Virus record (IMG/VR): IMGVR_UViG_3300037067_012588
DNA length: 64,000 nt
Reading direction: 5' to 3' (one strand)
From: a virus
Lineage: Duplodnaviria > Caudoviricetes
The position numbers were made by a program, and so were the translations under genes. Under the pieces are notes generated by a model. That model was not told the DNA's origin, made no database searches, and saw only the letters and a program-made list of their open reading frames with translations. Of the stretch, positions 1 through 64,000 are shown piece by piece; positions within the stretch are counted from its first letter, which is position 1, and each line of letters opens with the position of its first letter.

Positions 1-185
1 ACATCCCATCATCGGTTTGCTTGACGAAAATGCCATAACACTTTCGACAAAGGCCTCCATAGCCTTTGGATACTTCGTATTTTCCGCACTCGGGACACAT
101 AATCTTCGTGGTCATGACTTTTCTCCTTCGGAAGATCATCGTCCGACAACAGAAAAAACTCTCAACAATCTTATAATTTTAGCCT

Positions 186-722
186 TCAATTCATCGTGTT
201 CTCAGGAACTTTCTTCCTCGCCTTTCTGATTATACCATCAGGCGAGCCAGCAAGAGGCGCAAAAAGTGGACCAACTGGAGCCAGCCGAACACTCTCTCCA
301 CTCTCGCACCACTCAAAACTGTAATACGGGTCCATCGACAAAAGACTCAGCCCTGATTGGGTAAACTTCTTCCCAATCGCCATACCAACAACCCTACCCC
401 AATGCCCCGTATTCTTCCCAATCTTCGTCAGAATGTCAACTGCCTTTTTGAGCTGGCCAAGAACTTCGTGGTCGATAACATCTGACTTCAATTCGACAGC
501 AAAACAGGTTGCCCCAGAATCGCCCTGTGAGGCGCACCAACGGTCTTGAAATACAAGGTCGGCTCTTTCATTGGTTCTGCTGTCAAGAACGTACTCACGC
601 CCACGCACGAACAATTTAGAGGCATCCAAACCAAATGCCTTGGCAAGGATGCCTTTGTTGCGCCATAAAATATCAATCATCCGTTTGTGTTCGCTGTTAT
701 TCTTTTCTTCCTCACCGCTCAT
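186..722 (-). CDS. PD-(D/E)XK nuclease-like protein (NucS/restriction-endonuclease-like)
   Basis: E...RADLVF...VELKS...LGQL pattern; start set at MSGEEE. Confidence 0.55.
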   Translation of the reverse strand: MSGEEEKNNSEHKRMIDILWRNKGILAKAFGLDASKLFVRGREYVLDSRTNERADLVFQDRWCASQGDSGATCFAVELKSDVIDHEVLGQLKKAVDILTKIGKNTGHWGRVVGMAIGKKFTQSGLSLLSMDPYYSFEWCESGESVRLAPVGPLFAPLAGSPDGIIRKARKKVPENTMN

Positions 723-1128
723 TGTCTTGCCTTTCCAAAAAACCATCTATAGGCATAATCGTTGCTGGAGATAATGAAAGCATAAATCCGACCTCAAGAA
801 TAATTGGAGATTCTTCCTCGGTTTCACTCAACGGAGCAATCCTGATATAGGCAATAACTGGACCAGCACCAAGAGTACAATAAGCACTGTCATCTTCGCC
901 ATCCAACTCAAAAGAACGACAAAGAGAAACTCCAAGGGCTTCGCAAAACATAGCAATCTCTTGCTCGTTTGGAACAATCTCTTCTGTACAACCTTGGCTT
1001 CCTTCAAAGGTACAACGAATCTTCAAATCCCTCAACCAAAAAATATTTGCTGATTCCTTCGCAAATTCACGAGCCTTCAAGGAAAAAGCAGATTCGATAG
1101 CTCCCTTGTTCAACTTTATTTCTGACAT
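712..1128 (-). CDS. hypothetical protein
   Basis: 138-aa ORF, GGAG RBS, coupled to neighbours. Confidence 0.6.
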   Translation of the reverse strand: MSEIKLNKGAIESAFSLKAREFAKESANIFWLRDLKIRCTFEGSQGCTEEIVPNEQEIAMFCEALGVSLCRSFELDGEDDSAYCTLGAGPVIAYIRIAPLSETEEESPIILEVGFMLSLSPATIMPIDGFLERQDNER

Positions 1129-1406
1129 TATTTACCCTCCATATTTTTTGCGACAGCTAGAACTGCAGCAATCTTCTGTGAACGAAATAACTTCTTCACC
1201 TTACGCTCAAAACGGAGGGCATCACCTTTCTCAAACACATTACCTGTCCATGCAACAAGCACAACGGGAATACGCTTAGATGTATACTTCGCACCCTTCC
1301 CCTTGTTATGTGTCCCTATTCGCTTCTCGACATTATTCGTCGCACCACAATACAACGTTCCATCCGAGCAACGAACTAGATACACACCCCACTTGTCGCA
1401 AGTCAT
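1128..1406 (-). CDS. GIY-YIG nuclease family protein (UPF0213/YhbQ-like)
   Basis: VYLVRCSDGTLYCGATNNVEKRIGTHNKGKGAKYT..RIPV. Confidence 0.9.
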   Translation of the reverse strand: MTCDKWGVYLVRCSDGTLYCGATNNVEKRIGTHNKGKGAKYTSKRIPVVLVAWTGNVFEKGDALRFERKVKKLFRSQKIAAVLAVAKNMEGK

Positions 1407-1445
1407 AATAGCCTCCTATCATACGCAAAACTATAGAAAAATGTA

Positions 1446-1479
1446 ACAAACCCCTCTCGTTAGAAAGGGGTCTGTTTTT
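1446..1479. terminator. intrinsic terminator-like hairpin
   Basis: imperfect ACAAACCCCT...AGGGGTCTGT inverted repeat with a T-run, downstream of the 1503-2894 gene. Confidence 0.55.
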
Positions 1480-1502
1480 GATATCTCAGTTGTCTCATTA
1501 TC

Positions 1503-2894
1503 TCACTCGTCAAAGCCACTCTCAGGAGCCAAGACCTTCACCTCAGGTTTCTTCCCATCCTTAAAATCCTGCAACACCTTCTGATACTGCTCCTGCGTTA
1601 TCAAACCACTCTTGAACTCGTTGCGAGCTTGCTTCACTTCGGGAGACATGTAAGCTTTTCTGAACCCCTCGGAACACTCGGAATCCTTGCCATATACTTC
1701 TTCATTAACCTTGTGGTATGCCTTCAAGTAAATGCTGTCAGGAGTCAAGCTCTCCTCATACGCCCGCTTCTCAGCACCGTACAGCTTCCGCTCATCACTC
1801 AACTCACCCTTCAAAGGCAAACCCTTATAGAACACCTTCGATACCAACATCCGGTCGTACACCTTGACCAGCTTCTTGCCCTTCTTGTAAGGCTTTACCT
1901 TTACATCTTCCGATTCAAACCCTTGAACGGAACTATATTTGTCACCTACAAAAATCAAACTCGCAACACTACTACCCGATCCAAACTTAATCCCTGCACC
2001 ATCAAACCCATACAAAACCAACGACCGAAAAAACTTTGCCTTCTGTCCACGATTGTTTTCAAGACTTATCTGCAACCACTCGCAAGCCAAACCGTCCTCA
2101 AGGTTCTTCACAACCTCAATCAAGGTCAGAAGACATTCCAGTCTGCTCGTCGGAACAGGACGATATTCAAACGTATACCCCTGCTTGCCGAAATACGAAA
2201 CCAAGCCCGTTTGCGGTTCGCCTGTGCGAAGGTCGCCAAGACCTGCACCAGAGCTATAGATGCTTTGCTCAAGCGTGCGGTAATTCGGCTTCTGGTTAAT
2301 CGATGTCAGCATTCCGTAGGTGTATGCAACGTTGCCAACAAGGTCTCCATAACCAGTATATTGGTAAGGCTTCAGGTTGGTGATGTGGCAGCTTGGGCGG
2401 CTGGCTTCAAGACAAACAACTTCAAACCATGTTTCGTATTTATCTTCGACATTTGACCCTTTTGCGTTTTTATACTTGTGGATTACGATTTCGTTTTTGT
2501 GCTTAACCTCAGTGTTGTCCTTGTCGGTCGAAAGCAGGACGCCGTCCTTGAAGTTCTTCAGGTGAACCGCAACAGACTTTGTGCAACGACGATCAGTCGT
2601 GATTCCTGCCCATCGAGGCGCAGGGTTGCCTTCATCAAAGATGATTTCAGCAACATCCGTCATTTTGATTTCGCCACCTGTACGCTTCTCGTCCTTCTTG
2701 GCGTCTGCATTAATGACGTCGGCGTATACGAGGACGTCGGTTTTAAGTTCGGTGTTGATGTAAAGCACGTCGCCCGTAATGGTTTTGCCATCTTTCATCA
2801 CGATACGGTCGTAAAAGTGCTGGTCTTGTGTATCCGCAGCGAACGCTGGGAGTGTGGCGAGGGCAAGCAGTATTGCAGTGATATAGCGTTTCAT
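1503..2894 (-). CDS. secreted protein, unknown function
   Basis: Sec signal MKRYITAILLALATLPAFA-A; DRIVMKDGKTITG beta motif; GGAG RBS before 2894. Confidence 0.75.
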   Translation of the reverse strand: MKRYITAILLALATLPAFAADTQDQHFYDRIVMKDGKTITGDVLYINTELKTDVLVYADVINADAKKDEKRTGGEIKMTDVAEIIFDEGNPAPRWAGITTDRRCTKSVAVHLKNFKDGVLLSTDKDNTEVKHKNEIVIHKYKNAKGSNVEDKYETWFEVVCLEASRPSCHITNLKPYQYTGYGDLVGNVAYTYGMLTSINQKPNYRTLEQSIYSSGAGLGDLRTGEPQTGLVSYFGKQGYTFEYRPVPTSRLECLLTLIEVVKNLEDGLACEWLQISLENNRGQKAKFFRSLVLYGFDGAGIKFGSGSSVASLIFVGDKYSSVQGFESEDVKVKPYKKGKKLVKVYDRMLVSKVFYKGLPLKGELSDERKLYGAEKRAYEESLTPDSIYLKAYHKVNEEVYGKDSECSEGFRKAYMSPEVKQARNEFKSGLITQEQYQKVLQDFKDGKKPEVKVLAPESGFDE

Positions 2895-3189
2895 CGTATA
2901 TTCCTCCAGTTTACGGGTGGCAACCATAGCCTCCCCATCTAAAGGAATATCGTCCAACTTGGGAAAAATTGTGTAAAATTCCGACACAATCTCTACATGT
3001 CGGAATAATCTTTTCCATCACAATAACAACATACCCCATCAACAAGCCTGCTATTACAACAAACACAACCACGATTTCTACGCATGGATTCATCAGAAAG
3101 CTTTTTGACGACAGAGCTTAGAACTTCGTCATGCTCGATATACGGATACAAAAACCTCTGAAGCCTCTCGATTTGTTCATCAGTAAGCT

Positions 3190-3534
3190 TCATCCGTTTC
3201 CTTTCTTTTTCTGACAGCAAGAACAACAAGATGTTGAAACATTGCCCGTCTGAGGTTTTGGAGCTGGAGGACGGCGAGACAACGGTTTCTTACCAATACC
3301 TCCTTTTTTCACAGACCCCTCTCGAATTGGCATATCCATCCGCTTCTTCATCAACTCGGCAGAGGCAGCCTCAAACCAAGGGCAGTCATTGTTATTATTC
3401 AACTCATACGGGTCAGTACAACCGATAAATAACCTGAAGAAGAAAAGATCTATCTGATAAATATTCGGAGATTTGCACTTTGTAGAACAATCAGAGAGAT
3501 ACTTACACTCAGGACAATAAACCTCTATCATCAA
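3190..3534 (-). CDS. Cys-rich hypothetical protein
   Basis: CPECKY...C...CPWFE; possible distant member of the Cys4 family. Confidence 0.5.
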   Translation of the reverse strand: MMIEVYCPECKYLSDCSTKCKSPNIYQIDLFFFRLFIGCTDPYELNNNNDCPWFEAASAELMKKRMDMPIREGSVKKGGIGKKPLSRRPPAPKPQTGNVSTSCCSCCQKKKGNG

Positions 3535-3962
3535 TTTCTCCTTTTTAGGTTTTCAATGGCAACAGCCTGACTCTCGATTGTCAGCTTTGCCCGACGAATC
3601 AAAACCAGAGAATGACGCTGGTTTAATGTCGGATTGAATGTGTTATCTCCAATAATCGGAGGCAAATCTCCCAAGTGCGTTTCAATCGTATGCTGAAGGT
3701 CCGTGATATCACAGGCAGCCTCGCTCCATGAATCTTTGACCTCTTTGAGAAGAGCTTCCTGTTCGTCAAATTTCTTTCTCAGACACACGGGACATTCTAC
3801 CTCTTGCATGTTGAGTGGATAATCACGACAACGAACAAAAACCTTTCCGCTGCCCCAACACATCTCACAAGGCTCTTCCATCGGTGTGTCGTCAAGCGTC
3901 AAACCATGAGCTGAAAAATCACGGTTGTCGCTTTCACCAGTGATAGGATCAGGAATCACCAT
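3531..3962 (-). CDS. hypothetical protein with DnaJ-like zinc knuckle
   Basis: CEMCWGSG...CPVC followed by coiled coil. Confidence 0.55.
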   Translation of the reverse strand: MVIPDPITGESDNRDFSAHGLTLDDTPMEEPCEMCWGSGKVFVRCRDYPLNMQEVECPVCLRKKFDEQEALLKEVKDSWSEAACDITDLQHTIETHLGDLPPIIGDNTFNPTLNQRHSLVLIRRAKLTIESQAVAIENLKRRN

Positions 3963-4530
3963 TTTCAGAACTCCTCACGAAACGTTTTGGCTCAAGAATG
4001 ATTCGTTTCTTTCCAGGCAAATACGACACAACACCGAAAGCATCAAGAGATTTGTTCAACTCATCGATAGCATTGAGAATGTCCTCCGAAAGCTCAATGT
4101 TATCTACGAGCATATCATTCCACATTTCTTCATCAGCATGATGAAGATACTCTGGAATACAATCGACAAGTCGAAGGCTGTAAGGATCAATCTCTTTCCG
4201 CTCGCAATGTTCTACAAGGTCATCCGCAGAGAAGAAATAGTTGCTTCCATCAATCTCGCAAATTGGCTCTTTCTCGTTCCACACCTTTTCTGGCATGGCA
4301 AGCCAACGAGTTTTTTCCTTCTCGTCCTTGCAAGCATCACAAAACACACGACTCTTCGGAATGATTGCTCCACACTCGCACCTTACATGTGTTGCCCCAG
4401 CATAACGAGCAGCATCCTCATCCTGAAAGCATTGCTTACCATCAGCCGTCCACCATCCAGTGACAGGACGAGTCTCGAAAACGGCAGCCATATCTGGTGT
4501 GATTATTTCATCAACCATTTTAATCGTCAT
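3949..4530 (-). CDS. phage hypothetical protein with zinc ribbon
   Basis: GWW..DG..F.DE.AARYAGATH..C.CG...CDAC. Confidence 0.6.
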   Translation of the reverse strand: MTIKMVDEIITPDMAAVFETRPVTGWWTADGKQCFQDEDAARYAGATHVRCECGAIIPKSRVFCDACKDEKEKTRWLAMPEKVWNEKEPICEIDGSNYFFSADDLVEHCERKEIDPYSLRLVDCIPEYLHHADEEMWNDMLVDNIELSEDILNAIDELNKSLDAFGVVSYLPGKKRIILEPKRFVRSSENGDS

Positions 4531-4729
4531 CCTCTCCAAGATCGCCAAGTTCAACCTCAGAAACATCAATGCTGACCGACCCATCAACATCGTCAACAAA
4601 AACCTCGACCATCGGACACTTGGCTCCAAAGTCGCCGACAAAATCGTGGTCTTTAAAGGGCTCCAAAAGTGCTATAAGGTCTGCAACCTTATAGACCAAG
4701 TTGGAAGCGAGTTGTGAAGACGAACTCAT
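4520..4729 (-). CDS. hypothetical protein (paralog of the N-terminus of 4752-5222)
   Basis: shared DLI.LLE.F...P.V.V.VD..DG pattern. Confidence 0.5.
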   Translation of the reverse strand: MSSSSQLASNLVYKVADLIALLEPFKDHDFVGDFGAKCPMVEVFVDDVDGSVSIDVSEVELGDLGEDDD

Positions 4730-4751
4730 TGATAGCTCCTTTCGCCTACTT

Positions 4752-5222
4752 TCAACGACAATTCGGACATACAAAGAAACCATCGAAGTTCGTCAAAAGA
4801 TAATCAGGAAAAACCTCCCAACATTGCTCACAACAACGAGTAGAAGGACCAGTACGTTCAAACCTAACAACTTCTTTCTCTTTCAAATGAGGCATGTTTT
4901 TTTCGACATATTTGTTAATATGATAGTTGGCAACGCAAGACGTACAAAGATAAATTCCATCAATGCTCGTCAGTAGATCATGGGAGTCGACAGGTTCTCC
5001 GCACTGATCGCAAACAACAGACTCATCATTTTTCGCAGATTCAACTTCGCCAGCATCCATGTCGAGGAAAGCATCACCAGTATCCTCATCCACCCACACA
5101 CGAATCAACGGAGAGCCAGAACTCCAATTGCTGACGAGCTTCCGACCTCGGAAACTTTCTAACATTCCAATCAAATCGTCAATCGTTCTGGCTGAACTTT
5201 CAAAAGCCAACTTATCACTCAT
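4752..5222 (-). CDS. hypothetical protein with two zinc ribbons
   Basis: CDQC...CTSC and CEQC...CPNC. Confidence 0.6.
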   Translation of the reverse strand: MSDKLAFESSARTIDDLIGMLESFRGRKLVSNWSSGSPLIRVWVDEDTGDAFLDMDAGEVESAKNDESVVCDQCGEPVDSHDLLTSIDGIYLCTSCVANYHINKYVEKNMPHLKEKEVVRFERTGPSTRCCEQCWEVFPDYLLTNFDGFFVCPNCR

Positions 5223-5262
5223 GCTGTTTCTCCTCGGTTGGTGTGTTGATTATACGCCTTCG

Positions 5263-5523
5263 TCAGTCTTCCTCGAATGTCAATTCTCCAAGAACGTCTG
5301 TCTTTGGAGGCAGACGCTCCAGCAACAGCTTTGTCGCTTTGTCAACCGTTGGAGGAACAAACTGATAAGGGTCATCGTTGAAGCCAAGCTCACCGCTCTT
5401 TATAGCCTTGGCAAATTTCTTTGTGGCTTCGTTTCTTCCTTCGTGTCTGATAAGTCGAAGGTCTTCAGTTGAGAATGTCCGCATTTGTGAAGTCGTTGGG
5501 TTGAACGGTTCTTCTTCGCTCAT
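5263..5523 (-). CDS. hypothetical protein
   Basis: 86-aa ORF with RBS. Confidence 0.55.
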   Translation of the reverse strand: MSEEEPFNPTTSQMRTFSTEDLRLIRHEGRNEATKKFAKAIKSGELGFNDDPYQFVPPTVDKATKLLLERLPPKTDVLGELTFEED

Positions 5524-5546
5524 GGCTGGATTCCTTTATAGCAAAA

Positions 5547-7115
5547 TTATTCACTGATGCATATCAAATTGGTCTTGTATTCCCAACCCCAACCATACTT
5601 CCCACACAAACCACTCATAAACACTTCCATCGTTACATTCTTCGCCTCATATTCCACAATACTGTCCGCATTCTCACTGAACCTCAACGAACCCTTCGAC
5701 GAATCAAGCATCTGAACGTTCGTCTGCCGAGATATTTCGAGGAACAAATCCTGCTGCTTGCAGTTAATCTTTATCGATACCTTCTTCTGAAGAATACTCG
5801 CCATCTGTGCATCCTTCGTGATTTTGCCCTTAATCGGCATCGGGTTCGCAACCGCTTCCAACTTCTTCGGCTCAAGAGACTTCGCTACCGCCGCTGCCTT
5901 GGCAACATCAACAACGGGCGCTTCCTTCGCAACAACCTTGGCGGCATACTTCTCAGCTTCCGCTGCGCCCTGAAGCGTAATCTCCCACTCACCAGTCTGT
6001 ACTGGAACCAGCTTGGCTGCATCACACACCTGCCAAACCAACTTCCGAACAGGAAGGCTGTCCGTTACCATTTTGACGGCAAGGCTACTGTCAACGCCCT
6101 CGCCAACTTTGACGGTTATGAAGCTCTTGTTGAAAAGGTCTTCACAAGCCGCCTGAAGCGTTCCTTCGTATTTGACTGCGGCAGTCTTGGCAAGAGCCTT
6201 GTCAAAGGTCAGGACTCTCTCGTAAGGATAGTTGTTCGGGTTTTCCTTGTCCTTCTCGGTTAGCAGGGTTCTGCCTTCACACATAACATCCATCTCGCAA
6301 AGACCATTCTTCTCCATCGCTGCAATGATGTCCTTAATCAGCATTTCCTTCTTGTTGTATTTGGCGTCAAGACAAAGGAAGGTCATTTTCTTCAAGTCGT
6401 ATCCGACAAGCTGAAGCTGCGTTTTGCCAGCCGTGACACCAACAGGGCGTCCACGAAGAAGCGTGTTCAGGATGTCAACTTGAACTCGTGCCTTATCAAT
6501 TGACGTTGCGAAGGGACTCTGCGTTGTCCCTTCTGACTTTATCGTAGGACGGGCAAGCTTGATGCACTTGGCTTGCGTATCGGCAACCGATGTCAATTGT
6601 GTCCGAAGGGATGCTTCATTCTTGACCTCAACGTTGTAATACTTGAGCAGCTCGATATAGAAGTCGGCGTTGTCTTTGGCTTCGATTCCGATGTCGATAA
6701 TCTTTTTGCTGTCGCAGACAGGTCCAAAGAGGAAGACTCGGTTCGGCTTCAAGTCGAAGGTGACTTCTTTTCCCGTTTCGAGGTCAGCGGCATAAATGCG
6801 TTTTTCTTTGCCGTCGTATTTGATTGCTTTGGCGAACTTGCCGTGCTTGCCGTCTTCGTGTTCAACGAACATGAGACGTCCGGGCTTGGTGAAAAACACC
6901 ATCGTGTAAGCGGTTCCAGTGGTTAAATCACCCTCATAGGTTCTTTTGAAGTCATTGTCGGAGTTTAATGTGCAGTATTTTTCCGATGTGATTTTGACAA
7001 CAAATGCACCATCTCCACCCTTTCGTTGGGCTCTCCCATCAGTCGCAAAAATCTCATCAGCCACGGCGTTTGTGGCAAGAAGGGAAAGAATCATCGCAAG
7101 AAGTGTGTTTTTCAT
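5547..7115 (-). CDS. secreted multi-domain protein, possible STN-like C-terminal domains
   Basis: signal MKNTLLAMILSLLATNAVA-D; GRPV...LVGYD...FLCLD segment; LQKKVSI..N.....F.EISRQTNV repeat-like domain. Confidence 0.7.
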   Translation of the reverse strand: MKNTLLAMILSLLATNAVADEIFATDGRAQRKGGDGAFVVKITSEKYCTLNSDNDFKRTYEGDLTTGTAYTMVFFTKPGRLMFVEHEDGKHGKFAKAIKYDGKEKRIYAADLETGKEVTFDLKPNRVFLFGPVCDSKKIIDIGIEAKDNADFYIELLKYYNVEVKNEASLRTQLTSVADTQAKCIKLARPTIKSEGTTQSPFATSIDKARVQVDILNTLLRGRPVGVTAGKTQLQLVGYDLKKMTFLCLDAKYNKKEMLIKDIIAAMEKNGLCEMDVMCEGRTLLTEKDKENPNNYPYERVLTFDKALAKTAAVKYEGTLQAACEDLFNKSFITVKVGEGVDSSLAVKMVTDSLPVRKLVWQVCDAAKLVPVQTGEWEITLQGAAEAEKYAAKVVAKEAPVVDVAKAAAVAKSLEPKKLEAVANPMPIKGKITKDAQMASILQKKVSIKINCKQQDLFLEISRQTNVQMLDSSKGSLRFSENADSIVEYEAKNVTMEVFMSGLCGKYGWGWEYKTNLICISE

Positions 7116-7170
7116 CTCTGGGGTCTCCTTTTTCAGCATCATTGTGGCAAAAAACACTTTTTGCCTAAAG

Positions 7171-7205
7171 GAACATCGTCCCAGAGATGAAAAACTTGGC
7201 GAAAA
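7171..7205 (-). promoter_or_regulatory. GACGAT-box promoter-like motif
   Basis: gaacatcgtcccagagatgaaaaacttggcgaaa on +; intergenic copy of a motif recurring about 12 times. Confidence 0.5.
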
Positions 7206-7649
7206 TCACTTCTTTTTGTCAACTTTTTCTTCAAAAGCCTTAAACGCTTCGTCAATCTGGGAGGAATTCTTGTATTCAGCACGAATATCATCGCCCAATT
7301 GGTCAAGAGACTTGCCAGATTTCATGCGCAAAAACTTCTGAACCAAATTGTCAGACACTACCCGAAGCTGACAAACAGGACACAGTTCTGTCGGAATAAT
7401 ATCTTCTTCGCCATCGTCGTCGTCATCATCCTCGTCAGGCTCTTTGTCTTCATCGCCCTTGACGCCAGCTTCGATTATCGCCTTGTCCTTCTTGGAAAGA
7501 CAGCCATAATGAAAACAATGCCCTTTCGAACACTCCGTCATGTCGACATCGGAATAGGACAAATCCCAACCAGACTCAATCCCACCACAGATATCGCAGA
7601 CAAACGAGGACGAACTGCTGTTGCTGACAAAACCTTTTCTGAGCTTCAT
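7206..7649 (-). CDS. FVSNSSS-motif protein 1 (zinc-finger type)
   Basis: MKLRKGFVSNSSSSSF-VCDICG...CSKGHCFH..C...CPVC. Confidence 0.85.
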   Translation of the reverse strand: MKLRKGFVSNSSSSSFVCDICGGIESGWDLSYSDVDMTECSKGHCFHYGCLSKKDKAIIEAGVKGDEDKEPDEDDDDDDGEEDIIPTELCPVCQLRVVSDNLVQKFLRMKSGKSLDQLGDDIRAEYKNSSQIDEAFKAFEEKVDKKK

Positions 7650-7670
7650 TTGAATTCCCTTCTTGAAAAC

Positions 7671-8117
7671 TTATTTTTCCGTAACCACACCATACGCCTT
7701 GTTGAGTTCATCATAGTTCTTGTAGTTCGCCAAAATTTCTGCCTCGACAACCTTCACCGATTTTCCAGTAACGACATGGAGGTGCATCTTAACCATTTCA
7801 TCGGTGACGACATGAAGTTGACACACGGGACAAAACACGGCAGGAACCTCGCCATATTCGCAGTCGGCGAAAATCTTTTCAATCTCAGGGTTCGGCTCTG
7901 AATCATCTTCGTGTTTGCGAAGTTTTTCTTCGGCTTCTTCAAAAACCATCATATCTTTCTGAGGAACACATGACTTGTGAAAGCAATGTCCCCTCTTGCA
8001 CTCAACCATCTCGAAATCTCTCAAGCACATGTCTCGACCAGCTTCAACCGTGCCACAGATATCGCAAACGAAAGATGACGTTGAGCTATTTGATACGAAT
8101 CCTTTCCTGATCTTCAT
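7671..8117 (-). CDS. FVSNSSS-motif protein 2 (zinc-finger type)
   Basis: MKIRKGFVSNSSTSSF-VCDICG; paralog of 7206-7649. Confidence 0.85.
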   Translation of the reverse strand: MKIRKGFVSNSSTSSFVCDICGTVEAGRDMCLRDFEMVECKRGHCFHKSCVPQKDMMVFEEAEEKLRKHEDDSEPNPEIEKIFADCEYGEVPAVFCPVCQLHVVTDEMVKMHLHVVTGKSVKVVEAEILANYKNYDELNKAYGVVTEK

Positions 8118-8323
8118 TTCCTGAACTCCTTTTGTTGAGAAATAATATGCTCCATCCTGTATGGGCAATTTTCTGGAATCATCGAAACATCGGCACGAAC
8201 ATCAATGACGAAATCTCGATTTTGAATTTTGCAAACAATGACGGCAAAATGTTCTTTTTCAAACATGAACACTTCGTGTCCGACAAAGTATTTACAAACC
8301 TTGCAGATTGAAAACAGTATCAC
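8114..8323 (-). CDS. Cys4 CP[YF]xxE[HQ]-family protein
   Basis: ICKVC...C...CPYRMEHIIS. Confidence 0.65.
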   Translation of the reverse strand: MILFSICKVCKYFVGHEVFMFEKEHFAVIVCKIQNRDFVIDVRADVSMIPENCPYRMEHIISQQKEFRK

Positions 8324-8853
8324 GAGGCATATGTCCCACCGATAATCTTTGGTTTGACATCCTTGGCAATACCAAAGGCCTTACGAATCCTTTCAACCTT
8401 CTTGGCGACATCCTCGAAGTCAAAATCTTCTGAGCCAATACATCCTTCAGAAATATGTATTGGACTAAAACCAACAACAAATTTCCCATCAACAGGACTA
8501 CTCTCGCCCCAATGAAAGCTCAAATCAGGAAATCCTTCCATAACACTTTCGTGAATCTCCATACGAAGGTCATTGATTTTCTCTTTCGTTTTTGATTCGA
8601 TCCACATTGGCTTCCCACATACTGGGCAAAAATTGGTATCCATCTCAGCATGTTCACAACCACGAGACTTTTCTGGCTCGCCAAGAAGGAGTTTGTACTC
8701 ACTGATCTTCTTTTTGGTGTTAAAGTGTGTACGCTCACCAAACTCTTCAACAAGAGCAATGTCATCAATGGAGTCACATGAGTCGACAAGAAAACCAATA
8801 ACCACAAAGCTCGATGTTGAACTATTGCTGACAAAACCATCACGTATCTTCAT
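8320..8853 (-). CDS. FVSNSSS-motif protein 3
   Basis: MKIRDGFVSNSSTSSFVVIG; internal CEH...FCPVCG. Confidence 0.85.
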   Translation of the reverse strand: MKIRDGFVSNSSTSSFVVIGFLVDSCDSIDDIALVEEFGERTHFNTKKKISEYKLLLGEPEKSRGCEHAEMDTNFCPVCGKPMWIESKTKEKINDLRMEIHESVMEGFPDLSFHWGESSPVDGKFVVGFSPIHISEGCIGSEDFDFEDVAKKVERIRKAFGIAKDVKPKIIGGTYAS

Positions 8854-9128
8854 TCTATCACCTCGATTTTCTCTTCAAGAACACCAACCATATCTGTCAA
8901 CCAAGCGTGCATGTCAAAATTATCCATCCATGTCGACAGATGCCAAAAATCTTTCTTCTGATCAACAGTCCACTCGTCTTCGATGGAGTTGGTAATCCCC
9001 CACGATTTCTCTTGAGCCAAACGGAAATGATCGACAATCATTTCTTTTTGGTCACACGACAGCCCACGAACATCGACAATGAACGATGAAGAGGAACTAT
9101 TGGATACAAACCCCTGACGTGTTTTCAT
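8850..9128 (-). CDS. FVSNSSS-motif protein 4
   Basis: MKTRQGFVSNSSSSSFIV. Confidence 0.85.
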   Translation of the reverse strand: MKTRQGFVSNSSSSSFIVDVRGLSCDQKEMIVDHFRLAQEKSWGITNSIEDEWTVDQKKDFWHLSTWMDNFDMHAWLTDMVGVLEEKIEVIE

Positions 9129-9538
9129 AATTTCCCCCACATGGATGTAATAAATAAATCATCGCACTTGATAATCGTTTCACATTCTTCACCAGCATCC
9201 CGAAGCATAGGACCGAAGTCGTCATCATCAGAAGACGCTTCGAGCATATAGACAAAGGGAAGCCTCCCCGTAATCTCGTCGAACTTCTTTTTCTGCGCTT
9301 CACACGAGCCAGGTTCTTCGTATTCCCTATCACCGAACATTCTCTCAGCGATGTCTTCGAAGCTCTTTGTTTTCTTGTTGCCAATGATGAATTTTGCAAG
9401 GCTGGACAATATGTACTCTGCAGGATGTCCATCTGTATTAAGGCACTTGTTGATAAAGTCAATAGTCAGCTCTTCTCGACTGAAAACAACAAAACTCGAA
9501 GAGGAACTGTTGGATACGAACCCATGTCTCGTCTTCAT
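9125..9538 (-). CDS. FVSNSSS-motif protein 5
   Basis: MKTRHGFVSNSSSSSFVV. Confidence 0.85.
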   Translation of the reverse strand: MKTRHGFVSNSSSSSFVVFSREELTIDFINKCLNTDGHPAEYILSSLAKFIIGNKKTKSFEDIAERMFGDREYEEPGSCEAQKKKFDEITGRLPFVYMLEASSDDDDFGPMLRDAGEECETIIKCDDLFITSMWGKL

Positions 9539-9948
9539 GACATTCTCTTTCCTGAACGAATAACAGCTTCTGCGCTCTCTGGCAAACCAAGAACTTTGCG
9601 AATTTCCTCGGTAATCCTGATTGCCTCTGTCAAAGATGTTTTGCTTGAAAGAACACCTTCGTCAGACTCTTCATCCAAGATGAGATAACCAACAACGGTG
9701 AAACCTCTCTTAACAGCATACCCGTCTTCGCAGTCGCAATAAATGAAATCGTTTTCGTTTTCATTGTTGGCGTCATAGAGCATTTCCCTGCGGGCATCTT
9801 TATCTGCCTGCAAGAACGCATCCTTGTCAATATCTGGAAACAAATCAACAACCTTACTCATGTCGATTTGTTTCGTCGGGATATCAAACCCAACAAGAAT
9901 AAAACTTGATGAAGAGCTGTTACTGACAAATCCATTACGTCTTTTCAT
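9535..9948 (-). CDS. FVSNSSS-motif protein 6
   Basis: MKRRNGFVSNSSSSSFILVG. Confidence 0.85.
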   Translation of the reverse strand: MKRRNGFVSNSSSSSFILVGFDIPTKQIDMSKVVDLFPDIDKDAFLQADKDARREMLYDANNENENDFIYCDCEDGYAVKRGFTVVGYLILDEESDEGVLSSKTSLTEAIRITEEIRKVLGLPESAEAVIRSGKRMS

Positions 9949-9949
9949 G

Positions 9950-10375
9950 TTAACACACTCCTAAGAAAATAGTTTTCATTTCAGGTCGTGAAAAAACAAA
10001 CTCTTCTGGATGCTGATGCATCGCCTGACTCACGGCTTCGAATCCGTAGTCCTCGGCATCAGAACCGACTTCCAACATATAGAGATATGGAAACTCTTCT
10101 TTAAGAGCAACAACCTCACACGGAGGATTTTTTCCAAAGTTTTCAAGAACCCAATTCTCCCATGCACTCGCCTCCATAATTCCATCGACACATGGAAACG
10201 TGACTCGTTTAGCAGCCTTTTCGATAAAGACAGACCACGCACGAACAAACATCATGGCGACATCATTATCGTTCTCAAAGCAATCTATAATGTTCTCATT
10301 CGACAATGGCTGCTTCATCCCGATGATAAAGCTTGATGACGAACTATTGCTTACGAACCCCTGACGGGTTTTCAT
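9950..10375 (-). CDS. FVSNSSS-motif protein 7
   Basis: MKTRQGFVSNSSSSSFIIG. Confidence 0.85.
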   Translation of the reverse strand: MKTRQGFVSNSSSSSFIIGMKQPLSNENIIDCFENDNDVAMMFVRAWSVFIEKAAKRVTFPCVDGIMEASAWENWVLENFGKNPPCEVVALKEEFPYLYMLEVGSDAEDYGFEAVSQAMHQHPEEFVFSRPEMKTIFLGVC

Positions 10376-10493
10376 CTTTCTTCTCCTGCTGTTTTCGGTA
10401 ACAATCGGGACAAATAATCACCGCCCGAATAGAAAATCCTTCAGGGACAGGTGAAGATACAGGTTTTCCACACAACGTACACTTCAGACGCAT
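10344..10493 (-). CDS. small zinc-ribbon protein (49 aa, below the ORF-track cutoff)
   Basis: read manually: MRLKCTLCGKPVSSPVPEGFSIRAVIICPDCYRKQQ...; AAGGA RBS. Confidence 0.55.
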   Translation of the reverse strand: MRLKCTLCGKPVSSPVPEGFSIRAVIICPDCYRKQQEKKDENPSGVRKQ

Positions 10494-10502
10494 TGTGTTT
10501 CC

Positions 10503-10889
10503 TTACTCGTTAGAAGCTTCTCCATAGAGAAGATTAATCTTGTTGACAGGAACATCAACTCCAAGTTGCTTGAACTTGTTGCAAACAATCTCACGGGCAT
10601 CTGCTAAGGAATGTTTCTCAAGAATGCCCTTGGCTTCGAACCCACAATAAGACAATTCCATTGATTCGATTGCTTCATCGAGAGTGTTATTTTCGTATGA
10701 TGGATTACCAACAAAGGTAATTCCATCAACTTCTCCAACTCCAGAACTAAATACATCCTCAATTCCAGAAATACTCATCTGGCTTTTCTCAACAACTGCT
10801 CGGAATACTTTTTTTGCAAATCCGCTCGTCCCAACAATACAAAAACTCGTCGACGAACTGTTGCTGACAAAGCCGTTGCGTGTTTTCAT
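10503..10889 (-). CDS. FVSNSSS-motif protein 8
   Basis: MKTRNGFVSNSSSTSFCIVG. Confidence 0.85.
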   Translation of the reverse strand: MKTRNGFVSNSSSTSFCIVGTSGFAKKVFRAVVEKSQMSISGIEDVFSSGVGEVDGITFVGNPSYENNTLDEAIESMELSYCGFEAKGILEKHSLADAREIVCNKFKQLGVDVPVNKINLLYGEASNE

Positions 10890-10910
10890 GATACTTTCCT
10901 TTTTGACAAA

Positions 10911-11378
10911 TCAGTGATGACTAACCACAATGTTTGGAACATTATGGAAAATGTCTCCGTGCTCCAACATGCCATAATAATCCCCGTCTTCATCGCTGAA
11001 CATGAAAAAACAGATGTCCGAATCAGGATTTCCTCTGACGAAATCCATTACCGTTTCCTTTTCATATTTCCAACGAGGCTCATTCTCGTTATACTCAGAG
11101 TCAACAATAACACCCCCAACATCCTTGCCGCAATGCGGACAAGTGCATTTGATCTGAACAATTGCCGAATCATCTTCTGAGGAAATATTTCTGTGGAGAG
11201 TATCAAGGACCTCATCGACAGAATACTTCCCGACAAATTCATCTTTGTCAAACAACAACTTCTTCAGGCGAGCCTTCATTTTTTCTTTCGGAAGCTTCAC
11301 GGTCCCCTTGGGAAATGCAACGATAAAGCTTGACGAAGAGCTGTTGGATACAAATCCATTACGATGTTTCATATACAC
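10911..11378 (-). CDS. FVSNSSS-motif protein 9
   Basis: (MY)MKHRNGFVSNSSSSSFIVAF; CPHCG; C-terminal LEHGDIF...SHH. Confidence 0.85.
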   Translation of the reverse strand: MYMKHRNGFVSNSSSSSFIVAFPKGTVKLPKEKMKARLKKLLFDKDEFVGKYSVDEVLDTLHRNISSEDDSAIVQIKCTCPHCGKDVGGVIVDSEYNENEPRWKYEKETVMDFVRGNPDSDICFFMFSDEDGDYYGMLEHGDIFHNVPNIVVSHH

Positions 11379-11384
11379 TTCCTT

Positions 11385-12332
11385 TCACAACTGATTCATT
11401 ATACCCACGGTGTTATTAAAATCACACTTGAAATCCATGCAAAAATCACAACAGAGAGAATCCTTCGACGAGTTGTGTTCCTGAAACCAAGCACGACGGC
11501 TTTCCATCATCGAGTCGTCAACCTCGCCTATCGCAGCGCCTCCCTCACGAAGATACACAGCACAAGGATAGTGCTTTGTGCCCTTTATTGTGACATCGTC
11601 AAGGCTTAAGAAACAACGATTGCAGTCAGACGCCTCCAATCCACGCATACCCCTGCCGTTTGCGAACCTTGACGCCCTATAGCGAAGAATTCGATGCTTT
11701 CCAAACAAGTCTTCAACCCCAGACAGGTCAACCTTCGAAACATCGTTCTGGCTTGCCGTTCCAACCTTGATATCAGAAACACCAAGCTCGGAAATAAACC
11801 GAACAATCTTCGATGCCTCAGACATGTTCTTTTCGTCAAACACCGTTCCAATCTGGATATCTGAACGACAAGAAGCCAAAAACCGAATACAGCGGACAAC
11901 GTTGTCAAAATCCTGCTGCCTTTCACTCTCAACAGCGGTATCGAGAGAGATTGCAAACGAACGACATCCAGCCTGTACGATTTTTTCATAAAGGTCCAAA
12001 TCTGCCGAGCCATTCGTTGACATTCGAACAACAGGAATTCTCCATGCGGCATAAGACACAATATCGATAATATCCTGTCTTGTCATCGGTTCGCCACCAG
12101 TGATATGGTAATAGCGACACCCAAGACTTGCAACCTTATCAATGATTCGACAAATGCCTTCAAGTGACTGATCGTCATCCGAACAAAGGCAATTGCAATA
12201 CGAGCAACTGAAGTTACATTTTGCCGTAACAACATGCTCGCAGTATGTCAGCTTGTCAGACGAACCACAAGAAAGGCGATTCGCTCTTTCCAATGAGATT
12301 CCGTGGAATCCAAAATCGTCTAACCTTGTCAT
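11385..12332 (-). CDS. radical SAM protein with C-terminal auxiliary Cys cluster (twitch/SPASM-like)
   Basis: CNFSCSYC, ITGGEP, STNG, C-terminal C..C...YPC...CCDFC. Confidence 0.9.
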   Translation of the reverse strand: MTRLDDFGFHGISLERANRLSCGSSDKLTYCEHVVTAKCNFSCSYCNCLCSDDDQSLEGICRIIDKVASLGCRYYHITGGEPMTRQDIIDIVSYAAWRIPVVRMSTNGSADLDLYEKIVQAGCRSFAISLDTAVESERQQDFDNVVRCIRFLASCRSDIQIGTVFDEKNMSEASKIVRFISELGVSDIKVGTASQNDVSKVDLSGVEDLFGKHRILRYRASRFANGRGMRGLEASDCNRCFLSLDDVTIKGTKHYPCAVYLREGGAAIGEVDDSMMESRRAWFQEHNSSKDSLCCDFCMDFKCDFNNTVGIMNQL

Positions 12333-12341
12333 TTTGAAGCC

Positions 12342-13115
12342 TCACGTTCTGCGGACACAAACACCACACCGAGACAAATCTTCCTTGATTCCCGAACAGG
12401 TATAGCCCATGAAGTGAACCATACTCGCAACCAACACGGCGTCAGCATTGCCATCTACCAATACCCTTGCAAGATGCTGCGTCAAACCAGCTCCTCCAGA
12501 TGCTATTACTGGAATACAGACAGCATCTGAAACACACCTTGTCGCCTCAATGTCATACCCACATTTCGTTCCATCGGCATCGATAGAGTTAAGACAGATT
12601 TCACCAGCTCCCAAGCCTTCCACCTTTCGTGCCCAATCGAGCATGTCGAGTCCTGATGGAAGCAGACCACCGTTTGTCACAACCTCATACCCACTTGGAA
12701 ACTTCGAACAAACACTTCGCCGCACGTCCATCCCAACCACAATACATTGGCTTCCAAACGCCTTTGCTCCATCGGCGATGATTTCTGGTGTCCTGACAGC
12801 GATGGAATTTACCGACACCTTATCTGCACCAGCCAGTAATACCCTTCGCATGTCCTCAACACAACCTATTCCACCACCAACACAAAACGGAACAAAGACT
12901 TTCCTCGCCACTTCCTCCACCATGCCAATATCTATGGGGCGACCTTCCGATGATGCCGAGATGTCGTAAAACACCAACTCGTCAACATCGTCAGCGTAAT
13001 ACGCAGCCGCCATCTCGACAGGGTCTCCGATTTCAACGTTCTCCCGAAACTTGACTCCCTTAGTGACCCTTCTGTTTTTGACGTCAAGACAAACAATCAA
13101 GCGTTTTGACAGCAT
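12342..13115 (-). CDS. hisF: imidazole glycerol phosphate synthase cyclase subunit
   Basis: CLDV, KGVKF, GDPVE, VGGGI, GADKVSVNS, FGSQCIVVGMD, GAGEICLNSIDADGT..GYD, PVIASGGAG. Confidence 0.93.
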   Translation of the reverse strand: MLSKRLIVCLDVKNRRVTKGVKFRENVEIGDPVEMAAAYYADDVDELVFYDISASSEGRPIDIGMVEEVARKVFVPFCVGGGIGCVEDMRRVLLAGADKVSVNSIAVRTPEIIADGAKAFGSQCIVVGMDVRRSVCSKFPSGYEVVTNGGLLPSGLDMLDWARKVEGLGAGEICLNSIDADGTKCGYDIEATRCVSDAVCIPVIASGGAGLTQHLARVLVDGNADAVLVASMVHFMGYTCSGIKEDLSRCGVCVRRT

Positions 13116-13124
13116 TTTGAAGCC

Positions 13125-14135
13125 TCATTTCAGTGCCGCACGGATACTCTCAAAGAGCTGTTTCGCCAGAAGCGAAGGGATACCGCCGCCGCAGCACGCA
13201 TACTGTTTCTGAAGAGGGATATCATCATCAAAAACAAAGCTGTCTGGTGCTGTTTGGATTCGCAAGCTCTCCCGAATAGTGAAGCGACGATTCCCATACA
13301 ACTGAACACTGTGCTTCCCCATGACATGCGACATCACCGTGAAAGCAGGTTCTTCAGGGTCAACCTTTCGCAGATACGTTGTCTTGCCGCCCGGCGAAGA
13401 AAAAGCGTTCTTCATGAATGCCTTCTGGTCTGCAAGCGGAAGGTCTTTCCAATTCCCACCGTCAGGAACCTTGTGGGCAAACGGCTTCTCATCGTTCCGC
13501 AGGTCAAACCCATAGTGGTTGTTGACACCATCAGGAACAGGCGACAAGCCAACCAGTGCTTCTCGGACGCAAACCTTCTGCGCTGCCTTTGCTGGCCACT
13601 GGAAGCCTTTGTCCAAGTTTGGCTTTATCCCGATGATAATCACTCGCTCTCTCTTCTGAGGAACGCCATAATCCGCAGCGTTCAAAAGTCCAGAATAGAT
13701 GTTGTAACCGAACCCTCCAAGTTTTTTCTTCAAGTCGTTGAAGAACTCAGCGTGTGACTTTGAAGCCAAGCCCTTCACGTTTTCAAGAAGAAAGAACTTC
13801 GGCTCTTTTTGCCTGATGATTTCCAAGGCGACATAGCCGAGCGTTCCGTATCGAGAGTCATTTACCCCGAGTCGCTTGCCGCTTGTCGAAAAAGAATTGC
13901 AGGGGAACCCAGCCATGACACCGTCTGTAAACGGCAAGTCTTTCGCTACATCGAGCTTCTTCGCATCCAGCACATGAGCGACAGGATGAACGTTCTTGTT
14001 GAACACACGAACCGACACAAGGTCGTTGTCAAACGCAAAAACTGTCTGAAAACCAGCAGCCTTTGCACCAAAAGCACCAATGCCAGCCCCGCAGAAACAA
14101 TCAAGAACCGTCAACATTTTCATCACCATCTCCAA
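13125..14135 (-). CDS. dcm: DNA cytosine-C5 methyltransferase
   Basis: FCGAG (I), GFPCNSFS (IV), ENVKG (VI), PQKRERV (VIII); motif X divergent. Confidence 0.92.
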   Translation of the reverse strand: MEMVMKMLTVLDCFCGAGIGAFGAKAAGFQTVFAFDNDLVSVRVFNKNVHPVAHVLDAKKLDVAKDLPFTDGVMAGFPCNSFSTSGKRLGVNDSRYGTLGYVALEIIRQKEPKFFLLENVKGLASKSHAEFFNDLKKKLGGFGYNIYSGLLNAADYGVPQKRERVIIIGIKPNLDKGFQWPAKAAQKVCVREALVGLSPVPDGVNNHYGFDLRNDEKPFAHKVPDGGNWKDLPLADQKAFMKNAFSSPGGKTTYLRKVDPEEPAFTVMSHVMGKHSVQLYGNRRFTIRESLRIQTAPDSFVFDDDIPLQKQYACCGGGIPSLLAKQLFESIRAALK

Positions 14136-14324
14136 TTATAACCTACCCCATGTCGAGTAGTCCGCTTCTGTGCGAGGTCCTTCATCGTCGTGCGGAAAAT
14201 CAACCTTGTCACTCAACCTATCCTTGTGTTCGTTGCAGGCAAAGTAAACCATGTTGAACGTGTGGCATTTCCACTTTGCTCTTTTTCCACATGAACACTT
14301 TGCCTTACCACTATACTTTTCCAT
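14136..14324 (-). CDS. small zinc-binding hypothetical protein
   Basis: CSCG...ACNEH; C-terminal TEADY.TW. Confidence 0.55.
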   Translation of the reverse strand: MEKYSGKAKCSCGKRAKWKCHTFNMVYFACNEHKDRLSDKVDFPHDDEGPRTEADYSTWGRL

Positions 14325-14394
14325 CCTTCCTGCTACTCCTCTTTGATAACAACGAACAGTCTAAATGACCCTTTGCGCCTCAGAAAGAACAACG

Positions 14395-15930
14395 TCATTC
14401 TCCGACATTGATTTCAGGAAAAGCAATACAACGACGGCATCCATCACACTCACGCACCGAACAGAGCAACTTCTGACGCCACGACTCAACACGAGGATGA
14501 TGCCAGACATTGTCGAAAGGCTCATCATCGAGAACCGAAATCCCCTGACCGTCCATCCACTCGCCATCGCCTTCGCAGAAGCTGCAAGGGTAAAACTCAC
14601 CCTTCTGGTTGATGTACGAACTGAACAACGTCGACTCGCAACTCTCAACCACATTCAGGAGCGCTTGCTTTTGCTCATCGGAAATCTGCATCTTCTTCAC
14701 AACATCGGCAAACTTCGGAGCAGAACAAGAATCGAATCCGATACGAACACCCATGTTCATACAGCCGACAGCAAGTGTTGCAAACTTCTCGAACGACAAA
14801 GGGGTGAAGCTTCCCTTTGCCCGACCCTTCGGTTTGACTCCGAGGAAAACGATGCAATTCATCTTGGCAAGGCGAGGGTCACGAATCTTGTCCATGACGA
14901 TTTCCTTGACGAAATCATACGTCTGTTCACTGACCATAGCATGAATATTCACTTGTTTCATGCCCCTGTCCGTCAGCATCTTGATGGTATTGTATCCGAC
15001 ATTCTTGTCGGTCTGATAAACCGATACGGCAACAGCCCCACAGGTCGCCGCAATCTTATCGGCGATTTCCTCGGTGATGTCGATACCAGAAAGCGTGAAG
15101 TTCGGAACAACACCTTTCTCCCGGCTGTATTCCATCATACGGAAGAAGTCAGGATTCGTCTGAACACCCGTAATGCCGAACGCAATCTGCGTCAGTGTCT
15201 TGGGCATCTTGTCGAGAATCTTCTTGAACGTATCAAACGTCATGTTTTCTGCAGGGGTGTTGGAGTTGCCCTTGTAGCAATTATGAACGAGAAGTCCATT
15301 CGCAAAAAAAACATGGTCTGGGCTACAACCAATGTCGTAAACAGTTCCCTTGAATGGTGTCTTAACAATGTTCTTGATCTTCACCTTTGTGTCTCCTATA
15401 AGAACAACATCGTCATTGGGAGACAAATCACCAGCCCGAACTTCCTTGCCAGTGGCAAGCATAACCATGTGGTCTTCTGTCATTTCAACAATACGACCAC
15501 CTTCCAACTCAACAACAACCATAAGTCCGTCATATTCTCGACTGTGAAGCTGCTCAACCGTTTCTTCACGGACAGAACTGGTTGCAAAATTGAATCCAAA
15601 AACCTTGTCTCCCGCTCGGAGGTCTTCAATGTTCACCAGTCCAGACGGGGTATTCACAGGAACCCCTGCTGGCAAACAGAAGCGACAGTTGTTCGGACAA
15701 CCATTCACACTAATTTCGAGATCAAGAATCTCAGGACCAACAGGAAGCCACGAAGGGTCTTCGTCTTCTGTCTTTCCCCATCGGGAAAACTCCCCCGTCA
15801 GCTTGTCGAAGCGGGAGTGAAACGAACCATCGGTCGCATCGACAGTTTTGCTTGTTGCTGTATCCTGAATGACATACAGATGCCCATGCGTCTCATACAT
15901 GTATTCACGATTCACAAATTCATGATTCAT
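14395..15930 (-). CDS. radical SAM/SPASM protein interrupted by a mini-intein
   Basis: spliced motif CPNNCRFCYK; SPASM-like CESTLFSSYINQKGEFYPCSF...CDGCRRC. Confidence 0.9.
   Translation of the reverse strand: MNHEFVNREYMYETHGHLYVIQDTATSKTVDATDGSFHSRFDKLTGEFSRWGKTEDEDPSWLPVGPEILDLEISVNGCPNNCRFCLPAGVPVNTPSGLVNIEDLRAGDKVFGFNFATSSVREETVEQLHSREYDGLMVVVELEGGRIVEMTEDHMVMLATGKEVRAGDLSPNDDVVLIGDTKVKIKNIVKTPFKGTVYDIGCSPDHVFFANGLLVHNCYKGNSNTPAENMTFDTFKKILDKMPKTLTQIAFGITGVQTNPDFFRMMEYSREKGVVPNFTLSGIDITEEIADKIAATCGAVAVSVYQTDKNVGYNTIKMLTDRGMKQVNIHAMVSEQTYDFVKEIVMDKIRDPRLAKMNCIVFLGVKPKGRAKGSFTPLSFEKFATLAVGCMNMGVRIGFDSCSAPKFADVVKKMQISDEQKQALLNVVESCESTLFSSYINQKGEFYPCSFCEGDGEWMDGQGISVLDDEPFDNVWHHPRVESWRQKLLCSVRECDGCRRCIAFPEINVGE
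15280..15678 (-). mobile_element. mini-intein (133 aa, Hint domain, no homing endonuclease)
   Basis: N-terminal CLPAG, block B MTEDH, block F VYDIGCSPDHVFFANG, C-terminal VHN followed by Cys+1. Confidence 0.92.
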
Positions 15931-15935
15931 GTTTT

Positions 15936-16298
15936 CTATTCCTTTTCGATATGTTTGCCTTCAGACCACGCCTTGAAAAGATTGAGAAAATCGCCACGAC
16001 AGCTTTTGCAACAACGAACGTTGAACAAGCTCTTTTCCAGCAATCGCACGGCGGGAATCGGAACCTGTTTACAGTCGATGGTCGTCAGGCTTCCTTTGAC
16101 ATCGCTGACAAATAAGCTATCAACCGTTCCAGCAGGATAGCGTTTCGTTCTTGCGAGATACTTTATATCTTCGGGAACTTCTGTCAACACAGTTTCAACA
16201 ACGGCGCTCGGAACAAGCTCCCTTATCTCGTAAAGACACTCAACACCAACGTGTCGCATGTCTTCGCATTCTCCACCACAAATCGGACATTTTTCCAT
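15936..16298 (-). CDS. zinc-ribbon hypothetical protein
   Basis: CPICG...CKSCR. Confidence 0.6.
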   Translation of the reverse strand: MEKCPICGGECEDMRHVGVECLYEIRELVPSAVVETVLTEVPEDIKYLARTKRYPAGTVDSLFVSDVKGSLTTIDCKQVPIPAVRLLEKSLFNVRCCKSCRGDFLNLFKAWSEGKHIEKE

Positions 16299-16387
16299 GT
16301 GGGTATCCCTTAAACAACGACCTCTCGAAAATCACTTTCAAAAGGTCATCGTCTTCATCTCAAGAAATTTGGAGAAAATCTTGAAAA

Positions 16388-16765
16388 TCAACTTCCGCCA
16401 CTCAAAATCTTGAGAGCCTTTTCTCCATCAAGCGCAACGATAGAGCCATCGCCATCACTAACAGAAATAGTTGCAACAACAAAATCTGAAAGAACATCTT
16501 GAATGAGGGCAAAGAAATCACCATGCCCGTATTCAGGAAGCTCATACGAACAAAAACCACAACCATCCACGATTGACTTTTTAATGACTTGGTTCATTTT
16601 CTTTGCGACAAAATCAACTCCGCCGATTTCTTTGACGTATTTCTTCTTCCAGTCATCGTTGTCAAATCCAGACAACATTTCCTTTGTTACCTTGAAATCC
16701 TTCCTTAAGGCGACAACGAAAGATGTTGAGCTGGAATTCGAAACAAACCCATCACGATACTTCAT
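16388..16765 (-). CDS. FVSNSSS-motif protein 10
   Basis: MKYRDGFVSNSSSTSFVVA, GGAGG RBS before 16765. Confidence 0.85.
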   Translation of the reverse strand: MKYRDGFVSNSSSTSFVVALRKDFKVTKEMLSGFDNDDWKKKYVKEIGGVDFVAKKMNQVIKKSIVDGCGFCSYELPEYGHGDFFALIQDVLSDFVVATISVSDGDGSIVALDGEKALKILSGGS

Positions 16766-18227
16766 TTTCAACCTCCCTTGCTGCCTGTTGCTCAATGCTC
16801 TGAATAATACGAGAAGCACCGTATCCTTGACTTACACGGACAAACTTGCACCTCAACCCATCACACGCTGTACTGAGAACGTTCTCAACGTTATGTCCAC
16901 ACAGACTCGTTATCTCGACAATGATATCAACCGTTCCATTTTTTGCTCGCTCTGCGAGTGAATTCAGATTCCCAGCAGCGTTTCGCCAACTTGAGACCCA
17001 CTCCAAAGAATCAACTCCAAAAAGCTTTTCCATTTTGAATCGACGGTCTTCCCGTGAAACACCTCCAACAAGAACGACCTTCTTTCCCTTGAGGTATTCC
17101 ATGCCCTTTGGAAACTGCTTAGTCAGATACTCAATCGTCAAGCCACCGCCGAGCTTCGTGAGGTTCCTGCGCAAGGCACGGAATACTTCTCCGACAAACA
17201 ACTCTTCACAACCATCAAGAATATCAAGAAGAGTCTCGTCGTCAGGACTGACATCCTTGAGGATTGTTTCAGTAAGCGAAAGAATCTTTTCAACATTCTC
17301 TTCTGAACGAGAAGTCTGAACAAGATCACGAAGAGCCTCCATCAATGATGCACAGTTTTCCCTCGCAACTATACGCCTCTCCTTTTCCTCATCGGCACGT
17401 TTCTTGCGTTCTTCTTCCATTCGCTCCCTATCAACACGGGTATGCAAAGCCTCAGCAAATGCTTCAGTTGCGTCCTTGACGTACTGACCCCAATCACAAA
17501 CATGGGAACGATTCATCGCCTCAATGAATCCAGGACGATACATTCCACTCATTTCACCGAGAGCTCCAAATATCTGCTTGACACGGCTCTTGTCATCTAA
17601 CGATAGTTCTCGGTTGTCCTGAATCTCACGAACACGTCCAGCAAGAATCTTTATCATGTTGAGTCGTTCAGAGTTCGACATATCTGTAATATCAACCATG
17701 AGTTGTTTTGTCTCTTCGCCGATTTCCTTCAACAACTGAGTTGTTCGGATTGGCATACCAGATTCGTAACCCTGAATATCAACATTGAGGTCATCGGCGT
17801 CTTTCCTGACTTGCTCAAGATACTGCATAGCGGATTCAAATTCTTTCTTGGAATTCTCAAGATCATCTGATGCTTTTCGACAAACCAGAGAAGCCTCTTC
17901 ATAAGACGTATTGAATTCTTTTTCTGCCATCGAAATCTTCATTTCCGCATCTTCAACTTCATTTCGTTGAAGATGCAATAATCCTTTGAGTTTTTCTCGC
18001 AAACATCTTAATTTTTCACCCATCTGTACTTTTGCTTCTTCTGGGTCGCCGTATTTCTCGTGTGCCAAGCGCATCTCTTCAACAGCTTTTTCCAATTTCG
18101 TTTTTGCATTCCCGAACGATTTCATAGCAATTTCCATAAGGTCTGCTATTAGCTGCTGACGGCTTTTTTCTTCGAGCGAATCGACTAACGATTCCAACTC
18201 AGACAATGAGCCTAACAAGATACCCAT
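16752..18227 (-). CDS. coiled-coil protein with C-terminal DUF2325-like domain
   Basis: long heptad region; KKVVLVGG...EWV...DIIVEITSLCGH...C...FVRV..GYGAS. Confidence 0.7.
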   Translation of the reverse strand: MGILLGSLSELESLVDSLEEKSRQQLIADLMEIAMKSFGNAKTKLEKAVEEMRLAHEKYGDPEEAKVQMGEKLRCLREKLKGLLHLQRNEVEDAEMKISMAEKEFNTSYEEASLVCRKASDDLENSKKEFESAMQYLEQVRKDADDLNVDIQGYESGMPIRTTQLLKEIGEETKQLMVDITDMSNSERLNMIKILAGRVREIQDNRELSLDDKSRVKQIFGALGEMSGMYRPGFIEAMNRSHVCDWGQYVKDATEAFAEALHTRVDRERMEEERKKRADEEKERRIVARENCASLMEALRDLVQTSRSEENVEKILSLTETILKDVSPDDETLLDILDGCEELFVGEVFRALRRNLTKLGGGLTIEYLTKQFPKGMEYLKGKKVVLVGGVSREDRRFKMEKLFGVDSLEWVSSWRNAAGNLNSLAERAKNGTVDIIVEITSLCGHNVENVLSTACDGLRCKFVRVSQGYGASRIIQSIEQQAAREVENEVS

Positions 18228-18317
18228 CTCTCTTTTCCTTTTCAAAAAATAACGCCTTAAATGTGTAGCCTTAAACATCAAACCAACATACCACATGAAG
18301 TCTAAAAAGACAAGAAC

Positions 18318-18602
18318 TCATTCCTCCAAAAAAAAATGCTCAAGCAAATACCTACACTTCTTCGGAATGGAGCTCTTTCCAGTCACATACGGAAATCTCC
18401 TCCTGTATTTATCCCATCGATGAACAGCTTTGTTCCTATTCCATATTGGACAAGAGACTAACTCAAATCCAAGAATAGACCATGATTTACTTACAGAGTC
18501 ATATGTTGGATTTCCAGAGTGAACACACCCAGCGATAGACAAACATTTCTCGCAAATCTTGTCATGCTCAGGATTAGTCTTCACACCGCATCCACCTTTC
18601 AT
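18318..18602 (-). CDS. Cys4 CP[YF]xxE[HQ]-family protein
   Basis: ICEKC...SCPIW...CRYLLEH. Confidence 0.6.
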   Translation of the reverse strand: MKGGCGVKTNPEHDKICEKCLSIAGCVHSGNPTYDSVSKSWSILGFELVSCPIWNRNKAVHRWDKYRRRFPYVTGKSSIPKKCRYLLEHFFLEE

Positions 18603-19152
18603 CCAAAATACTAAATATTTCTTCGATGCTTATCGGGAGAAAATTATGAACATCCACTCCAACATCGACCGAGCTATATCTCGGAGAAGGTGACGGACAA
18701 CCATGACAATGTCCGTGAAGATGAACATGAGGACGTGACGGAAGAAGGTCTAAGGCAAGCGGACGATGATTCAGGACGAAAAAGAACCCGTCTATCTCGG
18801 TAATCAGCAAACCGCTCTTGACGCTTTCAAATCCTGCATTTATTACGGTGTTCTTTCTGTCATGATTACCCAAGACCAAATGGATTTTTCCATTCAATCT
18901 ATCCCGTATCTTTTTGAGGTTTTTCCCAAATGAAAAATCACCGAGGTGGTAAACAGTATCCTCAGCACCAACAACACTATTCCACTTGGCAATCAACGCC
19001 TCATTCATCTCAAGAGTTCGAGCATCCTTGATTTCTCTAGAAACCCATTCTCCAGAATCGTCCAAGTCTCCATTACGAATCCACGGACGCCCGCACATCT
19101 TTATGATGTTTCCGTGATAGAAATGAGTATCGCTTGTGAAGAATGTATCCAT
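18574..19152 (-). CDS. calcineurin-like metallophosphoesterase
   Basis: SDTHF.H, HLGDF, LGNHD, HLHGHCH, VDVGVD. Confidence 0.92.
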   Translation of the reverse strand: MDTFFTSDTHFYHGNIIKMCGRPWIRNGDLDDSGEWVSREIKDARTLEMNEALIAKWNSVVGAEDTVYHLGDFSFGKNLKKIRDRLNGKIHLVLGNHDRKNTVINAGFESVKSGLLITEIDGFFFVLNHRPLALDLLPSRPHVHLHGHCHGCPSPSPRYSSVDVGVDVHNFLPISIEEIFSILDERWMRCED

Positions 19153-19159
19153 GAGTTCC

Positions 19160-19480
19160 TCAAAACATAGGAATGCCATCTTTTGAGATGGAAACGATAA
19201 TCTCACCGTTTTTCACCGTGACAACAACCTTACCTTCTCGCTCAAGCCACCCAACCGCTCTTGCAGTTTCTATGGCAGGAACCTTCATATCCAAGGCAAT
19301 CTTAAGCAGAGATACTGGTCCTGTTTTACGAACAACCTGATTGACGGCATAGGCTCGTGCTGCCGTTTCGCTTGTGTCTCCCACAACACTCTCCTCCCAG
19401 ATACTCAATCTGGCTTTACAGGCGTGCGCTTTTTGATGCACATTGGGCAAAGGATTTTTCCACCCTTGTTCATCTGCCAA
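19160..19480 (-). CDS. winged-helix protein (start uncertain)
   Basis: ARAVGWLEREGKV wHTH-like C-terminus. Confidence 0.5.
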   Translation of the reverse strand: MADEQGWKNPLPNVHQKAHACKARLSIWEESVVGDTSETAARAYAVNQVVRKTGPVSLLKIALDMKVPAIETARAVGWLEREGKVVVTVKNGEIIVSISKDGIPMF

Positions 19481-19612
19481 CCACGCTTCATCATCTCAGA
19501 GGTCACTTGCGAACGACCATCCAAAACTCCGATGCTCTCAGTCTCTCCACACCCAATCCCATCACAAGTCAGTTTGTAAAACGCAACAACAGCCACAGCT
19601 TTCTCCCTTCTT

Positions 19613-20482
19613 TTATTTTTTGTGCCGTTCACAAAACGGACACCATTCAGGAATCGGGTCACTCGTCTTGTGCGACCCAAAAATAGCTCCAAACAGATTC
19701 CTCAAAGAGATTGCAGCCTTTGAGGGCATCCCCTTGTGCTTGTTAACGTTGAAATAATCGACAGGACAAGAAATAAGTCCAAAATCCCACGAACGTTCCT
19801 CCTCGTATTCACTCCAAGAACGTTCGTTTATGTGGTAACATCTCTGGCAAGTCTCCTTGTCATGAGTAATAGGCGCATTGAAGATTCCATTCAGATCATC
19901 ATAGACTTCAACAACTTTTTTGCGGAGAATTTCTTCATTCCCAATATTGTCTATGACATAGGAACTTCTATTACGACGCTCCATCTCTGGAACACGGAAC
20001 GAATCACGCTTGAAGACCTCGCCGTATAACCACCCACGATTTTCAACACAACGCCGTTCACGCAACTCTATCGGTGCCTCGACCGTCAGAACGGCATAGA
20101 TCATCTCATTGAAAATTCCAGATTCGAAGAGAGTCGGAGCCTCGACCACAATCAATGACTTGTCTTTCTTTTGCATCTGGGTAAGTTCGAGATTCAGAAG
20201 CCTGTGAATCATAGGCTCAACAATGACAAGAAGCCTTCGCAGGGAATCCTTTGAGGCAAAGGCAACACTTGCAAGTTTCGAACGGTTAATGATTCTATCT
20301 TCTGTCAGAACATCATTCCCGAATGATGCCGCAACTGCTCTGGCAATATCTGGGATGCGAAGGACTGCGTGCGCAATCTTGTCCGCATCGATAACTCGTG
20401 CGCCAAGTTCAGAGAAAATCTTCGACACCTGACTCTTCCCAGAGCCAGCAGGTCCTGTTACAGCAAGAATTATCGGTTTCAC
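19613..20482 (-). CDS. coaE: dephospho-CoA kinase fused to a C-terminal Cys4 domain
   Basis: AVTGPAGSGKS, IDADKIAH, NRSKLA..AF, EAPTLFE, YVIDN; GTG start after AGGAG; tail CQRC...CP...WCPFCERH. Confidence 0.88.
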   Translation of the reverse strand: MKPIILAVTGPAGSGKSQVSKIFSELGARVIDADKIAHAVLRIPDIARAVAASFGNDVLTEDRIINRSKLASVAFASKDSLRRLLVIVEPMIHRLLNLELTQMQKKDKSLIVVEAPTLFESGIFNEMIYAVLTVEAPIELRERRCVENRGWLYGEVFKRDSFRVPEMERRNRSSYVIDNIGNEEILRKKVVEVYDDLNGIFNAPITHDKETCQRCYHINERSWSEYEEERSWDFGLISCPVDYFNVNKHKGMPSKAAISLRNLFGAIFGSHKTSDPIPEWCPFCERHKK

Positions 20483-20483
20483 A

Positions 20484-20951
20484 TCAATCTCCTTGGGAAA
20501 GCCTATCCTTGATTTTGCTTTCAACTTTATAATCATAGGACTCTGCCATGAAATCCAAAACCTTGTCAGGAACGCCATGAATGTTTCTTCCGCTGAGATA
20601 GTGAACGTTCCACTTACCGTCAATGAAAAGGTGGGGAGTCCAACTCGGAACAACCACCTCAATCTCATAACCAAACTGCTTGGCGATGTCAACGTAAACC
20701 TTCACCTCACTCCATGTAACGTTCGTATTATCAACGACAACATTCTTGCCAGTCTGGCAAGAAATGCGAACGTGCTGTTGACAGCGTGAATGGGCAAGAT
20801 GGAGCTGATCCGCCTTGAAAGCGTACCGCCCCCTCCGAACAAACCAGTCATCGGAACTGTGGATATCTGCCCCATGACTCTCCGCAACCTGTTTGGCAAG
20901 GGTAGATTTTCCGCTTCCAGGAAGACCTCGCATAATGAACATTTTAGGCAT
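20484..20951 (-). CDS. AAA_33 / polynucleotide kinase-like P-loop kinase
   Basis: MRGLPGSGKST, SSDD, VVVDNTN, RNIHGVP. Confidence 0.88.
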   Translation of the reverse strand: MPKMFIMRGLPGSGKSTLAKQVAESHGADIHSSDDWFVRRGRYAFKADQLHLAHSRCQQHVRISCQTGKNVVVDNTNVTWSEVKVYVDIAKQFGYEIEVVVPSWTPHLFIDGKWNVHYLSGRNIHGVPDKVLDFMAESYDYKVESKIKDRLSQGD

Positions 20952-21058
20952 AGAGCCTCCTTTCACAAATATCATCGTCTAGTGGATAAAAAAAATCATA
21001 GAAAAACTCAAGATTCTCCATCCGCTTTGCCGATAAAACAGACAAAAGGAGGAATACC

Positions 21059-21292
21059 ATGAGTCTTATTGAGATTTTGAAGGAAATGGGCGTTGCTAAG
21101 AAAAATCAGCAACTTATTGAAAAACTCGTTGCGTATCATAGAGATGAATTTCGGAACACGTTCGGAACGCCACTTTGCGAACGTCATCGCCGTGAATACG
21201 AATACTGGAGCAACCAACTCGGGAATATCAACAGGCATATTGAACAACAACATCGATTCCTCAAACAGTTTTACGGTGTTGGTTCAAAGTGA
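21059..21292 (+). CDS. hypothetical protein (only credible plus-strand gene)
   Basis: AAAGGAGGAATACC-ATG RBS; fills a gap between minus-strand genes. Confidence 0.6.
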   Translation: MSLIEILKEMGVAKKNQQLIEKLVAYHRDEFRNTFGTPLCERHRREYEYWSNQLGNINRHIEQQHRFLKQFYGVGSK

Positions 21293-21627
21293 ACAACAAT
21301 GACCGTCTTCTTAAGAGCTCTTGCTTTAGCTATTGTATCCGCTGTTCCGTTTGACTTGCCATCCCAAAAAGCAAGAACAACATCCGCAGCTTCAGCAATA
21401 AGTGTGTTCCTGTCAAACCCAGCCTGTTTACCTTTCTCCCATTCAGGGAGAAATACCTTGGCATAAATTCCGTTGTCCCTAGCATACATCAACCCGAGAG
21501 AATCTGCACCCACAGCGCCACCAGAGATTATTTCTCTGATTGGAAACTCATCACGCAACGCATCCAGCTTTGAACAAAGCAAGGCTTCATCACGAAAAGA
21601 CCTTGAACCAACAATTGCCAATTTCAT
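21271..21627 (-). CDS. SLOG family protein (DUF2493/YspA-like)
   Basis: AIVGSR, IISGGAVGAD, AGFDRN, LAFWDGKSNGT. Confidence 0.9.
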   Translation of the reverse strand: MKLAIVGSRSFRDEALLCSKLDALRDEFPIREIISGGAVGADSLGLMYARDNGIYAKVFLPEWEKGKQAGFDRNTLIAEAADVVLAFWDGKSNGTADTIAKARALKKTVIVVHFEPTP

Positions 21628-21642
21628 GATATGCCTCCTTTT

Positions 21643-21861
21643 TCAAAGGCAAAAACACCGAATTTCGTTTTGTACGGTTTGTATTTCACGGTTGATGTTA
21701 TGAAGGCTAATCATAAACCGTGAAGATTCAGACTTTCCACAAAGGCGCTCAACTTCTTCTCGCAAAAGCGCATTTGCTTTTTGTTGGGCATATGTTAGTT
21801 CCAGCAGGGCTTTAGCCTGCTCAACGGTAAGACTCTTTTTCATCAGGGTAAACCTTTCCAA
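21643..21861 (-). CDS. hypothetical coiled-coil protein
   Basis: short ORF in tiling path. Confidence 0.45.
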   Translation of the reverse strand: MERFTLMKKSLTVEQAKALLELTYAQQKANALLREEVERLCGKSESSRFMISLHNINREIQTVQNEIRCFCL

Positions 21862-21912
21862 TAACAGACCCCGAAGATTATACGACAGCCATCATCAAAT
21901 GTAAATGGATAT

Positions 21913-22890
21913 TCATCGTTCGACGACATATTTCTTTTCGACTTGGACACCAACATCTGGTCCACGCCAGTGCGGAGAACACCAAATAATCCTCCCAGCA
22001 AGCTTTCCCTTTGTGAAATGCTTGAAATGACCAACAACACGAAAACGAACGGTCATCTTCCGACCACAAGGTTCGGATTCATCATAAACAACCCTTGTCT
22101 TGGTCATCTTCACAATGTTTGCAACACGAAATCCCGACCTAACAACTTCAGGAGACTTCTTAGAAGGCTTTTCTCGGACAACACGCTCAACAATACTCGA
22201 AGGAGAAGTAATGAAAAAAACCAGCTTCAATATTTGAAGCAACGACTTACTTACAGTCTTTTTATCAAAATCATCCTTTGGACACATTCCATGTATGTCC
22301 TCTTCCGAAAAAACATAATCATCCTTCGGATGAATAAACGCCCAATTTGACTTCATTGTCTGACTATTGTAACATACAACAATCCATGTTAGTTCGTTAT
22401 CAAAGGTTTTTTCCTCAAGAAGCGATCTTGGATCATTTAGTTCATACTTCGATATTCCATACTCAACAGACCTAAAACACGCAACATCCCATGTATCGCC
22501 AGACCCATCTGGGAACTCAGTTAACTCTGGAATCTCTATGATGATTTCAGGAAAAGGAAGCCTGACAGCATTAAACGGAACCGAGCGTATATCGGAATCA
22601 AGAATATCTTTCACCAACTCCTTGTCTTCGAAAATAAACGGAACAGTGACACCTTCGACAATAGATGCAGCAGTGGTCATCAAAATCGGACTATCATCGG
22701 GAAGCTTTCCTTGCTTTCTCAAAACCAATTCAGCAGCCTTCCAAACAATAATCGGGGAAGCTGAATCGAAACTAACATCTAAAACTGAAGCATCAAGCAC
22801 ATTACTCTTTTTGACATAATCACGAAAGCCTTCAACAAGTTTCCTGAAGGCATTTCGGATTCTGTCAATCTTGTGTATTTTTGTCTTCAT
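21913..22890 (-). CDS. phage hypothetical protein
   Basis: 325 aa; C-terminal V.GHF....W..PHWRG motif. Confidence 0.7.
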   Translation of the reverse strand: MKTKIHKIDRIRNAFRKLVEGFRDYVKKSNVLDASVLDVSFDSASPIIVWKAAELVLRKQGKLPDDSPILMTTAASIVEGVTVPFIFEDKELVKDILDSDIRSVPFNAVRLPFPEIIIEIPELTEFPDGSGDTWDVACFRSVEYGISKYELNDPRSLLEEKTFDNELTWIVVCYNSQTMKSNWAFIHPKDDYVFSEEDIHGMCPKDDFDKKTVSKSLLQILKLVFFITSPSSIVERVVREKPSKKSPEVVRSGFRVANIVKMTKTRVVYDESEPCGRKMTVRFRVVGHFKHFTKGKLAGRIIWCSPHWRGPDVGVQVEKKYVVER

Positions 22891-24203
22891 TCTCCGCCAG
22901 CCTTGACATTGTAGAAAGGCTTGACACGGAACAAAATCGTCGCAGTCGGTGCAATGGCAGCCTCAATCATCGCAGCGTCCTTGTAAGCCATAGGCGACTC
23001 ATCAATGGTATCCTTGCTGACAGAGGTCGTGAAGATTCCCTCCATCGACTTCTGATAGTCAACCAAATCAATCGAAGCCTTTGCCTGTGACCGTGACAAC
23101 ACTCGCCCAGCACCATGAGGAGCGGAGAAGTTCCAATCGGCATTCGACTTGCCATCACAAATCAAAAGACCATCCCGCATGTTGAAGGGGATAATCATCC
23201 GCTCACCAACATACGACCGAATCGCTCCCTTGCGGATAATCCCATCCTCGAAGGAAATGAAGTTGTGAACACACTCGATTCGGTCATACTCAGTAACATC
23301 ACCAACAACCGAACGAATGGAAGACAAGACCTCCTCAGCGATAACCATACGGTTCATCGCAGCATAGCCCTGAGCAAGGAACATCGCCTTCAAATACAGC
23401 TCCATGTTCGAACCAGAAACGAACGACGAAGACTTGGAATCGAAGTCGAGCTTCGCATCTTCCTGCTTCTTCGTAATCAACTTGCTGATGTCCGACTTAG
23501 CAATCTCGCCTCGCCCAGCCATATCCCGAACCTTCTTGGTATACTCCTGCAAGTCAGGGATTTCCTTCACAGTCGCCTGAGCAATACCATCGAAATGCTC
23601 GCAGACACGCTTTCCGAAGTTCCGTGAACCAGTGTGAATCGTAACCCACGAATAAGCGTTCTCGTCAACACCCATTTCGATGAAGTGGTTTCCACCACCA
23701 AGCGTCCCGATGGAAATCCAGAAGCGACTGACGTCCATACCGATACTACGAACGAAATCCTCGATATCGGAAACGGAAACCGAACGGAAGCTCGCAATCA
23801 CGGAAGACGAAGACTTATGCGCTTCCTTACGGAGAAAGTCAACAAGACGCTCCTTGATGCCCTTGGACTCCTTGCTCCGGGCAGTCATACCCATAGGAAC
23901 ATGATGGCGAATCAAGACATCAATCTTCTTCAGCTCATCTTCCCAAGGACGAACATTCACACCCACAGAAAGCATTCCGCATCCGATGTCCACTCCGACC
24001 CAGTTCGGCACGACCTTATCACCAGCCTTCATGGTGAATCCAATAGGAACACCTTTTCCGGCATGAGAATCTGGCATCATAACAATAGTTTTGCCAATTG
24101 TTGCAGGATGATTTGCAATGTTAAACACTTGAGACATAGTTTCCTTTTCAAAACAATCAAGCGTCAACAACGCTTCAGAATATTTTCCTTTGATTTTATA
24201 CAT
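22887..24203 (-). CDS. rtcB: RtcB family RNA ligase
   Basis: MPDSHAGKG.PIG, GVDIGCGM, GTLGGGNHFIE, HTGSR, HN, RKGA, SAPHGAGR, DESPMAYK. Confidence 0.95.
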   Translation of the reverse strand: MYKIKGKYSEALLTLDCFEKETMSQVFNIANHPATIGKTIVMMPDSHAGKGVPIGFTMKAGDKVVPNWVGVDIGCGMLSVGVNVRPWEDELKKIDVLIRHHVPMGMTARSKESKGIKERLVDFLRKEAHKSSSSVIASFRSVSVSDIEDFVRSIGMDVSRFWISIGTLGGGNHFIEMGVDENAYSWVTIHTGSRNFGKRVCEHFDGIAQATVKEIPDLQEYTKKVRDMAGRGEIAKSDISKLITKKQEDAKLDFDSKSSSFVSGSNMELYLKAMFLAQGYAAMNRMVIAEEVLSSIRSVVGDVTEYDRIECVHNFISFEDGIIRKGAIRSYVGERMIIPFNMRDGLLICDGKSNADWNFSAPHGAGRVLSRSQAKASIDLVDYQKSMEGIFTTSVSKDTIDESPMAYKDAAMIEAAIAPTATILFRVKPFYNVKAGGE

Positions 24204-24390
24204 CGATTCTCTTTCTAATCTCGTTTCTGATAAGCTCCATAGCGGAAGCCTTATCTGACTTGATTTCTTTTTCCCATATGACAAAAAAACCGTACCCCAT
24301 CGATTCAATCAACTGGCTTCTTTTCTTATCTTTTTCCCATTTTTCCGAAAACAGCCCCATCTTTTTATCCTTGATAAATAATCCCTCCAA
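24196..24390 (-). pseudogene. truncated DUF559/Vsr-like endonuclease fragment
   Basis: WEKDKKR...GY...VIWE C-terminal half only. Confidence 0.5.
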
Positions 24391-24401
24391 AAAATCATCG
24401 T

Positions 24402-24779
24402 CTAAGAAGGAGAATTCTGATCGTTATTTTCAACATTTTCCACAAAAGACGGAACTTTTTCTTCTCCAAAAAGAGGATGCACTTCGCCAAATCCCTCGAC
24501 CGAGGTTATCTCAAGCTCAAACAGAACAAGATTGGCAATAACAAACAAAACCGTAAAACTGCTTGGTTCGAAGTCCTCCATAACATGTGGGTCTTTCATT
24601 TGCTCTGGAGTCAACACATCTGCCTTGCTTTTGTTCACATCCAATCGAATCCATGTTACACCGTCTTTCCATTTTTGTATCAACGAAAAAGCCGAAAAAG
24701 AAATCTTCTTTTTTGCGTTGCCGTCAACATAGGTTTTTGTCTCGACAGCAATCAACGGATTGAAAACATTAAACATCAC
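24402..24779 (-). CDS. hypothetical protein with a predicted TM segment
   Basis: FTVLFVIANLVLF. Confidence 0.5.
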   Translation of the reverse strand: MMFNVFNPLIAVETKTYVDGNAKKKISFSAFSLIQKWKDGVTWIRLDVNKSKADVLTPEQMKDPHVMEDFEPSSFTVLFVIANLVLFELEITSVEGFGEVHPLFGEEKVPSFVENVENNDQNSPS

Positions 24780-24964
24780 TATCCCTCGCTTGAAATAAAA
24801 TGTTCAACCTCAAAAGGACAATCACAAGGGGCTTCTTTCCCCTCTTCAACAAGCCCATGACCACGCAATAAACACGTCCAAAACGAATCATTGTCGACAT
24901 CAAGCGGATCAAATATATAGTGCTCACATCTCTGACAAATCTCAAGACTTACCATGATGTTCAT
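24779..24964 (-). CDS. Cys4 CP[YF]xxE[HQ]-family protein
   Basis: ICQRC...WTC...CPFEVEHFIS. Confidence 0.65.
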   Translation of the reverse strand: MNIMVSLEICQRCEHYIFDPLDVDNDSFWTCLLRGHGLVEEGKEAPCDCPFEVEHFISSEG

Positions 24965-25343
24965 TCCTCATAGCGTCCAAGCAAAAAGACGCCAGCTTCT
25001 TACATTGAGACTCAACATAAAGCTTAGATCGAACCTTTCCAAACCTTGGCAAAAATTTCGCTACTTGCATCAGTTCGCTAATCATCTCATCAGCACAAAG
25101 TCCATCATTAGCATGGGCACAATCGAACCCAATCCAAAAACCTTCTCCGAGAATATCATTGAAGTCAGAAAAAGTCAAACCACCATGAACAGCAACATCG
25201 ATATCAAAAAAGCTTTTTTCATACCACGGATGTCCTTTTGGAACCCGCACATAACCACAACGAAAACCGAACGGGTGCATTATGACTTTGTAATTAAACC
25301 CCTGAAATACGCCTTCAATTTCGACTCTCATATTTACCTCCAA
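24942..25343 (-). CDS. conserved phage protein
   Basis: CGYV..PKGHP...VHGGLTF...WIGFDCAH. Confidence 0.75.
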   Translation of the reverse strand: MEVNMRVEIEGVFQGFNYKVIMHPFGFRCGYVRVPKGHPWYEKSFFDIDVAVHGGLTFSDFNDILGEGFWIGFDCAHANDGLCADEMISELMQVAKFLPRFGKVRSKLYVESQCKKLASFCLDAMRNEHHGKS

Positions 25344-25346
25344 AAT

Positions 25347-25386
25347 AAAAGCCCCATCCGGTGTGCGGCCGGACGGGGCATTTTTT
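25347..25386. terminator. bidirectional intrinsic terminator
   Basis: GCCCCATCCGG...CCGGACGGGGC flanked by A- and T-runs. Confidence 0.75.
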
Positions 25387-25405
25387 CCGTCAGCGCAAAA
25401 CCGTA

Positions 25406-25858
25406 TTATCGTGAATCAGGACGCCGCCACTCTTTCTTCGATGTTTCGGCACTCGTCGAAGCAGACTTCAATCCCATCTGAATGATAGCGATGTTGTCCG
25501 CACCAAGCTTCTCAACAGGAACAGTCTGAGCAGCAATGATATCAAGAATACCTTCAACGGCAGGAACATACTGAGTCCAACCCTTGTCCGTCATATACTT
25601 GACGATGGCAGCCTTCGCTTGATCGAAAGGCAAATCACCAATCTTCCCTGTGTCAAGGAACTTACTGACATCAGTCATCACCAGCAACATCTCTGCCTTT
25701 GTCGCATCATACTTGGCAACCGCCACACCATCAAGGATTGCCTTGGAAGCGACGGTCGTCGAAGCCTGAACCGTTGCCGCTCGCATGTTCATGCTGTAAT
25801 CAGTAGACGAACAACCAGACGCCAAAACACAAGCAACCAATGCCAAAACATACTTCAT
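25406..25858 (-). CDS. lipoprotein
   Basis: MKYVLALVACVLASG-C lipobox; GAGGAG RBS. Confidence 0.8.
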   Translation of the reverse strand: MKYVLALVACVLASGCSSTDYSMNMRAATVQASTTVASKAILDGVAVAKYDATKAEMLLVMTDVSKFLDTGKIGDLPFDQAKAAIVKYMTDKGWTQYVPAVEGILDIIAAQTVPVEKLGADNIAIIQMGLKSASTSAETSKKEWRRPDSR

Positions 25859-25939
25859 ACCATTTCTCCTCTGCCTATATGCCTGCGGGCGAACCCTACA
25901 GGAAGAATATGGGCGCATTCACACAAATGCGCCAACATC

Positions 25940-26491
25940 CTAATCATACTCCCGAGGAGAGAAAAACACAACCCCTGACGAGTTTATTTCCAAATCGTTT
26001 AGCTTAGATATCAGTTTTATCTTTTGAGTCTGAAATTCGTTGATAGCCACTTCCAAGGAAACCAAATCATCCCTTGTCATGTTCCACTCAGAAGACGCAC
26101 AATGAAACGACCGACATACCTCAGACCTATCTCCAACCGACAAACGACATCCAGTTTTTGTCAGAAATCCAGCCTTAGAGTTAAATAATGACTCGTACAT
26201 GGCCAATTGGTCTACATGTATAATCGCCATATTCAGATTCGAAAATCCACCCATATAGCCATAGTTGTTGGCACAGCCGCCACAACAAACATCTTCTCCG
26301 CAACACCATTCTGTTTTTCTTCTTTGTGCCTCGCAATTTCCTTTCACAAAGGCACAACCGAAATTACAAGAACTAATTCCAGACAAAACAGTCTGAAGTT
26401 CTCTTATGTCGCTCTTGAGTGGTTCAGCAAGGTCATCGTCAAACACAAACACCGAGCTACGACTCAAAAGTCCATCAAGAAAAACAGGCAC
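25940..26491 (-). CDS. Cys-cluster hypothetical protein
   Basis: CC..C...GFL...GC.L....RS.VC..F.C. Confidence 0.6.
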   Translation of the reverse strand: MPVFLDGLLSRSSVFVFDDDLAEPLKSDIRELQTVLSGISSCNFGCAFVKGNCEAQRRKTEWCCGEDVCCGGCANNYGYMGGFSNLNMAIIHVDQLAMYESLFNSKAGFLTKTGCRLSVGDRSEVCRSFHCASSEWNMTRDDLVSLEVAINEFQTQKIKLISKLNDLEINSSGVVFFSPREYD

Positions 26492-26639
26492 AATTTATCC
26501 CTTAAGCAAGGATTTCACTCATCGAACACACTTCTTACTGGCATCCTTATGACAGGCTTGGCAAGTTTTTCCAGGCAACCAAGAAAACATCTTCGCAAGG
26601 CGAATCAATACAGCCTTGTTGCTTCGCTTCGAAGCCATT

Positions 26640-26837
26640 TCATCCTCGTTTCAGGATAATTCGGGAAATTTCAGCCACCTCAAACTTCGCCATTTCGATA
26701 TGTTCTTCTGGTCCACCCTTCATGATAATACTGAGCAGCTCATCAACTCGCTTATTGAGTTCTTGGCTACTCTTCTTGCAAGCCCAATCGAGAACGTCTT
26801 TCTGAGTCAACCGTGTCGTTTCCGTTGTCGATACCAT
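26640..26837 (-). CDS. hypothetical protein
   Basis: AGGAG RBS, 65 aa. Confidence 0.55.
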   Translation of the reverse strand: MVSTTETTRLTQKDVLDWACKKSSQELNKRVDELLSIIMKGGPEEHIEMAKFEVAEISRIILKRG

Positions 26838-26903
26838 TTCAATCTCCTTGATGGGGGCTATTCCCCTTACTTATACATCGTCTGCAAATCAAATTTTCTG
26901 GAA

Positions 26904-27134
26904 CTATTCGATATCCTTTTGACCAGCTTGAAACAACTCAAGGAAATATGGGCAACTATTTGGAGGTGAAAATATCTTTTCGGCATTGTGTGGTTTGTCA
27001 CCCCACGAAATACAATTATGAGCAGGACATGAATGCCCGTTTTTCCACAAAATTTTATCAACAACTCCCCACGTCAACCCGGCCATTTCGTGGCACGCCC
27101 GACAAACTTCTTCGTTGAACTCTAACTTCATCAT
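26904..27134 (-). CDS. Cys4 CP[YF]xxE[HQ]-family protein
   Basis: VCRAC...WKNGHSCP...CPYFLE. Confidence 0.7.
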   Translation of the reverse strand: MMKLEFNEEVCRACHEMAGLTWGVVDKILWKNGHSCPAHNCISWGDKPHNAEKIFSPPNSCPYFLELFQAGQKDIE

Positions 27135-27147
27135 CGCTATCCCCTAA

Positions 27148-27179
27148 ACAAGCCCGTAGGAACGTTCCTACGGGCTTGT
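27148..27179. terminator. perfect 32-bp palindrome / terminator
   Basis: ACAAGCCCGTAGGAAC-GTTCCTACGGGCTTGT downstream of the SPFH gene. Confidence 0.7.
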
Positions 27180-27209
27180 GTTCAATTCTTCCAACGTTAT
27201 GGCAGGGTT

Positions 27210-28493
27210 TTACTTTCCACGCTCTTCGGAAGCCGCCACGGGCTTCCCTTCCATTGTCATATCAAGGGAGAGGTCTTTTGCTGCCTTGATTGTCATCAGA
27301 CTCATAAAGTCACTCGCAGAACTATCTTGACCACCCTGCTTGTCGCCCATAACCACAGAGGGAACCAGACGCTTCGAAAACGCATCAGCCCAAACTTTCT
27401 GGGCATCAGACCAAGCCGCAAGCTTCTTCTCAAGAGCTCCATCGGCGGCCATAACGAGCTTCTTCCGAGTTGCTTCTCCTTCACCGAGCAGAATATCCCG
27501 CTGTTTGTTCATCTCAGCAGCATCACGCTCAAGGGCTGCAACTGCCTTTTGCTGCTCGCCCTTTGTAATTGCGACTTCCTTCTCCTTCAAGGCATCGGTG
27601 ACAGCCTTGACTTTTTCCTGTTCTTTTTCATACTTGGAAGCCATAACTGCAGCTTTACCTTCAGCCTCAATTCGCAAACTGTCCTGTTCCGATTTCTTCG
27701 TCTTGGCAATGGCAGTAACAACTTCCATAGCCGCCTTCTGCTGTTCATCAATCTGCTTCTGCACAGCATCGCTATAGATAAACTTCTTCACTTCGAAGTT
27801 GGAAAGAACAATCCCTGTTCCTTCAAACACGTTGCTTTGAGGTTGACGAATCATCCGACCTTCTTTGTCCTTCGCAGGACGCTTCAGTGTACGGGTTACA
27901 ACTTGACCAGTAAGGGGGTCACTGATTTCAACCTGTTCATCAACAACTTCATACAATCCGTGTTGAATCTGGTCACGGGCAATAACGATGAAATCGTTTC
28001 GGCGCTCGCAATAAGACTCACGAGCCGACATCAAATTGGCAGTTAAAATGAGAGCGTTACGCAAGCAAGGTTTTACCAGTTTTTCCTCAACATCGAGATG
28101 AGAACGCAAGCCAAGTTGGGTAATCAAATTCAAGGCCTGATCAGGAGACTTTGGCATTTCAACACGGCAGGTTCCACTAATTCTACACGTCGAACCATCG
28201 TTGAAAGTTACCTCAATCGAAGCATCTCCCGTATCATCAGGACCATCAGCTCCTTCAGGGTCAGCAGTGAAATAGAAAGTCTCTGCACACGGCCACGTTG
28301 TAATAGAGCCAAAACATTGCGCCCACATGCCAGGAGTCATTTTGACATCCAACTGACCAGAAACTGGCCACTGGCGAACCTGATATGTGCCAGATTGCAC
28401 TGTCTCAACCATAGACGGCAAAATATAGGCACAAATCAAAAGAATAACTCCTGCAACAATACCCTTCAAAACAAGCTTTTCACGTTCATTCAT
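27210..28493 (-). CDS. SPFH/Band-7 domain membrane protein
   Basis: N-terminal TM, SPFH core, AE/EKE-rich coiled coil, ADGALEKKL...VPSVVMG. Confidence 0.85.
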   Translation of the reverse strand: MNEREKLVLKGIVAGVILLICAYILPSMVETVQSGTYQVRQWPVSGQLDVKMTPGMWAQCFGSITTWPCAETFYFTADPEGADGPDDTGDASIEVTFNDGSTCRISGTCRVEMPKSPDQALNLITQLGLRSHLDVEEKLVKPCLRNALILTANLMSARESYCERRNDFIVIARDQIQHGLYEVVDEQVEISDPLTGQVVTRTLKRPAKDKEGRMIRQPQSNVFEGTGIVLSNFEVKKFIYSDAVQKQIDEQQKAAMEVVTAIAKTKKSEQDSLRIEAEGKAAVMASKYEKEQEKVKAVTDALKEKEVAITKGEQQKAVAALERDAAEMNKQRDILLGEGEATRKKLVMAADGALEKKLAAWSDAQKVWADAFSKRLVPSVVMGDKQGGQDSSASDFMSLMTIKAAKDLSLDMTMEGKPVAASEERGK

Positions 28494-28676
28494 CCGACTT
28501 CTCCTCTTTCATAATGTCCGATTTCTCAGTTTCATCTGGCTTACCAACAGAGGCAATCCAATTGACCAATCGAAGACCAATGACCTTGTACGCAACATAC
28601 GAACAAGACAAAATCAAAACGATATTAAACAAAAATATGAACAGCATGATTCGTTCCCCACACACGACAATTCAAA

Positions 28677-28958
28677 CTAAAGCTCTTCACGATTTTTCCC
28701 ATTGTTCTTCCCGAAACACTCTGAACAACACGGAACATCATGAACCACACCCCACACATTCACAAGGGCATAACGGCGCTCCCTATTCGACACCCAACTA
28801 CGACACCAAAAACATACTCCATGTGTCTCAATAACACAGAAACTATGCCACATGGACGGCGAAACTACACCCGCCACACGACGCTCAACAAGCGCCCGAC
28901 AATACGCCTCTGAACCAGGACTCAAACAGATAAAGGTGTCCTCTTTTTCCTGCGGCAT
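28677..28958 (-). CDS. zinc-ribbon hypothetical protein
   Basis: CFWC...CCSEC. Confidence 0.5.
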   Translation of the reverse strand: MPQEKEDTFICLSPGSEAYCRALVERRVAGVVSPSMWHSFCVIETHGVCFWCRSWVSNRERRYALVNVWGVVHDVPCCSECFGKNNGKNREEL

Positions 28959-29027
28959 AAATACCCCCTACAAAACTATTCTGGATACTTCACCCGACAA
29001 ATTTTCATATTTTGAACAAATAGCCTT

Positions 29028-29585
29028 TCACTTATTATACCAGCACCAGACGTTTCCTGCGAGGTAATCTCCGTTCGATAAATTCACAACCGCAGAAACC
29101 AAACCAGCATAACCATCGCTTGGACCGGCAAAATCTGTATATCCATGCCCAAGCATTGATTCACTGATTTTCCCAATATCAAACACGGGCGTGTTGTCTT
29201 CCTTTCTCATCATGTGATAACGCATCCACTCTTGGTCACGATACATTTCAAATTGGTAACGATTGCAGACTTTTTCACTGAAAAATCGAGAAATCCAAAA
29301 CTCGACATCTGCGCAGAAGATGTACTGAGGAACAAACCAAAAATATGTATTTCCCGTATACATGCACTGATATTTGATGCCTTCGATAAACGAAGAAACA
29401 TCGACACCGATACGCTTCAACACGCTCCACGAGTTGCAACCTGGGATTAATGCAAAAGGCTTGTCAATCCACACCTCGTCAGGAACATTGGAGAACCACT
29501 TGTCTCCTTTCGGATAAAGGAAGTCACCAATGTCGTCAGGCAGAGTTGGGTTTTCCCACTGAACAATCTTGATATCGCAATCCAT
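29028..29585 (-). CDS. hypothetical protein
   Basis: 185 aa, RBS. Confidence 0.65.
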   Translation of the reverse strand: MDCDIKIVQWENPTLPDDIGDFLYPKGDKWFSNVPDEVWIDKPFALIPGCNSWSVLKRIGVDVSSFIEGIKYQCMYTGNTYFWFVPQYIFCADVEFWISRFFSEKVCNRYQFEMYRDQEWMRYHMMRKEDNTPVFDIGKISESMLGHGYTDFAGPSDGYAGLVSAVVNLSNGDYLAGNVWCWYNK

Positions 29586-29594
29586 GATTCCCCC

Positions 29595-29849
29595 TCAGAC
29601 AAACCTCCAGTATTCTGTTTTGCTACTTATCTCAGAAAGGTTTTCCTTAATGGCTCGAACAACAGCCTCTGTGTCTCCAAGACACAAAACACATGCTCGT
29701 CCTCCAAAAAAATACCAGTCGACACGCTGCTCTGAGATAGTACGCAGCTTTTCTACCCACTTTTCGATGTCGGACACTTCGATGTCTGCCAGCGTGAAAA
29801 CATGTTGCCCGTTGGCGAATACTTCTTCGTCACATTTTTCGATCATCAA
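29595..29849 (-). CDS. hypothetical protein
   Basis: RVDWYFFGGRA motif. Confidence 0.6.
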   Translation of the reverse strand: MMIEKCDEEVFANGQHVFTLADIEVSDIEKWVEKLRTISEQRVDWYFFGGRACVLCLGDTEAVVRAIKENLSEISSKTEYWRFV

Positions 29850-30382
29850 TTATCCTCCGTGTACCACCCCTTATCACCAGCAGCCTTCTTCTTGGCTTGG
29901 ACATTGCGAAGCGCCTGAAGAAGGACTTCGGACATCACGCCGAACGTGAAAAACACGTCATTCAGAATGTCCCACCAAGCATCGATTTTGTTGTAGCTGT
30001 CCTTGATTGGCTTGCCGTCAAACGACTTGCCAGAGATGGCATTCGTAAAGCTAATGGTTTCCTTGAGTCCGAACTTGTATTCGTTCGCAGCCTTCGCCCA
30101 TTCCCGCAAGATGGCTTCGTATACCGCCGCACGCTCTTTCGTACAGACAAGGCACAGCGGGAAGCCACGATAGTCCTTTACATCGTTGATGACGACAATC
30201 TCATATGCCTTGATGTTCTTGCACACACGCTTGAGGGACTCAGGAAGTGCGTCCCATTCAAACTCGGAGCTTCCCATATAGTCCATCGAGAAAATCGAAT
30301 CGATACCAGGAAGCTCATCGTTCTTCGTTTGATTGCGAACCTTCATACGCTGAATGAGGTATGGCTTTTCCATTTCTTCCAT
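29846..30382 (-). CDS. conserved phage protein
   Basis: PYLIQR...DYMGSSEFEW.ALP.SL...WWDI.N. Confidence 0.7.
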   Translation of the reverse strand: MEEMEKPYLIQRMKVRNQTKNDELPGIDSIFSMDYMGSSEFEWDALPESLKRVCKNIKAYEIVVINDVKDYRGFPLCLVCTKERAAVYEAILREWAKAANEYKFGLKETISFTNAISGKSFDGKPIKDSYNKIDAWWDILNDVFFTFGVMSEVLLQALRNVQAKKKAAGDKGWYTEDN

Positions 30383-30384
30383 TT

Positions 30385-30843
30385 CTACTTCCTTTCACTT
30401 TTCGATTTTACGAATTCGGCAAGAGTGTGATACGACACATAAAGACTTCCAGCCTTCAGCTCCTTGATGAAATACGCATATTGCTTTGGGTCGGAAGCTT
30501 CGTACTTTTCCTTTAAGTATTCCTCGGCACTCGGAATCTTGACAACGACAGGCTTAACACGAACCTTGATTTCAATCGCCACAACCTCGTAATCGTCAGG
30601 ATTCCACTTTCGAGGGTGTGTCGGTGAGAACATATCGGCGTTGTACCAGTCAGTCGAGTTCTGGCGAACCCACTCTGCCTGAAAGGCATTGCAAACCATC
30701 CAGTATTTGGAAGCGTCATCCGTTGGCGTTGTATCCAGAGTGTACTGAGTAGACACACAAAACTCAGCATCACCGTTGCTTGTTGATTCGTAACAAACGA
30801 TATCGCCAGTCTTCTTGCTTCGTAACCCATACATGGTCGGCAT
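30385..30843 (-). CDS. hypothetical protein
   Basis: AGGAGG RBS before MPTMYG. Confidence 0.65.
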   Translation of the reverse strand: MPTMYGLRSKKTGDIVCYESTSNGDAEFCVSTQYTLDTTPTDDASKYWMVCNAFQAEWVRQNSTDWYNADMFSPTHPRKWNPDDYEVVAIEIKVRVKPVVVKIPSAEEYLKEKYEASDPKQYAYFIKELKAGSLYVSYHTLAEFVKSKSERK

Positions 30844-31110
30844 GATGTCCTCCTGTTTGTAGTTTTTAGCCTCGCTCGTCCTTGAGATATTCATTGATAT
30901 CTGCAATGACATCATCATCAACATACGAGTCAGGGCATCCGCTAATTGCCCAAGCACTATCGCAGTTCCCTTCGAGGTCAATACTGTACCCCACCACGGC
31001 ATCGATCACCTCTGAGTTCGGTCCGACTATGATTTGCATTTCGATTCTGTTCGTCATTTTGTTTTCCAATCATTTTGGTTGGCTCAACCATCCTATGTTC
31101 TTCGGTTCAC

Positions 31111-31149
31111 AAAAGAACATCGTCCAAAGAAGAAATTTCTGGAAAGAAA
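31111..31149 (-). promoter_or_regulatory. GACGAT-box promoter-like motif
   Basis: minus strand TTTCTTTCCAGAAATTTCTTCTTTGGACGATGTTCTTTT. Confidence 0.6.
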
Positions 31150-31152
31150 AAC

Positions 31153-31187
31153 AAAAAAACACAGCCCCATCTGGCCAGACGGGGCTA
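31153..31187 (-). terminator. intrinsic terminator ending the Y-RNA-like transcript
   Basis: AGCCCCGTCTGG-CCAGATGGGGCT followed by GTG and a T-run. Confidence 0.8.
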
Positions 31188-31349
31188 AGGCGCTACTTGG
31201 CTGCTGCACTGGCGTATGCTGTTCTAGCCACTTGAACTACACGCCCAATCGGGCGAGGAGGGACTCGAACCCCCAACCTGCACAGGCACTGGCAACTAGG
31301 CATTGTGGTTTCCGGAAACCACATTTACCGTCTTCTTTCGCTTGCCTCA
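31187..31349 (-). ncRNA. YrlA/Y-RNA-like permuted tRNA mimic
   Basis: T arm GGGGG-TTCGAGT-CCCTC, acceptor-like hairpin CTCGCCC-GATT-GGGCGTG, D arm GTTC-AAGTGGCTA-GAAC, closing TGTGC/GCATA stem; flanked by promoter motif and terminator. Confidence 0.75.
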
Positions 31350-31350
31350 T

Positions 31351-31385
31351 AAGAACATCGTCCAAGGAAGAAAATTCTTGGAACT
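31351..31385 (-). promoter_or_regulatory. GACGAT-box promoter-like motif upstream of the ncRNA
   Basis: aagaacatcgtccaaggaagaaaattcttggaa on +. Confidence 0.6.
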
Positions 31386-31398
31386 ATTTTTTCTTTTT

Positions 31399-31941
31399 TT
31401 ACAAAGTACCCTTCGGGTCTTTGTCTCTCCAATACTTCTCGTAATCCATTGCGAACTTCACCTGATCAGAAGTCTGCGGACACGATATCCTCCCAAGGGC
31501 TTCCATTGCAGAAACTCTCAATTTATACAACTCATTGATAGCTTTCATCGAAGACAATCCAGAACGAATAAACCAGCACGCCATTACAAGTCCTGTTCTT
31601 CCATGCCCTCCATGACAATGAACGTAAGTCATTCTTCCGTCTTTTATCCACCCAGCAATTGTGTCTAACATGCAATCCATATTCTCCATCATAGTCGGAG
31701 CAGTTCCATCAAACATTGGGACGTTGAGATATTCAATAGATGATGGAAGAAGTTGATGATAGACAACAGATGGATAACCGTCAATAGATTCACGATGGTC
31801 TCGCAAATCCATAAAAGCATTCACTCCATAAGCAAGAAGCTTCTTCACTCGGGAGAAGCTTCCATGTTCTGCAGGAACAGGACCGGCAAGAAGCTTGCCA
31901 TCCTCAACCCACCAAGAAGCACGAATAACAGGGACACTCAT
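31399..31941 (-). CDS. dual-specificity/protein-tyrosine phosphatase family
   Basis: YVHCHGGHGRTG; PQT..Q. Confidence 0.9.
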   Translation of the reverse strand: MSVPVIRASWWVEDGKLLAGPVPAEHGSFSRVKKLLAYGVNAFMDLRDHRESIDGYPSVVYHQLLPSSIEYLNVPMFDGTAPTMMENMDCMLDTIAGWIKDGRMTYVHCHGGHGRTGLVMACWFIRSGLSSMKAINELYKLRVSAMEALGRISCPQTSDQVKFAMDYEKYWRDKDPKGTL

Positions 31942-32196
31942 TCCTTTGGTTTCTCCACTGAACAAAAAGCCATCGAAATTACAGGAACACATGCAACCAA
32001 GAAAATAACAGCGCCCACACGGATTGTCTCTGTGCTTGCATAAGCAAATCCATAACTAAACGCCGCCAACAACATCAAACCCATCGAACGAATAAGCATA
32101 CTGTCTCCTTTTACAAAACGGTTCTGCTTATTATACCAAAAAATACAGATTCGTAAAAGGCAAAAGTCTTTCAGCAACGGTGTTTGTGAAAAATAT

Positions 32197-32285
32197 CCAA
32201 AACAGAAAAACTGGATATTTTATGCCACGCACAACATCCGTTATTTTGAAAACCCATCATGCCTTGAAAAAATAATCGACCTATT
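32197..32285. repeat. 89-bp dispersed element, copy 1
   Basis: CCAAAACAGAAAA...TATGCCACGCA...AAAAAATAATCGACCTATT. Confidence 0.65.
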
Positions 32286-32877
32286 CGTCGCTCGAAGATT
32301 CGTCAAAAACACTTGCTGCTGAGTATTTCTTGGCACTTACAGCGACATTGATGTTTTTCTTCGTATCACCAGTACCCTGTCTGGCAAAAACTTCTGCAAG
32401 AATGCGGTTGAAATTTTGATTCGTCTTGTCAGCCGCATACTTCTTCGACTTGCCAACCAAATCAATTCCAATCCTCGGAAATATCTTCGCCTGAATAACC
32501 TTCCAAAGGCTCCGAGAAATACAAGAACGCTCGTGAAATCGCCACATCCTTGTGTTGACTATAATATCATGGGCAAAAAGAGTCGGATAGTCTTTTTCGT
32601 GAAACATCTTCACAACTTCAAACAAGGCATCACAAAGTTTGAACTCACCAATGTTACAAGGAAGATTGATATAGGTTTCTGTGATTTCCCTCGGAACAAA
32701 AAGAAAACCTTCATCTTCAACAGGAAGAACCTTCTTCTTACATAAAGGAATACGGCATTCTTTTTTTTGCTCGGTGTTAGATTTCTCTTGATTGTAGAGG
32801 AAGTCGATATACGACACTTGCCGATCATATGTCGACTTTGCCTCTTCCAACAAAACCTGACGTGTTTTTGGTGTCAT
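32281..32877 (-). CDS. hypothetical protein
   Basis: 198 aa, ATGA-coupled. Confidence 0.65.
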   Translation of the reverse strand: MTPKTRQVLLEEAKSTYDRQVSYIDFLYNQEKSNTEQKKECRIPLCKKKVLPVEDEGFLFVPREITETYINLPCNIGEFKLCDALFEVVKMFHEKDYPTLFAHDIIVNTRMWRFHERSCISRSLWKVIQAKIFPRIGIDLVGKSKKYAADKTNQNFNRILAEVFARQGTGDTKKNINVAVSAKKYSAASVFDESSSDE

Positions 32878-33515
32878 TTCTTTTTTTCCTTTTTTACCTT
32901 TGAGTCAAGCTTCTCGACCAGCTTGACCTCTTCAAGCATGGCATCGTAAAAGGCAAGACTATCCTCATAGCTCTTCTCAAACTCGTCCAGTCTTTCCTTG
33001 GAGAGTTTAACAGAACGAACTGCGCACTCAATCACGAATTTCTTGTATTCCTCAAAACTCATAATCGGTCGAGGAATCAATGGAACATTTTTTGTATTGG
33101 TTGTCATCTCAAGTTGTTCAATCATGAACTTCTTCACATTCGCAAGCAATGGAGAGACTTTGTATTTCTTCACGTTCGCAAGCATATCTTTGAAAGACTG
33201 AACCTCTTGCTTTTTTTTCTCCTCCCGTGGAGAATCTTCCGAACAAGAGTCAACGTACTCCTTGAAGTTTTTGCGAACCAACACGGTGGAGCTTTTGAGG
33301 TTGTCGAGGTTAGCGATATCCTCCTTGTGGGCTTTCTTGAGTTCCATCAGTCTTTTCGAAAGGTTCGCACGAGATTCCTTTATCACCTTCACAACAGGAA
33401 AATCATCAGAGCAATCACGATAACAAAAAAGAAATGCCTTACAGCAATTCTTGAAGAAATCAGGAAATGATTGACCCTCTGCAACCAATGCGGTGTAACC
33501 AGTGCAACAAATCAT
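32874..33515 (-). CDS. hypothetical coiled-coil phage protein
   Basis: TGYTA...F..F...C..AF N-terminus; AGGAG RBS. Confidence 0.7.
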   Translation of the reverse strand: MICCTGYTALVAEGQSFPDFFKNCCKAFLFCYRDCSDDFPVVKVIKESRANLSKRLMELKKAHKEDIANLDNLKSSTVLVRKNFKEYVDSCSEDSPREEKKKQEVQSFKDMLANVKKYKVSPLLANVKKFMIEQLEMTTNTKNVPLIPRPIMSFEEYKKFVIECAVRSVKLSKERLDEFEKSYEDSLAFYDAMLEEVKLVEKLDSKVKKEKKK

Positions 33516-33749
33516 AATTGATTCTCCTTTTCAACGGGCATAGTTGCCCAAGCCTTCATATTATACGCAGAACCCAATCATCTACGCATAAAAGCGATTT
33601 CATTTTCATCGACGCACACTGTCGTCCACCCACTCAAGACGAGATACGTCCATTGCTCCGATAGATATCGGCAATTCATAGACAAAAACCTTTCCAGCTC
33701 TTGATCCATTCCCATTCCTCCAAAATGCATTCCTGCAATTGGACGAACT

Positions 33750-34226
33750 TCAGGAATTTGTAGGTTGTTCAGCATCTGAAAACTCCCCCATAAACGTTTC
33801 CAGCGCAATTCGATAAACAAGACGATTCGGAACGCCCTTCTGAAAGAACTCGTCATCGTTACCAAAAAGAACCTTCGACAAAGCAGCCGCAAGACCAACA
33901 GAACGGGACACGCCAGCCCCACAATGAATAACGATAGCCTCAACCCTAGAAAGCCACATCTTGACGAACGCCGATGCAGCAATGGCTTCTCTTGACGAAA
34001 ACAGAACATCACGAGGGTCTTCTGTCTCATCTAAATCTTGAAAGCGCAAACGAAGAATATCCAAAGCGCCAGAGTTGATTGACACTAAGGTCTCGCACGG
34101 GCAACAAATACTTATGACGACATGTGGGATAGGTTCTTCTGGTTTTTTCATACTTTGAATCTCATCACGAGACATCGTGATGATCGACAAACTTTTCCCG
34201 CCAATCTTGCCCACCTTAGATATCAT
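33750..34226 (-). CDS. predicted protein-tyrosine phosphatase-like protein
   Basis: VISI, LRF.D, IHCGAGVSRS, PN.LV. Confidence 0.85.
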   Translation of the reverse strand: MISKVGKIGGKSLSIITMSRDEIQSMKKPEEPIPHVVISICCPCETLVSINSGALDILRLRFQDLDETEDPRDVLFSSREAIAASAFVKMWLSRVEAIVIHCGAGVSRSVGLAAALSKVLFGNDDEFFQKGVPNRLVYRIALETFMGEFSDAEQPTNS

Positions 34227-34553
34227 TTGAAATCCTTTACAAAAAAACAGAGGGACAAAGTGCAAAAATGCCTGAGCCCCTCATTCGTTTAAAGATTCAG
34301 AAACCGAAATTAATCGGCTTCTGTGTTTGATTCTGTTTTTTGACTCTTAGATTCATCAGTGTAAAATCCTTCAAACACTTCACGAGAATCATTTTCAGAA
34401 CCACAAACGCCAAACAACAAATCGATACCAGAACTTCTTACCTCTACATCAACTTCCACGATAACTACCTCCGATACAAAACAGTCTCTCAAGTGCGAGA
34501 GACACCACAACCGCCAACAAAGCGGATTGAAACGCCTTCAGGGAGTTTGAATC

Positions 34554-34581
34554 ATCATACATCACTAAGCCAGAAAGTCAA
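34554..34581 (-). promoter_or_regulatory. sigma70-like promoter
   Basis: TTGACT-16 nt-TATGAT with an AT-rich upstream region. Confidence 0.5.
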
Positions 34582-35047
34582 CAAAAATAATTTTCAGGAT
34601 GAATTATATTACTTTGCCTTTCTCTTCTCAACAACTTCCTTCATCCCGATCATCTTCCTTGGAGTTCTCGAACCGAATCCAGTCTGCCTTCAATGGCAAC
34701 ATACTCGTGTTATGCCTTGCAGCACAATCAGGACACACTGGAACGTCTTTCTCCTCACACCACCAACGAGTCTCTTTCCCGCAAAGGCAACAAGACTCAG
34801 CAGGAGCATCTGCAAAATCGGCAGGTTCGTGGACAATCTTAATCATAATACCTCCTCTGGCGAAATCACTTGAACTTGATGTTCTTCAGTTTCCCGAAAA
34901 GAATCTTCTTCTTTTTGTGCTTGCGGATAAATCCAGCAATACACCTATACGAACAAAAGAACTGGTGTCCTGTTCCTGCTGCTGTCCCGCTGCCATTACC
35001 TGTCAGCGCCTGACACAAAAAGCATCGATTTACCTCGCTCGACATGG

Positions 35048-35314
35048 CTATTCTCCAATCACCTCGATGGTAACACGGACACGTTTGCCGACAAACTTGC
35101 GAAGCAACTTGTGACGTTCATCCTTGTCGGGGTTCACGTCGTAGCTTTGAAGCTTAACGAACATATGATCCTCGTCGGCTTGGTCCTTCTTGTACTCGGG
35201 AAACACTGTCCTCTTAGATTCGTCAATGTCGGCAACCATCGCCTGTCCGCTGTCTTCCATCTGAACCCACACTTGTGGAACAGTTCCATCGAAAACAATC
35301 TTCGTTCCTTCCAT
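35048..35314 (-). CDS. hypothetical protein
   Basis: 88 aa in tiling path. Confidence 0.6.
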   Translation of the reverse strand: MEGTKIVFDGTVPQVWVQMEDSGQAMVADIDESKRTVFPEYKKDQADEDHMFVKLQSYDVNPDKDERHKLLRKFVGKRVRVTIEVIGE

Positions 35315-35664
35315 TATACACCTTCCTTTGCATTAACCTTCCTGAGAAGGAACATGACCTTTTCAATCTTCGGGTGATTTCCGTTCCGAATACGGACGTT
35401 CCGCAATAACCATTTCCAGTCCCGATGAATCAGCCGTTCGAACGGCAAGTCCATTGTCCTCATCAGGTCCAAAAGACGGACATACGGCTCCTTGCGAGCG
35501 TCATAGCGCACCTTGCCAGTTCCTTCGCACGAAGAACACTTCGGCGAGCCATTGTGGTCATATCGTCCAGTGCCGTTGCAAGCATTGCACACTCTGAGAC
35601 GCCACATGTAAACGTTGTTCCAGAAGTGACTGGTACGTTTTGCTTTATCTTCGTGAAAAGACAT
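35314..35664 (-). CDS. DnaJ-type zinc-finger protein
   Basis: CNACNGTG...CSSCEGTG. Confidence 0.65.
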   Translation of the reverse strand: MSFHEDKAKRTSHFWNNVYMWRLRVCNACNGTGRYDHNGSPKCSSCEGTGKVRYDARKEPYVRLLDLMRTMDLPFERLIHRDWKWLLRNVRIRNGNHPKIEKVMFLLRKVNAKEGV

Positions 35665-35681
35665 GGCATTGCTCCTGATTT

Positions 35682-36002
35682 TCAGACCTTCTTGACAAGC
35701 TTGAGAAGCTCGATAGCGATATCGACTCGATCATCCTTGATGAAGAGAATTGCGCAATTCTTGAGTGATTCGATACCGTTCTTGGTTTCCTCTTCCACAA
35801 TGAAGAAGAAAACGTTGGAACCCTCAAGAATACGAAGGGCTTCTCCATCTCCGACGTTTGTCTCAATCGTGCGCTTTTTTCCACGGCGCACATCTTCCAT
35901 GATTTCCTTCGATTCCTTAATCCCCTTGCCAGTAAGTTCACGGCATGTTTTGATGGAAGAAATGAAGGCATCATTCGTGAGTCCGGTGAAAGTGATTTTC
36001 AT
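35682..36002 (-). CDS. protein with ribosomal bL12 C-terminal-like domain
   Basis: ISSIKTCRELTGKGIKESKEIME matches the IK.VR..TGLGLKEAK..VE signature. Confidence 0.6.
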   Translation of the reverse strand: MKITFTGLTNDAFISSIKTCRELTGKGIKESKEIMEDVRRGKKRTIETNVGDGEALRILEGSNVFFFIVEEETKNGIESLKNCAILFIKDDRVDIAIELLKLVKKV

Positions 36003-36035
36003 TTTAGTCCCTTTCTGTTGGATTTTTTTAATCGA

Positions 36036-36272
36036 CTATTTCCCAAACTTGATATATGCTTCGATGACAAAATCAACAGCAAGTTTCTTAACAAGTGATT
36101 CGGCACACGAGATGGCTGCAGAACCTTCAACACCATCATCGTGATACATTTGTGCAAGTTGACGAACGAAACCACTTCGGAGGATTCCGACTGAGTCTAA
36201 TTCTGAAAGTTCTTCACACATCTCTTTCAGGTGAGCCAAGCAAAAATCGACTTTTTCTGAATTATTTGACAT
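36036..36272 (-). CDS. hypothetical protein
   Basis: AGGAG RBS before MSNNSEK. Confidence 0.55.
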   Translation of the reverse strand: MSNNSEKVDFCLAHLKEMCEELSELDSVGILRSGFVRQLAQMYHDDGVEGSAAISCAESLVKKLAVDFVIEAYIKFGK

Positions 36273-36320
36273 GATTGTTCTCCTTTTGAGGTTTTTCGGG
36301 GAGGAACCGTTTCCTCCCAC

Positions 36321-36358
36321 AGAAGAACATCGTCCAAAGGAGAAATTTCTGGAAAGAA
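36321..36358 (-). promoter_or_regulatory. GACGAT-box promoter-like motif
   Basis: agaagaacatcgtccaaaggagaaatttctggaaagaa on +. Confidence 0.6.
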
Positions 36359-36505
36359 CTTCTGAGAAAAGAAAGACTTTTCGGGATGTGGGTTCCAGTA
36401 ACAATATCAAAATAATGGCTGCATCCGTAATGAACGCAGCCACTAACCAAAAGCCCAGAAACGATTACTGCAACTAAAAAACGTCCATGATGCCTATTCG
36501 TTTTC

Positions 36506-36901
36506 TTAATTGTTATCCACTTGTTGAGGAGAATCTGAAATCACAGAAAAATATGGAATTCCGTTAGGAAAGAGTTTCCACATGTCACGGGGAAGAAGAA
36601 TCGAGGCTCGACCAACAGCGATACCAAGACAAAGAAGGTTGTCGATATCCCTGTGTTCGCCCCAATGAACCCCGTCCTCCCGCTGACAAGCCATCAAGAA
36701 CGACCAACCGTCATTGATAAACTGCTTCGGCAACTGCTCCAACATCGATATGATGTTTTCTTCCTGCTCGTTCAGGTGTTTGGGATTGAACCCAAACTTT
36801 CCACAAACACCTTCAACCATCACGGCGTTCGAAGAATCTTCTCCTCTGTTGAACAGGCACGAAACAATAACGTTCTCAACGTTTTCCGATGTCAGCTCCA
36901 T
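36506..36901 (-). CDS. conserved phage protein
   Basis: GWSFL.AC...G..WGEH...L..LG...LPR.MW..FP.G.PY. Confidence 0.7.
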   Translation of the reverse strand: MELTSENVENVIVSCLFNRGEDSSNAVMVEGVCGKFGFNPKHLNEQEENIISMLEQLPKQFINDGWSFLMACQREDGVHWGEHRDIDNLLCLGIAVGRASILLPRDMWKLFPNGIPYFSVISDSPQQVDNN

Positions 36902-37194
36902 TTCACACCTCGATTTTATCTGAGAAAAATTTGTCGCACACATACGGCTTCAACAAGTCCTCAATCTTTTCGATGCCGAGTTCATCGAGGGCATCGATAT
37001 ACGAATGAAGCTCGCTCAACGACTTCGCTACCTTGAAGCAATTCATGTCCTTGTCGTAAAGAGCGAAAATCTCTCCATTACAACCAAGACAGATGTCGAA
37101 ATGCAGACCCTTCTTCTTCGCCCTCTCGTTCAACACCCAAAACGGCTCGTTGAAAGACTTCGTATCTTCAAGCAGTTCATTCAAACTCATTGCT

Positions 37195-37689
37195 TCACCC
37201 CCGAACATTTCCCAACAAAAAATTTGCACTTCGGATGATTGAGTTCATCTTGTCGTTTTCGCCTCTATCCCAACACTCAACAAGAGAAAAAAGCATATAC
37301 CTGAGCTTGTGAGCAGAAGCGTACAGACGTGCCTTTGTGCCATTTGTGACACCATCGGCAACAACCTTGGACTCTTCATCAGAGATAGAAAAGGTCTTGT
37401 CTGTTTCGCTGAAATGCACACTGTATTTATTCTCAACACCAGTGTCTTTCTTGATGGATTCTTGAACCCTTACAACATCTTCATCGCTGAGCGGAATGAT
37501 GCTTGCATTCATGCCCAAAACAACAACCCGAAACAAACTCCAAGCCCTCGACTCACAAGGGAACAACGCAACTGGAAAACCCAAAGCGATGCTGGCTTGA
37601 TTCGAAAGATATGCCGTCCAATAGCAATCGTTCAAATACCCACCAAAACGAGACAATTGTTCGATTTCGTCATGGATTGTTTTGTTCAT
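37195..37689 (-). CDS. hypothetical protein
   Basis: ORF in tiling path. Confidence 0.55.
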   Translation of the reverse strand: MNKTIHDEIEQLSRFGGYLNDCYWTAYLSNQASIALGFPVALFPCESRAWSLFRVVVLGMNASIIPLSDEDVVRVQESIKKDTGVENKYSVHFSETDKTFSISDEESKVVADGVTNGTKARLYASAHKLRYMLFSLVECWDRGENDKMNSIIRSANFLLGNVRG

Positions 37690-37699
37690 GATGCCCCCA

Positions 37700-38269
37700 T
37701 TATCGGTTATAAGCCGCACTCAGCGCAGCACGCACTTTGTCAAGGTTCGTCCCATCATACCGCACAACGTTCTTGTGTTTGAAATCCTCATTGTAATCAT
37801 GAGCTGGCATAATCACCACGCCACGAGGACGATACTCCAACCAGCGGGTAATGTATTCGGGATAATCATCGACAAGGACTCGCCCGTAATGAAGCCCCTT
37901 GTCCCTTGTGATGCAAACCTCGATATCTGGCAGGTGCTTGTCACACCACTTGAGCTTGTGCGACCACGCCTCAGCGTTGTTCCGTGGACCCTGAGTGAGA
38001 ATGACAATGCGGAAGTTGAGGTTTTTGGCTTCGCCAAGAATGTCCCAGCCGAGCTGAAAACGATCAAGATTCTCCCACCACGAGCCTGCATTCTTTATCA
38101 GCTTCGCACGCTCCTTGATATAGGACGGAAGATCAGCTCGATAGATAGAACCAAGCTTTGGTTCTTCAGGAGACTTCAACTTTCCAAGGTCACGAACAAG
38201 TGCTCCTTCATAATCAGCAAGCGTCCCATCCATATCGAAATAAGCAACAGGCTTCTTTTCAGGATTCAT
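37700..38269 (-). CDS. HAD-superfamily 5'(3')-deoxyribonucleotidase-like protein
   Basis: FDMDGTLAD, ILT, K..W, VLVDD, YN. Confidence 0.88.
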   Translation of the reverse strand: MNPEKKPVAYFDMDGTLADYEGALVRDLGKLKSPEEPKLGSIYRADLPSYIKERAKLIKNAGSWWENLDRFQLGWDILGEAKNLNFRIVILTQGPRNNAEAWSHKLKWCDKHLPDIEVCITRDKGLHYGRVLVDDYPEYITRWLEYRPRGVVIMPAHDYNEDFKHKNVVRYDGTNLDKVRAALSAAYNR

Positions 38270-38623
38270 TTATTGGTTCCTTTTTATGATGTCTTGAACC
38301 TCTTGTAAAACCTTCTTGCTCCAGCGACCATACCATTTGCCAAGAGGAACAAGTTCTTTTGATATTTCAAAAGCATTCAAGTCAAAAAGCATGTAATACG
38401 AAGGACACGTTTTACGCTTCTCAAACACCGTGAAGAAAACAGGATGAGAATGATGGTGCGCCACTACAAAACGACCATCATCACTGCGCCATTGAATTGT
38501 CCTCTTAGCAGACTGAAAGCATCCCTCGCCAAGAAGAAAGCGACTCATGAACAATTCATCTCTGTTTTCAACAGGAGGAGCTTTGCCACCAAGAATAGCT
38601 TTTCCAGTAATAACAAGAGCCAT
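38270..38623 (-). CDS. hypothetical protein
   Basis: 117 aa, RBS. Confidence 0.6.
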   Translation of the reverse strand: MALVITGKAILGGKAPPVENRDELFMSRFLLGEGCFQSAKRTIQWRSDDGRFVVAHHHSHPVFFTVFEKRKTCPSYYMLFDLNAFEISKELVPLGKWYGRWSKKVLQEVQDIIKRNQ

Positions 38624-38628
38624 AACAC

Positions 38629-39042
38629 CTACCCCTTAAACGGATGACTTGCACTGGATGGACATGTCTCGTTTCTCGAACCACACTCGCTCGCACGGTA
38701 CGGCGTGCATTGGGACTGCGTTTCCTTCCCGAATTCGCAGTACGGAAGACGAACACAACACGAAGGAGTAAAGACAAAATCCTCACATGTCATCTTTTTC
38801 TTTTTCATGTTGATATATTCCTGCTCAGCCTCAGCAATTGCATCGAGAACAGTCTTCTCGATAACGCCGTAGGACGGCAAATCGAATGTGAGGAGCTTTC
38901 CACCTTGGGCTTCATCACTGGCAACCAAAACGGCATAGTGACGGATATCACGACCCAACAGATACGTTGCCACCATATCTGAGGAGACTTTTGTACAAGT
39001 CGCATTGCGCTTGTCAATCACAAGAACCTTAATATTACTCAT
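38629..39042 (-). CDS. hypothetical protein with Cys-rich tail
   Basis: GGAGG RBS. Confidence 0.55.
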   Translation of the reverse strand: MSNIKVLVIDKRNATCTKVSSDMVATYLLGRDIRHYAVLVASDEAQGGKLLTFDLPSYGVIEKTVLDAIAEAEQEYINMKKKKMTCEDFVFTPSCCVRLPYCEFGKETQSQCTPYRASECGSRNETCPSSASHPFKG

Positions 39043-39460
39043 TTTGTTTATCCTCCAAACTCTTGAATAATTCCTCAGCTTGTTCTGGAGTCAGAACGTT
39101 GAAGCAGGAAACATCAACCTGAACATCCGAATCAACATCTCCATAAGAATCAGGATATCCAGACTTGAAAAAACCAACAGTTACTTTTCCAACAACCTCA
39201 ACTACTCCTTCGCCCCCATCTTTGATTTCTTCCGACAACGAACTAACGAAATCCCAGTCGAGGGACAAAAGGAAATCCTCAAGAACCGACTCAACATTTG
39301 AAATATTGTCCTTCTTAATTGCTGACAAACACTCAAGCGAAAACAACTCATACTTGAGCGTTTCGGTTTCTGTCACATCAATTCCACCGTCATACCAGTG
39401 AATCAACACACGAAAATACGAGCTTGCACTTCCAAGATTCTCTGTAAAATACAGGCTCAT
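39035..39460 (-). CDS. acidic hypothetical protein
   Basis: GGAGG RBS before MSLYFT. Confidence 0.6.
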   Translation of the reverse strand: MSLYFTENLGSASSYFRVLIHWYDGGIDVTETETLKYELFSLECLSAIKKDNISNVESVLEDFLLSLDWDFVSSLSEEIKDGGEGVVEVVGKVTVGFFKSGYPDSYGDVDSDVQVDVSCFNVLTPEQAEELFKSLEDKQNE

Positions 39461-39653
39461 ATCGACCTCCCAAGACTCCACGCCACGAGAGCCTTGTTCG
39501 TCATCGGTCGAGGACACGGCTCTGCAGGATATGGAACACTAACGCCAAAAGAACCGCCCCTGTTATTAAATTTGAAATGAAGTTCACACCATTTGAATCC
39601 TTCGTTCCAAGCCTTGCAGTCCATACAGGAACCTCGGCATTTCTTCAGCTCGG

Positions 39654-40130
39654 TCATAGTTCCACCCCGCTTCGCAGAAGCCCATCAACAAACTCCATCA
39701 CTTGGATGTATTTTTCATCGCTCAACTCGACAACGATGCTTGGCGCAGACAACGGATGATTGGTAATGTGGAGGGTGACAACCCCGTCATGCTCTTCCGC
39801 AACAACCTTCCGTCCGAGACACTTACTTGCGAGCTTCGCCAGCTTTGCCTTGCCGCCGACCTTATTCGCCATGCTCTTGATGGTAGTCGTGATTTGTTCA
39901 ACCTCGTAGCTATAAACATTGTTCTTGGGTGTGAAAGTCTCATTCTCGTTTTTCGTACCCTCGATGGCATCTCGGAAGGCGACAAACTGATCTGTCCATT
40001 CACCTGCATTTTCATCAGGCAATGCCATCGGGAAAAACTCAGGATTCGCCGCAGAGTTGCGCTTCCAGTATTCAAGAAACTTCTTGAGGCTTTCCATCTC
40101 TTCTTGAACATACTGTTCGACGGTCTTCAT
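39654..40130 (-). CDS. hypothetical protein
   Basis: 158 aa, directly downstream of promoter motif. Confidence 0.65.
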   Translation of the reverse strand: MKTVEQYVQEEMESLKKFLEYWKRNSAANPEFFPMALPDENAGEWTDQFVAFRDAIEGTKNENETFTPKNNVYSYEVEQITTTIKSMANKVGGKAKLAKLASKCLGRKVVAEEHDGVVTLHITNHPLSAPSIVVELSDEKYIQVMEFVDGLLRSGVEL

Positions 40131-40163
40131 GGTTGTTCTCCTATTTACAGGTTCTTTATTTCA

Positions 40164-40203
40164 CAGAAGAACATCGTCCAGAGAAGAAAATTCTGGAAAG
40201 AAA
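40164..40203 (-). promoter_or_regulatory. GACGAT-box promoter-like motif
   Basis: cagaagaacatcgtccagagaagaaaattctggaaagaaa on +. Confidence 0.6.
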
Positions 40204-40210
40204 TCTGACT

Positions 40211-40567
40211 TTATTCGTCATCCACTACGAGGAACATCCCAAAGCGCACAACAAGGTCGCCGTCCTTCACGTTCGCTGAATGAAAGGCTACCCTCACATC
40301 ACCAGCCTCAGCATTCCGCAAGCCCTCCAAAAGCCCCCAAAGCTGCTCAAACAAGGAAGTCATCGAACCACCATGAATAGTCAGGTCAATCAGCGGAGCA
40401 ACAAACTTTTCGTCAACAACCTCGCCAAAAGCAAAACCCTCAAACGGTAAACCAACATGGAAAACATGCTTGCCCTTAAGGTCGTAAACTGGAAGCTTGC
40501 CATTCAACTCATCAACCTCACAACCATGCTCAGTAAACCAATTACAGACATCGCTCGTAATACTCAT
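40211..40567 (-). CDS. hypothetical protein
   Basis: 118 aa, ATGA-coupled. Confidence 0.6.
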   Translation of the reverse strand: MSITSDVCNWFTEHGCEVDELNGKLPVYDLKGKHVFHVGLPFEGFAFGEVVDEKFVAPLIDLTIHGGSMTSLFEQLWGLLEGLRNAEAGDVRVAFHSANVKDGDLVVRFGMFLVVDDE

Positions 40568-40805
40568 TTCAAAACACCTTTCGTTAATCCCCCATCACAA
40601 CCGACAACGATAAACATAGACTCATCGTCAAGAGATGCTCTCACCAAATCTGCTCCCCATACCTGATTCGTATCACTAATCAGTCCGTTTTGCTCGTCAT
40701 CAAAAATAGACGCAGCGTCTTTACCCAAAATAAGAACAGATGCCCTATTACAACGCCTCTCGACAACAGCAAACTTGTCTGCCAAAATCTCCAAAGGACC
40801 ACAGC

Positions 40806-41111
40806 TCATGATTTCTCCTTCACTAAAATGTGTTCAAGGTGAAATGGGCAAAAATCTCTCAACCACGAACCAGACCTCGTCACATCATAAACCAAACCAC
40901 CCAAACAAAAATCATCTCGACATGCACTCGGACCACGAAAGCTATCATATTCGGCAGTACACCACAACAACGTGCCCTTGTCCCACTCTCGCTCCCACTT
41001 ACCACCATAACTCGTTGGAATAGATTCTGCGCTTCGACCAATAGTAAACCACCCGCCTTTACGGCGGGCGTAGTCCATTATACATCTTCGGCAAATGTCT
41101 TTATTCGTCAT
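40806..41111 (-). CDS. Cys4 CP[YF]xxE[HQ]-family protein
   Basis: ICRRC...WDKG..LWC...FCPFHLEHIL. Confidence 0.75.
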   Translation of the reverse strand: MTNKDICRRCIMDYARRKGGWFTIGRSAESIPTSYGGKWEREWDKGTLLWCTAEYDSFRGPSACRDDFCLGGLVYDVTRSGSWLRDFCPFHLEHILVKEKS

Positions 41112-41367
41112 CCGGTTGATCCGATACAACATGCTCGGTTATGAACGGGCAATCAAAGTCGTTGAAAACACTATCAACCATAACGAACCACGGATACATG
41201 TCACTCGAATAACCTCTTTTCATGATCTTAAGGCAGTTGTAAATATGTCCGTGGTCAAACGAATCAGACCACTTGTTTATATCGGAATGTATCAACCCAC
41301 GCAAGTCCGAATGACCGATACGACTCTTTACGCACTTCATACAGATGTTTTTATTAGGCTTCGTCAT
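41101..41367 (-). CDS. Cys4 CP[YF]xxE[HQ]-family protein
   Basis: ICMKC...FDHGHIYNC...CPFITEHVVS. Confidence 0.75.
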   Translation of the reverse strand: MTKPNKNICMKCVKSRIGHSDLRGLIHSDINKWSDSFDHGHIYNCLKIMKRGYSSDMYPWFVMVDSVFNDFDCPFITEHVVSDQPDDE

Positions 41368-41614
41368 TGTCCACACCAAATGCAACAGTCTGCTCAAGAA
41401 GAAAAACACACAACTCAGGAATACTGTCATTTTTTCGTGCAACCGAAACATCTTTTGGCATACTGCTCGGAAAAGACTCTCTCGGACAACACACCTTCCC
41501 AATAAGCCAACGCTTCTCGTCTTGAAAACCCCAAGGAACAACAGCATTCAGCGTATGGTTAAACCTTCGCCTGTTGATGCAAACCATACAAGTCTTCTTG
41601 TTCAAAATTCCCAT
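41354..41614 (-). CDS. Cys4 CP[YF]xxE[HQ]-family protein
   Basis: TCMVC...WLIGKVCCP...CVFLLEQTV. Confidence 0.75.
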   Translation of the reverse strand: MGILNKKTCMVCINRRRFNHTLNAVVPWGFQDEKRWLIGKVCCPRESFPSSMPKDVSVARKNDSIPELCVFLLEQTVAFGVDNDEA

Positions 41615-41823
41615 GATACCACCTGCTCCGTAAAATACCGACAATCAAACGGTATCCTGTCTATCATACACGGCGGACAACTCTCGCCACAACGAACCAA
41701 GCCAACCGCCCAGTTAAAATCATCCACAACGCCCCAACCGTCAAAACGAGAAAAAAGACCATCCGTCCTCCGACGATGATTGTCACAACACACCTTGCAT
41801 ATCTCCATGCTCAAGGTTCCCAT
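41602..41823 (-). CDS. Cys4 CP[YF]xxE[HQ]-family protein
   Basis: ICKVC...WAVGLVRC...CRYFTEQVVS. Confidence 0.75.
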   Translation of the reverse strand: MGTLSMEICKVCCDNHRRRTDGLFSRFDGWGVVDDFNWAVGLVRCGESCPPCMIDRIPFDCRYFTEQVVSWEF

Positions 41824-42035
41824 GACACCATATGCTCCGTCTGATAAAGACATGCACTGTTAGGCTGGCAACGAACATCACGATACCAAGAGGGGTCATC
41901 ATCACACATAACGATACCCTGGCTAAAACGAATGTCGTCCTCAAACTCCCACCCTGCGTGAGACGAGGGATATTTGAAACTCATCCTGTGCTTGTTCACA
42001 CAAGCCTTACATATCGCCTTGGAAAGAGCCATCAT
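41811..42035 (-). CDS. Cys4 CP[YF]xxE[HQ]-family protein
   Basis: ICKAC...FSQGIVMC...CLYQTEHMVS. Confidence 0.75.
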   Translation of the reverse strand: MMALSKAICKACVNKHRMSFKYPSSHAGWEFEDDIRFSQGIVMCDDDPSWYRDVRCQPNSACLYQTEHMVSWEP

Positions 42036-42500
42036 TGAACCCCAAAACGTCCAATCTTGCCGCACTTCACACACCGCATCTTCTTGCTCACAGAAGACTT
42101 GATGATGCTACCGCCACACTCACACTGACCAGCAATCACTGGCGCAGGACCAACAACAGCCTCAATCACCTCCTCAATAGGAGGTACAAAACGATGCATA
42201 TACAACGGAAACACCATCATCGACTTATCCATGCTATCCCACACGCTGAAAATAGCGCAAAAATTCACGCCGTACACGCCAAACACCAAACGACTCACAC
42301 GCAGCCCGATATGACTCTGATGAATTATACCGAAGCATGATGTTGTCGCCAGATAGACTCTCTTCCTTCATTGCATCACGAGCAGACAACTGTCCGAACG
42401 CAACATAATAGTACGTCCCATTCTGCGGGTTCCGACGCTTCTTGATCCAATACGGCTTAGACATCTTTCCATCCTCCAAGATTTGTTCTTCGTCTTTCAC

Positions 42501-42540
42501 AAAAGAACATCGTCTAGAGAAAGAAAATCTTGGAAAGAAA
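42501..42540 (-). promoter_or_regulatory. GACGAT-box promoter-like motif
   Basis: aaaagaacatcgtctagagaaagaaaatcttggaaagaaa on +. Confidence 0.6.
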
Positions 42541-42557
42541 ACCAAGCCTCTTACAAA

Positions 42558-42794
42558 TCACGACTCCTCTTGATCATCTTCTTGCTCATCCTCTTGCTCC
42601 TGTTCATCCGCAACCGCTTCCTCGTGGATGTTCGAACCCTCATACGTCTCAACCATGAAAACACAACTCTCACCCCAGCCCTCAGGCTGATCAGACTCTG
42701 CATTCTCGGCTTTCTCTTCAGAAAGATACCAGCGAACATACGCAGAACCGTCTCCACCGTTCATTAACGCCCCAAAAATCTCAACCTTTTTCAT
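42558..42794 (-). CDS. acidic hypothetical protein
   Basis: NGGDGSA...EGWGE. Confidence 0.65.
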   Translation of the reverse strand: MKKVEIFGALMNGGDGSAYVRWYLSEEKAENAESDQPEGWGESCVFMVETYEGSNIHEEAVADEQEQEDEQEDDQEES

Positions 42795-42877
42795 CGTTTT
42801 TCTCCATAAAAACCTTCAAAAACCACTATTTATGACGAAAATTTGACAAAATTCAGTCAAACACCATCATAAAATAA

Positions 42878-42966
42878 CCAAAAACCAAAAATCCCGATAA
42901 AATCTGCCACGCAGGACTGCCAAAATCGGGTATATAGCCTTCAAAAGAAAAAATAATCGACCTATT
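42878..42966. repeat. 89-bp dispersed element, copy 2
   Basis: CCAAAAACCAAAAATC...TCTGCCACGCAGGACTG...AAAAAATAATCGACCTATT. Confidence 0.7.
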
Positions 42967-43195
42967 TCGTGCAAAAGCCTATTTTCATCACCTGTTCCAC
43001 AGCATACTCACACCAAACAGGAGGATTATGACAGAACTCTATGAAAGTTACCCTCCTGTTCGAACAAACAACTAACCCAGCTTTCCAATCAGACCGAAAC
43101 TTCTCGACCGTGTATTGTATGCCACCTTCCGAAGCAGGATTAAACCGACCACACTCTTTCGCACAACGGAAACAGATTTCCTTGTCCAACATCAC
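42962..43195 (-). CDS. Cys4 CP[YF]xxE[HQ]-family protein
   Basis: ICFRC...WKAGLVVC...CEYAVEQV. Confidence 0.7.
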   Translation of the reverse strand: MMLDKEICFRCAKECGRFNPASEGGIQYTVEKFRSDWKAGLVVCSNRRVTFIEFCHNPPVWCEYAVEQVMKIGFCTK

Positions 43196-43540
43196 TGACT
43201 CTCCATAACAACCAAATACGCAATAACTCGCCCCTCAACACCCTCTCTTCCTTCACAAGGCAGCCAACAAGTCGGACATCTTCAAAAAACATAGCGTCGG
43301 TGTAGTATAAACACCACAATATCCCTGCCATTGCATAGGTACGGTCACCTCTAAACATTCATCCGTCATCTTACTTATGAGTTTGACCTTGCTATGGGTT
43401 GGGACGCAAATCGTCTTCTGCCAGTATAAAACATCAAGCGGACGTGCCAACTCAAACTCTATTGGCACTCCTTCGCAAAACAACTGAATATCCACCCAAG
43501 CAATAAACTGCCTGTGAGAAAGATCAATAGGAAAATCCAT

Positions 43541-43586
43541 AATATACCTCCAACAGACACTCCAATATACCTCCAACAGACACTCC
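43541..43586. repeat. 23-bp tandem duplication containing an RBS
   Basis: AATATACCTCCAACAGACACTCC x2. Confidence 0.85.
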
Positions 43587-43627
43587 TCCTCACAGAATAT
43601 ATCGTCCAAGAAGAAATTTTCTGACAA

Positions 43628-44860
43628 CTATTTCTTCAACCTCAATAAAGCCATATCGAAATATTCCCTCTCACACTCTATCCCAATAAAACCAAAACCC
43701 TCCAAAATCGCAGCCTTGCCCGTACTACCACTACCCATAAATGGGTCAAGAATCAATCCAAAAGGACGTGTCACCAATCGACATAAATAACGCATTAACT
43801 CAGTCGGCTTCACTGTAGGATGCTTGTTGTCCAAACCCCTGTCCTTCTTCGATGCCTTGGCGCAATAAAAGAACCGAGCCGCTGAACCAGAATCACCACG
43901 CTTCTCCGAAGCTATCCGTCCATACTCGCCATAAGCATTCTTCCCAGTATGACTCAGCTCAGTTCCCCTCACATCGCCCTGCTGACCCTTACTCTCAGGA
44001 AACAACCCAATAACCTCTTCACTACCATCATGAATCAAATTCGCTGGATAACGACCCTTCAACTCTGGACGCTCAAATGACTCCCGATCCCTATCATTCT
44101 GTACACCACCAGCCAAAGCACCAGACTTAGCTGTACACTTCCCCTGCGGAGTAGCTGATGCCTTGTCAGCTTCATTTACATACTCAACACGACATCCATC
44201 AATATTCAAACCGCCAGTGCCCCACTTCAAAACATTCTTGGCTATCGTACTCTCAGAAATCGGCTTCTGAAACAACCACCAGTCCTCAACAGCGGGCTTT
44301 AAACATGTATTCCATCCATCCCATTGCTTCGCTTCCTCAGTAGATGGTGTTGTGATAGTTGCACCATTATCCGATCTGTCACTCATTGATTCATTTCCAC
44401 CAATATTCCCGATAGACCCACTTTTATATTGTCTGTTTGGGCGTAAACGTGATTCATCAAAACCTATCACCTCCCGCTCAACACCAGCCTGCTTGTCAAT
44501 CATCTTCCCAATATCTTGTCCCTTTGGAAACCCTGACCCAAAACAATGCGCTATCCTATCCTTCACAACAAAACCAGCATTCTCCCACGCTGTAGCCGTC
44601 CAATGACTTGTCCTCGGTATAGCCCAAACAAGTGCATAACCTCCCGGCTTCAAAACCCTCAAACATTCCCTTGCTATACTCTCCATCCAATTTATCCAAT
44701 GGTCACGACCGCCCTTATCATCATCCCATTCCTTACCCATAAACGATATTCCCGCAGGAGGGTCAGTAACAACACTGTCTACACTGTTCTCAGACATACC
44801 ACTCATCACTTCCAAACAATCACCGTTTATAAGATCAAAAGAATCCATTACACCATCCAT
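43628..44860 (-). CDS. beta-class DNA amino-methyltransferase (N6-A/N4-C)
   Basis: GDCLE, TDPPA (variant motif IV), RVLKPGG, HPTVKP, LDPFMGSGSTG. Confidence 0.92.
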   Translation of the reverse strand: MDGVMDSFDLINGDCLEVMSGMSENSVDSVVTDPPAGISFMGKEWDDDKGGRDHWINWMESIARECLRVLKPGGYALVWAIPRTSHWTATAWENAGFVVKDRIAHCFGSGFPKGQDIGKMIDKQAGVEREVIGFDESRLRPNRQYKSGSIGNIGGNESMSDRSDNGATITTPSTEEAKQWDGWNTCLKPAVEDWWLFQKPISESTIAKNVLKWGTGGLNIDGCRVEYVNEADKASATPQGKCTAKSGALAGGVQNDRDRESFERPELKGRYPANLIHDGSEEVIGLFPESKGQQGDVRGTELSHTGKNAYGEYGRIASEKRGDSGSAARFFYCAKASKKDRGLDNKHPTVKPTELMRYLCRLVTRPFGLILDPFMGSGSTGKAAILEGFGFIGIECEREYFDMALLRLKK

Positions 44861-44866
44861 TCAAAA

Positions 44867-44955
44867 CCAAAAACCAAAAATCTGGATTATTTCTGCTACA
44901 CAGGACTGGCACTTTTTCACATATGACACTCAGAAGAAAAAATAATCGACCTATT
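44867..44955. repeat. 89-bp dispersed element, copy 3
   Basis: CCAAAAACCAAAAATC...TCTGCTACACAGGACTG...AAAAAATAATCGACCTATT. Confidence 0.7.
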
Positions 44956-44975
44956 TCATCAGAGCTTATTGTTTT

Positions 44976-45407
44976 TCATATCGATGTGTCTCTTCTTGAT
45001 GACTCCAATACTACCTTTGGATTAAGAACCTTCTTGAGATTCTCATCAACAACATCGCTTGCCATCTGAAGGACTTCATTCTCAGTAAGAGCCGTATCAC
45101 TATCAATACCTCTCGTCGTCAGTGCTATATACGTTTTCCCTGTCTTTGTGTTCACTCTGGCTTGAATGGTCTTAGCTGTCAAGAGTATCTTGATAGCTGC
45201 ATTGTAGTGTTGTTTTGACCCTGCAATGTGTCCAGCCATGAATGCACAAAGTCCTGATGCGAACATAGTGATGGGAATGAACAATGCAAGAGATATGGGC
45301 AACGCTTTGAAGTTATATCCACACGTCTGCAAGTGGACGAGAATGATAAGCGGAAGTGTGGTGATGAGATTCAATCCAGCGATGATAAGGGAGAGTTTTG
45401 TTTTCAT
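44976..45407 (-). CDS. membrane protein, 2 TM
   Basis: two hydrophobic N-terminal segments. Confidence 0.65.
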   Translation of the reverse strand: MKTKLSLIIAGLNLITTLPLIILVHLQTCGYNFKALPISLALFIPITMFASGLCAFMAGHIAGSKQHYNAAIKILLTAKTIQARVNTKTGKTYIALTTRGIDSDTALTENEVLQMASDVVDENLKKVLNPKVVLESSRRDTSI

Positions 45408-45716
45408 AATTTTCTTTCCTCTTGATTTGGAAAAGATTGATTTGTTGGAAAATTTTCTGGCATTTGGCCACGGTTTTTAGGTTCGTTTAGGTTCGTTTAG
45501 GTTCGTTTAGGTTTAGGTTCTTTATAATACAGGTAAGCTTCCCTCTATATACAAGCTTCTCTACCTACCCTATCGGCTATGCTATTCGCTATACTTCCCA
45601 CATATAGTCATTATACGCCCACAAGTGGAATTTTTGGGATTTTTTTACGAAGGGGAACATATACAAGTATGTCAAATATAAGCAGTTGTGTTTAGTTTTA
45701 GTTATGTACAGTTTTG
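45408..45716. other. AT-rich intergenic region next to the GC-skew switch; candidate replication origin
   Basis: about 300 bp non-coding gap with direct repeats; C-rich + strand to the left, G-rich to the right. Confidence 0.45.
45476..45520. repeat. 10-bp tandem repeat (iteron-like)
   Basis: (TTTAGGTTCG)x3 TTTAGG TTTAGGTTC. Confidence 0.9.
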
Positions 45717-45980
45717 TTACTGTTTTTTAAGGGGAGAACGTGTTTGTTCTGTGAGGTTGTGTTCGAGTATGTATGGGCAGTCTTTGATGTATTGAATAGC
45801 TTCTGTGGTTTTGACATTGATAGTGTGTGATTGTGGGAATACTGGGCAATTGTGGAAGATGTTTTGGTTCCAGAGTCTTTCCCATGTATTGAGTATTTGT
45901 TGTTGGTTCATTCCATCTACGGTGAAGGAATGAGCGAGGACTCTTTTTGTGAAGCATTGTTTACAGAGAGTTTTGTTCAT
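45717..45980 (-). CDS. Cys4 CP[YF]xxE[HQ]-family protein
   Basis: LCKQC...WNQ....CP...CPYILEH. Confidence 0.75.
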   Translation of the reverse strand: MNKTLCKQCFTKRVLAHSFTVDGMNQQQILNTWERLWNQNIFHNCPVFPQSHTINVKTTEAIQYIKDCPYILEHNLTEQTRSPLKKQ

Positions 45981-46215
45981 CTTTTAGCCTTTGAGATACA
46001 TAACGATAGGGTCGAGGACAAACTTGGTGAACGCCACGACTGAGGCGATAAGTGTGATCATGAAGGCTGTGGATAGGAGTGATGCGAAAGGTTCTGAGTA
46101 ATAGACATTGACGAGGCATTCTTTCTTCTCAACACACATTGTTTTGAAACCATTTTATAATCCACCATCAATAGCTTTCTTAAGAGCAGCTATAGCACGA
46201 TTTTGCCATCAGATG

Positions 46216-46704
46216 TCAAGTTACACGAAGTCCCATTGACATATTTTCCTTGGCGAAAGCAGTTAACAACCCATCTTCGCCAACCAGATTCTCAGGGGAT
46301 GATAAAATAATCCGAACCCTGTCAATACCATTATAACTTCTCCCAGGGTTTAAACCAGCGAGTTTTCTATAGATCATTTCATCATCAAAACCAGTATGAT
46401 TTGGTTCTTCTAAATCCATCCGAGTAACACAAGACGAATCTAGGATAGTAGATCCATGTGTAAATTGGTATTCAAAGCTACGGTCAAAACCATATGTATA
46501 ATTCGTTGACCTGAAGGTCTCCATATATCTACTATTAGTTAAGTCCCTATACACACGGAGTGTCGTATCACCCGGACAACCTATTAGAATAACAAGAATG
46601 TTCATATTATACCTTTCAAAAAATTGTTTTTGATCCACCTCTTTATAATATTTTGTAACACATCCAACTTCACTTTTCCATGGTTTTGGAGTAATTCCCA
46701 TTGA
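46216..46704 (-). CDS. hypothetical protein, atypical composition
   Basis: AAGGAG RBS before MGITPK; AT-rich and lacks the local G-skew. Confidence 0.55.
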   Translation of the reverse strand, partial: SMGITPKPWKSEVGCVTKYYKEVDQKQFFERYNMNILVILIGCPGDTTLRVYRDLTNSRYMETFRSTNYTYGFDRSFEYQFTHGSTILDSSCVTRMDLEEPNHTGFDDEMIYRKLAGLNPGRSYNGIDRVRIILSSPENLVGEDGLLTAFAKENMSMGLRVT

Positions 46705-46809
46705 AATTCTCCTTAAATATAAGGACATCCATATTCTAAATCTGGGAACTTTTCAACTATCTCTGCTGCTGTTTTACAACTGAATTCGTTTCTTCCTTTC
46801 ATGGTTGGA

Positions 46810-47229
46810 TTATACGTCTGGGTCAGGTATTTGGTGTTTGAAAAGTCTGACGATATTAACGAGTATGGTTATGGCATTTGGTATAGCGAAGGCTATAGCG
46901 ATTTCGCTAGGGTATTTTGAGAAGAGTGGTTCTTGTGTTGAGAACGAGATGATATTGAGGCTTTTGAGTGCGTGCGTCACGGCGAGGAAGCCGAGCATAT
47001 AGAGGATGTTAACCAAGAAGATATGTGTGATGAGTTCTTCGAGGATTTTGAATCGGAATTTGAGGTAGATTCTTTGTGCGTATGAGTCAGAGACAACTCT
47101 TTCGAGTTGATATGGGCAGTCTTCGATATTGTAGCAGGTCAGGGGATTTGCCCGGATGTATTGGTATTCTTTTCGCCAATTATTTACATGGCCATAGATG
47201 GGGCAATTTTTAGGGCATGGGTTGAGCAT
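46810..47229 (-). CDS. Cys4-TM subfamily protein
   Basis: MLNPCPKNC...NPLTC...CPYQLER + 2 TM. Confidence 0.8.
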   Translation of the reverse strand: MLNPCPKNCPIYGHVNNWRKEYQYIRANPLTCYNIEDCPYQLERVVSDSYAQRIYLKFRFKILEELITHIFLVNILYMLGFLAVTHALKSLNIISFSTQEPLFSKYPSEIAIAFAIPNAITILVNIVRLFKHQIPDPDV

Positions 47230-47231
47230 GG

Positions 47232-47621
47232 TTATACTTCTTTCCACAAGGATACGATCATGGAAATCATAGCTCCCAGAGACGCAAACGCAATGCCGAT
47301 GCGGATTTCTCTATAGATGACATGTAGCCAAGGCAATGCCGATGCGATGAGCAAGACAGTTGTCAGGACAACCAAGACCAACGTAATGAAGAAGGGTATG
47401 CTATGGGGCAATTCGGCGTCATATTTCCATCTCATGGTGAACCACATACGACTGAGATAATCTTTGAGTTTGGACGCTTGGAGTGTCCTTTCGAGTTGAT
47501 AGGGGCAATCTGTTTGATTGCAGGAGACTTGATTTGGTGTATTTTTGAGGACATCATCCCAAGGTTTGATGGTTGTGTGTTTGAAGGCATGGCAGGATTT
47601 CGGGCATGTATTGAGCATCAT
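47232..47621 (-). CDS. Cys4-TM subfamily protein
   Basis: MLNTCPKSC...PNQVSC...CPYQLER + 2 TM. Confidence 0.8.
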   Translation of the reverse strand: MMLNTCPKSCHAFKHTTIKPWDDVLKNTPNQVSCNQTDCPYQLERTLQASKLKDYLSRMWFTMRWKYDAELPHSIPFFITLVLVVLTTVLLIASALPWLHVIYREIRIGIAFASLGAMISMIVSLWKEV

Positions 47622-48013
47622 ATATCTATTTCATGGCATAAGACGATGTATAGACATAAGACAGCAGCGACGATCAATGAGGTTGCCGAGACGAATTGGA
47701 GTTCCTGTTCAAGGATTGGCAGGAACGAGATAAGGACAGCAGCCATGAACCCTATAGCCAAGACGAAGATGAACGCAGCGACTCTGTTTGGGAGTTTGAG
47801 TTTTGAGACTATGATGATGAAATACAGTGCAGCGAGGGTGAATATTTTTGATGGTGATGCTTGGAGTGTCCTTTCGAGTTCATAGGGACAATCGTGAGTG
47901 TTTTCACAAGTGAATGGATTGGGGAGTTTTTTCCAGATATTTTTGAGTTCTGGGAATGCTGCAAAGCCTTCGTGTTTGAAGGCTTTGCAGCATTTTGGGC
48001 ATGTATTGAGCAT
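47618..48013 (-). CDS. Cys4-TM subfamily protein
   Basis: MLNTCPKCC...PNPFTC...CPYELER + 3 TM. Confidence 0.8.
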   Translation of the reverse strand: MLNTCPKCCKAFKHEGFAAFPELKNIWKKLPNPFTCENTHDCPYELERTLQASPSKIFTLAALYFIIIVSKLKLPNRVAAFIFVLAIGFMAAVLISFLPILEQELQFVSATSLIVAAVLCLYIVLCHEIDI

Positions 48014-48016
48014 GGT

Positions 48017-48400
48017 TTATTCTTCTTTGAGTTTTCTAGTCAGATATACGATCATGTCGATTATACAAACCACATAGAGGAACGGCACAAGGCTTTCGCA
48101 GACGAATGACACGAGATATGTGACGGTCAATATAGCCATAACTCTCAGCAGCATCTTGAAGAACCAAATCTGTTTGTTCAACGATATGAGTTTGACTAAG
48201 AAATACAAGATAAAAACGCCTGCATTCATCCAAGAGAACGAGATAGTTCTTTCAACGAGATATGGGCATATGGAATCTTGTCTGAGCGAGTTGTTTGCGC
48301 AGGTCATAGGGTTTGGGATATTTTTCCAAAATTTATCCGTATCGCCGCCATCATAGCGATGTTCGAAGGCATGGCAGGATTTTGGGCAAGTGGTATTCAC
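48017..48400 (-). CDS. Cys4-TM subfamily protein
   Basis: GTG start; TCPKSC...PNPMTC...CPYLVER + TM. Confidence 0.8.
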   Translation of the reverse strand: MNTTCPKSCHAFEHRYDGGDTDKFWKNIPNPMTCANNSLRQDSICPYLVERTISFSWMNAGVFILYFLVKLISLNKQIWFFKMLLRVMAILTVTYLVSFVCESLVPFLYVVCIIDMIVYLTRKLKEE

Positions 48401-48795
48401 ATATTTCTCATCATGACGAGCGTGATAATGGTAGCGGCAACAAAAGTATAACATGACGGCATTACGATAACTACCGCCTCAGCGAGAATTGGCATATTGA
48501 GGAGCTGGGCCATATTTCCGATGATGGAAAGCAGTCCTGTAACGATCATTGCTACGAAGAAGAAATTCACTGGCACGTCGAAATTGTGTTTGAGGATTGA
48601 TTTGAAGACGAAGAAGACCATGAGTATGAAAGCGTCCACCCGAGAGAACAGGACAGTTCTTTCGACGAGATAGGGGCAGGTATCATATTCGAACGAGCTA
48701 TTGGCACAGGTCACTGGGTTTGGGTTCTTTTCCCAGACGGATGACAAATAATTTGGTTCAAAGGCTTTGCAGTGTTTTGGGCATGTATTGAGCAT
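48397..48795 (-). CDS. Cys4-TM subfamily protein
   Basis: MLNTCPKHC...PNPVTC...CPYLVER + 3 TM. Confidence 0.8.
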   Translation of the reverse strand: MLNTCPKHCKAFEPNYLSSVWEKNPNPVTCANSSFEYDTCPYLVERTVLFSRVDAFILMVFFVFKSILKHNFDVPVNFFFVAMIVTGLLSIIGNMAQLLNMPILAEAVVIVMPSCYTFVAATIITLVMMRNM

Positions 48796-48798
48796 GGT

Positions 48799-49191
48799 TT
48801 ATTTCACTCCCCAATCATCCACAATTTCAACGAAGACGGATACAGCGCACACGACGAACAGGGCGATACTTGCTCCGAAGAGTTCTTTGCTGGCGATTTT
48901 GTTTTGGATAATCAGCAGTGTAATTCCCAAGACAAGCGTAAACAGCGGCACGAATGCTTCTTTTCTGAATTCGGCGTGTAATAACCCGCCGTATGATTTT
49001 ACTTTCAAGAGGAACATTTTCAGCTTGGATTTTTGGAGAATCATTTCGAGTTGGTACGGGCAACTGTCAGTATCTTCGTGTCCGCACGATATTGGGTTTG
49101 GTTCTTTTTCCAGAAAATTGTCCAAAACCTCGATATCATAGACACGGAGGTGAAGAAAGGTTTGGCAGTTTTTTGGGCAAGGGTTAATCAA
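48799..49191 (-). CDS. Cys4-TM subfamily protein
   Basis: TTG start; NPCPKNC...PNPISC...CPYQLE + 2 TM. Confidence 0.75.
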   Translation of the reverse strand: MINPCPKNCQTFLHLRVYDIEVLDNFLEKEPNPISCGHEDTDSCPYQLEMILQKSKLKMFLLKVKSYGGLLHAEFRKEAFVPLFTLVLGITLLIIQNKIASKELFGASIALFVVCAVSVFVEIVDDWGVK

Positions 49192-49565
49192 GTTTCGCTT
49201 CCAATTGCTACAACCAAAACAACGCACACGCTGGCGATATACAGGACAAACAATTCAGTGTTGATAATTTTCATGCTTGAGAACAAGGTGGCAAGGAGAG
49301 CCACCCCTGCAAAAATACTTGCCAAAATCAAGAGCACTTCCTTTTTGTCGAGTCTCACTTCATTATACGCTTTGATGGTGAAGGTGAGTTTGGTGAATAA
49401 ATATCCCAGCCCTTGTTTTGCGAGTAACAGTTCGAGTTGGTATGGGCAGTGTTGTTCAACGGTTTGGCAAGTAACCGGGTTTGGGATATTATCCAGCGGT
49501 TTTGGGTAATATTTTGATTTGGACAGGTGGTTATATTTTGGGCAATTTTTGGGGCAAGGGTTCAT
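49188..49565 (-). CDS. Cys4-TM subfamily protein
   Basis: MNPCPKNC...PNPVTC...CPYQLE + 2 TM. Confidence 0.8.
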   Translation of the reverse strand: MNPCPKNCPKYNHLSKSKYYPKPLDNIPNPVTCQTVEQHCPYQLELLLAKQGLGYLFTKLTFTIKAYNEVRLDKKEVLLILASIFAGVALLATLFSSMKIINTELFVLYIASVCVVLVVAIGSET

Positions 49566-49945
49566 CGTAATTTTCTTCCGATAATAAGTGAGGCAGCGCA
49601 GACGATGACGACGGTAACAGCGCAAGCCACTTCCAGTTCACGTTTGAGGACGGGCAATAAGATTGCATCTATGCCAAGGACGAAGAGGGTGAATATCGCC
49701 ACAAGCAAGACAAACAGCACTGGTGGAACCAGATATTCATTCAACGCTCTGACGCCATACCAAGCCTTTAGGACGATTTTGTTCAGTCCTTGGAGGCTGA
49801 GTAGCACTTCGAGTTCGTAAGGGCACTGTGAGCCTTTGTTGGCGCAGGTGACGGGGTTTGGTATGGTATAGAGCGGCAGAGTTCTTTCGAATCTGTAGGT
49901 TTGGGTTTCGTGCTGGTATTTTTTACAGTTTTTGCAAGGGTTCAT
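49562..49945 (-). CDS. Cys4-TM subfamily protein
   Basis: MNPCKNC...PNPVTC...CPYELE + 2 TM. Confidence 0.8.
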   Translation of the reverse strand: MNPCKNCKKYQHETQTYRFERTLPLYTIPNPVTCANKGSQCPYELEVLLSLQGLNKIVLKAWYGVRALNEYLVPPVLFVLLVAIFTLFVLGIDAILLPVLKRELEVACAVTVVIVCAASLIIGRKLR

Positions 49946-50170
49946 GTGTGTTTTTCCAAAAGCGAGCCATCAATCAGAGAATACGAGCAACGGTTTTTGA
50001 TGTTAAAAGTCTTTGCCCCTTCACGTTCGCCGTTTTGTATTTCACGTTCAGTGACATAAATCTGCCCTTTGAAGCAATCTTCCAAAAGAAAAGAACCATC
50101 CTTTTTGATAGCCTTTACTGTGTAAAGCACTTTTTCGATATAGACACAATCGTCAACATTGGTCATGTGC

Positions 50171-50401
50171 TTATTCCTCCTCAAAAACTGCATGTTCGGT
50201 AAGGTACGGGCAGCCGAAGTTATCTCCGACCAAGCTGAAAAGGAGTCGTCCGCATATTTTCGGACAGAGGCAGTGGACTTTCTTATCGAACAACACTTCC
50301 CATTCTTTTTCAGACATTTTGACGGAATAACTCTGGTTAAATATGTATTTGTCGAATTGGTCTTGGAGACATTTTCTGCAGACCTCTTTGGCGAATTTCA
50401 T
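50171..50401 (-). CDS. Cys4 family protein
   Basis: VCRKC...CP...CPYLTEH. Confidence 0.75.
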   Translation of the reverse strand: MKFAKEVCRKCLQDQFDKYIFNQSYSVKMSEKEWEVLFDKKVHCLCPKICGRLLFSLVGDNFGCPYLTEHAVFEEE

Positions 50402-50637
50402 GATTGACTCACAATATGTTCAGTGGCGTATGGACACCAATGTGGTATTTTGTATTTCGAGACACTGAAAAACCGAGCGCCTTCTCCAGAGATTACTTTA
50501 TCTGGACAGATGTGATTTACTCGTCCATCTTTACTCCAGAATTTTTCTACTCGTTCATCCCATCCTTGACTGGATAGAAATGAGACGATTCTGTATTTAT
50601 TGATGCATATCTTACAGATGTCTTTGTTCAGATTCAT
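50398..50637 (-). CDS. Cys4 family protein
   Basis: ICKIC...CP...CPYATEH. Confidence 0.75.
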   Translation of the reverse strand: MNLNKDICKICINKYRIVSFLSSQGWDERVEKFWSKDGRVNHICPDKVISGEGARFFSVSKYKIPHWCPYATEHIVSQS

Positions 50638-50910
50638 TCATAACCCCTGAGCGACTACTTGTTCTGTAGCGTATGGGCAACCATTTGAGATTATACTTTG
50701 TAATGAGTCGAAGGATATGAGATTTGTTTTTCCCATCTTTGATCGAAAATCATCATATTCGATTCTGAGGATAGGGCAGGCTACGATATTAAGTCGCCAC
50801 ATTGATTTGAGTAAAGCTGGAGACCACAGGATACCTTTCCTGTGGTCGTCTTGGCTTACTAAACGATGATCTTGAACGCATTTCAGGCAAATATTATAGA
50901 CTGGATTCAT
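50638..50910 (-). CDS. Cys4 family protein
   Basis: ICLKC...ACP...CPYATEQ. Confidence 0.75.
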   Translation of the reverse strand: MNPVYNICLKCVQDHRLVSQDDHRKGILWSPALLKSMWRLNIVACPILRIEYDDFRSKMGKTNLISFDSLQSIISNGCPYATEQVVAQGL

Positions 50911-51173
50911 ATTTGTTTCTCCGTAGATATAGTATGCTCAGTGGCGAATAGACAATGTTTGAAAAGCATCTCTTCAAACAGGCTGATTGCGATGCATCCG
51001 ACATAGCCCACCAATTGTTCACCAGATACTTCAACGAAAAACTGAGCTCCTAAATCCTTAAGCACAGGACAAACAATAAATCCTTCATCCCATTTTTTAT
51101 TGGAGTTTTGGGTAAAAAACTCTGAAAGGAATTTCTCTTGGCATTGACGGCACACCTCTCTATTTGGCTTCAT
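50907..51173 (-). CDS. Cys4 family protein
   Basis: VCRQC...WDEGFIVCP...CLFATEH. Confidence 0.75.
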   Translation of the reverse strand: MKPNREVCRQCQEKFLSEFFTQNSNKKWDEGFIVCPVLKDLGAQFFVEVSGEQLVGYVGCIAISLFEEMLFKHCLFATEHTISTEKQI

Positions 51174-51600
51174 GATTCCCCTCATAGGCAACCACATGTT
51201 CAGTTGCGAACGGGCAAATACATAACCCTTCTAATAGGTCAATTGTTTTAACCCCAATCTCAACAAACATCGTTCTTGGGCAGTATCGAAGGCGTCCTCT
51301 TTTGAAAGACTCTTCCCACTCGTCGATTGTTGAGCATGGCGGTATTATTTTAAGAACGCATTGTCGACAGACATCAATATTCGGAGTCAATTGTGTTCTT
51401 TGGAGTTTTTTATGTTCCTTGTTTTGTGGGCAACGTCTGTATTTTTTTAAGAAATCTGCTTTGAAATTGAAAGAAGTCCCACTTTGCCCTCCGATAGGCT
51501 TACAATGGACAACATCCACGCTCCACGAATAATCGAAGTCTTCTGGTTTTACTCCAGCCTTGATACGGCAAGCTTTGCAGACGCTATATATTGGTCTCAT
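51160..51600 (-). CDS. Cys4 family protein, tandem domains
   Basis: CKAC..C..CPQNKEH / CRQC..CP..CPFATEH. Confidence 0.75.
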   Translation of the reverse strand: MRPIYSVCKACRIKAGVKPEDFDYSWSVDVVHCKPIGGQSGTSFNFKADFLKKYRRCPQNKEHKKLQRTQLTPNIDVCRQCVLKIIPPCSTIDEWEESFKRGRLRYCPRTMFVEIGVKTIDLLEGLCICPFATEHVVAYEGNHEAK

Positions 51601-51788
51601 GATTCCTTCTTGGTATGGTATCTTTTTATCTCCTCATTGATTCTCACAATATTATCGCAAATCTTCTGAAAATCGTTTGCGCTGTCGCAAACACGGATAC
51701 ATGTGTTCTCGAAATGCAAGAATACTGCTTCTTCCATCACATCACCGTCACTATCATAGGAATTCACACTGAAGGTTATTTCCATCAT
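51597..51788 (-). CDS. hypothetical protein
   Basis: 63 aa, ATGA-coupled. Confidence 0.55.
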   Translation of the reverse strand: MMEITFSVNSYDSDGDVMEEAVFLHFENTCIRVCDSANDFQKICDNIVRINEEIKRYHTKKES

Positions 51789-52049
51789 TCACCATCCCAT
51801 TCACCGACAATATCAAGGTGTTCGGCATAATTGCCTTGATGTCCAGAGCGTCCGTAACGATTCCAGCAGGAAATACGCCACTCCCATCCACCGATTGTTC
51901 GCATAAGTATTGCACCGTGGATGGCTTCCCACAGGTTTTCACAGTGACAAGTTGCATCGAGCTTATCGACGATAACGGCATAGAAGCGAACCTTCAGACC
52001 ATTTCGGGTCTTGTAGAGCTTGTTAAGGTCAAAACCTTCGGCATAGGCA

Positions 52050-52472
52050 TCAAACACAATCATCCTCCTTCTGGGTCGCCAAGAAGTGCTCAAGCAAATA
52101 CGGGCAGTCAGGGTGAACGTCATTACAAATAGACGTAGCCTTCATTCGGGCGACTAGCCAACACGGCACACAAGCCTGTTTTTCGAGCCAATCCTTGAAG
52201 GCATTTTTGTCATTATTGCCGTCTCGCTCATCGCAACACCTTCTGCAGATTTCCACTGAATGCTTTACTGGTCTCTTGACATGGGCATATTTTCTCAGCT
52301 TTGCCTTGTTGGTGCAACACCTCGGAACGGGAATATCAACCGAACGATAGATAGCTTTCGTTTTTGGGCAATATTTCAGCAAGTTTGTGACAGGGTCTAT
52401 CTCTGCACAAGCTCTCTTGTTGTCCTCCCGCAAGCACCTTCCACAAATGTCCTTATGTGGATACGGGTTCAT
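52050..52472 (-). CDS. Cys4 family protein, tandem domains
   Basis: CGRC..CP..C / CRRC..C..CPYLLEH. Confidence 0.75.
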   Translation of the reverse strand: MNPYPHKDICGRCLREDNKRACAEIDPVTNLLKYCPKTKAIYRSVDIPVPRCCTNKAKLRKYAHVKRPVKHSVEICRRCCDERDGNNDKNAFKDWLEKQACVPCWLVARMKATSICNDVHPDCPYLLEHFLATQKEDDCV

Positions 52473-53083
52473 AAAACGCTTTCCACGGTGCGATTGCGCA
52501 CTTCATCCTGTTGTTCTTTGGTGAACCAAAACTCAGCATTTGACAACGGAGTTTTCTTGAGTCCAGCGCAAGCGATGATGGCCTTTGTTTCCCCCATGAG
52601 TCCACCCACAAGCAAGCCAGTGCTGATATAGCCGTTCGGTTGGATACAATACGGCTTGAACGAATAATTCAACGGATATTCGTGGTATGCTTGGTTGGCG
52701 ATTTGATACATGCGTTCATCCACGAGGATGCTAAATCTTTTGTCTCCAACCATACGCACCGTGGCGTATTTTCCTTTTTCGGAGCCAGGGCACAGGAATT
52801 CCCTATCGGCGTTATCCAATATCTTGCTGAATCTTACGGGACGAAAAATGTCCTCTTGCATGGCATCTGTCGATGGATTTTCTTTCATTCCAATGTAATA
52901 TTTGAACGACCGTTTAACTCTATACAGCCATTCCCTTCCACCGCTGAATATTCCGCACGCTTTGCAGTCTCTTGGCAGTTTCATGTAAAAGCATGGAGAA
53001 GCCAGCCAACGGGAGATTTCCCCTTCGCCTATCATCTTGAAAAACCCATCGCTCTTTTTGATTCGGATGCTTTTCATTTTCAA
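52469..53083 (-). CDS. hypothetical protein
   Basis: 204 aa. Confidence 0.6.
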   Translation of the reverse strand: MKMKSIRIKKSDGFFKMIGEGEISRWLASPCFYMKLPRDCKACGIFSGGREWLYRVKRSFKYYIGMKENPSTDAMQEDIFRPVRFSKILDNADREFLCPGSEKGKYATVRMVGDKRFSILVDERMYQIANQAYHEYPLNYSFKPYCIQPNGYISTGLLVGGLMGETKAIIACAGLKKTPLSNAEFWFTKEQQDEVRNRTVESVL

Positions 53084-53143
53084 TTACCCCATCAGACGTT
53101 GATAAAATACCTCTTCATGTCTATATATCGTCCGAAGGGCAAA

Positions 53144-53425
53144 TTATTCCTGAGAAATAACGTGTTCAAGAAAAAATGGGCATTGGTCGGAGTCTGGGGC
53201 TAATTCGTCGTCTTCGTCGAAATCTCGACAAGCCAAGCACAGATTTTCTCCAACCGCTTTGCACCAAAGGATATACCCATAGTTTTTGACATGGGTATCG
53301 AAATATTCACGAGCCCTCTCGATAGGCAGATTTGGGTGAGAGTGTGAGCCTTTGGGCGTATATCTGCCTGTAGTTTTGACGGCACTACAGGCGCAAGCTC
53401 GGCATATTTCTGTATTTGGCTTCAT
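53144..53425 (-). CDS. Cys4 family protein (MKPN/RDFD subtype)
   Basis: ICRAC...LWC...RDFD...CPFFLEH. Confidence 0.8.
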   Translation of the reverse strand: MKPNTEICRACACSAVKTTGRYTPKGSHSHPNLPIERAREYFDTHVKNYGYILWCKAVGENLCLACRDFDEDDELAPDSDQCPFFLEHVISQE

Positions 53426-53682
53426 TGGTTATCGCCTTCAAGGGTTTGCTCCAAGAAATACGGGCAGTCACTTGGAATGCCTTCTGTGACAAAAAAACCG
53501 AATGGTCTTTGGCAAGGACACCAAAATACCCTCCCATTGTCAAATCGCACCGAGACATCGTTTAATGTGTTTTCCCATAGTATCTCTATCGATGTACTCT
53601 CGATCTCCCAATCCAAAAGATTTTCAAATTGATGTTTTACTGCGCACGGGACACAGATATTTTTATTCGGTTTTGGGTTCAT
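53422..53682 (-). CDS. Cys4 family protein (MNPKP subtype)
   Basis: ICVPC...FDNG.VFWCPC...CPYFLEQ. Confidence 0.8.
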   Translation of the reverse strand: MNPKPNKNICVPCAVKHQFENLLDWEIESTSIEILWENTLNDVSVRFDNGRVFWCPCQRPFGFFVTEGIPSDCPYFLEQTLEGDNQ

Positions 53683-53950
53683 TGGAAATTACCTGTTCTG
53701 TCAGATAACGGCATTGCGGCGGCGTCTTGAAATAGGGGAAATAATCATCCTCTGAGTAGAAATAATCATGCTGAGTTTTCATCAACTGCCAGCTATCGAT
53801 TTGGTTTTTGACTTTCTTGTTGATGTCTCTAATCAACTGACAGTGAAAATCCCTCTTGAGAAATTCGCATTGGCATTTCAAGCATATTCGGATATTCCTG
53901 TCGGCGAATTTTCCATCCCATGATTTTGCCAGATATTCAAGATAATTCAT
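53663..53950 (-). CDS. Cys4 family protein
   Basis: ICLKC...HC...CRYLTEQVIS. Confidence 0.75.
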   Translation of the reverse strand: MNYLEYLAKSWDGKFADRNIRICLKCQCEFLKRDFHCQLIRDINKKVKNQIDSWQLMKTQHDYFYSEDDYFPYFKTPPQCRYLTEQVISNEPKTE

Positions 53951-54209
53951 TCGATTCGCACTCTATGAAATGCTCCAAGAAATACGGGCATTTGTCTGGG
54001 ATGCCGTCTTCTATAAAAAACCCAAAAGGCATTTTACAAGGACAAAAGAACACCTGCCCGTTGCCAAATCGCAAAGAGACGTCTCTCAATATTATTTCCC
54101 TTCGCACAGAAACGTCTGTCAACATTCTTTCACTCTCCGTCATCAGAACGTCACCTTGATATTTGGCAGCGCAAGGCAAGCAGATATTTATGTCTGGTTT
54201 AGGATTCAT
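53937..54209 (-). CDS. Cys4 family protein (MNPKP subtype)
   Basis: ICLPC...FGNG.VFFCPC...CPYFLEH. Confidence 0.8.
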   Translation of the reverse strand: MNPKPDINICLPCAAKYQGDVLMTESERMLTDVSVRREIILRDVSLRFGNGQVFFCPCKMPFGFFIEDGIPDKCPYFLEHFIECESNELS

Positions 54210-54519
54210 TTGAAATCACCTGTTCAGTGAAATACGGGCAGAGATTCGATTTGGGAGCCATCTCATCGTCTTGGTCAAAATCTCTGTTTATTCGCATTCC
54301 TGGGTTTGTACCACACTCCTCAACCCCTGATGATCCTATATACATCTGAGCAACCGCAGGACACCATTTAATCAGTCCGCTACGCCTTTTGATATTCTTG
54401 TCGAATGTTTTATACACTTGTTCTGGAGTTAATTGTTTAATTTTCAAGTTAGTTTTAGAGCGCCAAACAATATGGCGGTTACAAGCGCACTGTCTGCAGA
54501 TTTCGACATTAGGCTTCAT
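54199..54519 (-). CDS. Cys4 family protein (MKPN/RDFD subtype)
   Basis: ICRQC...WCP...RDFD...CPYFTEQ. Confidence 0.8.
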   Translation of the reverse strand: MKPNVEICRQCACNRHIVWRSKTNLKIKQLTPEQVYKTFDKNIKRRSGLIKWCPAVAQMYIGSSGVEECGTNPGMRINRDFDQDDEMAPKSNLCPYFTEQVISNES

Positions 54520-54787
54520 TGGACACCACCTGTTCAGTGAAATACGGGCAGAGGTTTGACTTCGGGGCATTCAGAGCGCCAGAGTCAAAATCTCGACTTA
54601 TATTCATCGACAGTGAAATCTTTTTCGAGATTTTAAGAGCTTGACACCACAAAATAGACCTGAATTTGCTTGTTGTTATGTCAAACGTTTTGTAAACATC
54701 TTCTCTTGTTCGTGGAGACAGGCTTATCAATTTATTGATATAATACTCACAAGCGCACGTCCTACATATATCGATGTTAGGCTTCAT
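54509..54787 (-). CDS. Cys4 family protein (MKPN/RDFD subtype)
   Basis: ICRTC...LWC...RDFD...CPYFTEQ. Confidence 0.8.
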   Translation of the reverse strand: MKPNIDICRTCACEYYINKLISLSPRTREDVYKTFDITTSKFRSILWCQALKISKKISLSMNISRDFDSGALNAPKSNLCPYFTEQVVSNEA

Positions 54788-55250
54788 TGTTCTCTGCCTT
54801 ATCGGCGTCATATTCATGGGTCGATGATTTGTTCGCTATGGCATGTTCCACAACCAAGCCGCACTCTTTTGGGACAAACTTGCGAAGGTTCCAGTTTATC
54901 TGACGAGACCACAGGCATCCGTACAAAACATCATCGGAGTATTGGTCGCACCCAGACATTTTGCAGACATCTGGATGTATCAGGACTTCTTCGAAATGCT
55001 GACTGTCTTCCCGAAGATTCTTCGCATGACGGTCACGGGCAAACCTTACGCCTTCGGCAGACACCTCTTCTGTTGGCTCTTCCTCGAAAAGCGCCTCAAG
55101 GTTTTCTTCCATTTTTTTGTTTTCCAAAATTTGTTCTTCCTTGAAAAGACAATTCTCCAATACGGGACACGCTTCGCTTCCATCATCGAAATCAGCGTTG
55201 AACTCTACAAACATGTTTTTGGACGCTTTGCAGAGATAGAAAAAAATCAT
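54777..55250 (-). CDS. Cys4 family protein; 5' part possibly frameshifted
   Basis: VCKMSGC...GC...CGLVVEH; an upstream CQKC half-domain lies in another frame. Confidence 0.55.
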   Translation of the reverse strand: MIFFYLCKASKNMFVEFNADFDDGSEACPVLENCLFKEEQILENKKMEENLEALFEEEPTEEVSAEGVRFARDRHAKNLREDSQHFEEVLIHPDVCKMSGCDQYSDDVLYGCLWSRQINWNLRKFVPKECGLVVEHAIANKSSTHEYDADKAENNEA

Positions 55251-55310
55251 GGTTGAGACTTTCAGTCCCGCACTTCTGACAAATATGTTTAAGAGCCTTC
55301 AATTTTGGAC

Positions 55311-55503
55311 GTTCCCACGGCTGTCTGGATTTGAACCAGATTTTTGGTTGGCTTTTACCGAACCCGTCGATTCGGTATGCTCGCAGCCCTTCCATTGGAC
55401 AAGGATACTAGCGAATGTTTCGGTCGCCCCTACTTATCGCCATTTCTTGCCGCTTGCTTATGAGCTTCGCAACGTGTTCACACCACGCCGCAGCCGCAGG
55501 AAC
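55311..55503 (-). ncRNA. tRNA-like structured RNA with expanded anticodon region
   Basis: 13-bp terminal stem GTTCCTGCGGCTG/CAGCCGTGGGAAC, T arm TCTGG-TTCAAAT-CCAGA, D-like hairpin CGTG-GTGTGAA-CACG. Confidence 0.65.
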
Positions 55504-55504
55504 C

Positions 55505-55675
55505 TTATTCGTCTATCGGGTCGATCTTTGACCTCACCTCTTCAGGAGGAAGGCTTGGCACGGGTATCTCTGGCAGCACGGGCATATTCTTACGCTCATT
55601 GCGCTCGATAGCGTCATAGTCGCCCGGCTCAGGCTTCAAGACTCGATTCACCTTTACAGTCCAGAATGAAAGCAT
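55505..55675 (-). CDS. small hypothetical protein (56 aa)
   Basis: read manually: MLSFWTVKVNRVLKPEPGDY...IDE; AAGGAGAAGGA RBS. Confidence 0.5.
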   Translation of the reverse strand: MLSFWTVKVNRVLKPEPGDYDAIERNERKNMPVLPEIPVPSLPPEEVRSKIDPIDE

Positions 55676-55696
55676 GTTCCTTCTCCTTGCCTCTCA

Positions 55697-56137
55697 TTAT
55701 ACTGGATTGTCCTCTGTTTTACAAAGAGAAACAGCATGTTCGACGGCGTAAGGGCAATCGTCATCTTTGCCTGTTTGAGAACAGGTTGAGACAATAGCCA
55801 TGCTGATCATTTTAGCATGCCAACATTGGATAACCCCATGTTCATCGAAAAAAGGTTGTTCTCCTCGACACTTCAGGCAAACCTCTTTGGCTTTCGTTGC
55901 TTCTTTTTCTGCAGACAACGGGAGCCTATCAAGCTCAGGGCAACGGTCAAAAACTGGTGTTGCTATACTGTGATACACCATCACTTGTCTCAGATGTTCA
56001 CGGTCATCACACCTGACAAACCCTCTATCCCAACAATAAGAGAACGATTCGCCAGTACGAGCCCGAACTTTTGGCTTGCCGTTTTTGGCAAAACAAGCAG
56101 AACAGATTTCCTTGTCTGGATATCTGGACTCCATCAT
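55697..56137 (-). CDS. Cys4 family protein, tandem domains
   Basis: CSAC..WDRGFVRC..CP / CLKC..C..CPYAVEH. Confidence 0.78.
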   Translation of the reverse strand: MMESRYPDKEICSACFAKNGKPKVRARTGESFSYCWDRGFVRCDDREHLRQVMVYHSIATPVFDRCPELDRLPLSAEKEATKAKEVCLKCRGEQPFFDEHGVIQCWHAKMISMAIVSTCSQTGKDDDCPYAVEHAVSLCKTEDNPV

Positions 56138-56451
56138 TCTTCTCCTGAAACGACATGCTCGACGAAAAATGGGCAATCAGACAAAGCACAAGCAACATGT
56201 TTGTGCCAGTTTTTTTCGAAATCTTCAAACGTTGATTCGTCTTGAAAAGGGTTTTCCTTCTCTGTTCTCCTGAGAAAGCATTTAAGACTTGGGCACTCCA
56301 CCGCAAAAACAATTTCCTTTGGCAAACGCTTCCAGTCAAGCGTTGTTGGACGACCATCGATAAACAACGGATGACCATTCCACTGTTTAGCCTTAACATC
56401 ACAAGCTCGCTCACAAACAATACGCTGAAGCCTATAGTTAGACGCTTTCAT
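56134..56451 (-). CDS. Cys4 family protein
   Basis: VCERAC...ECP...CPFFVEH. Confidence 0.72.
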   Translation of the reverse strand: MKASNYRLQRIVCERACDVKAKQWNGHPLFIDGRPTTLDWKRLPKEIVFAVECPSLKCFLRRTEKENPFQDESTFEDFEKNWHKHVACALSDCPFFVEHVVSGEE

Positions 56452-56930
56452 TTTTCACCCATAGATAGGACATGCTCAGTCTCGTATGGGCAATCGACAT
56501 GCTTCCGAATACACTGAATAGCCGAAAAAGCCCCGCTCGAAAGCGATGAAAACATCACAAGCCCACACAGCTCCCGACAAATCACCAAGCCATGACTGAT
56601 CATCTCATCAATCATCCGATTTTCGTCTTCCCTCAGTCTCTCATCTTCTCTTGGATTGTTGGATACCAGCCTCTTCAAGCACAACCGACAAATATCTGGA
56701 TTCGCCGCATGGTCTGAGCGAATCTTTTTCCTCTTGAGATTTGGACAGACAACGGTGAAACGATTGGCGTAGCCCTCAGCACCTTCGTTCGTATATTCTG
56801 GCGCAAGAGGGCAGCCATATATAAGCCCACGCTTCCATTCAGCAACCCACGATGCGGCACTGAAAGAATAATTCTTCTTCCATGACGCTAACACACAAGA
56901 ATAGCATTTGTCATAAGGCTTGGACATCAC
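56448..56930 (-). CDS. Cys4 family protein, tandem domains
   Basis: CYSC..WKRG...CP..CP / CRLC..C..CPYETEH. Confidence 0.78.
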   Translation of the reverse strand: MMSKPYDKCYSCVLASWKKNYSFSAASWVAEWKRGLIYGCPLAPEYTNEGAEGYANRFTVVCPNLKRKKIRSDHAANPDICRLCLKRLVSNNPREDERLREDENRMIDEMISHGLVICRELCGLVMFSSLSSGAFSAIQCIRKHVDCPYETEHVLSMGEK

Positions 56931-57373
56931 TCTTCCCTCGATACAACGTGCTCAATCTCGTATGGGCAGCCTTCTGGGACTTCATCTATTATGCCTGTCA
57001 TTGACTTCGTACACTGAACCGTACCATGACTCCAAATCTCACGCAAAAGATTATCCTCAAAAACTGGATAGGTGTTATGATGCGGACACTTGGAGCAAAC
57101 CTCAAGACTCAAAACAGACTCTGGCAAACACTCTACCTCTGTTTTGAGCTCATTGTAATGCCTGCAATATCTCTCAATCACACGCATCCTTGTCGAAATT
57201 ACGTTCGAAAACTCATAAAAGCCGGGACACTCGATAAAACCATCGTGAAAACGTAAATCCCAGCTAGACATATATTGTTCAACCAGCTCTGGACGGTCGC
57301 CGATATCCCATTCGACAGAAGACTCGATAAGGCAACGCCTGCAAACCTCAGCATCTGGCAATTTGTATGTCAC
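56927..57373 (-). CDS. Cys4 family protein, tandem domains
   Basis: CRRC..GFIECP..C / CSKC..WSHG..C..CPYEIEH. Confidence 0.78.
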   Translation of the reverse strand: MTYKLPDAEVCRRCLIESSVEWDIGDRPELVEQYMSSWDLRFHDGFIECPGFYEFSNVISTRMRVIERYCRHYNELKTEVECLPESVLSLEVCSKCPHHNTYPVFEDNLLREIWSHGTVQCTKSMTGIIDEVPEGCPYEIEHVVSREE

Positions 57374-57678
57374 GACGAGTGCTCCTCAAGAAAATGTTCC
57401 ACAGAATAAGGACACCACTCAGGCGGTTCTTTTTTTACCTCGACGATGAATTCATTCAAAAAAATGCAAGGGCAATGTACATTGCCCCTATCCCACAAGA
57501 CTTCGTCTTCATCACGCCAAGGACTCGGGTCGTTCGTTGCCATCAGCTCGCCACTCGGATAGCACCTCGCAAATGGTCTCAGTTTGAAAGAAGGGTGCAT
57601 TTCTTCGCTGTAACAGATTCCGTTAACGCACCGTGTTCTTTCCATACACACTTTACAGACTGTCTTTTGAAGCATCAT
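57370..57678 (-). CDS. Cys4 family protein
   Basis: VCKVC...WDRGNVHCP...CPYSVEH. Confidence 0.75.
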   Translation of the reverse strand: MMLQKTVCKVCMERTRCVNGICYSEEMHPSFKLRPFARCYPSGELMATNDPSPWRDEDEVLWDRGNVHCPCIFLNEFIVEVKKEPPEWCPYSVEHFLEEHSS

Positions 57679-57742
57679 CGCCCCCTGCCGACACACTTTT
57701 TGCAGACTTCCTTATCGAGACTTTTGCACATGTTTTTCTCCA

Positions 57743-58180
57743 TTACAGGAAAGACTCGATGATATATTTCCAGATTTTTGCCATCAGTTTTGTTGAAAAT
57801 GTGTTTGGTTTTTTCAACAAATGCTCAAGCTCGTAAGGGCAGTTTTTCGTTGATCCGCAATCACTATCTCGATGTTCGCTTTTTGGGCAATCAATCAGAA
57901 CCCTACAACTCCAAAACGTCCGCCGCCAAGTAGCCTTGTCAACGTTTGTCTTACCATTATCGTAGACACACTTTTGGCAAATATCAATGTCGAGGAAAAC
58001 CTCTTCCGTCTTGATATGCTTATCCTTGTGTGGACATTTTCTCGGCGTCAAATATATGGAAAACCAGTGATTAGCCTTTGGGCAGCCACGAATGAAACCC
58101 ATTTCAAATTCTTTTTTCCAATACCAACCTAAGACCTTTGTGTTGTTAATACAGGCTTCGCACGTTTTCATGTCAAGCAT
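57743..58180 (-). CDS. Cys4 family protein, tandem domains
   Basis: CEAC..GCP..CPH / CQKC..CP..CPYELEH. Confidence 0.78.
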   Translation of the reverse strand: MLDMKTCEACINNTKVLGWYWKKEFEMGFIRGCPKANHWFSIYLTPRKCPHKDKHIKTEEVFLDIDICQKCVYDNGKTNVDKATWRRTFWSCRVLIDCPKSEHRDSDCGSTKNCPYELEHLLKKPNTFSTKLMAKIWKYIIESFL

Positions 58181-58184
58181 GAGG

Positions 58185-58619
58185 CTATTCCTTCTGCGTC
58201 GATAAAGCGTGCTCAGTCAAATATGGACACCCATCGGGCGGCCCTACAAAGACACAGCGGAAGTTCATTACCTTATCAATCGGACACAACGTCATAACAC
58301 CGTCTTCAACAAAATGCTTCGCCCACTGTCTCAGAATACCTTGGGAATATCCAGCATTACTTTCCTTGAGAATACACCTGATACATATCTCTGGGTCAAA
58401 CTTCACAGTCTGAGCGTCTCGCTGCTTATAGGATTTCAGTTTGAGCTTGTGCTTACATCTGTTTGGCACTGGCATGTTCATAGAGCGTGCTGATGGAAAA
58501 GATCGGTTGTTGTTTGTTTTCCCGTAAAAAGGCTTAGAGCAAGGACAGCCAACAAGGACATCCCCATAACCTCTCGCACTGCAGTCATTGCACACCTCTA
58601 GGTTTGGGAAAGGATTCAT
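58185..58619 (-). CDS. Cys4 family protein, tandem domains
   Basis: CNDC..CP..C / CIRC..CP..CPYLTEH. Confidence 0.78.
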   Translation of the reverse strand: MNPFPNLEVCNDCSARGYGDVLVGCPCSKPFYGKTNNNRSFPSARSMNMPVPNRCKHKLKLKSYKQRDAQTVKFDPEICIRCILKESNAGYSQGILRQWAKHFVEDGVMTLCPIDKVMNFRCVFVGPPDGCPYLTEHALSTQKE

Positions 58620-59023
58620 TGCAGCCCCAATATATGCTCGGTTTGAAACGGGCATTCTTTGAACGAATGCGTTGTAAAAACAACATCATGCCTGAACACG
58701 GGACACAGAAGCAACATGCCTCCATCAAATGCGATATCCCAAGTCCTTGTTACAGCGTTCTTCCTACAGACACAGGCACGGCAAATCTCTTTCAACAAGC
58801 CAACTGGCTCCTCTTTTTTGACTGGGAGCTTATCGACATGTGGACACTCGGTTATTCCAACATCGCTTGAAATTACCGTTGTCTCCTCGATAAAGACAGG
58901 GCAATCCAGAAGCTCGCCTTGATCGAACAAGATACCCCAAATGACACCATCGACCGCTTTGTCGCTGTGGTTCTTGTTTGAGCGCCAGCACGCCTCGCAG
59001 ACCGCTTTATCAGGCTTCTTCAT
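58616..59023 (-). CDS. Cys4 family protein, tandem domains
   Basis: CEAC..FDQG..CP..CPH / CRAC..FDGG..CP..CPFQTEH. Confidence 0.78.
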   Translation of the reverse strand: MKKPDKAVCEACWRSNKNHSDKAVDGVIWGILFDQGELLDCPVFIEETTVISSDVGITECPHVDKLPVKKEEPVGLLKEICRACVCRKNAVTRTWDIAFDGGMLLLCPVFRHDVVFTTHSFKECPFQTEHILGLQ

Positions 59024-59029
59024 GGCTTA

Positions 59030-59449
59030 TTATACACTCATGAGATGTTCGAGGACGTATGGGCATTGAGACATTTCTTGTCGGCTCTTCGCCAACTTGT
59101 TTATGCCCTTGATTCTAAATTGAAAACGACAATGAAGCATCCCTCTTGACCAGAAATGTTCAAAGTTCTTCTCTGCAAAATTCTCCTCTACAAAATCCTC
59201 TCTTCTCTGTAGACAACATTTCCAGCATATATCCTTGTTCAGCAAGAGCTTGAAGTCTTTCTTTTGAAACCCCTTGTCGCATTTTGTCCTTGCGATATCA
59301 ATTGACACACTATCTGGAAACAAGCTACATTTAAGAATACCATCCCTGAAGAATGTCCTCCAGTTATCCCTAGATGTTATGGACCTAAAGGTTTTCGCTT
59401 TAGTCCAATAACACTTCTCGCAATTGGACATACAAAAACGCTTCTTCAT
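59030..59449 (-). CDS. Cys4 family protein, tandem domains
   Basis: CEKC..G..C..C / CWKC..WSRG..C..CPYVLEH. Confidence 0.78.
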   Translation of the reverse strand: MKKRFCMSNCEKCYWTKAKTFRSITSRDNWRTFFRDGILKCSLFPDSVSIDIARTKCDKGFQKKDFKLLLNKDICWKCCLQRREDFVEENFAEKNFEHFWSRGMLHCRFQFRIKGINKLAKSRQEMSQCPYVLEHLMSV

Positions 59450-59472
59450 GGCTTACACCCAACAATAGAAAC

Positions 59473-59508
59473 AAAAACCCCCGCACAGGCATGCGTCCCG
59501 TGCGGGGT
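59473..59508 (-). terminator. intrinsic terminator
   Basis: CCCCGCACGGG...CCTGTGCGGGGG-TTTTT. Confidence 0.75.
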
Positions 59509-59606
59509 GCTACTGTGGCAACCCGTAGAAGAGTTGCCGAAGAACTCACTATACGACTGACAGCTTGCTTTTCGAGCAACTATTTTCAAAAAAACTGAAA
59601 ATAATA

Positions 59607-60053
59607 TCATGACGTCACCGGGCTTCCGACAACGTGCTCAATCTGAAACGGGCATTTGGCGAGAAACTTATCAAACATCGCCTTGACGCCAACAACGACA
59701 TTCGGAGCCTTTGGGCATCCTCGCAAGAGATCATACTTCAAAAAGTCTTCCCGCCAATGGTCAGTTGTTGTCTCCATGTTATCAAAACCATGCTTCTCCT
59801 CGATACAGGCAAAGCAAATGTCAACCTGAAGCCTTGGGCGAATCTTTTTGGCACGCTTGCCGTTTACCGAACAATACTTCTCGGCAGCCAACAAGCCAAC
59901 AGAGCGTTTCGATGTCCAGCTAAACCCCTTGCCAGAGCAATTGTAAACGTATCCAAGCGCAAAGCACTCTTCGAGCCTGCTCACGAAATAATCCTGAGAC
60001 GCCCCATGATGACTGTTGCGGAGACATTTTTTGCATGTTTTGAGGTCACACAT
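59607..60053 (-). CDS. Cys4 family protein, tandem domains
   Basis: CKKC..G..C..C / CFAC..CP..CPFQIEH. Confidence 0.78.
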   Translation of the reverse strand: MCDLKTCKKCLRNSHHGASQDYFVSRLEECFALGYVYNCSGKGFSWTSKRSVGLLAAEKYCSVNGKRAKKIRPRLQVDICFACIEEKHGFDNMETTTDHWREDFLKYDLLRGCPKAPNVVVGVKAMFDKFLAKCPFQIEHVVGSPVTS

Positions 60054-60492
60054 CGTTCATCTCGCAAACAATTTGCTCAAGGTAATATTGGCACTCAGTG
60101 GCAAGTGTTTTCGCCACTACAGGGTGAGACATTGTCGTTCCAATGCAGTACCCATCTGCCGACAACACGCAACAATTCAATATACCACGCTTCACAAAGT
60201 CTTCTCGCCATATCTTCTTCTGGGCTTTGGTGAATTTGTTGCGCATGAAAACACAAGCCTCGCAAACCTCTACCTGAAGAAACTTGTCGGTCTTCTTGTG
60301 TTTTCCAGCGGACGGACAGCGCAACTTTGCGACACCAATACCAATGTCAGTTGCATTACCATCAATGGGACAAAGAGGGATATAGCCACAATCCTTCATG
60401 GAGCATTCAAGATTTATAAGAGCTTGGTCACGTCCGACGGAAGGCAAGAATCGCCGCTCATAGCACGCCTTGCATTTTCTATACGTACACAT
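60046..60492 (-). CDS. Cys4 family protein, tandem domains
   Basis: CKAC..CP..CP / CEAC..G..C..CQYYLEQ. Confidence 0.78.
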   Translation of the reverse strand: MCTYRKCKACYERRFLPSVGRDQALINLECSMKDCGYIPLCPIDGNATDIGIGVAKLRCPSAGKHKKTDKFLQVEVCEACVFMRNKFTKAQKKIWREDFVKRGILNCCVLSADGYCIGTTMSHPVVAKTLATECQYYLEQIVCEMNDV

Positions 60493-61017
60493 TCAGCTAT
60501 CCTTATCATTCTCTTCCGAGCACATTATGTGCTCAGTGGCATATGGGCACAGGTTTGTCGAGATAATATGGTTGGCAATATAGTTCACACCGAAAACATG
60601 AATGTCTTTCTTAAGAGTGCCTTTCTTACGATTACCTTGGAGCAAATCAAGATAGCCATCTGGGTTTGACGATATTATGCAGTAATAAACAACCCCTCTT
60701 TCGAAGTCCCTCTTGAAATCTCTCAACAATATCGAAGGCGCAGCATACCGAAGATTTCTTCTTAAGAAACACGCCAGACAAACCTCATAGCTCAGCTTTA
60801 TCGGGATTTTTTTCCTAAAGCCTTGCGTGCATTTTCTTCTCGCAAACTCATGACCAACAAGAACATGACCGCCAATAGTTTTCTTCGGGCAATCAGGACA
60901 GTCATATACAACTCCGAAAGGGAAATGATGACGGACTAAAGACTTTTCTCCCCGATTCTTTCGCTTCGGACAGTTAGCGCAGCCTTCGGCACTGAATCGA
61001 TGATTTTGGGTTTTCAA
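60493..61017 (-). CDS. Cys4 family protein, tandem domains
   Basis: CANC..CP..C / CLAC..FERG..C..CPYATEH. Confidence 0.78.
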   Translation of the reverse strand: MKTQNHRFSAEGCANCPKRKNRGEKSLVRHHFPFGVVYDCPDCPKKTIGGHVLVGHEFARRKCTQGFRKKIPIKLSYEVCLACFLRRNLRYAAPSILLRDFKRDFERGVVYYCIISSNPDGYLDLLQGNRKKGTLKKDIHVFGVNYIANHIISTNLCPYATEHIMCSEENDKDS

Positions 61018-61238
61018 TGCTTGTTTACCTTCTGAGAAACAACATGCTCTGTTTCGTAAGGGCAGCCTTTAGGAACGCCGCTTTGAACCGAACGCCAGCT
61101 ATGAAAGTTCTCTGCCCCAACCTTGCACGCATCGCAATAGAGGCTACCATTTTCAAAGGCTTTAATGAAAGCCTTTGTCAGCTTGAACGATTGCGGACAG
61201 CGCAAGCATACGTCCAAAATAGGTATGACTCTTTTCAT
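61014..61238 (-). CDS. Cys4 family protein
   Basis: VCLRC...FENGSLYC...CPYETEH. Confidence 0.75.
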   Translation of the reverse strand: MKRVIPILDVCLRCPQSFKLTKAFIKAFENGSLYCDACKVGAENFHSWRSVQSGVPKGCPYETEHVVSQKVNKH

Positions 61239-61486
61239 TGTGCGCCAGCCTCTTGACTCATCACCAGTTCGACAAGATAAGGGCAACTCTGAGCTATGTC
61301 TTCTGGTAAGTCTAATGAAATACATCGCTTCATAAGATTTCTGCCAACATCGACAGGACACGAATACAAAAGATACTTTTCAAACAGCTCTATCCAAACA
61401 CACATATCCCAAAAAGACACGTCGGGGTTCTTTTCACGCCAATGATTGAGAACGCATAGATAGCAAATCGACTTTATGGCTTTCAT
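61235..61486 (-). CDS. Cys4 family protein
   Basis: ICYLC...SCP...CPYLVE. Confidence 0.72.
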   Translation of the reverse strand: MKAIKSICYLCVLNHWREKNPDVSFWDMCVWIELFEKYLLYSCPVDVGRNLMKRCISLDLPEDIAQSCPYLVELVMSQEAGAQ

Positions 61487-61488
61487 CG

Positions 61489-61716
61489 TTACCTGCACGA
61501 GTTGCAAAAACAGGGCTCGTTGTTTTCATCCGCAAGCTCGCAACACCCAACCCACCAATCGCAGTTTGGGCATCGCTCATAGTTGTTGTTTGCCATGATT
61601 TCCTCAATCTTGGAAATCGTTATGTCATACTCATCAGCGACAACGGAATCACTTAAACCAGAAGTGTCCTTGAGCTTACAGAAAATCCGATTTTCGTCTT
61701 CGTCAGAGAGTGACAT
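61489..61716 (-). CDS. zinc-ribbon hypothetical protein
   Basis: CPNC.WW...CNSC. Confidence 0.55.
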   Translation of the reverse strand: MSLSDEDENRIFCKLKDTSGLSDSVVADEYDITISKIEEIMANNNYERCPNCDWWVGCCELADENNEPCFCNSCR

Positions 61717-61939
61717 TCTTTCCGCCTTCTGGCTGCAGTATGATGATTTCTTCTGCATACGGACACCACTGTTCAAAGCCTTCAGGGAGCACATACGTTC
61801 TTGTGTCGTCCCTCCCGCCAAGAATCCTCAAAGCACCTTGACACTTGCCAATATAGCGACAATCGAAACTTTTGTCAGATTCGCATCGCAATATCGTGAC
61901 CTCGATACACTTCCGACAAACAGCATAGACGGTCTTCAT
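61703..61939 (-). CDS. Cys4 family protein
   Basis: VCRKC...C...WCPYAEE. Confidence 0.65.
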   Translation of the reverse strand: MKTVYAVCRKCIEVTILRCESDKSFDCRYIGKCQGALRILGGRDDTRTYVLPEGFEQWCPYAEEIIILQPEGGKNVTL

Positions 61940-62279
61940 TTGCCCTTGCGCTCTTCTCTTGCAAGGAACATCGCAACCGTTCCCAACTCGATAGCAGCGA
62001 CCGCCAACGCCACAGCAAAGACCTCAGTTACCGTAACCGGCCAGCGCATGAAGCACAGAAGAAACATACCATATAGAAACGGAAAAAGCCAAATCAGACG
62101 ATTCATGTTCTTGCCCTTTTCTTTCTATCCCTTGTCAGTTTGTCCCACTTCGCCCACGCTTCAGTCTTGGTCTGCATTGCTTTCGTTTCACGGCTACAGG
62201 AGCCGCTACAGCGAACAATATAGCCACTTGCCGCTTGAACCATCGAGACACGCTTTCCACAATAACAGAGCCGTCCCAT

Positions 62280-62672
62280 TCAAGCCTCCGTGAATTTTTC
62301 CTTACGAATACGCATCTTACCCTTGCAGGAACGGCAATCGATTACCGAATCGACGCCACGCTCCACATAGTATACAGCAAAACACTTGCACCGAGGACAA
62401 GCAAGTTCAATATAAACGCCATTCACGACTTTCTTCTGTGGACGAGTCAAGCCCTTCTCTTTGAGCCACTCTTCGCCCTCAAGGGAAATATACAGCTCAA
62501 CACCACGAACCATGTCATCGACAATCTTTTTCTCTTCGGGTGTTGGCGGTGGCAGTTCCCCATCGAGCATCTTCTGTTGCACGTCGAACGTTTTGCGAAT
62601 GATATCGACGACAATGTCCTCTCGCTCTTCGGGAGAAATCCTCAGTAGTTTTTCCCTGAGTTGGTCAAGCAT
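62280..62672 (-). CDS. hypothetical protein with C-terminal zinc ribbon
   Basis: CPRC...CRSC. Confidence 0.6.
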   Translation of the reverse strand: MLDQLREKLLRISPEEREDIVVDIIRKTFDVQQKMLDGELPPPTPEEKKIVDDMVRGVELYISLEGEEWLKEKGLTRPQKKVVNGVYIELACPRCKCFAVYYVERGVDSVIDCRSCKGKMRIRKEKFTEA

Positions 62673-63036
62673 TTTCCAGCCCCGCCATGATGTTGATTTT
62701 TTGACGAACCTCTTCGGTAATGAAACTCACGAACACTCTGAATTCTTTTGTCTTTTTTTCATCAGGAAGACTGTCGAGAACCTTTGCGACTTCATCTTTG
62801 ATTGCAGGAACAAGCTTTGCCCAATCAGCGGTTTGGTTTTCTGCGAAAAGCTCATCGAACATGCTGATGGGTTTTGCACTGATACACATAGAGGCTAACT
62901 CATCTATCTGTATCCCAACCTCATCCATGCGACGAATGACAAAATACTTACACAGGACATTGATTTTCCCAGACAATGGCAATGACAGGAAAATTTTACT
63001 AAAAGAACAGTAAGGGGTAAAATTGCAAGCACTCAT
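62665..63036 (-). CDS. hypothetical protein (paralog of 63049-63414)
   Basis: LC.YFV...DWAK..P.IK.E; identical 22-bp RBS/start region. Confidence 0.7.
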   Translation of the reverse strand: MSACNFTPYCSFSKIFLSLPLSGKINVLCKYFVIRRMDEVGIQIDELASMCISAKPISMFDELFAENQTADWAKLVPAIKDEVAKVLDSLPDEKKTKEFRVFVSFITEEVRQKINIMAGLENA

Positions 63037-63048
63037 CGAATTTCTCCT

Positions 63049-63414
63049 TCAACGTACACCTTCAAATATAATGTGAATAAGAACCTTCTGCATGAGGTAA
63101 TTGTTAATTTCATTCAGTTTTTGTTCGTCTAGGTAACACACATTGCCCTTAAACATCTTACGAAAACCTTTGTTAATTTCCCTTTTGATTAAAGGAATAC
63201 GTTTCGCCCAATCTGAATCACGATTCGTTTCGATAAGTTCTTCAATGACCATTGATTCTTCAATGACTATGTCTTTGGTAGTGTTTTCAAGGTCGAACCC
63301 AAGAGCGTTCAATTTCACGACGACAAAATACCGACACAGCGTAGCTAACTTTCCATCCATCGTAAGCAATTCAAACAGCTCGTTAAACTTGTCAACGTTA
63401 GCATTGCAACTCAT
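63049..63414 (-). CDS. hypothetical protein (paralog of 62665-63036)
   Basis: shares LC.YFV...DWAK..P.IK.E and the 22-bp RBS/start region with 62665-63036. Confidence 0.7.
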   Translation of the reverse strand: MSCNANVDKFNELFELLTMDGKLATLCRYFVVVKLNALGFDLENTTKDIVIEESMVIEELIETNRDSDWAKRIPLIKREINKGFRKMFKGNVCYLDEQKLNEINNYLMQKVLIHIIFEGVR

Positions 63415-63444
63415 CGAATTTCTCCTTCAAAATGGTTACGGCTC

Positions 63445-63957
63445 TCACACACGCCCATCAAGAATCTTGTTAATCTCGGCAAGACGATTGGTCAGCACCT
63501 CACGCTCTTGGAGCAAATTCTCAATCTCGTTCTTATCCATTACCTCATAAACAATCTTCGCAAAATCAGCATCAAGCTTCTTCGCAAAGGCAATCTCAAG
63601 ATCCGCAGCGGACGGAAGCGCCTCAGTCTTCGGAGCAGCCTCGATTAACGCCTTGACAACAGCATCACGGAAATCAAGAAACTGCGAACCCCAATCCCAC
63701 GTCTTCTGGTCCCACATGATACCAGACGCCTCAACCGTTCCAATATGCCCCGTATGCCCACCATTACGGGCACTGCCGAACGGGTCTTTGCTGACAATCA
63801 CCGTTCCGACACACAAATCGTACTGCTTGCCCTCGTTCAGGAAATCTCCATCGAAGGCATAGCCGTTTGTTTTCGACTTGTCGACACTTTTGATGGTTTT
63901 CGTCCAACCGACACGCCCACCAGAAGCGGTCTCATTTTTGATTGAAATTCGTGGCAT
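63445..63957 (-). CDS. conserved hypothetical protein
   Basis: GW.K.I..VD.SK.NGYAF.GDFL N-terminal domain. Confidence 0.7.
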   Translation of the reverse strand: MPRISIKNETASGGRVGWTKTIKSVDKSKTNGYAFDGDFLNEGKQYDLCVGTVIVSKDPFGSARNGGHTGHIGTVEASGIMWDQKTWDWGSQFLDFRDAVVKALIEAAPKTEALPSAADLEIAFAKKLDADFAKIVYEVMDKNEIENLLQEREVLTNRLAEINKILDGRV

Positions 63958-64000
63958 TCAAACACCTCTCAAAGACACGGGTCATCTTCGCCAATATCCA

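Follow-up and report, generated by a model that had tools for sequence, protein, structure and literature searches.

An uncultured phage of about 345 kb encodes ten small acidic proteins that are otherwise unlike one another and share a 16-amino-acid N-terminus, M-K-x-R-x-G-F-V-S-N-S-S-[ST]-[ST]-S-F, referred to here as the tag. The partnership between this tag and the radical SAM enzyme encoded at 14395-15930 is strongly supported by linkage in both directions, by the absence of a further gene family common to the loci, and by a co-fold that passes its controls. On balance, we consider it somewhat probable that the enzyme and the ten tagged proteins (clients) form a two-part phage system in which the tag is the site of docking and modification, and we infer that a covalent change would follow, with its position and timing as proposed below. 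No published description of such a tag-enzyme system was found in the literature.

Ten proteins with one N-terminus

A six-frame motif scan and a profile search of the window, i.e., the whole stretch of 64,000 nucleotides analyzed, both returned exactly ten copies of the tag, with profile E values of 2e-19 to 8e-16 for the ten and of 0.21 for the next match. All ten genes lie on the minus strand and start at 7649, 8117, 8853, 9128, 9538, 9948, 10375, 10889, 11372, and 16765, and a Shine-Dalgarno-like GGAG/AAGGA box is found upstream of every ATG. Three of the genes start at the ATGs 8117, 9128, and 11372, the TTG/GTG codons that open the longest reading frames upstream of them not being used. 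Overlaps of 4 nt occur at 8853/8850, 9128/9125, and 9538/9535.

7206..7649, minus strand, tagged client 1 (147 aa, pI 4.5; zinc-finger type)
7671..8117, minus strand, tagged client 2 (148 aa; Cys/His zinc-finger body type)
8320..8853, minus strand, tagged client 3 (177 aa)
8850..9128, minus strand, tagged client 4 (92 aa; "STWMDNFDM" body type, 19 loci)
9125..9538, minus strand, tagged client 5 (137 aa; singleton body)
9535..9948, minus strand, tagged client 6 (137 aa; singleton body)
9950..10375, minus strand, tagged client 7 (141 aa; singleton body)
10503..10889, minus strand, tagged client 8 (128 aa; body type in 6 loci)
10911..11372, minus strand, tagged client 9 (153 aa; phrog_7397 type, conserved C-terminal SDxDG...LEHGD...SHH)
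16388..16765, minus strand, tagged client 10 (125 aa, pI 5.3; upstream of the enzyme gene 14395-15930)

Twelve positions are fixed in the ten copies (M1, K2, R4, G6, F7, V8, S9, N10, S11, S12, S15, and F16), and the bodies differ beyond residue 18. The codons behind the fixed residues vary freely among synonyms, serine being encoded by both AGY and TCN, arginine by AGA, AGG, CGT, and CGC, and glycine by all four of its codons, which indicates that selection acts on the peptide and not on the DNA. An earlier note on this DNA had described ten tagged proteins, nine of them from mostly coupled genes, a constraint on the peptide, and bodies that diverge after the tag, and all of these descriptions were borne out.

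About 22,700 protein clusters begin with the tag. It stands at residue 1 in 147 of the best 149 library matches retrieved, a position that fits recognition of a free N-terminus. The tagged proteins, of 92 to 177 aa in the window and with a median of 129 aa elsewhere, have bodies that fall into 101 clusters unconnected by BLAST, and beyond the tag no residue or motif common to the approximately 100 body types was found. Clients 1 and 2 are 46% identical and belong to the commonest body type, the zinc-finger type (37 members in 24 loci); no sulfatase domain was found in the window clients. Client 9, with 67 homologues, matches phrog_7397 (E 4e-13) over two stretches that extend beyond the tag, which places it in that family. 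Matches of the other nine clients to the same profile are confined to positions 1-20 to 1-47 or less, that of client 8 being weak (E 0.089, positions 1-18 only).

An intein-interrupted radical SAM enzyme

14395..15930, minus strand, tag-linked radical SAM enzyme precursor (511 aa; 378 aa once spliced)
15280..15678, minus strand, 133-residue mini-intein at the third Cys of CxxxCxxC (Pfam Intein_splicing, PT-HINT, and Hint)

The enzyme consists of an N-terminal all-beta domain, a barrel carrying CxxxCxxC, and a C-terminal twitch/SPASM-like domain with four conserved cysteines; Pfam identifies Radical_SAM, SPASM (below cut-off), and Hint/intein domains. The mini-intein (Intein_splicing, E 1.4e-11) shows all the features expected of an intein, and its junctions in the translation read ...CPNNCRF / C-LPAG...VHN / C-YKGN.... 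These 399 nt, and no others, are missing from a low-depth relative in run X1 (joint 15277>15677, shiftable by 2), and the homologues in other phages are likewise uninterrupted. After splicing, the motif reads C-PNN-C-RF-C, which places the protein in the radical SAM superfamily, and 31 homologues all retain C66, C70, and C73, with the first two cysteines spaced wider in some. The intein splits the motif, and for that reason the window precursor reaches only 21.5 bits on PF04055, below the cut-off of 29.5 bits; a bacterial homologue reaches 51.5 bits. The SPASM model PF13186 gives 17.3 bits for the window enzyme and 19.0 bits for the bacterial homologue, both below its cut-off of 21.5 bits. The gene that the earlier note called radical SAM/SPASM is where it was placed and is a radical SAM gene, but the SPASM assignment falls short of the Pfam cut-off. 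Only four further cysteines are invariant in the family (C258, C287, C305, and C349, in the numbering of the homologue from locus L056), a number that suffices for a single auxiliary cluster of the kind seen in twitch domains.

The model of the L056 homologue (pLDDT 93.9) has an N-terminal domain of four beta strands without the helices of an RRE. Its nearest solved structures are SuiB (E 7e-10, TM 0.61), SkfB, CteB, and anSMEcpe (TM 0.58), so that, as judged from the model, its closest solved relatives appear to be SPASM/twitch enzymes that modify peptides or proteins. No named maturase family was matched among the NCBIfam models at E ≤ 1e-3.

The enzyme gene travels with the tag

Linkage was examined from both sides. 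Among 76 IMG/VR phage loci found with the tag alone, 49 encode a homologue of the enzyme (38-56% identity, E 1e-60 to 1e-131) no farther than 10 kb away; the gene always lies on the strand of the tag and mostly directly upstream of the array. The enzyme occurs elsewhere on the record in 9 of the 26 remaining tag records searched whole, including 4 of the 4 with at least 90% completeness; it was not found in two fairly complete tag-bearing viral records, G005 (88%) and G012 (79%). Conversely, when loci were collected by the enzyme alone, tag genes were present in 79 of 80 (median 5), the sole exception being cut at the contig end, and 407 of 408 tags in these loci share the strand of the enzyme. 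When all open reading frames of the tag loci were clustered, the enzyme was present in 50 loci and any other non-tag family in at most 7, and no shared protease or second enzyme was found among the clusters. The co-occurrence on which the earlier proposal depended therefore exists, in both directions, for the 14395-15930 family.

The pair also extends well beyond the window. Cultured T4-like phages, among them RB43, RB16, and KP15, carry the tag. The enzyme occurs in 172 of these records, two tagged proteins occur in 174-175, and the tallies by genus are nearly equal; the enzyme gene lies about 20 kb away from the tagged genes. Megaphage contigs and archaeal MAG contigs have the pair as well. 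In some bacteria, it forms part of a four-gene cassette in which one tagged protein and the enzyme adjoin a NACHT NTPase; there, the enzyme is only 27-31% identical and the tag is unchanged.

Radical SAM genes were located at both positions given previously, 11385-12332 and 14395-15930, and the tag had been proposed as the recognition or substrate site of both products. Linkage and the co-fold uphold this for 14395-15930; linkage does not for 11385-12332, which has a homologue near the tag in 1 of the 76 loci. That both enzymes act on the tag, with 11385-12332 performing a second step, is suggested by its end, which lies 12 nt before the first array gene, and by locus L028, where a homologue (33% identity) sits just downstream of the array. 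This reading is highly improbable: the gene was not found at the other 75 loci, it resembles small-molecule enzymes of the MoaA, viperin, and QueE type and not peptide maturases, and it is grouped with hisF and a DNA methyltransferase in a block that breaks the usual order of enzyme followed by array. Homologues of hisF and the methyltransferase were found near the tag in 0 of 76 loci. From these sequence comparisons, the three genes are very probably local insertions outside the tag system.

Predicted docking of the tag

The L056 enzyme was co-folded with SAM, two 4Fe-4S clusters, and a 40-residue client N-terminus. The ipSAE was 0.85, against 0.00 for the best of three controls, which counts as a pass. 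Of 80 solved complexes, 58 reach the score mark used, as do 2 of 110 mismatched pairs; custom alignments and riding ligands lie outside this calibration. Contact agreement between runs was at least 79%, and partner pLDDT was at least 57. In the prediction, tag residues 1-20 all contact the enzyme in its conserved cavity, with residues 1-7 against enzyme residues 32-38 and F7 against Q104, N133, and G155/A156; the N-terminal beta domain plays the docking role of an RRE. The 61-residue interface holds 27 of the 37 invariant residues of the enzyme family (Fisher p = 6e-16). Since peptide complexes of SuiB, anSME, and CteB have been solved, the pass may partly reflect likeness to them.

Relation to known maturases

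The solved structures of SuiB/StrB with SuiA/StrA (PDB 5V1Q/5V1S/5V1T) belong to a system whose product is the streptide Lys-Trp cross-link. SuiB has a barrel and a C-terminal Fe-S domain, binds a ribosomal peptide, and forms an intramolecular C-C bond with loss of 2 Da (PMC10114670). Identity to the enzyme is only 15-16% (sequence-profile E 0.016), and SuiB has an N-terminal RRE and two auxiliary clusters, whereas the enzyme family has an all-beta N-terminus and four conserved extra cysteines. The clients differ from its substrate as well, being proteins of 90-280 residues tagged at the extreme N-terminus, without Trp, leader removal, or a linked protease.

AtsB and anSMEcpe (PDB 4K36-4K39) are radical SAM/SPASM proteins of similar size without an RRE (TM 0.58 both sides). 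Enzymes of the anSME type oxidize the C-beta of Ser or Cys (−2 Da) in a short motif of a whole unfolded protein. They differ in having two auxiliary clusters and a C/S-x-P/A-x-R motif that the tag does not contain, their substrates are sulfatases where the clients are of many unrelated kinds, and no NCBIfam model of this family matched the enzyme at E ≤ 1e-3. Indeed, the tag has none of the motifs of characterized substrates, i.e., no Cys, no Trp, and no C/SxPxR.

FxSxx-COOH peptides were reportedly linked with FxsB by Haft and Basu in 2011. In the FxsB/XyeB/GrrB group, radical SAM/SPASM enzymes accompany fast-diverging small proteins that keep F-x-S-x-x, and the tag reads F7-V8-S9-N10-S11, with F7-V8-S9, an aromatic residue-x-x sequence like the substrate motif of three-residue cyclophane-forming enzymes, invariant. 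FxsB-type enzymes make cyclophanes (PMC10114670, where Nguyen et al. 2020 is cited). According to Kaur et al. (2020, PMC7159879), FxSxx systems are components of NTPase-based conflict systems, and the bacterial pair likewise adjoins a NACHT NTPase. The FxSxx motif is, however, C-terminal and freed by a zincin peptidase (PMC7159879), whereas the tag is N-terminal with no linked peptidase, and FxsB/XyeB/GrrM models did not match the enzyme (NCBIfam, E ≤ 1e-3). We take the resemblance of the motifs, an analogy, as a possible lead only.

The arrangement of one maturase adjoining a tandem precursor array with a shared recognition sequence and a hypervariable remainder is that of many-precursor RiPPs (prochlorosins/ProcM and Nif11/NHLP). 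In those, a long conserved leader is removed and the variable remainder is a short peptide that carries the modifications, in contrast with 16 conserved residues, predicted to lie in the active site, on a variable folded domain. The clients are not RiPP precursors by these features: they are 92-177 aa long, no peptidase is co-conserved, and the enzyme N-terminus has no RRE helices.

Weighing the alternatives

Linkage and the co-fold show partnership, not catalysis, and the conserved part of a RiPP precursor is often a recognition leader. The tag could thus be a high-affinity handle only, with the chemistry directed at the body, a small molecule, or a nucleic acid, or with clients that regulate or ride the enzyme. 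We regard this as rather unlikely, though the most serious of the alternatives, since the many body types offer no common residue or motif to one active site, the co-fold lays residues 7-16 across the conserved mouth of the barrel beside the residues that normally hold SAM, and the serine run is invariant although the modelled docking strand comprises residues 1-6.

The AF2 monomer model of client 9 bears on whether the clients are instead an ordinary paralogous family, with the tag as the first strand or loop of one divergent fold and the enzyme a neighbor by unrelated cause. Residues 13-21 form a buried central beta strand in this model, so that conservation of the tag could be partly structural, and in several body types either a strand with an acidic SDxDG-like loop after it or a C-terminal strand recurs. 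Residues 1-10 are flexible, exposed, and of low confidence, so the "buried strand" alternative raised earlier applies to one part of the tag and not to the other. A conserved 16-residue tag beside 101 unlinked clusters is unlike the evolution of a fold core, and linkage to one enzyme in both directions, kept up from T4-like phages to bacterial NACHT cassettes in surroundings otherwise without synteny, calls for a functional explanation; a paralogous family is accordingly improbable. Less probable still is a sorting or processing signal for capsid, export, or protease (a prepilin-like G/F cleavage or T4-like capsid targeting). Internal proteins of T4 do carry N-terminal capsid-targeting sequences on unrelated cargo, which a fixed tag resembles, but the genes conserved alongside the tag include none for a protease, secretion, or the head, bacterial chromosomes carry the same tag in NACHT cassettes, where there is no capsid, and no hydrophobic helix follows the tag in the ten window clients.

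Proposed mechanism and biological meaning

In the two-part system that we favor, the enzyme would become active only after splicing of the mini-intein restores CxxxCxxC. The free N-terminus of a new, unfolded client (M1-G6) would line up, in beta-strand form, with the conserved GFFxRWG strand in the N-terminal beta domain of the enzyme, so that residues 7-16 (F-V-S-N-S-S-S-S-S-F) would span the open end of the SAM barrel. The 5'-deoxyadenosyl radical could then take a hydrogen from these residues, with the single auxiliary cluster accepting the electron. By analogy with known maturases, we infer that the most likely outcome is a loss of 2 Da within residues 7-16 before folding, through a Phe7-x-Ser9 C-C cross-link (like those of FxsB/XyeB on F/W-x-x motifs) or oxidation of one serine (anSME-like). 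The released client would then fold residues 13-21 in as its central strand.

Small acidic clients, together with the same pair in bacterial NACHT cassettes, suggest a role in phage-host conflict. A bolder and doubtful extension is that a phage protein arsenal acts through a cross-link or reactive group made at the N-terminus by radical chemistry, with the variable bodies aiming it at different host targets, e.g., defense, and that NACHT cassettes use the same pair as an effector or trigger arm. If true, a shared and unrecognized chemical weapon would be present on both sides of the phage-host conflict, across the whole set of tag-headed protein clusters.

Tagged proteins of the window

Ten proteins of the window, named clients 1 to 10 from position 7206, open with the tag M-K-x-R-x-G-F-V-S-N-S-S-[ST]-[ST]-S-F. 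The earlier note had counted ten as well, and searches by motif in all six frames and by profile agreed on exactly this number. The tag profile retrieved the ten copies at E values between 2e-19 and 8e-16; nothing else in the window scored below E = 0.21. The tagged genes are arranged as follows:

11372 down to 7206, minus strand: tagged array of nine genes, found by motif scan and profile search
16765-16388, minus strand: tenth tagged client, upstream of the tag-linked radical SAM gene (14395-15930)

Almost all genes of the window lie on the minus strand. The phage contig containing it, which is uncultured, is about 345 kb long (the longest one with the 10911-11372 protein measures 344,634 bp), and DNA near-identical to the window is present in groundwater and landfill metagenomes. 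No RNA was listed among the public runs searched with the window DNA.

All ten tagged genes have an ATG start preceded by a Shine-Dalgarno-like box. The synonymous codons of the tag vary freely among the copies, with serine positions alternating between the AGY and TCN families. Selection therefore acts on the tag peptide rather than on the DNA, and the constraint that had been proposed at the peptide level is confirmed. Beyond residue 18 the client sequences diverge. All ten clients are acidic (pI 4.5-5.4), and none gave a significant match in Pfam, NCBIfam or PADLOC.

A low-depth contig from X1, a public sequencing run of a groundwater study, has 213 nt within client 7 (9950-10375; segment 10099-10313) replaced by 216 unrelated letters, which indicates that client bodies differ between co-occurring strains. 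The X1 joint 8853>14806, with only 24 letters on one side, was taken as an assembly artefact and was not used. A 69-aa untagged ORF (8114-8323) lies between clients 2 and 3, filling the space there and abutting the start of client 2, and the array of L056, one of the phage loci compared, likewise includes one untagged small ORF (12361-12651).

Distribution of the tag and client body types

A tag profile of 32 positions, built from the ten N termini, was searched against 1.84 billion representative proteins. At E <= 1e-3 it matched 22,696 clusters (50% identity), a total that may contain some serine-rich false positives because only the top matches (149 of the best 150) were inspected. The motif starts at residue 1 in 147 of these 149, in proteins of about 40-280 residues. 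It occurs twice in a few matches, with M-K before each copy, and these proteins look like fusions of neighbouring genes. In 76 IMG/VR loci seeded with the tag, the tagged genes stand in tandem on one strand, with as many as 13 copies in 20 kb, and BLAST sorts their 296 tagged ORFs into about 101 body clusters, including the following:

Window genes 7206 and 7671: Cys/His zinc-finger body type, 37 members in 24 loci
Window gene 10911: phrog_7397 body type, C-terminal SDxDG...LEHGD...SHH, 22 members
Window gene 8850: 92-residue body type, 19 members

A sister tag, M-K-x-R-x-D-F-V-T-N-S-S-S-S-S-Y (G6>D, S9>T, F16>Y), was found on the same Cys/His zinc-finger body type (protein-library match P0081).

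Other readings of the motif were weighed. Glycyl radical enzymes carry an RVxG[FY] motif, to which the R-x-G-F of the tag was compared; this idea was rejected because the spacing is unlike, some tags have Ser, Cys or Asp in place of Gly6, and the linked enzyme does not belong with the activases. An N-terminal catalytic loop of the metallophosphoesterase, HAD or PP-loop-like kind was dropped, given that there are no family matches and the bodies are unrelated.

Genomic linkage of the tag to one radical SAM enzyme

The window neighbours were all compared, the enzyme with its intein removed, with the 76 loci, which had been seeded by the tag only. The sole neighbour with widespread homologues there is the following gene, hereafter the enzyme:

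14395-15930, minus strand: radical SAM enzyme, interrupted by an intein

Its homologues (38-56% identity) occur in 49 of the 76 loci, always on the tag strand and mostly directly upstream of the array. Of the 26 remaining tag records searched whole, nine carry the enzyme elsewhere on the record, including all four of those that are at least 90% complete; most other enzyme-less tag records are fragments, and two fairly complete ones (88% and 79%), searched whole, have no enzyme. In the reverse test, 79 of 80 loci seeded only by the enzyme contain tag genes (median 5), and 407 of the 408 tags share the enzyme strand; the lone exception is truncated by a contig end. Clustering of all ORFs placed the enzyme family in 50 tag loci, against at most seven for any other non-tag family, and revealed no peptidase or second enzyme common to the tag module.

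The earlier note had proposed that both radical SAM enzymes of the window serve the tag, with genomic co-occurrence as a check. The forward and reverse counts support this for 14395-15930 and do not support it for the second gene, 11385-12332, which has a homologue in one other locus only (L028). The latter belongs to a block (11385-14135) that parts the enzyme from the array, at a place where other phages have nothing:

11385-12332: MoaA/viperin-like radical SAM, also resembling QueE-type enzymes
12342-13115: full-length hisF (TIGR00735, 311.6 bits)
13125-14135: C5 cytosine DNA methyltransferase

No hisF homologues were found in the 76 tag loci, and the methyltransferase matches the PMBT1 reference locus only. 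The three genes are read as an insertion, and the block may serve to modify nucleotides or DNA.

Three genes are weakly associated with the module, each near it in only 5-7 loci: a calcineurin-like phosphoesterase (window 18574-19206), a DUF5662 protein (L056 7837-8385) and a 150-190-aa protein starting MRIVITGHR (L056 7252-7818). The enzyme gene is flanked by two small Cys-rich ORFs with CxxC pairs, 15936-16298 (120 aa) and 14136-14324 (62 aa). Neither has a family match or homologues in related loci, and both may find their home in a Cys4 family of the same genome.

Architecture of the enzyme and its intein

The only cysteines invariant in 31 enzyme homologues are those of the cluster motif and four others, a number better suited to a single, twitch-like auxiliary cluster than to a complete SPASM domain; the Pfam SPASM score lies under the cut-off. 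Near its N terminus the family conserves some 55 residues (YNYxF...GFFxRWG...DDP), which are predicted to fold into four beta strands in a confident model (pLDDT 93.9). The closest solved structures to the enzyme model are SuiB (E 7e-10, TM 0.61), SkfB, CteB, TigE and anSMEcpe, all of which modify peptides or proteins. By sequence, the family is remote from all five of these and from every named NCBIfam maturase. A profile search of solved structures placed pentatricopeptide repeat proteins on top, and these were set aside as repeat artefacts.

The enzyme precursor contains a 133-residue mini-intein placed exactly at the third Cys of CxxxCxxC, and enzyme homologues of other phages align without interruption. 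A low-depth relative in X1 (about 85% identical; depth 2.6 versus 22) lacks exactly these 399 nt (joint 15277>15677; window 15280-15678). Since this relative from the same groundwater study carries an intein-free enzyme gene, intein-plus and intein-minus alleles coexist. The location within the cluster-binding motif makes the intein a possible switch on enzyme activity. At the locus L008 (7474-9782) of another phage, the enzyme gene is also interrupted just after CxxxCxxC, and the N-terminal piece aligns with the window intein (39%/142 aa); this insert is probably a second, larger intein at the same site.

Predicted recognition of the tag

Co-folding of the tag with the enzyme, which had been put forward earlier as a check, was run on the intein-free L056 homologue with SAM and two 4Fe-4S clusters, against the 40-residue N terminus of a client encoded at that locus, and favoured the pairing. 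The score was 0.85, compared with 0.00 for the best of three controls; in the calibration of the tool, 58 of 80 solved complexes attain that mark, as do 2 of 110 mismatched pairs, but the author-supplied alignments and the ligands used here fall outside this calibration. The runs share at least 79% of contacts, with a partner pLDDT of at least 57. The pass may partly reflect likeness, because peptide complexes of SuiB, anSME and CteB are solved.

The model has residues 1-7 of the tag paired with the GFFxRWG strand of the enzyme (residues 32-38), and F7 contacts Q104, N133 and G155/A156, positions at the barrel-strand ends that hold SAM in the radical SAM superfamily. Tag residues 8-20 follow enzyme residues 183-187, 215-220, 252-258, 279-293 and 305-307. 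The 61-residue interface holds 27 of the 37 positions that never vary in the enzyme family (p = 6e-16).

The monomer model of the phrog_7397-type client (client 9, 10911-11372) has flexible residues 1-10, and tag residues 13-21 form its central strand. Because this strand is central to the folded model, the enzyme would have to act on the client before it folds. The sulfatase maturase anSME acts on sulfatases before folding. No clear match to the client model was obtained in the PDB by Foldseek (best E 2.7), among all PDB representatives by VIA-align (best Z 3.1, generic ferredoxin-like rows) or in BFVD (best E 0.72), and a search of the ESM Atlas returned unnamed viral clusters only. Such an absence of clear matches is not evidence of a new fold.

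Candidate chemistry and related systems

The tag has neither Cys nor Trp, which excludes thioether and Lys-Trp links. Two options would fit the sequence and the enzyme class, each with a change of −2 Da: a three-residue cyclophane on F7-V8-S9, or a serine oxidised at C-beta in the manner of AtsB. FxsB, XyeB and GrrB form cyclophanes on their peptides, and AtsB oxidises serine C-beta (PMC10114670). The FxsB substrate family is named after its F-x-S-x-x motif (PMC7159879), which F7-V8-S9 resembles; this is a lead only, because the enzyme itself lies outside the FxsB, XyeB and GrrB families. The closest published system pairs FxSxx-COOH peptides with a radical SAM/SPASM enzyme and is part of NTPase conflict systems (PMC7159879).

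A search of a literature library with few subscription journals found nothing published on the tag or its enzyme family, and among the papers it returned on phage SPASM/RiPP systems, on radical SAM enzymes of RB43, RB16 and KP15, and on phage-encoded radical SAM enzymes, none describes the system. The tag/enzyme pair is very widespread, with about 22,700 clusters matching the tag profile, yet we found no entry for it in Pfam, NCBIfam or the literature.

Range and biological role

Among cultured phages, the pair is carried by T4-like phages of enterobacteria, RB43, RB16, KP15, Matisse and GAP161 among them. In these phages the enzyme occurs in 172 records and two tagged proteins in 174-175, with nearly equal genus tallies, and enzyme and tagged genes lie about 20 kb apart. 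They form one clade and therefore count as one observation.

Among 185,579 species genomes, the tag pattern was found at only 39 loci, mostly in metagenome-assembled genomes (MAGs), with the enzyme in 25 of them. Seven are chromosomal loci in MAGs of Acidobacteriota, Verrucomicrobiota and other bacteria (L095, L100, L101, L105, L107, L113, L115), and these have in common a four-gene cassette, whole in five and partial in two:

L095 4736-9502, in order: SMEK_N + NACHT NTPase of 959 residues; ORF of 128 residues; tagged protein of 137 residues; enzyme

The L095 cassette adjoins integrases or recombinases. The cassette enzyme is 27-31% identical to that of the window, and the tag is unaltered. 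The cassette looks like a defence-type system that uses the enzyme-tag pair. The occurrence of this pair in bacterial NACHT cassettes, together with the small, acidic nature of the clients and their place among early-type small genes, points to a possible role of the pair in phage-host conflict.

The known substrates of radical SAM/SPASM maturation are short peptides (RiPPs) and a single class of proteins, the sulfatases. Here, dozens of unrelated folded proteins appear to share one radical SAM enzyme by way of an N-terminal tag of 16 residues. Because the pair occurs in RB43 and RB16, which are cultured and genetically tractable coliphages, its chemistry and role are directly testable. If the modification is real, it would provide radical SAM enzymology with a new substrate class and possibly a new chemistry, protein engineering with a portable enzyme-tag pair, and phage biology with a first entry point into a large group of "hypothetical" early genes.
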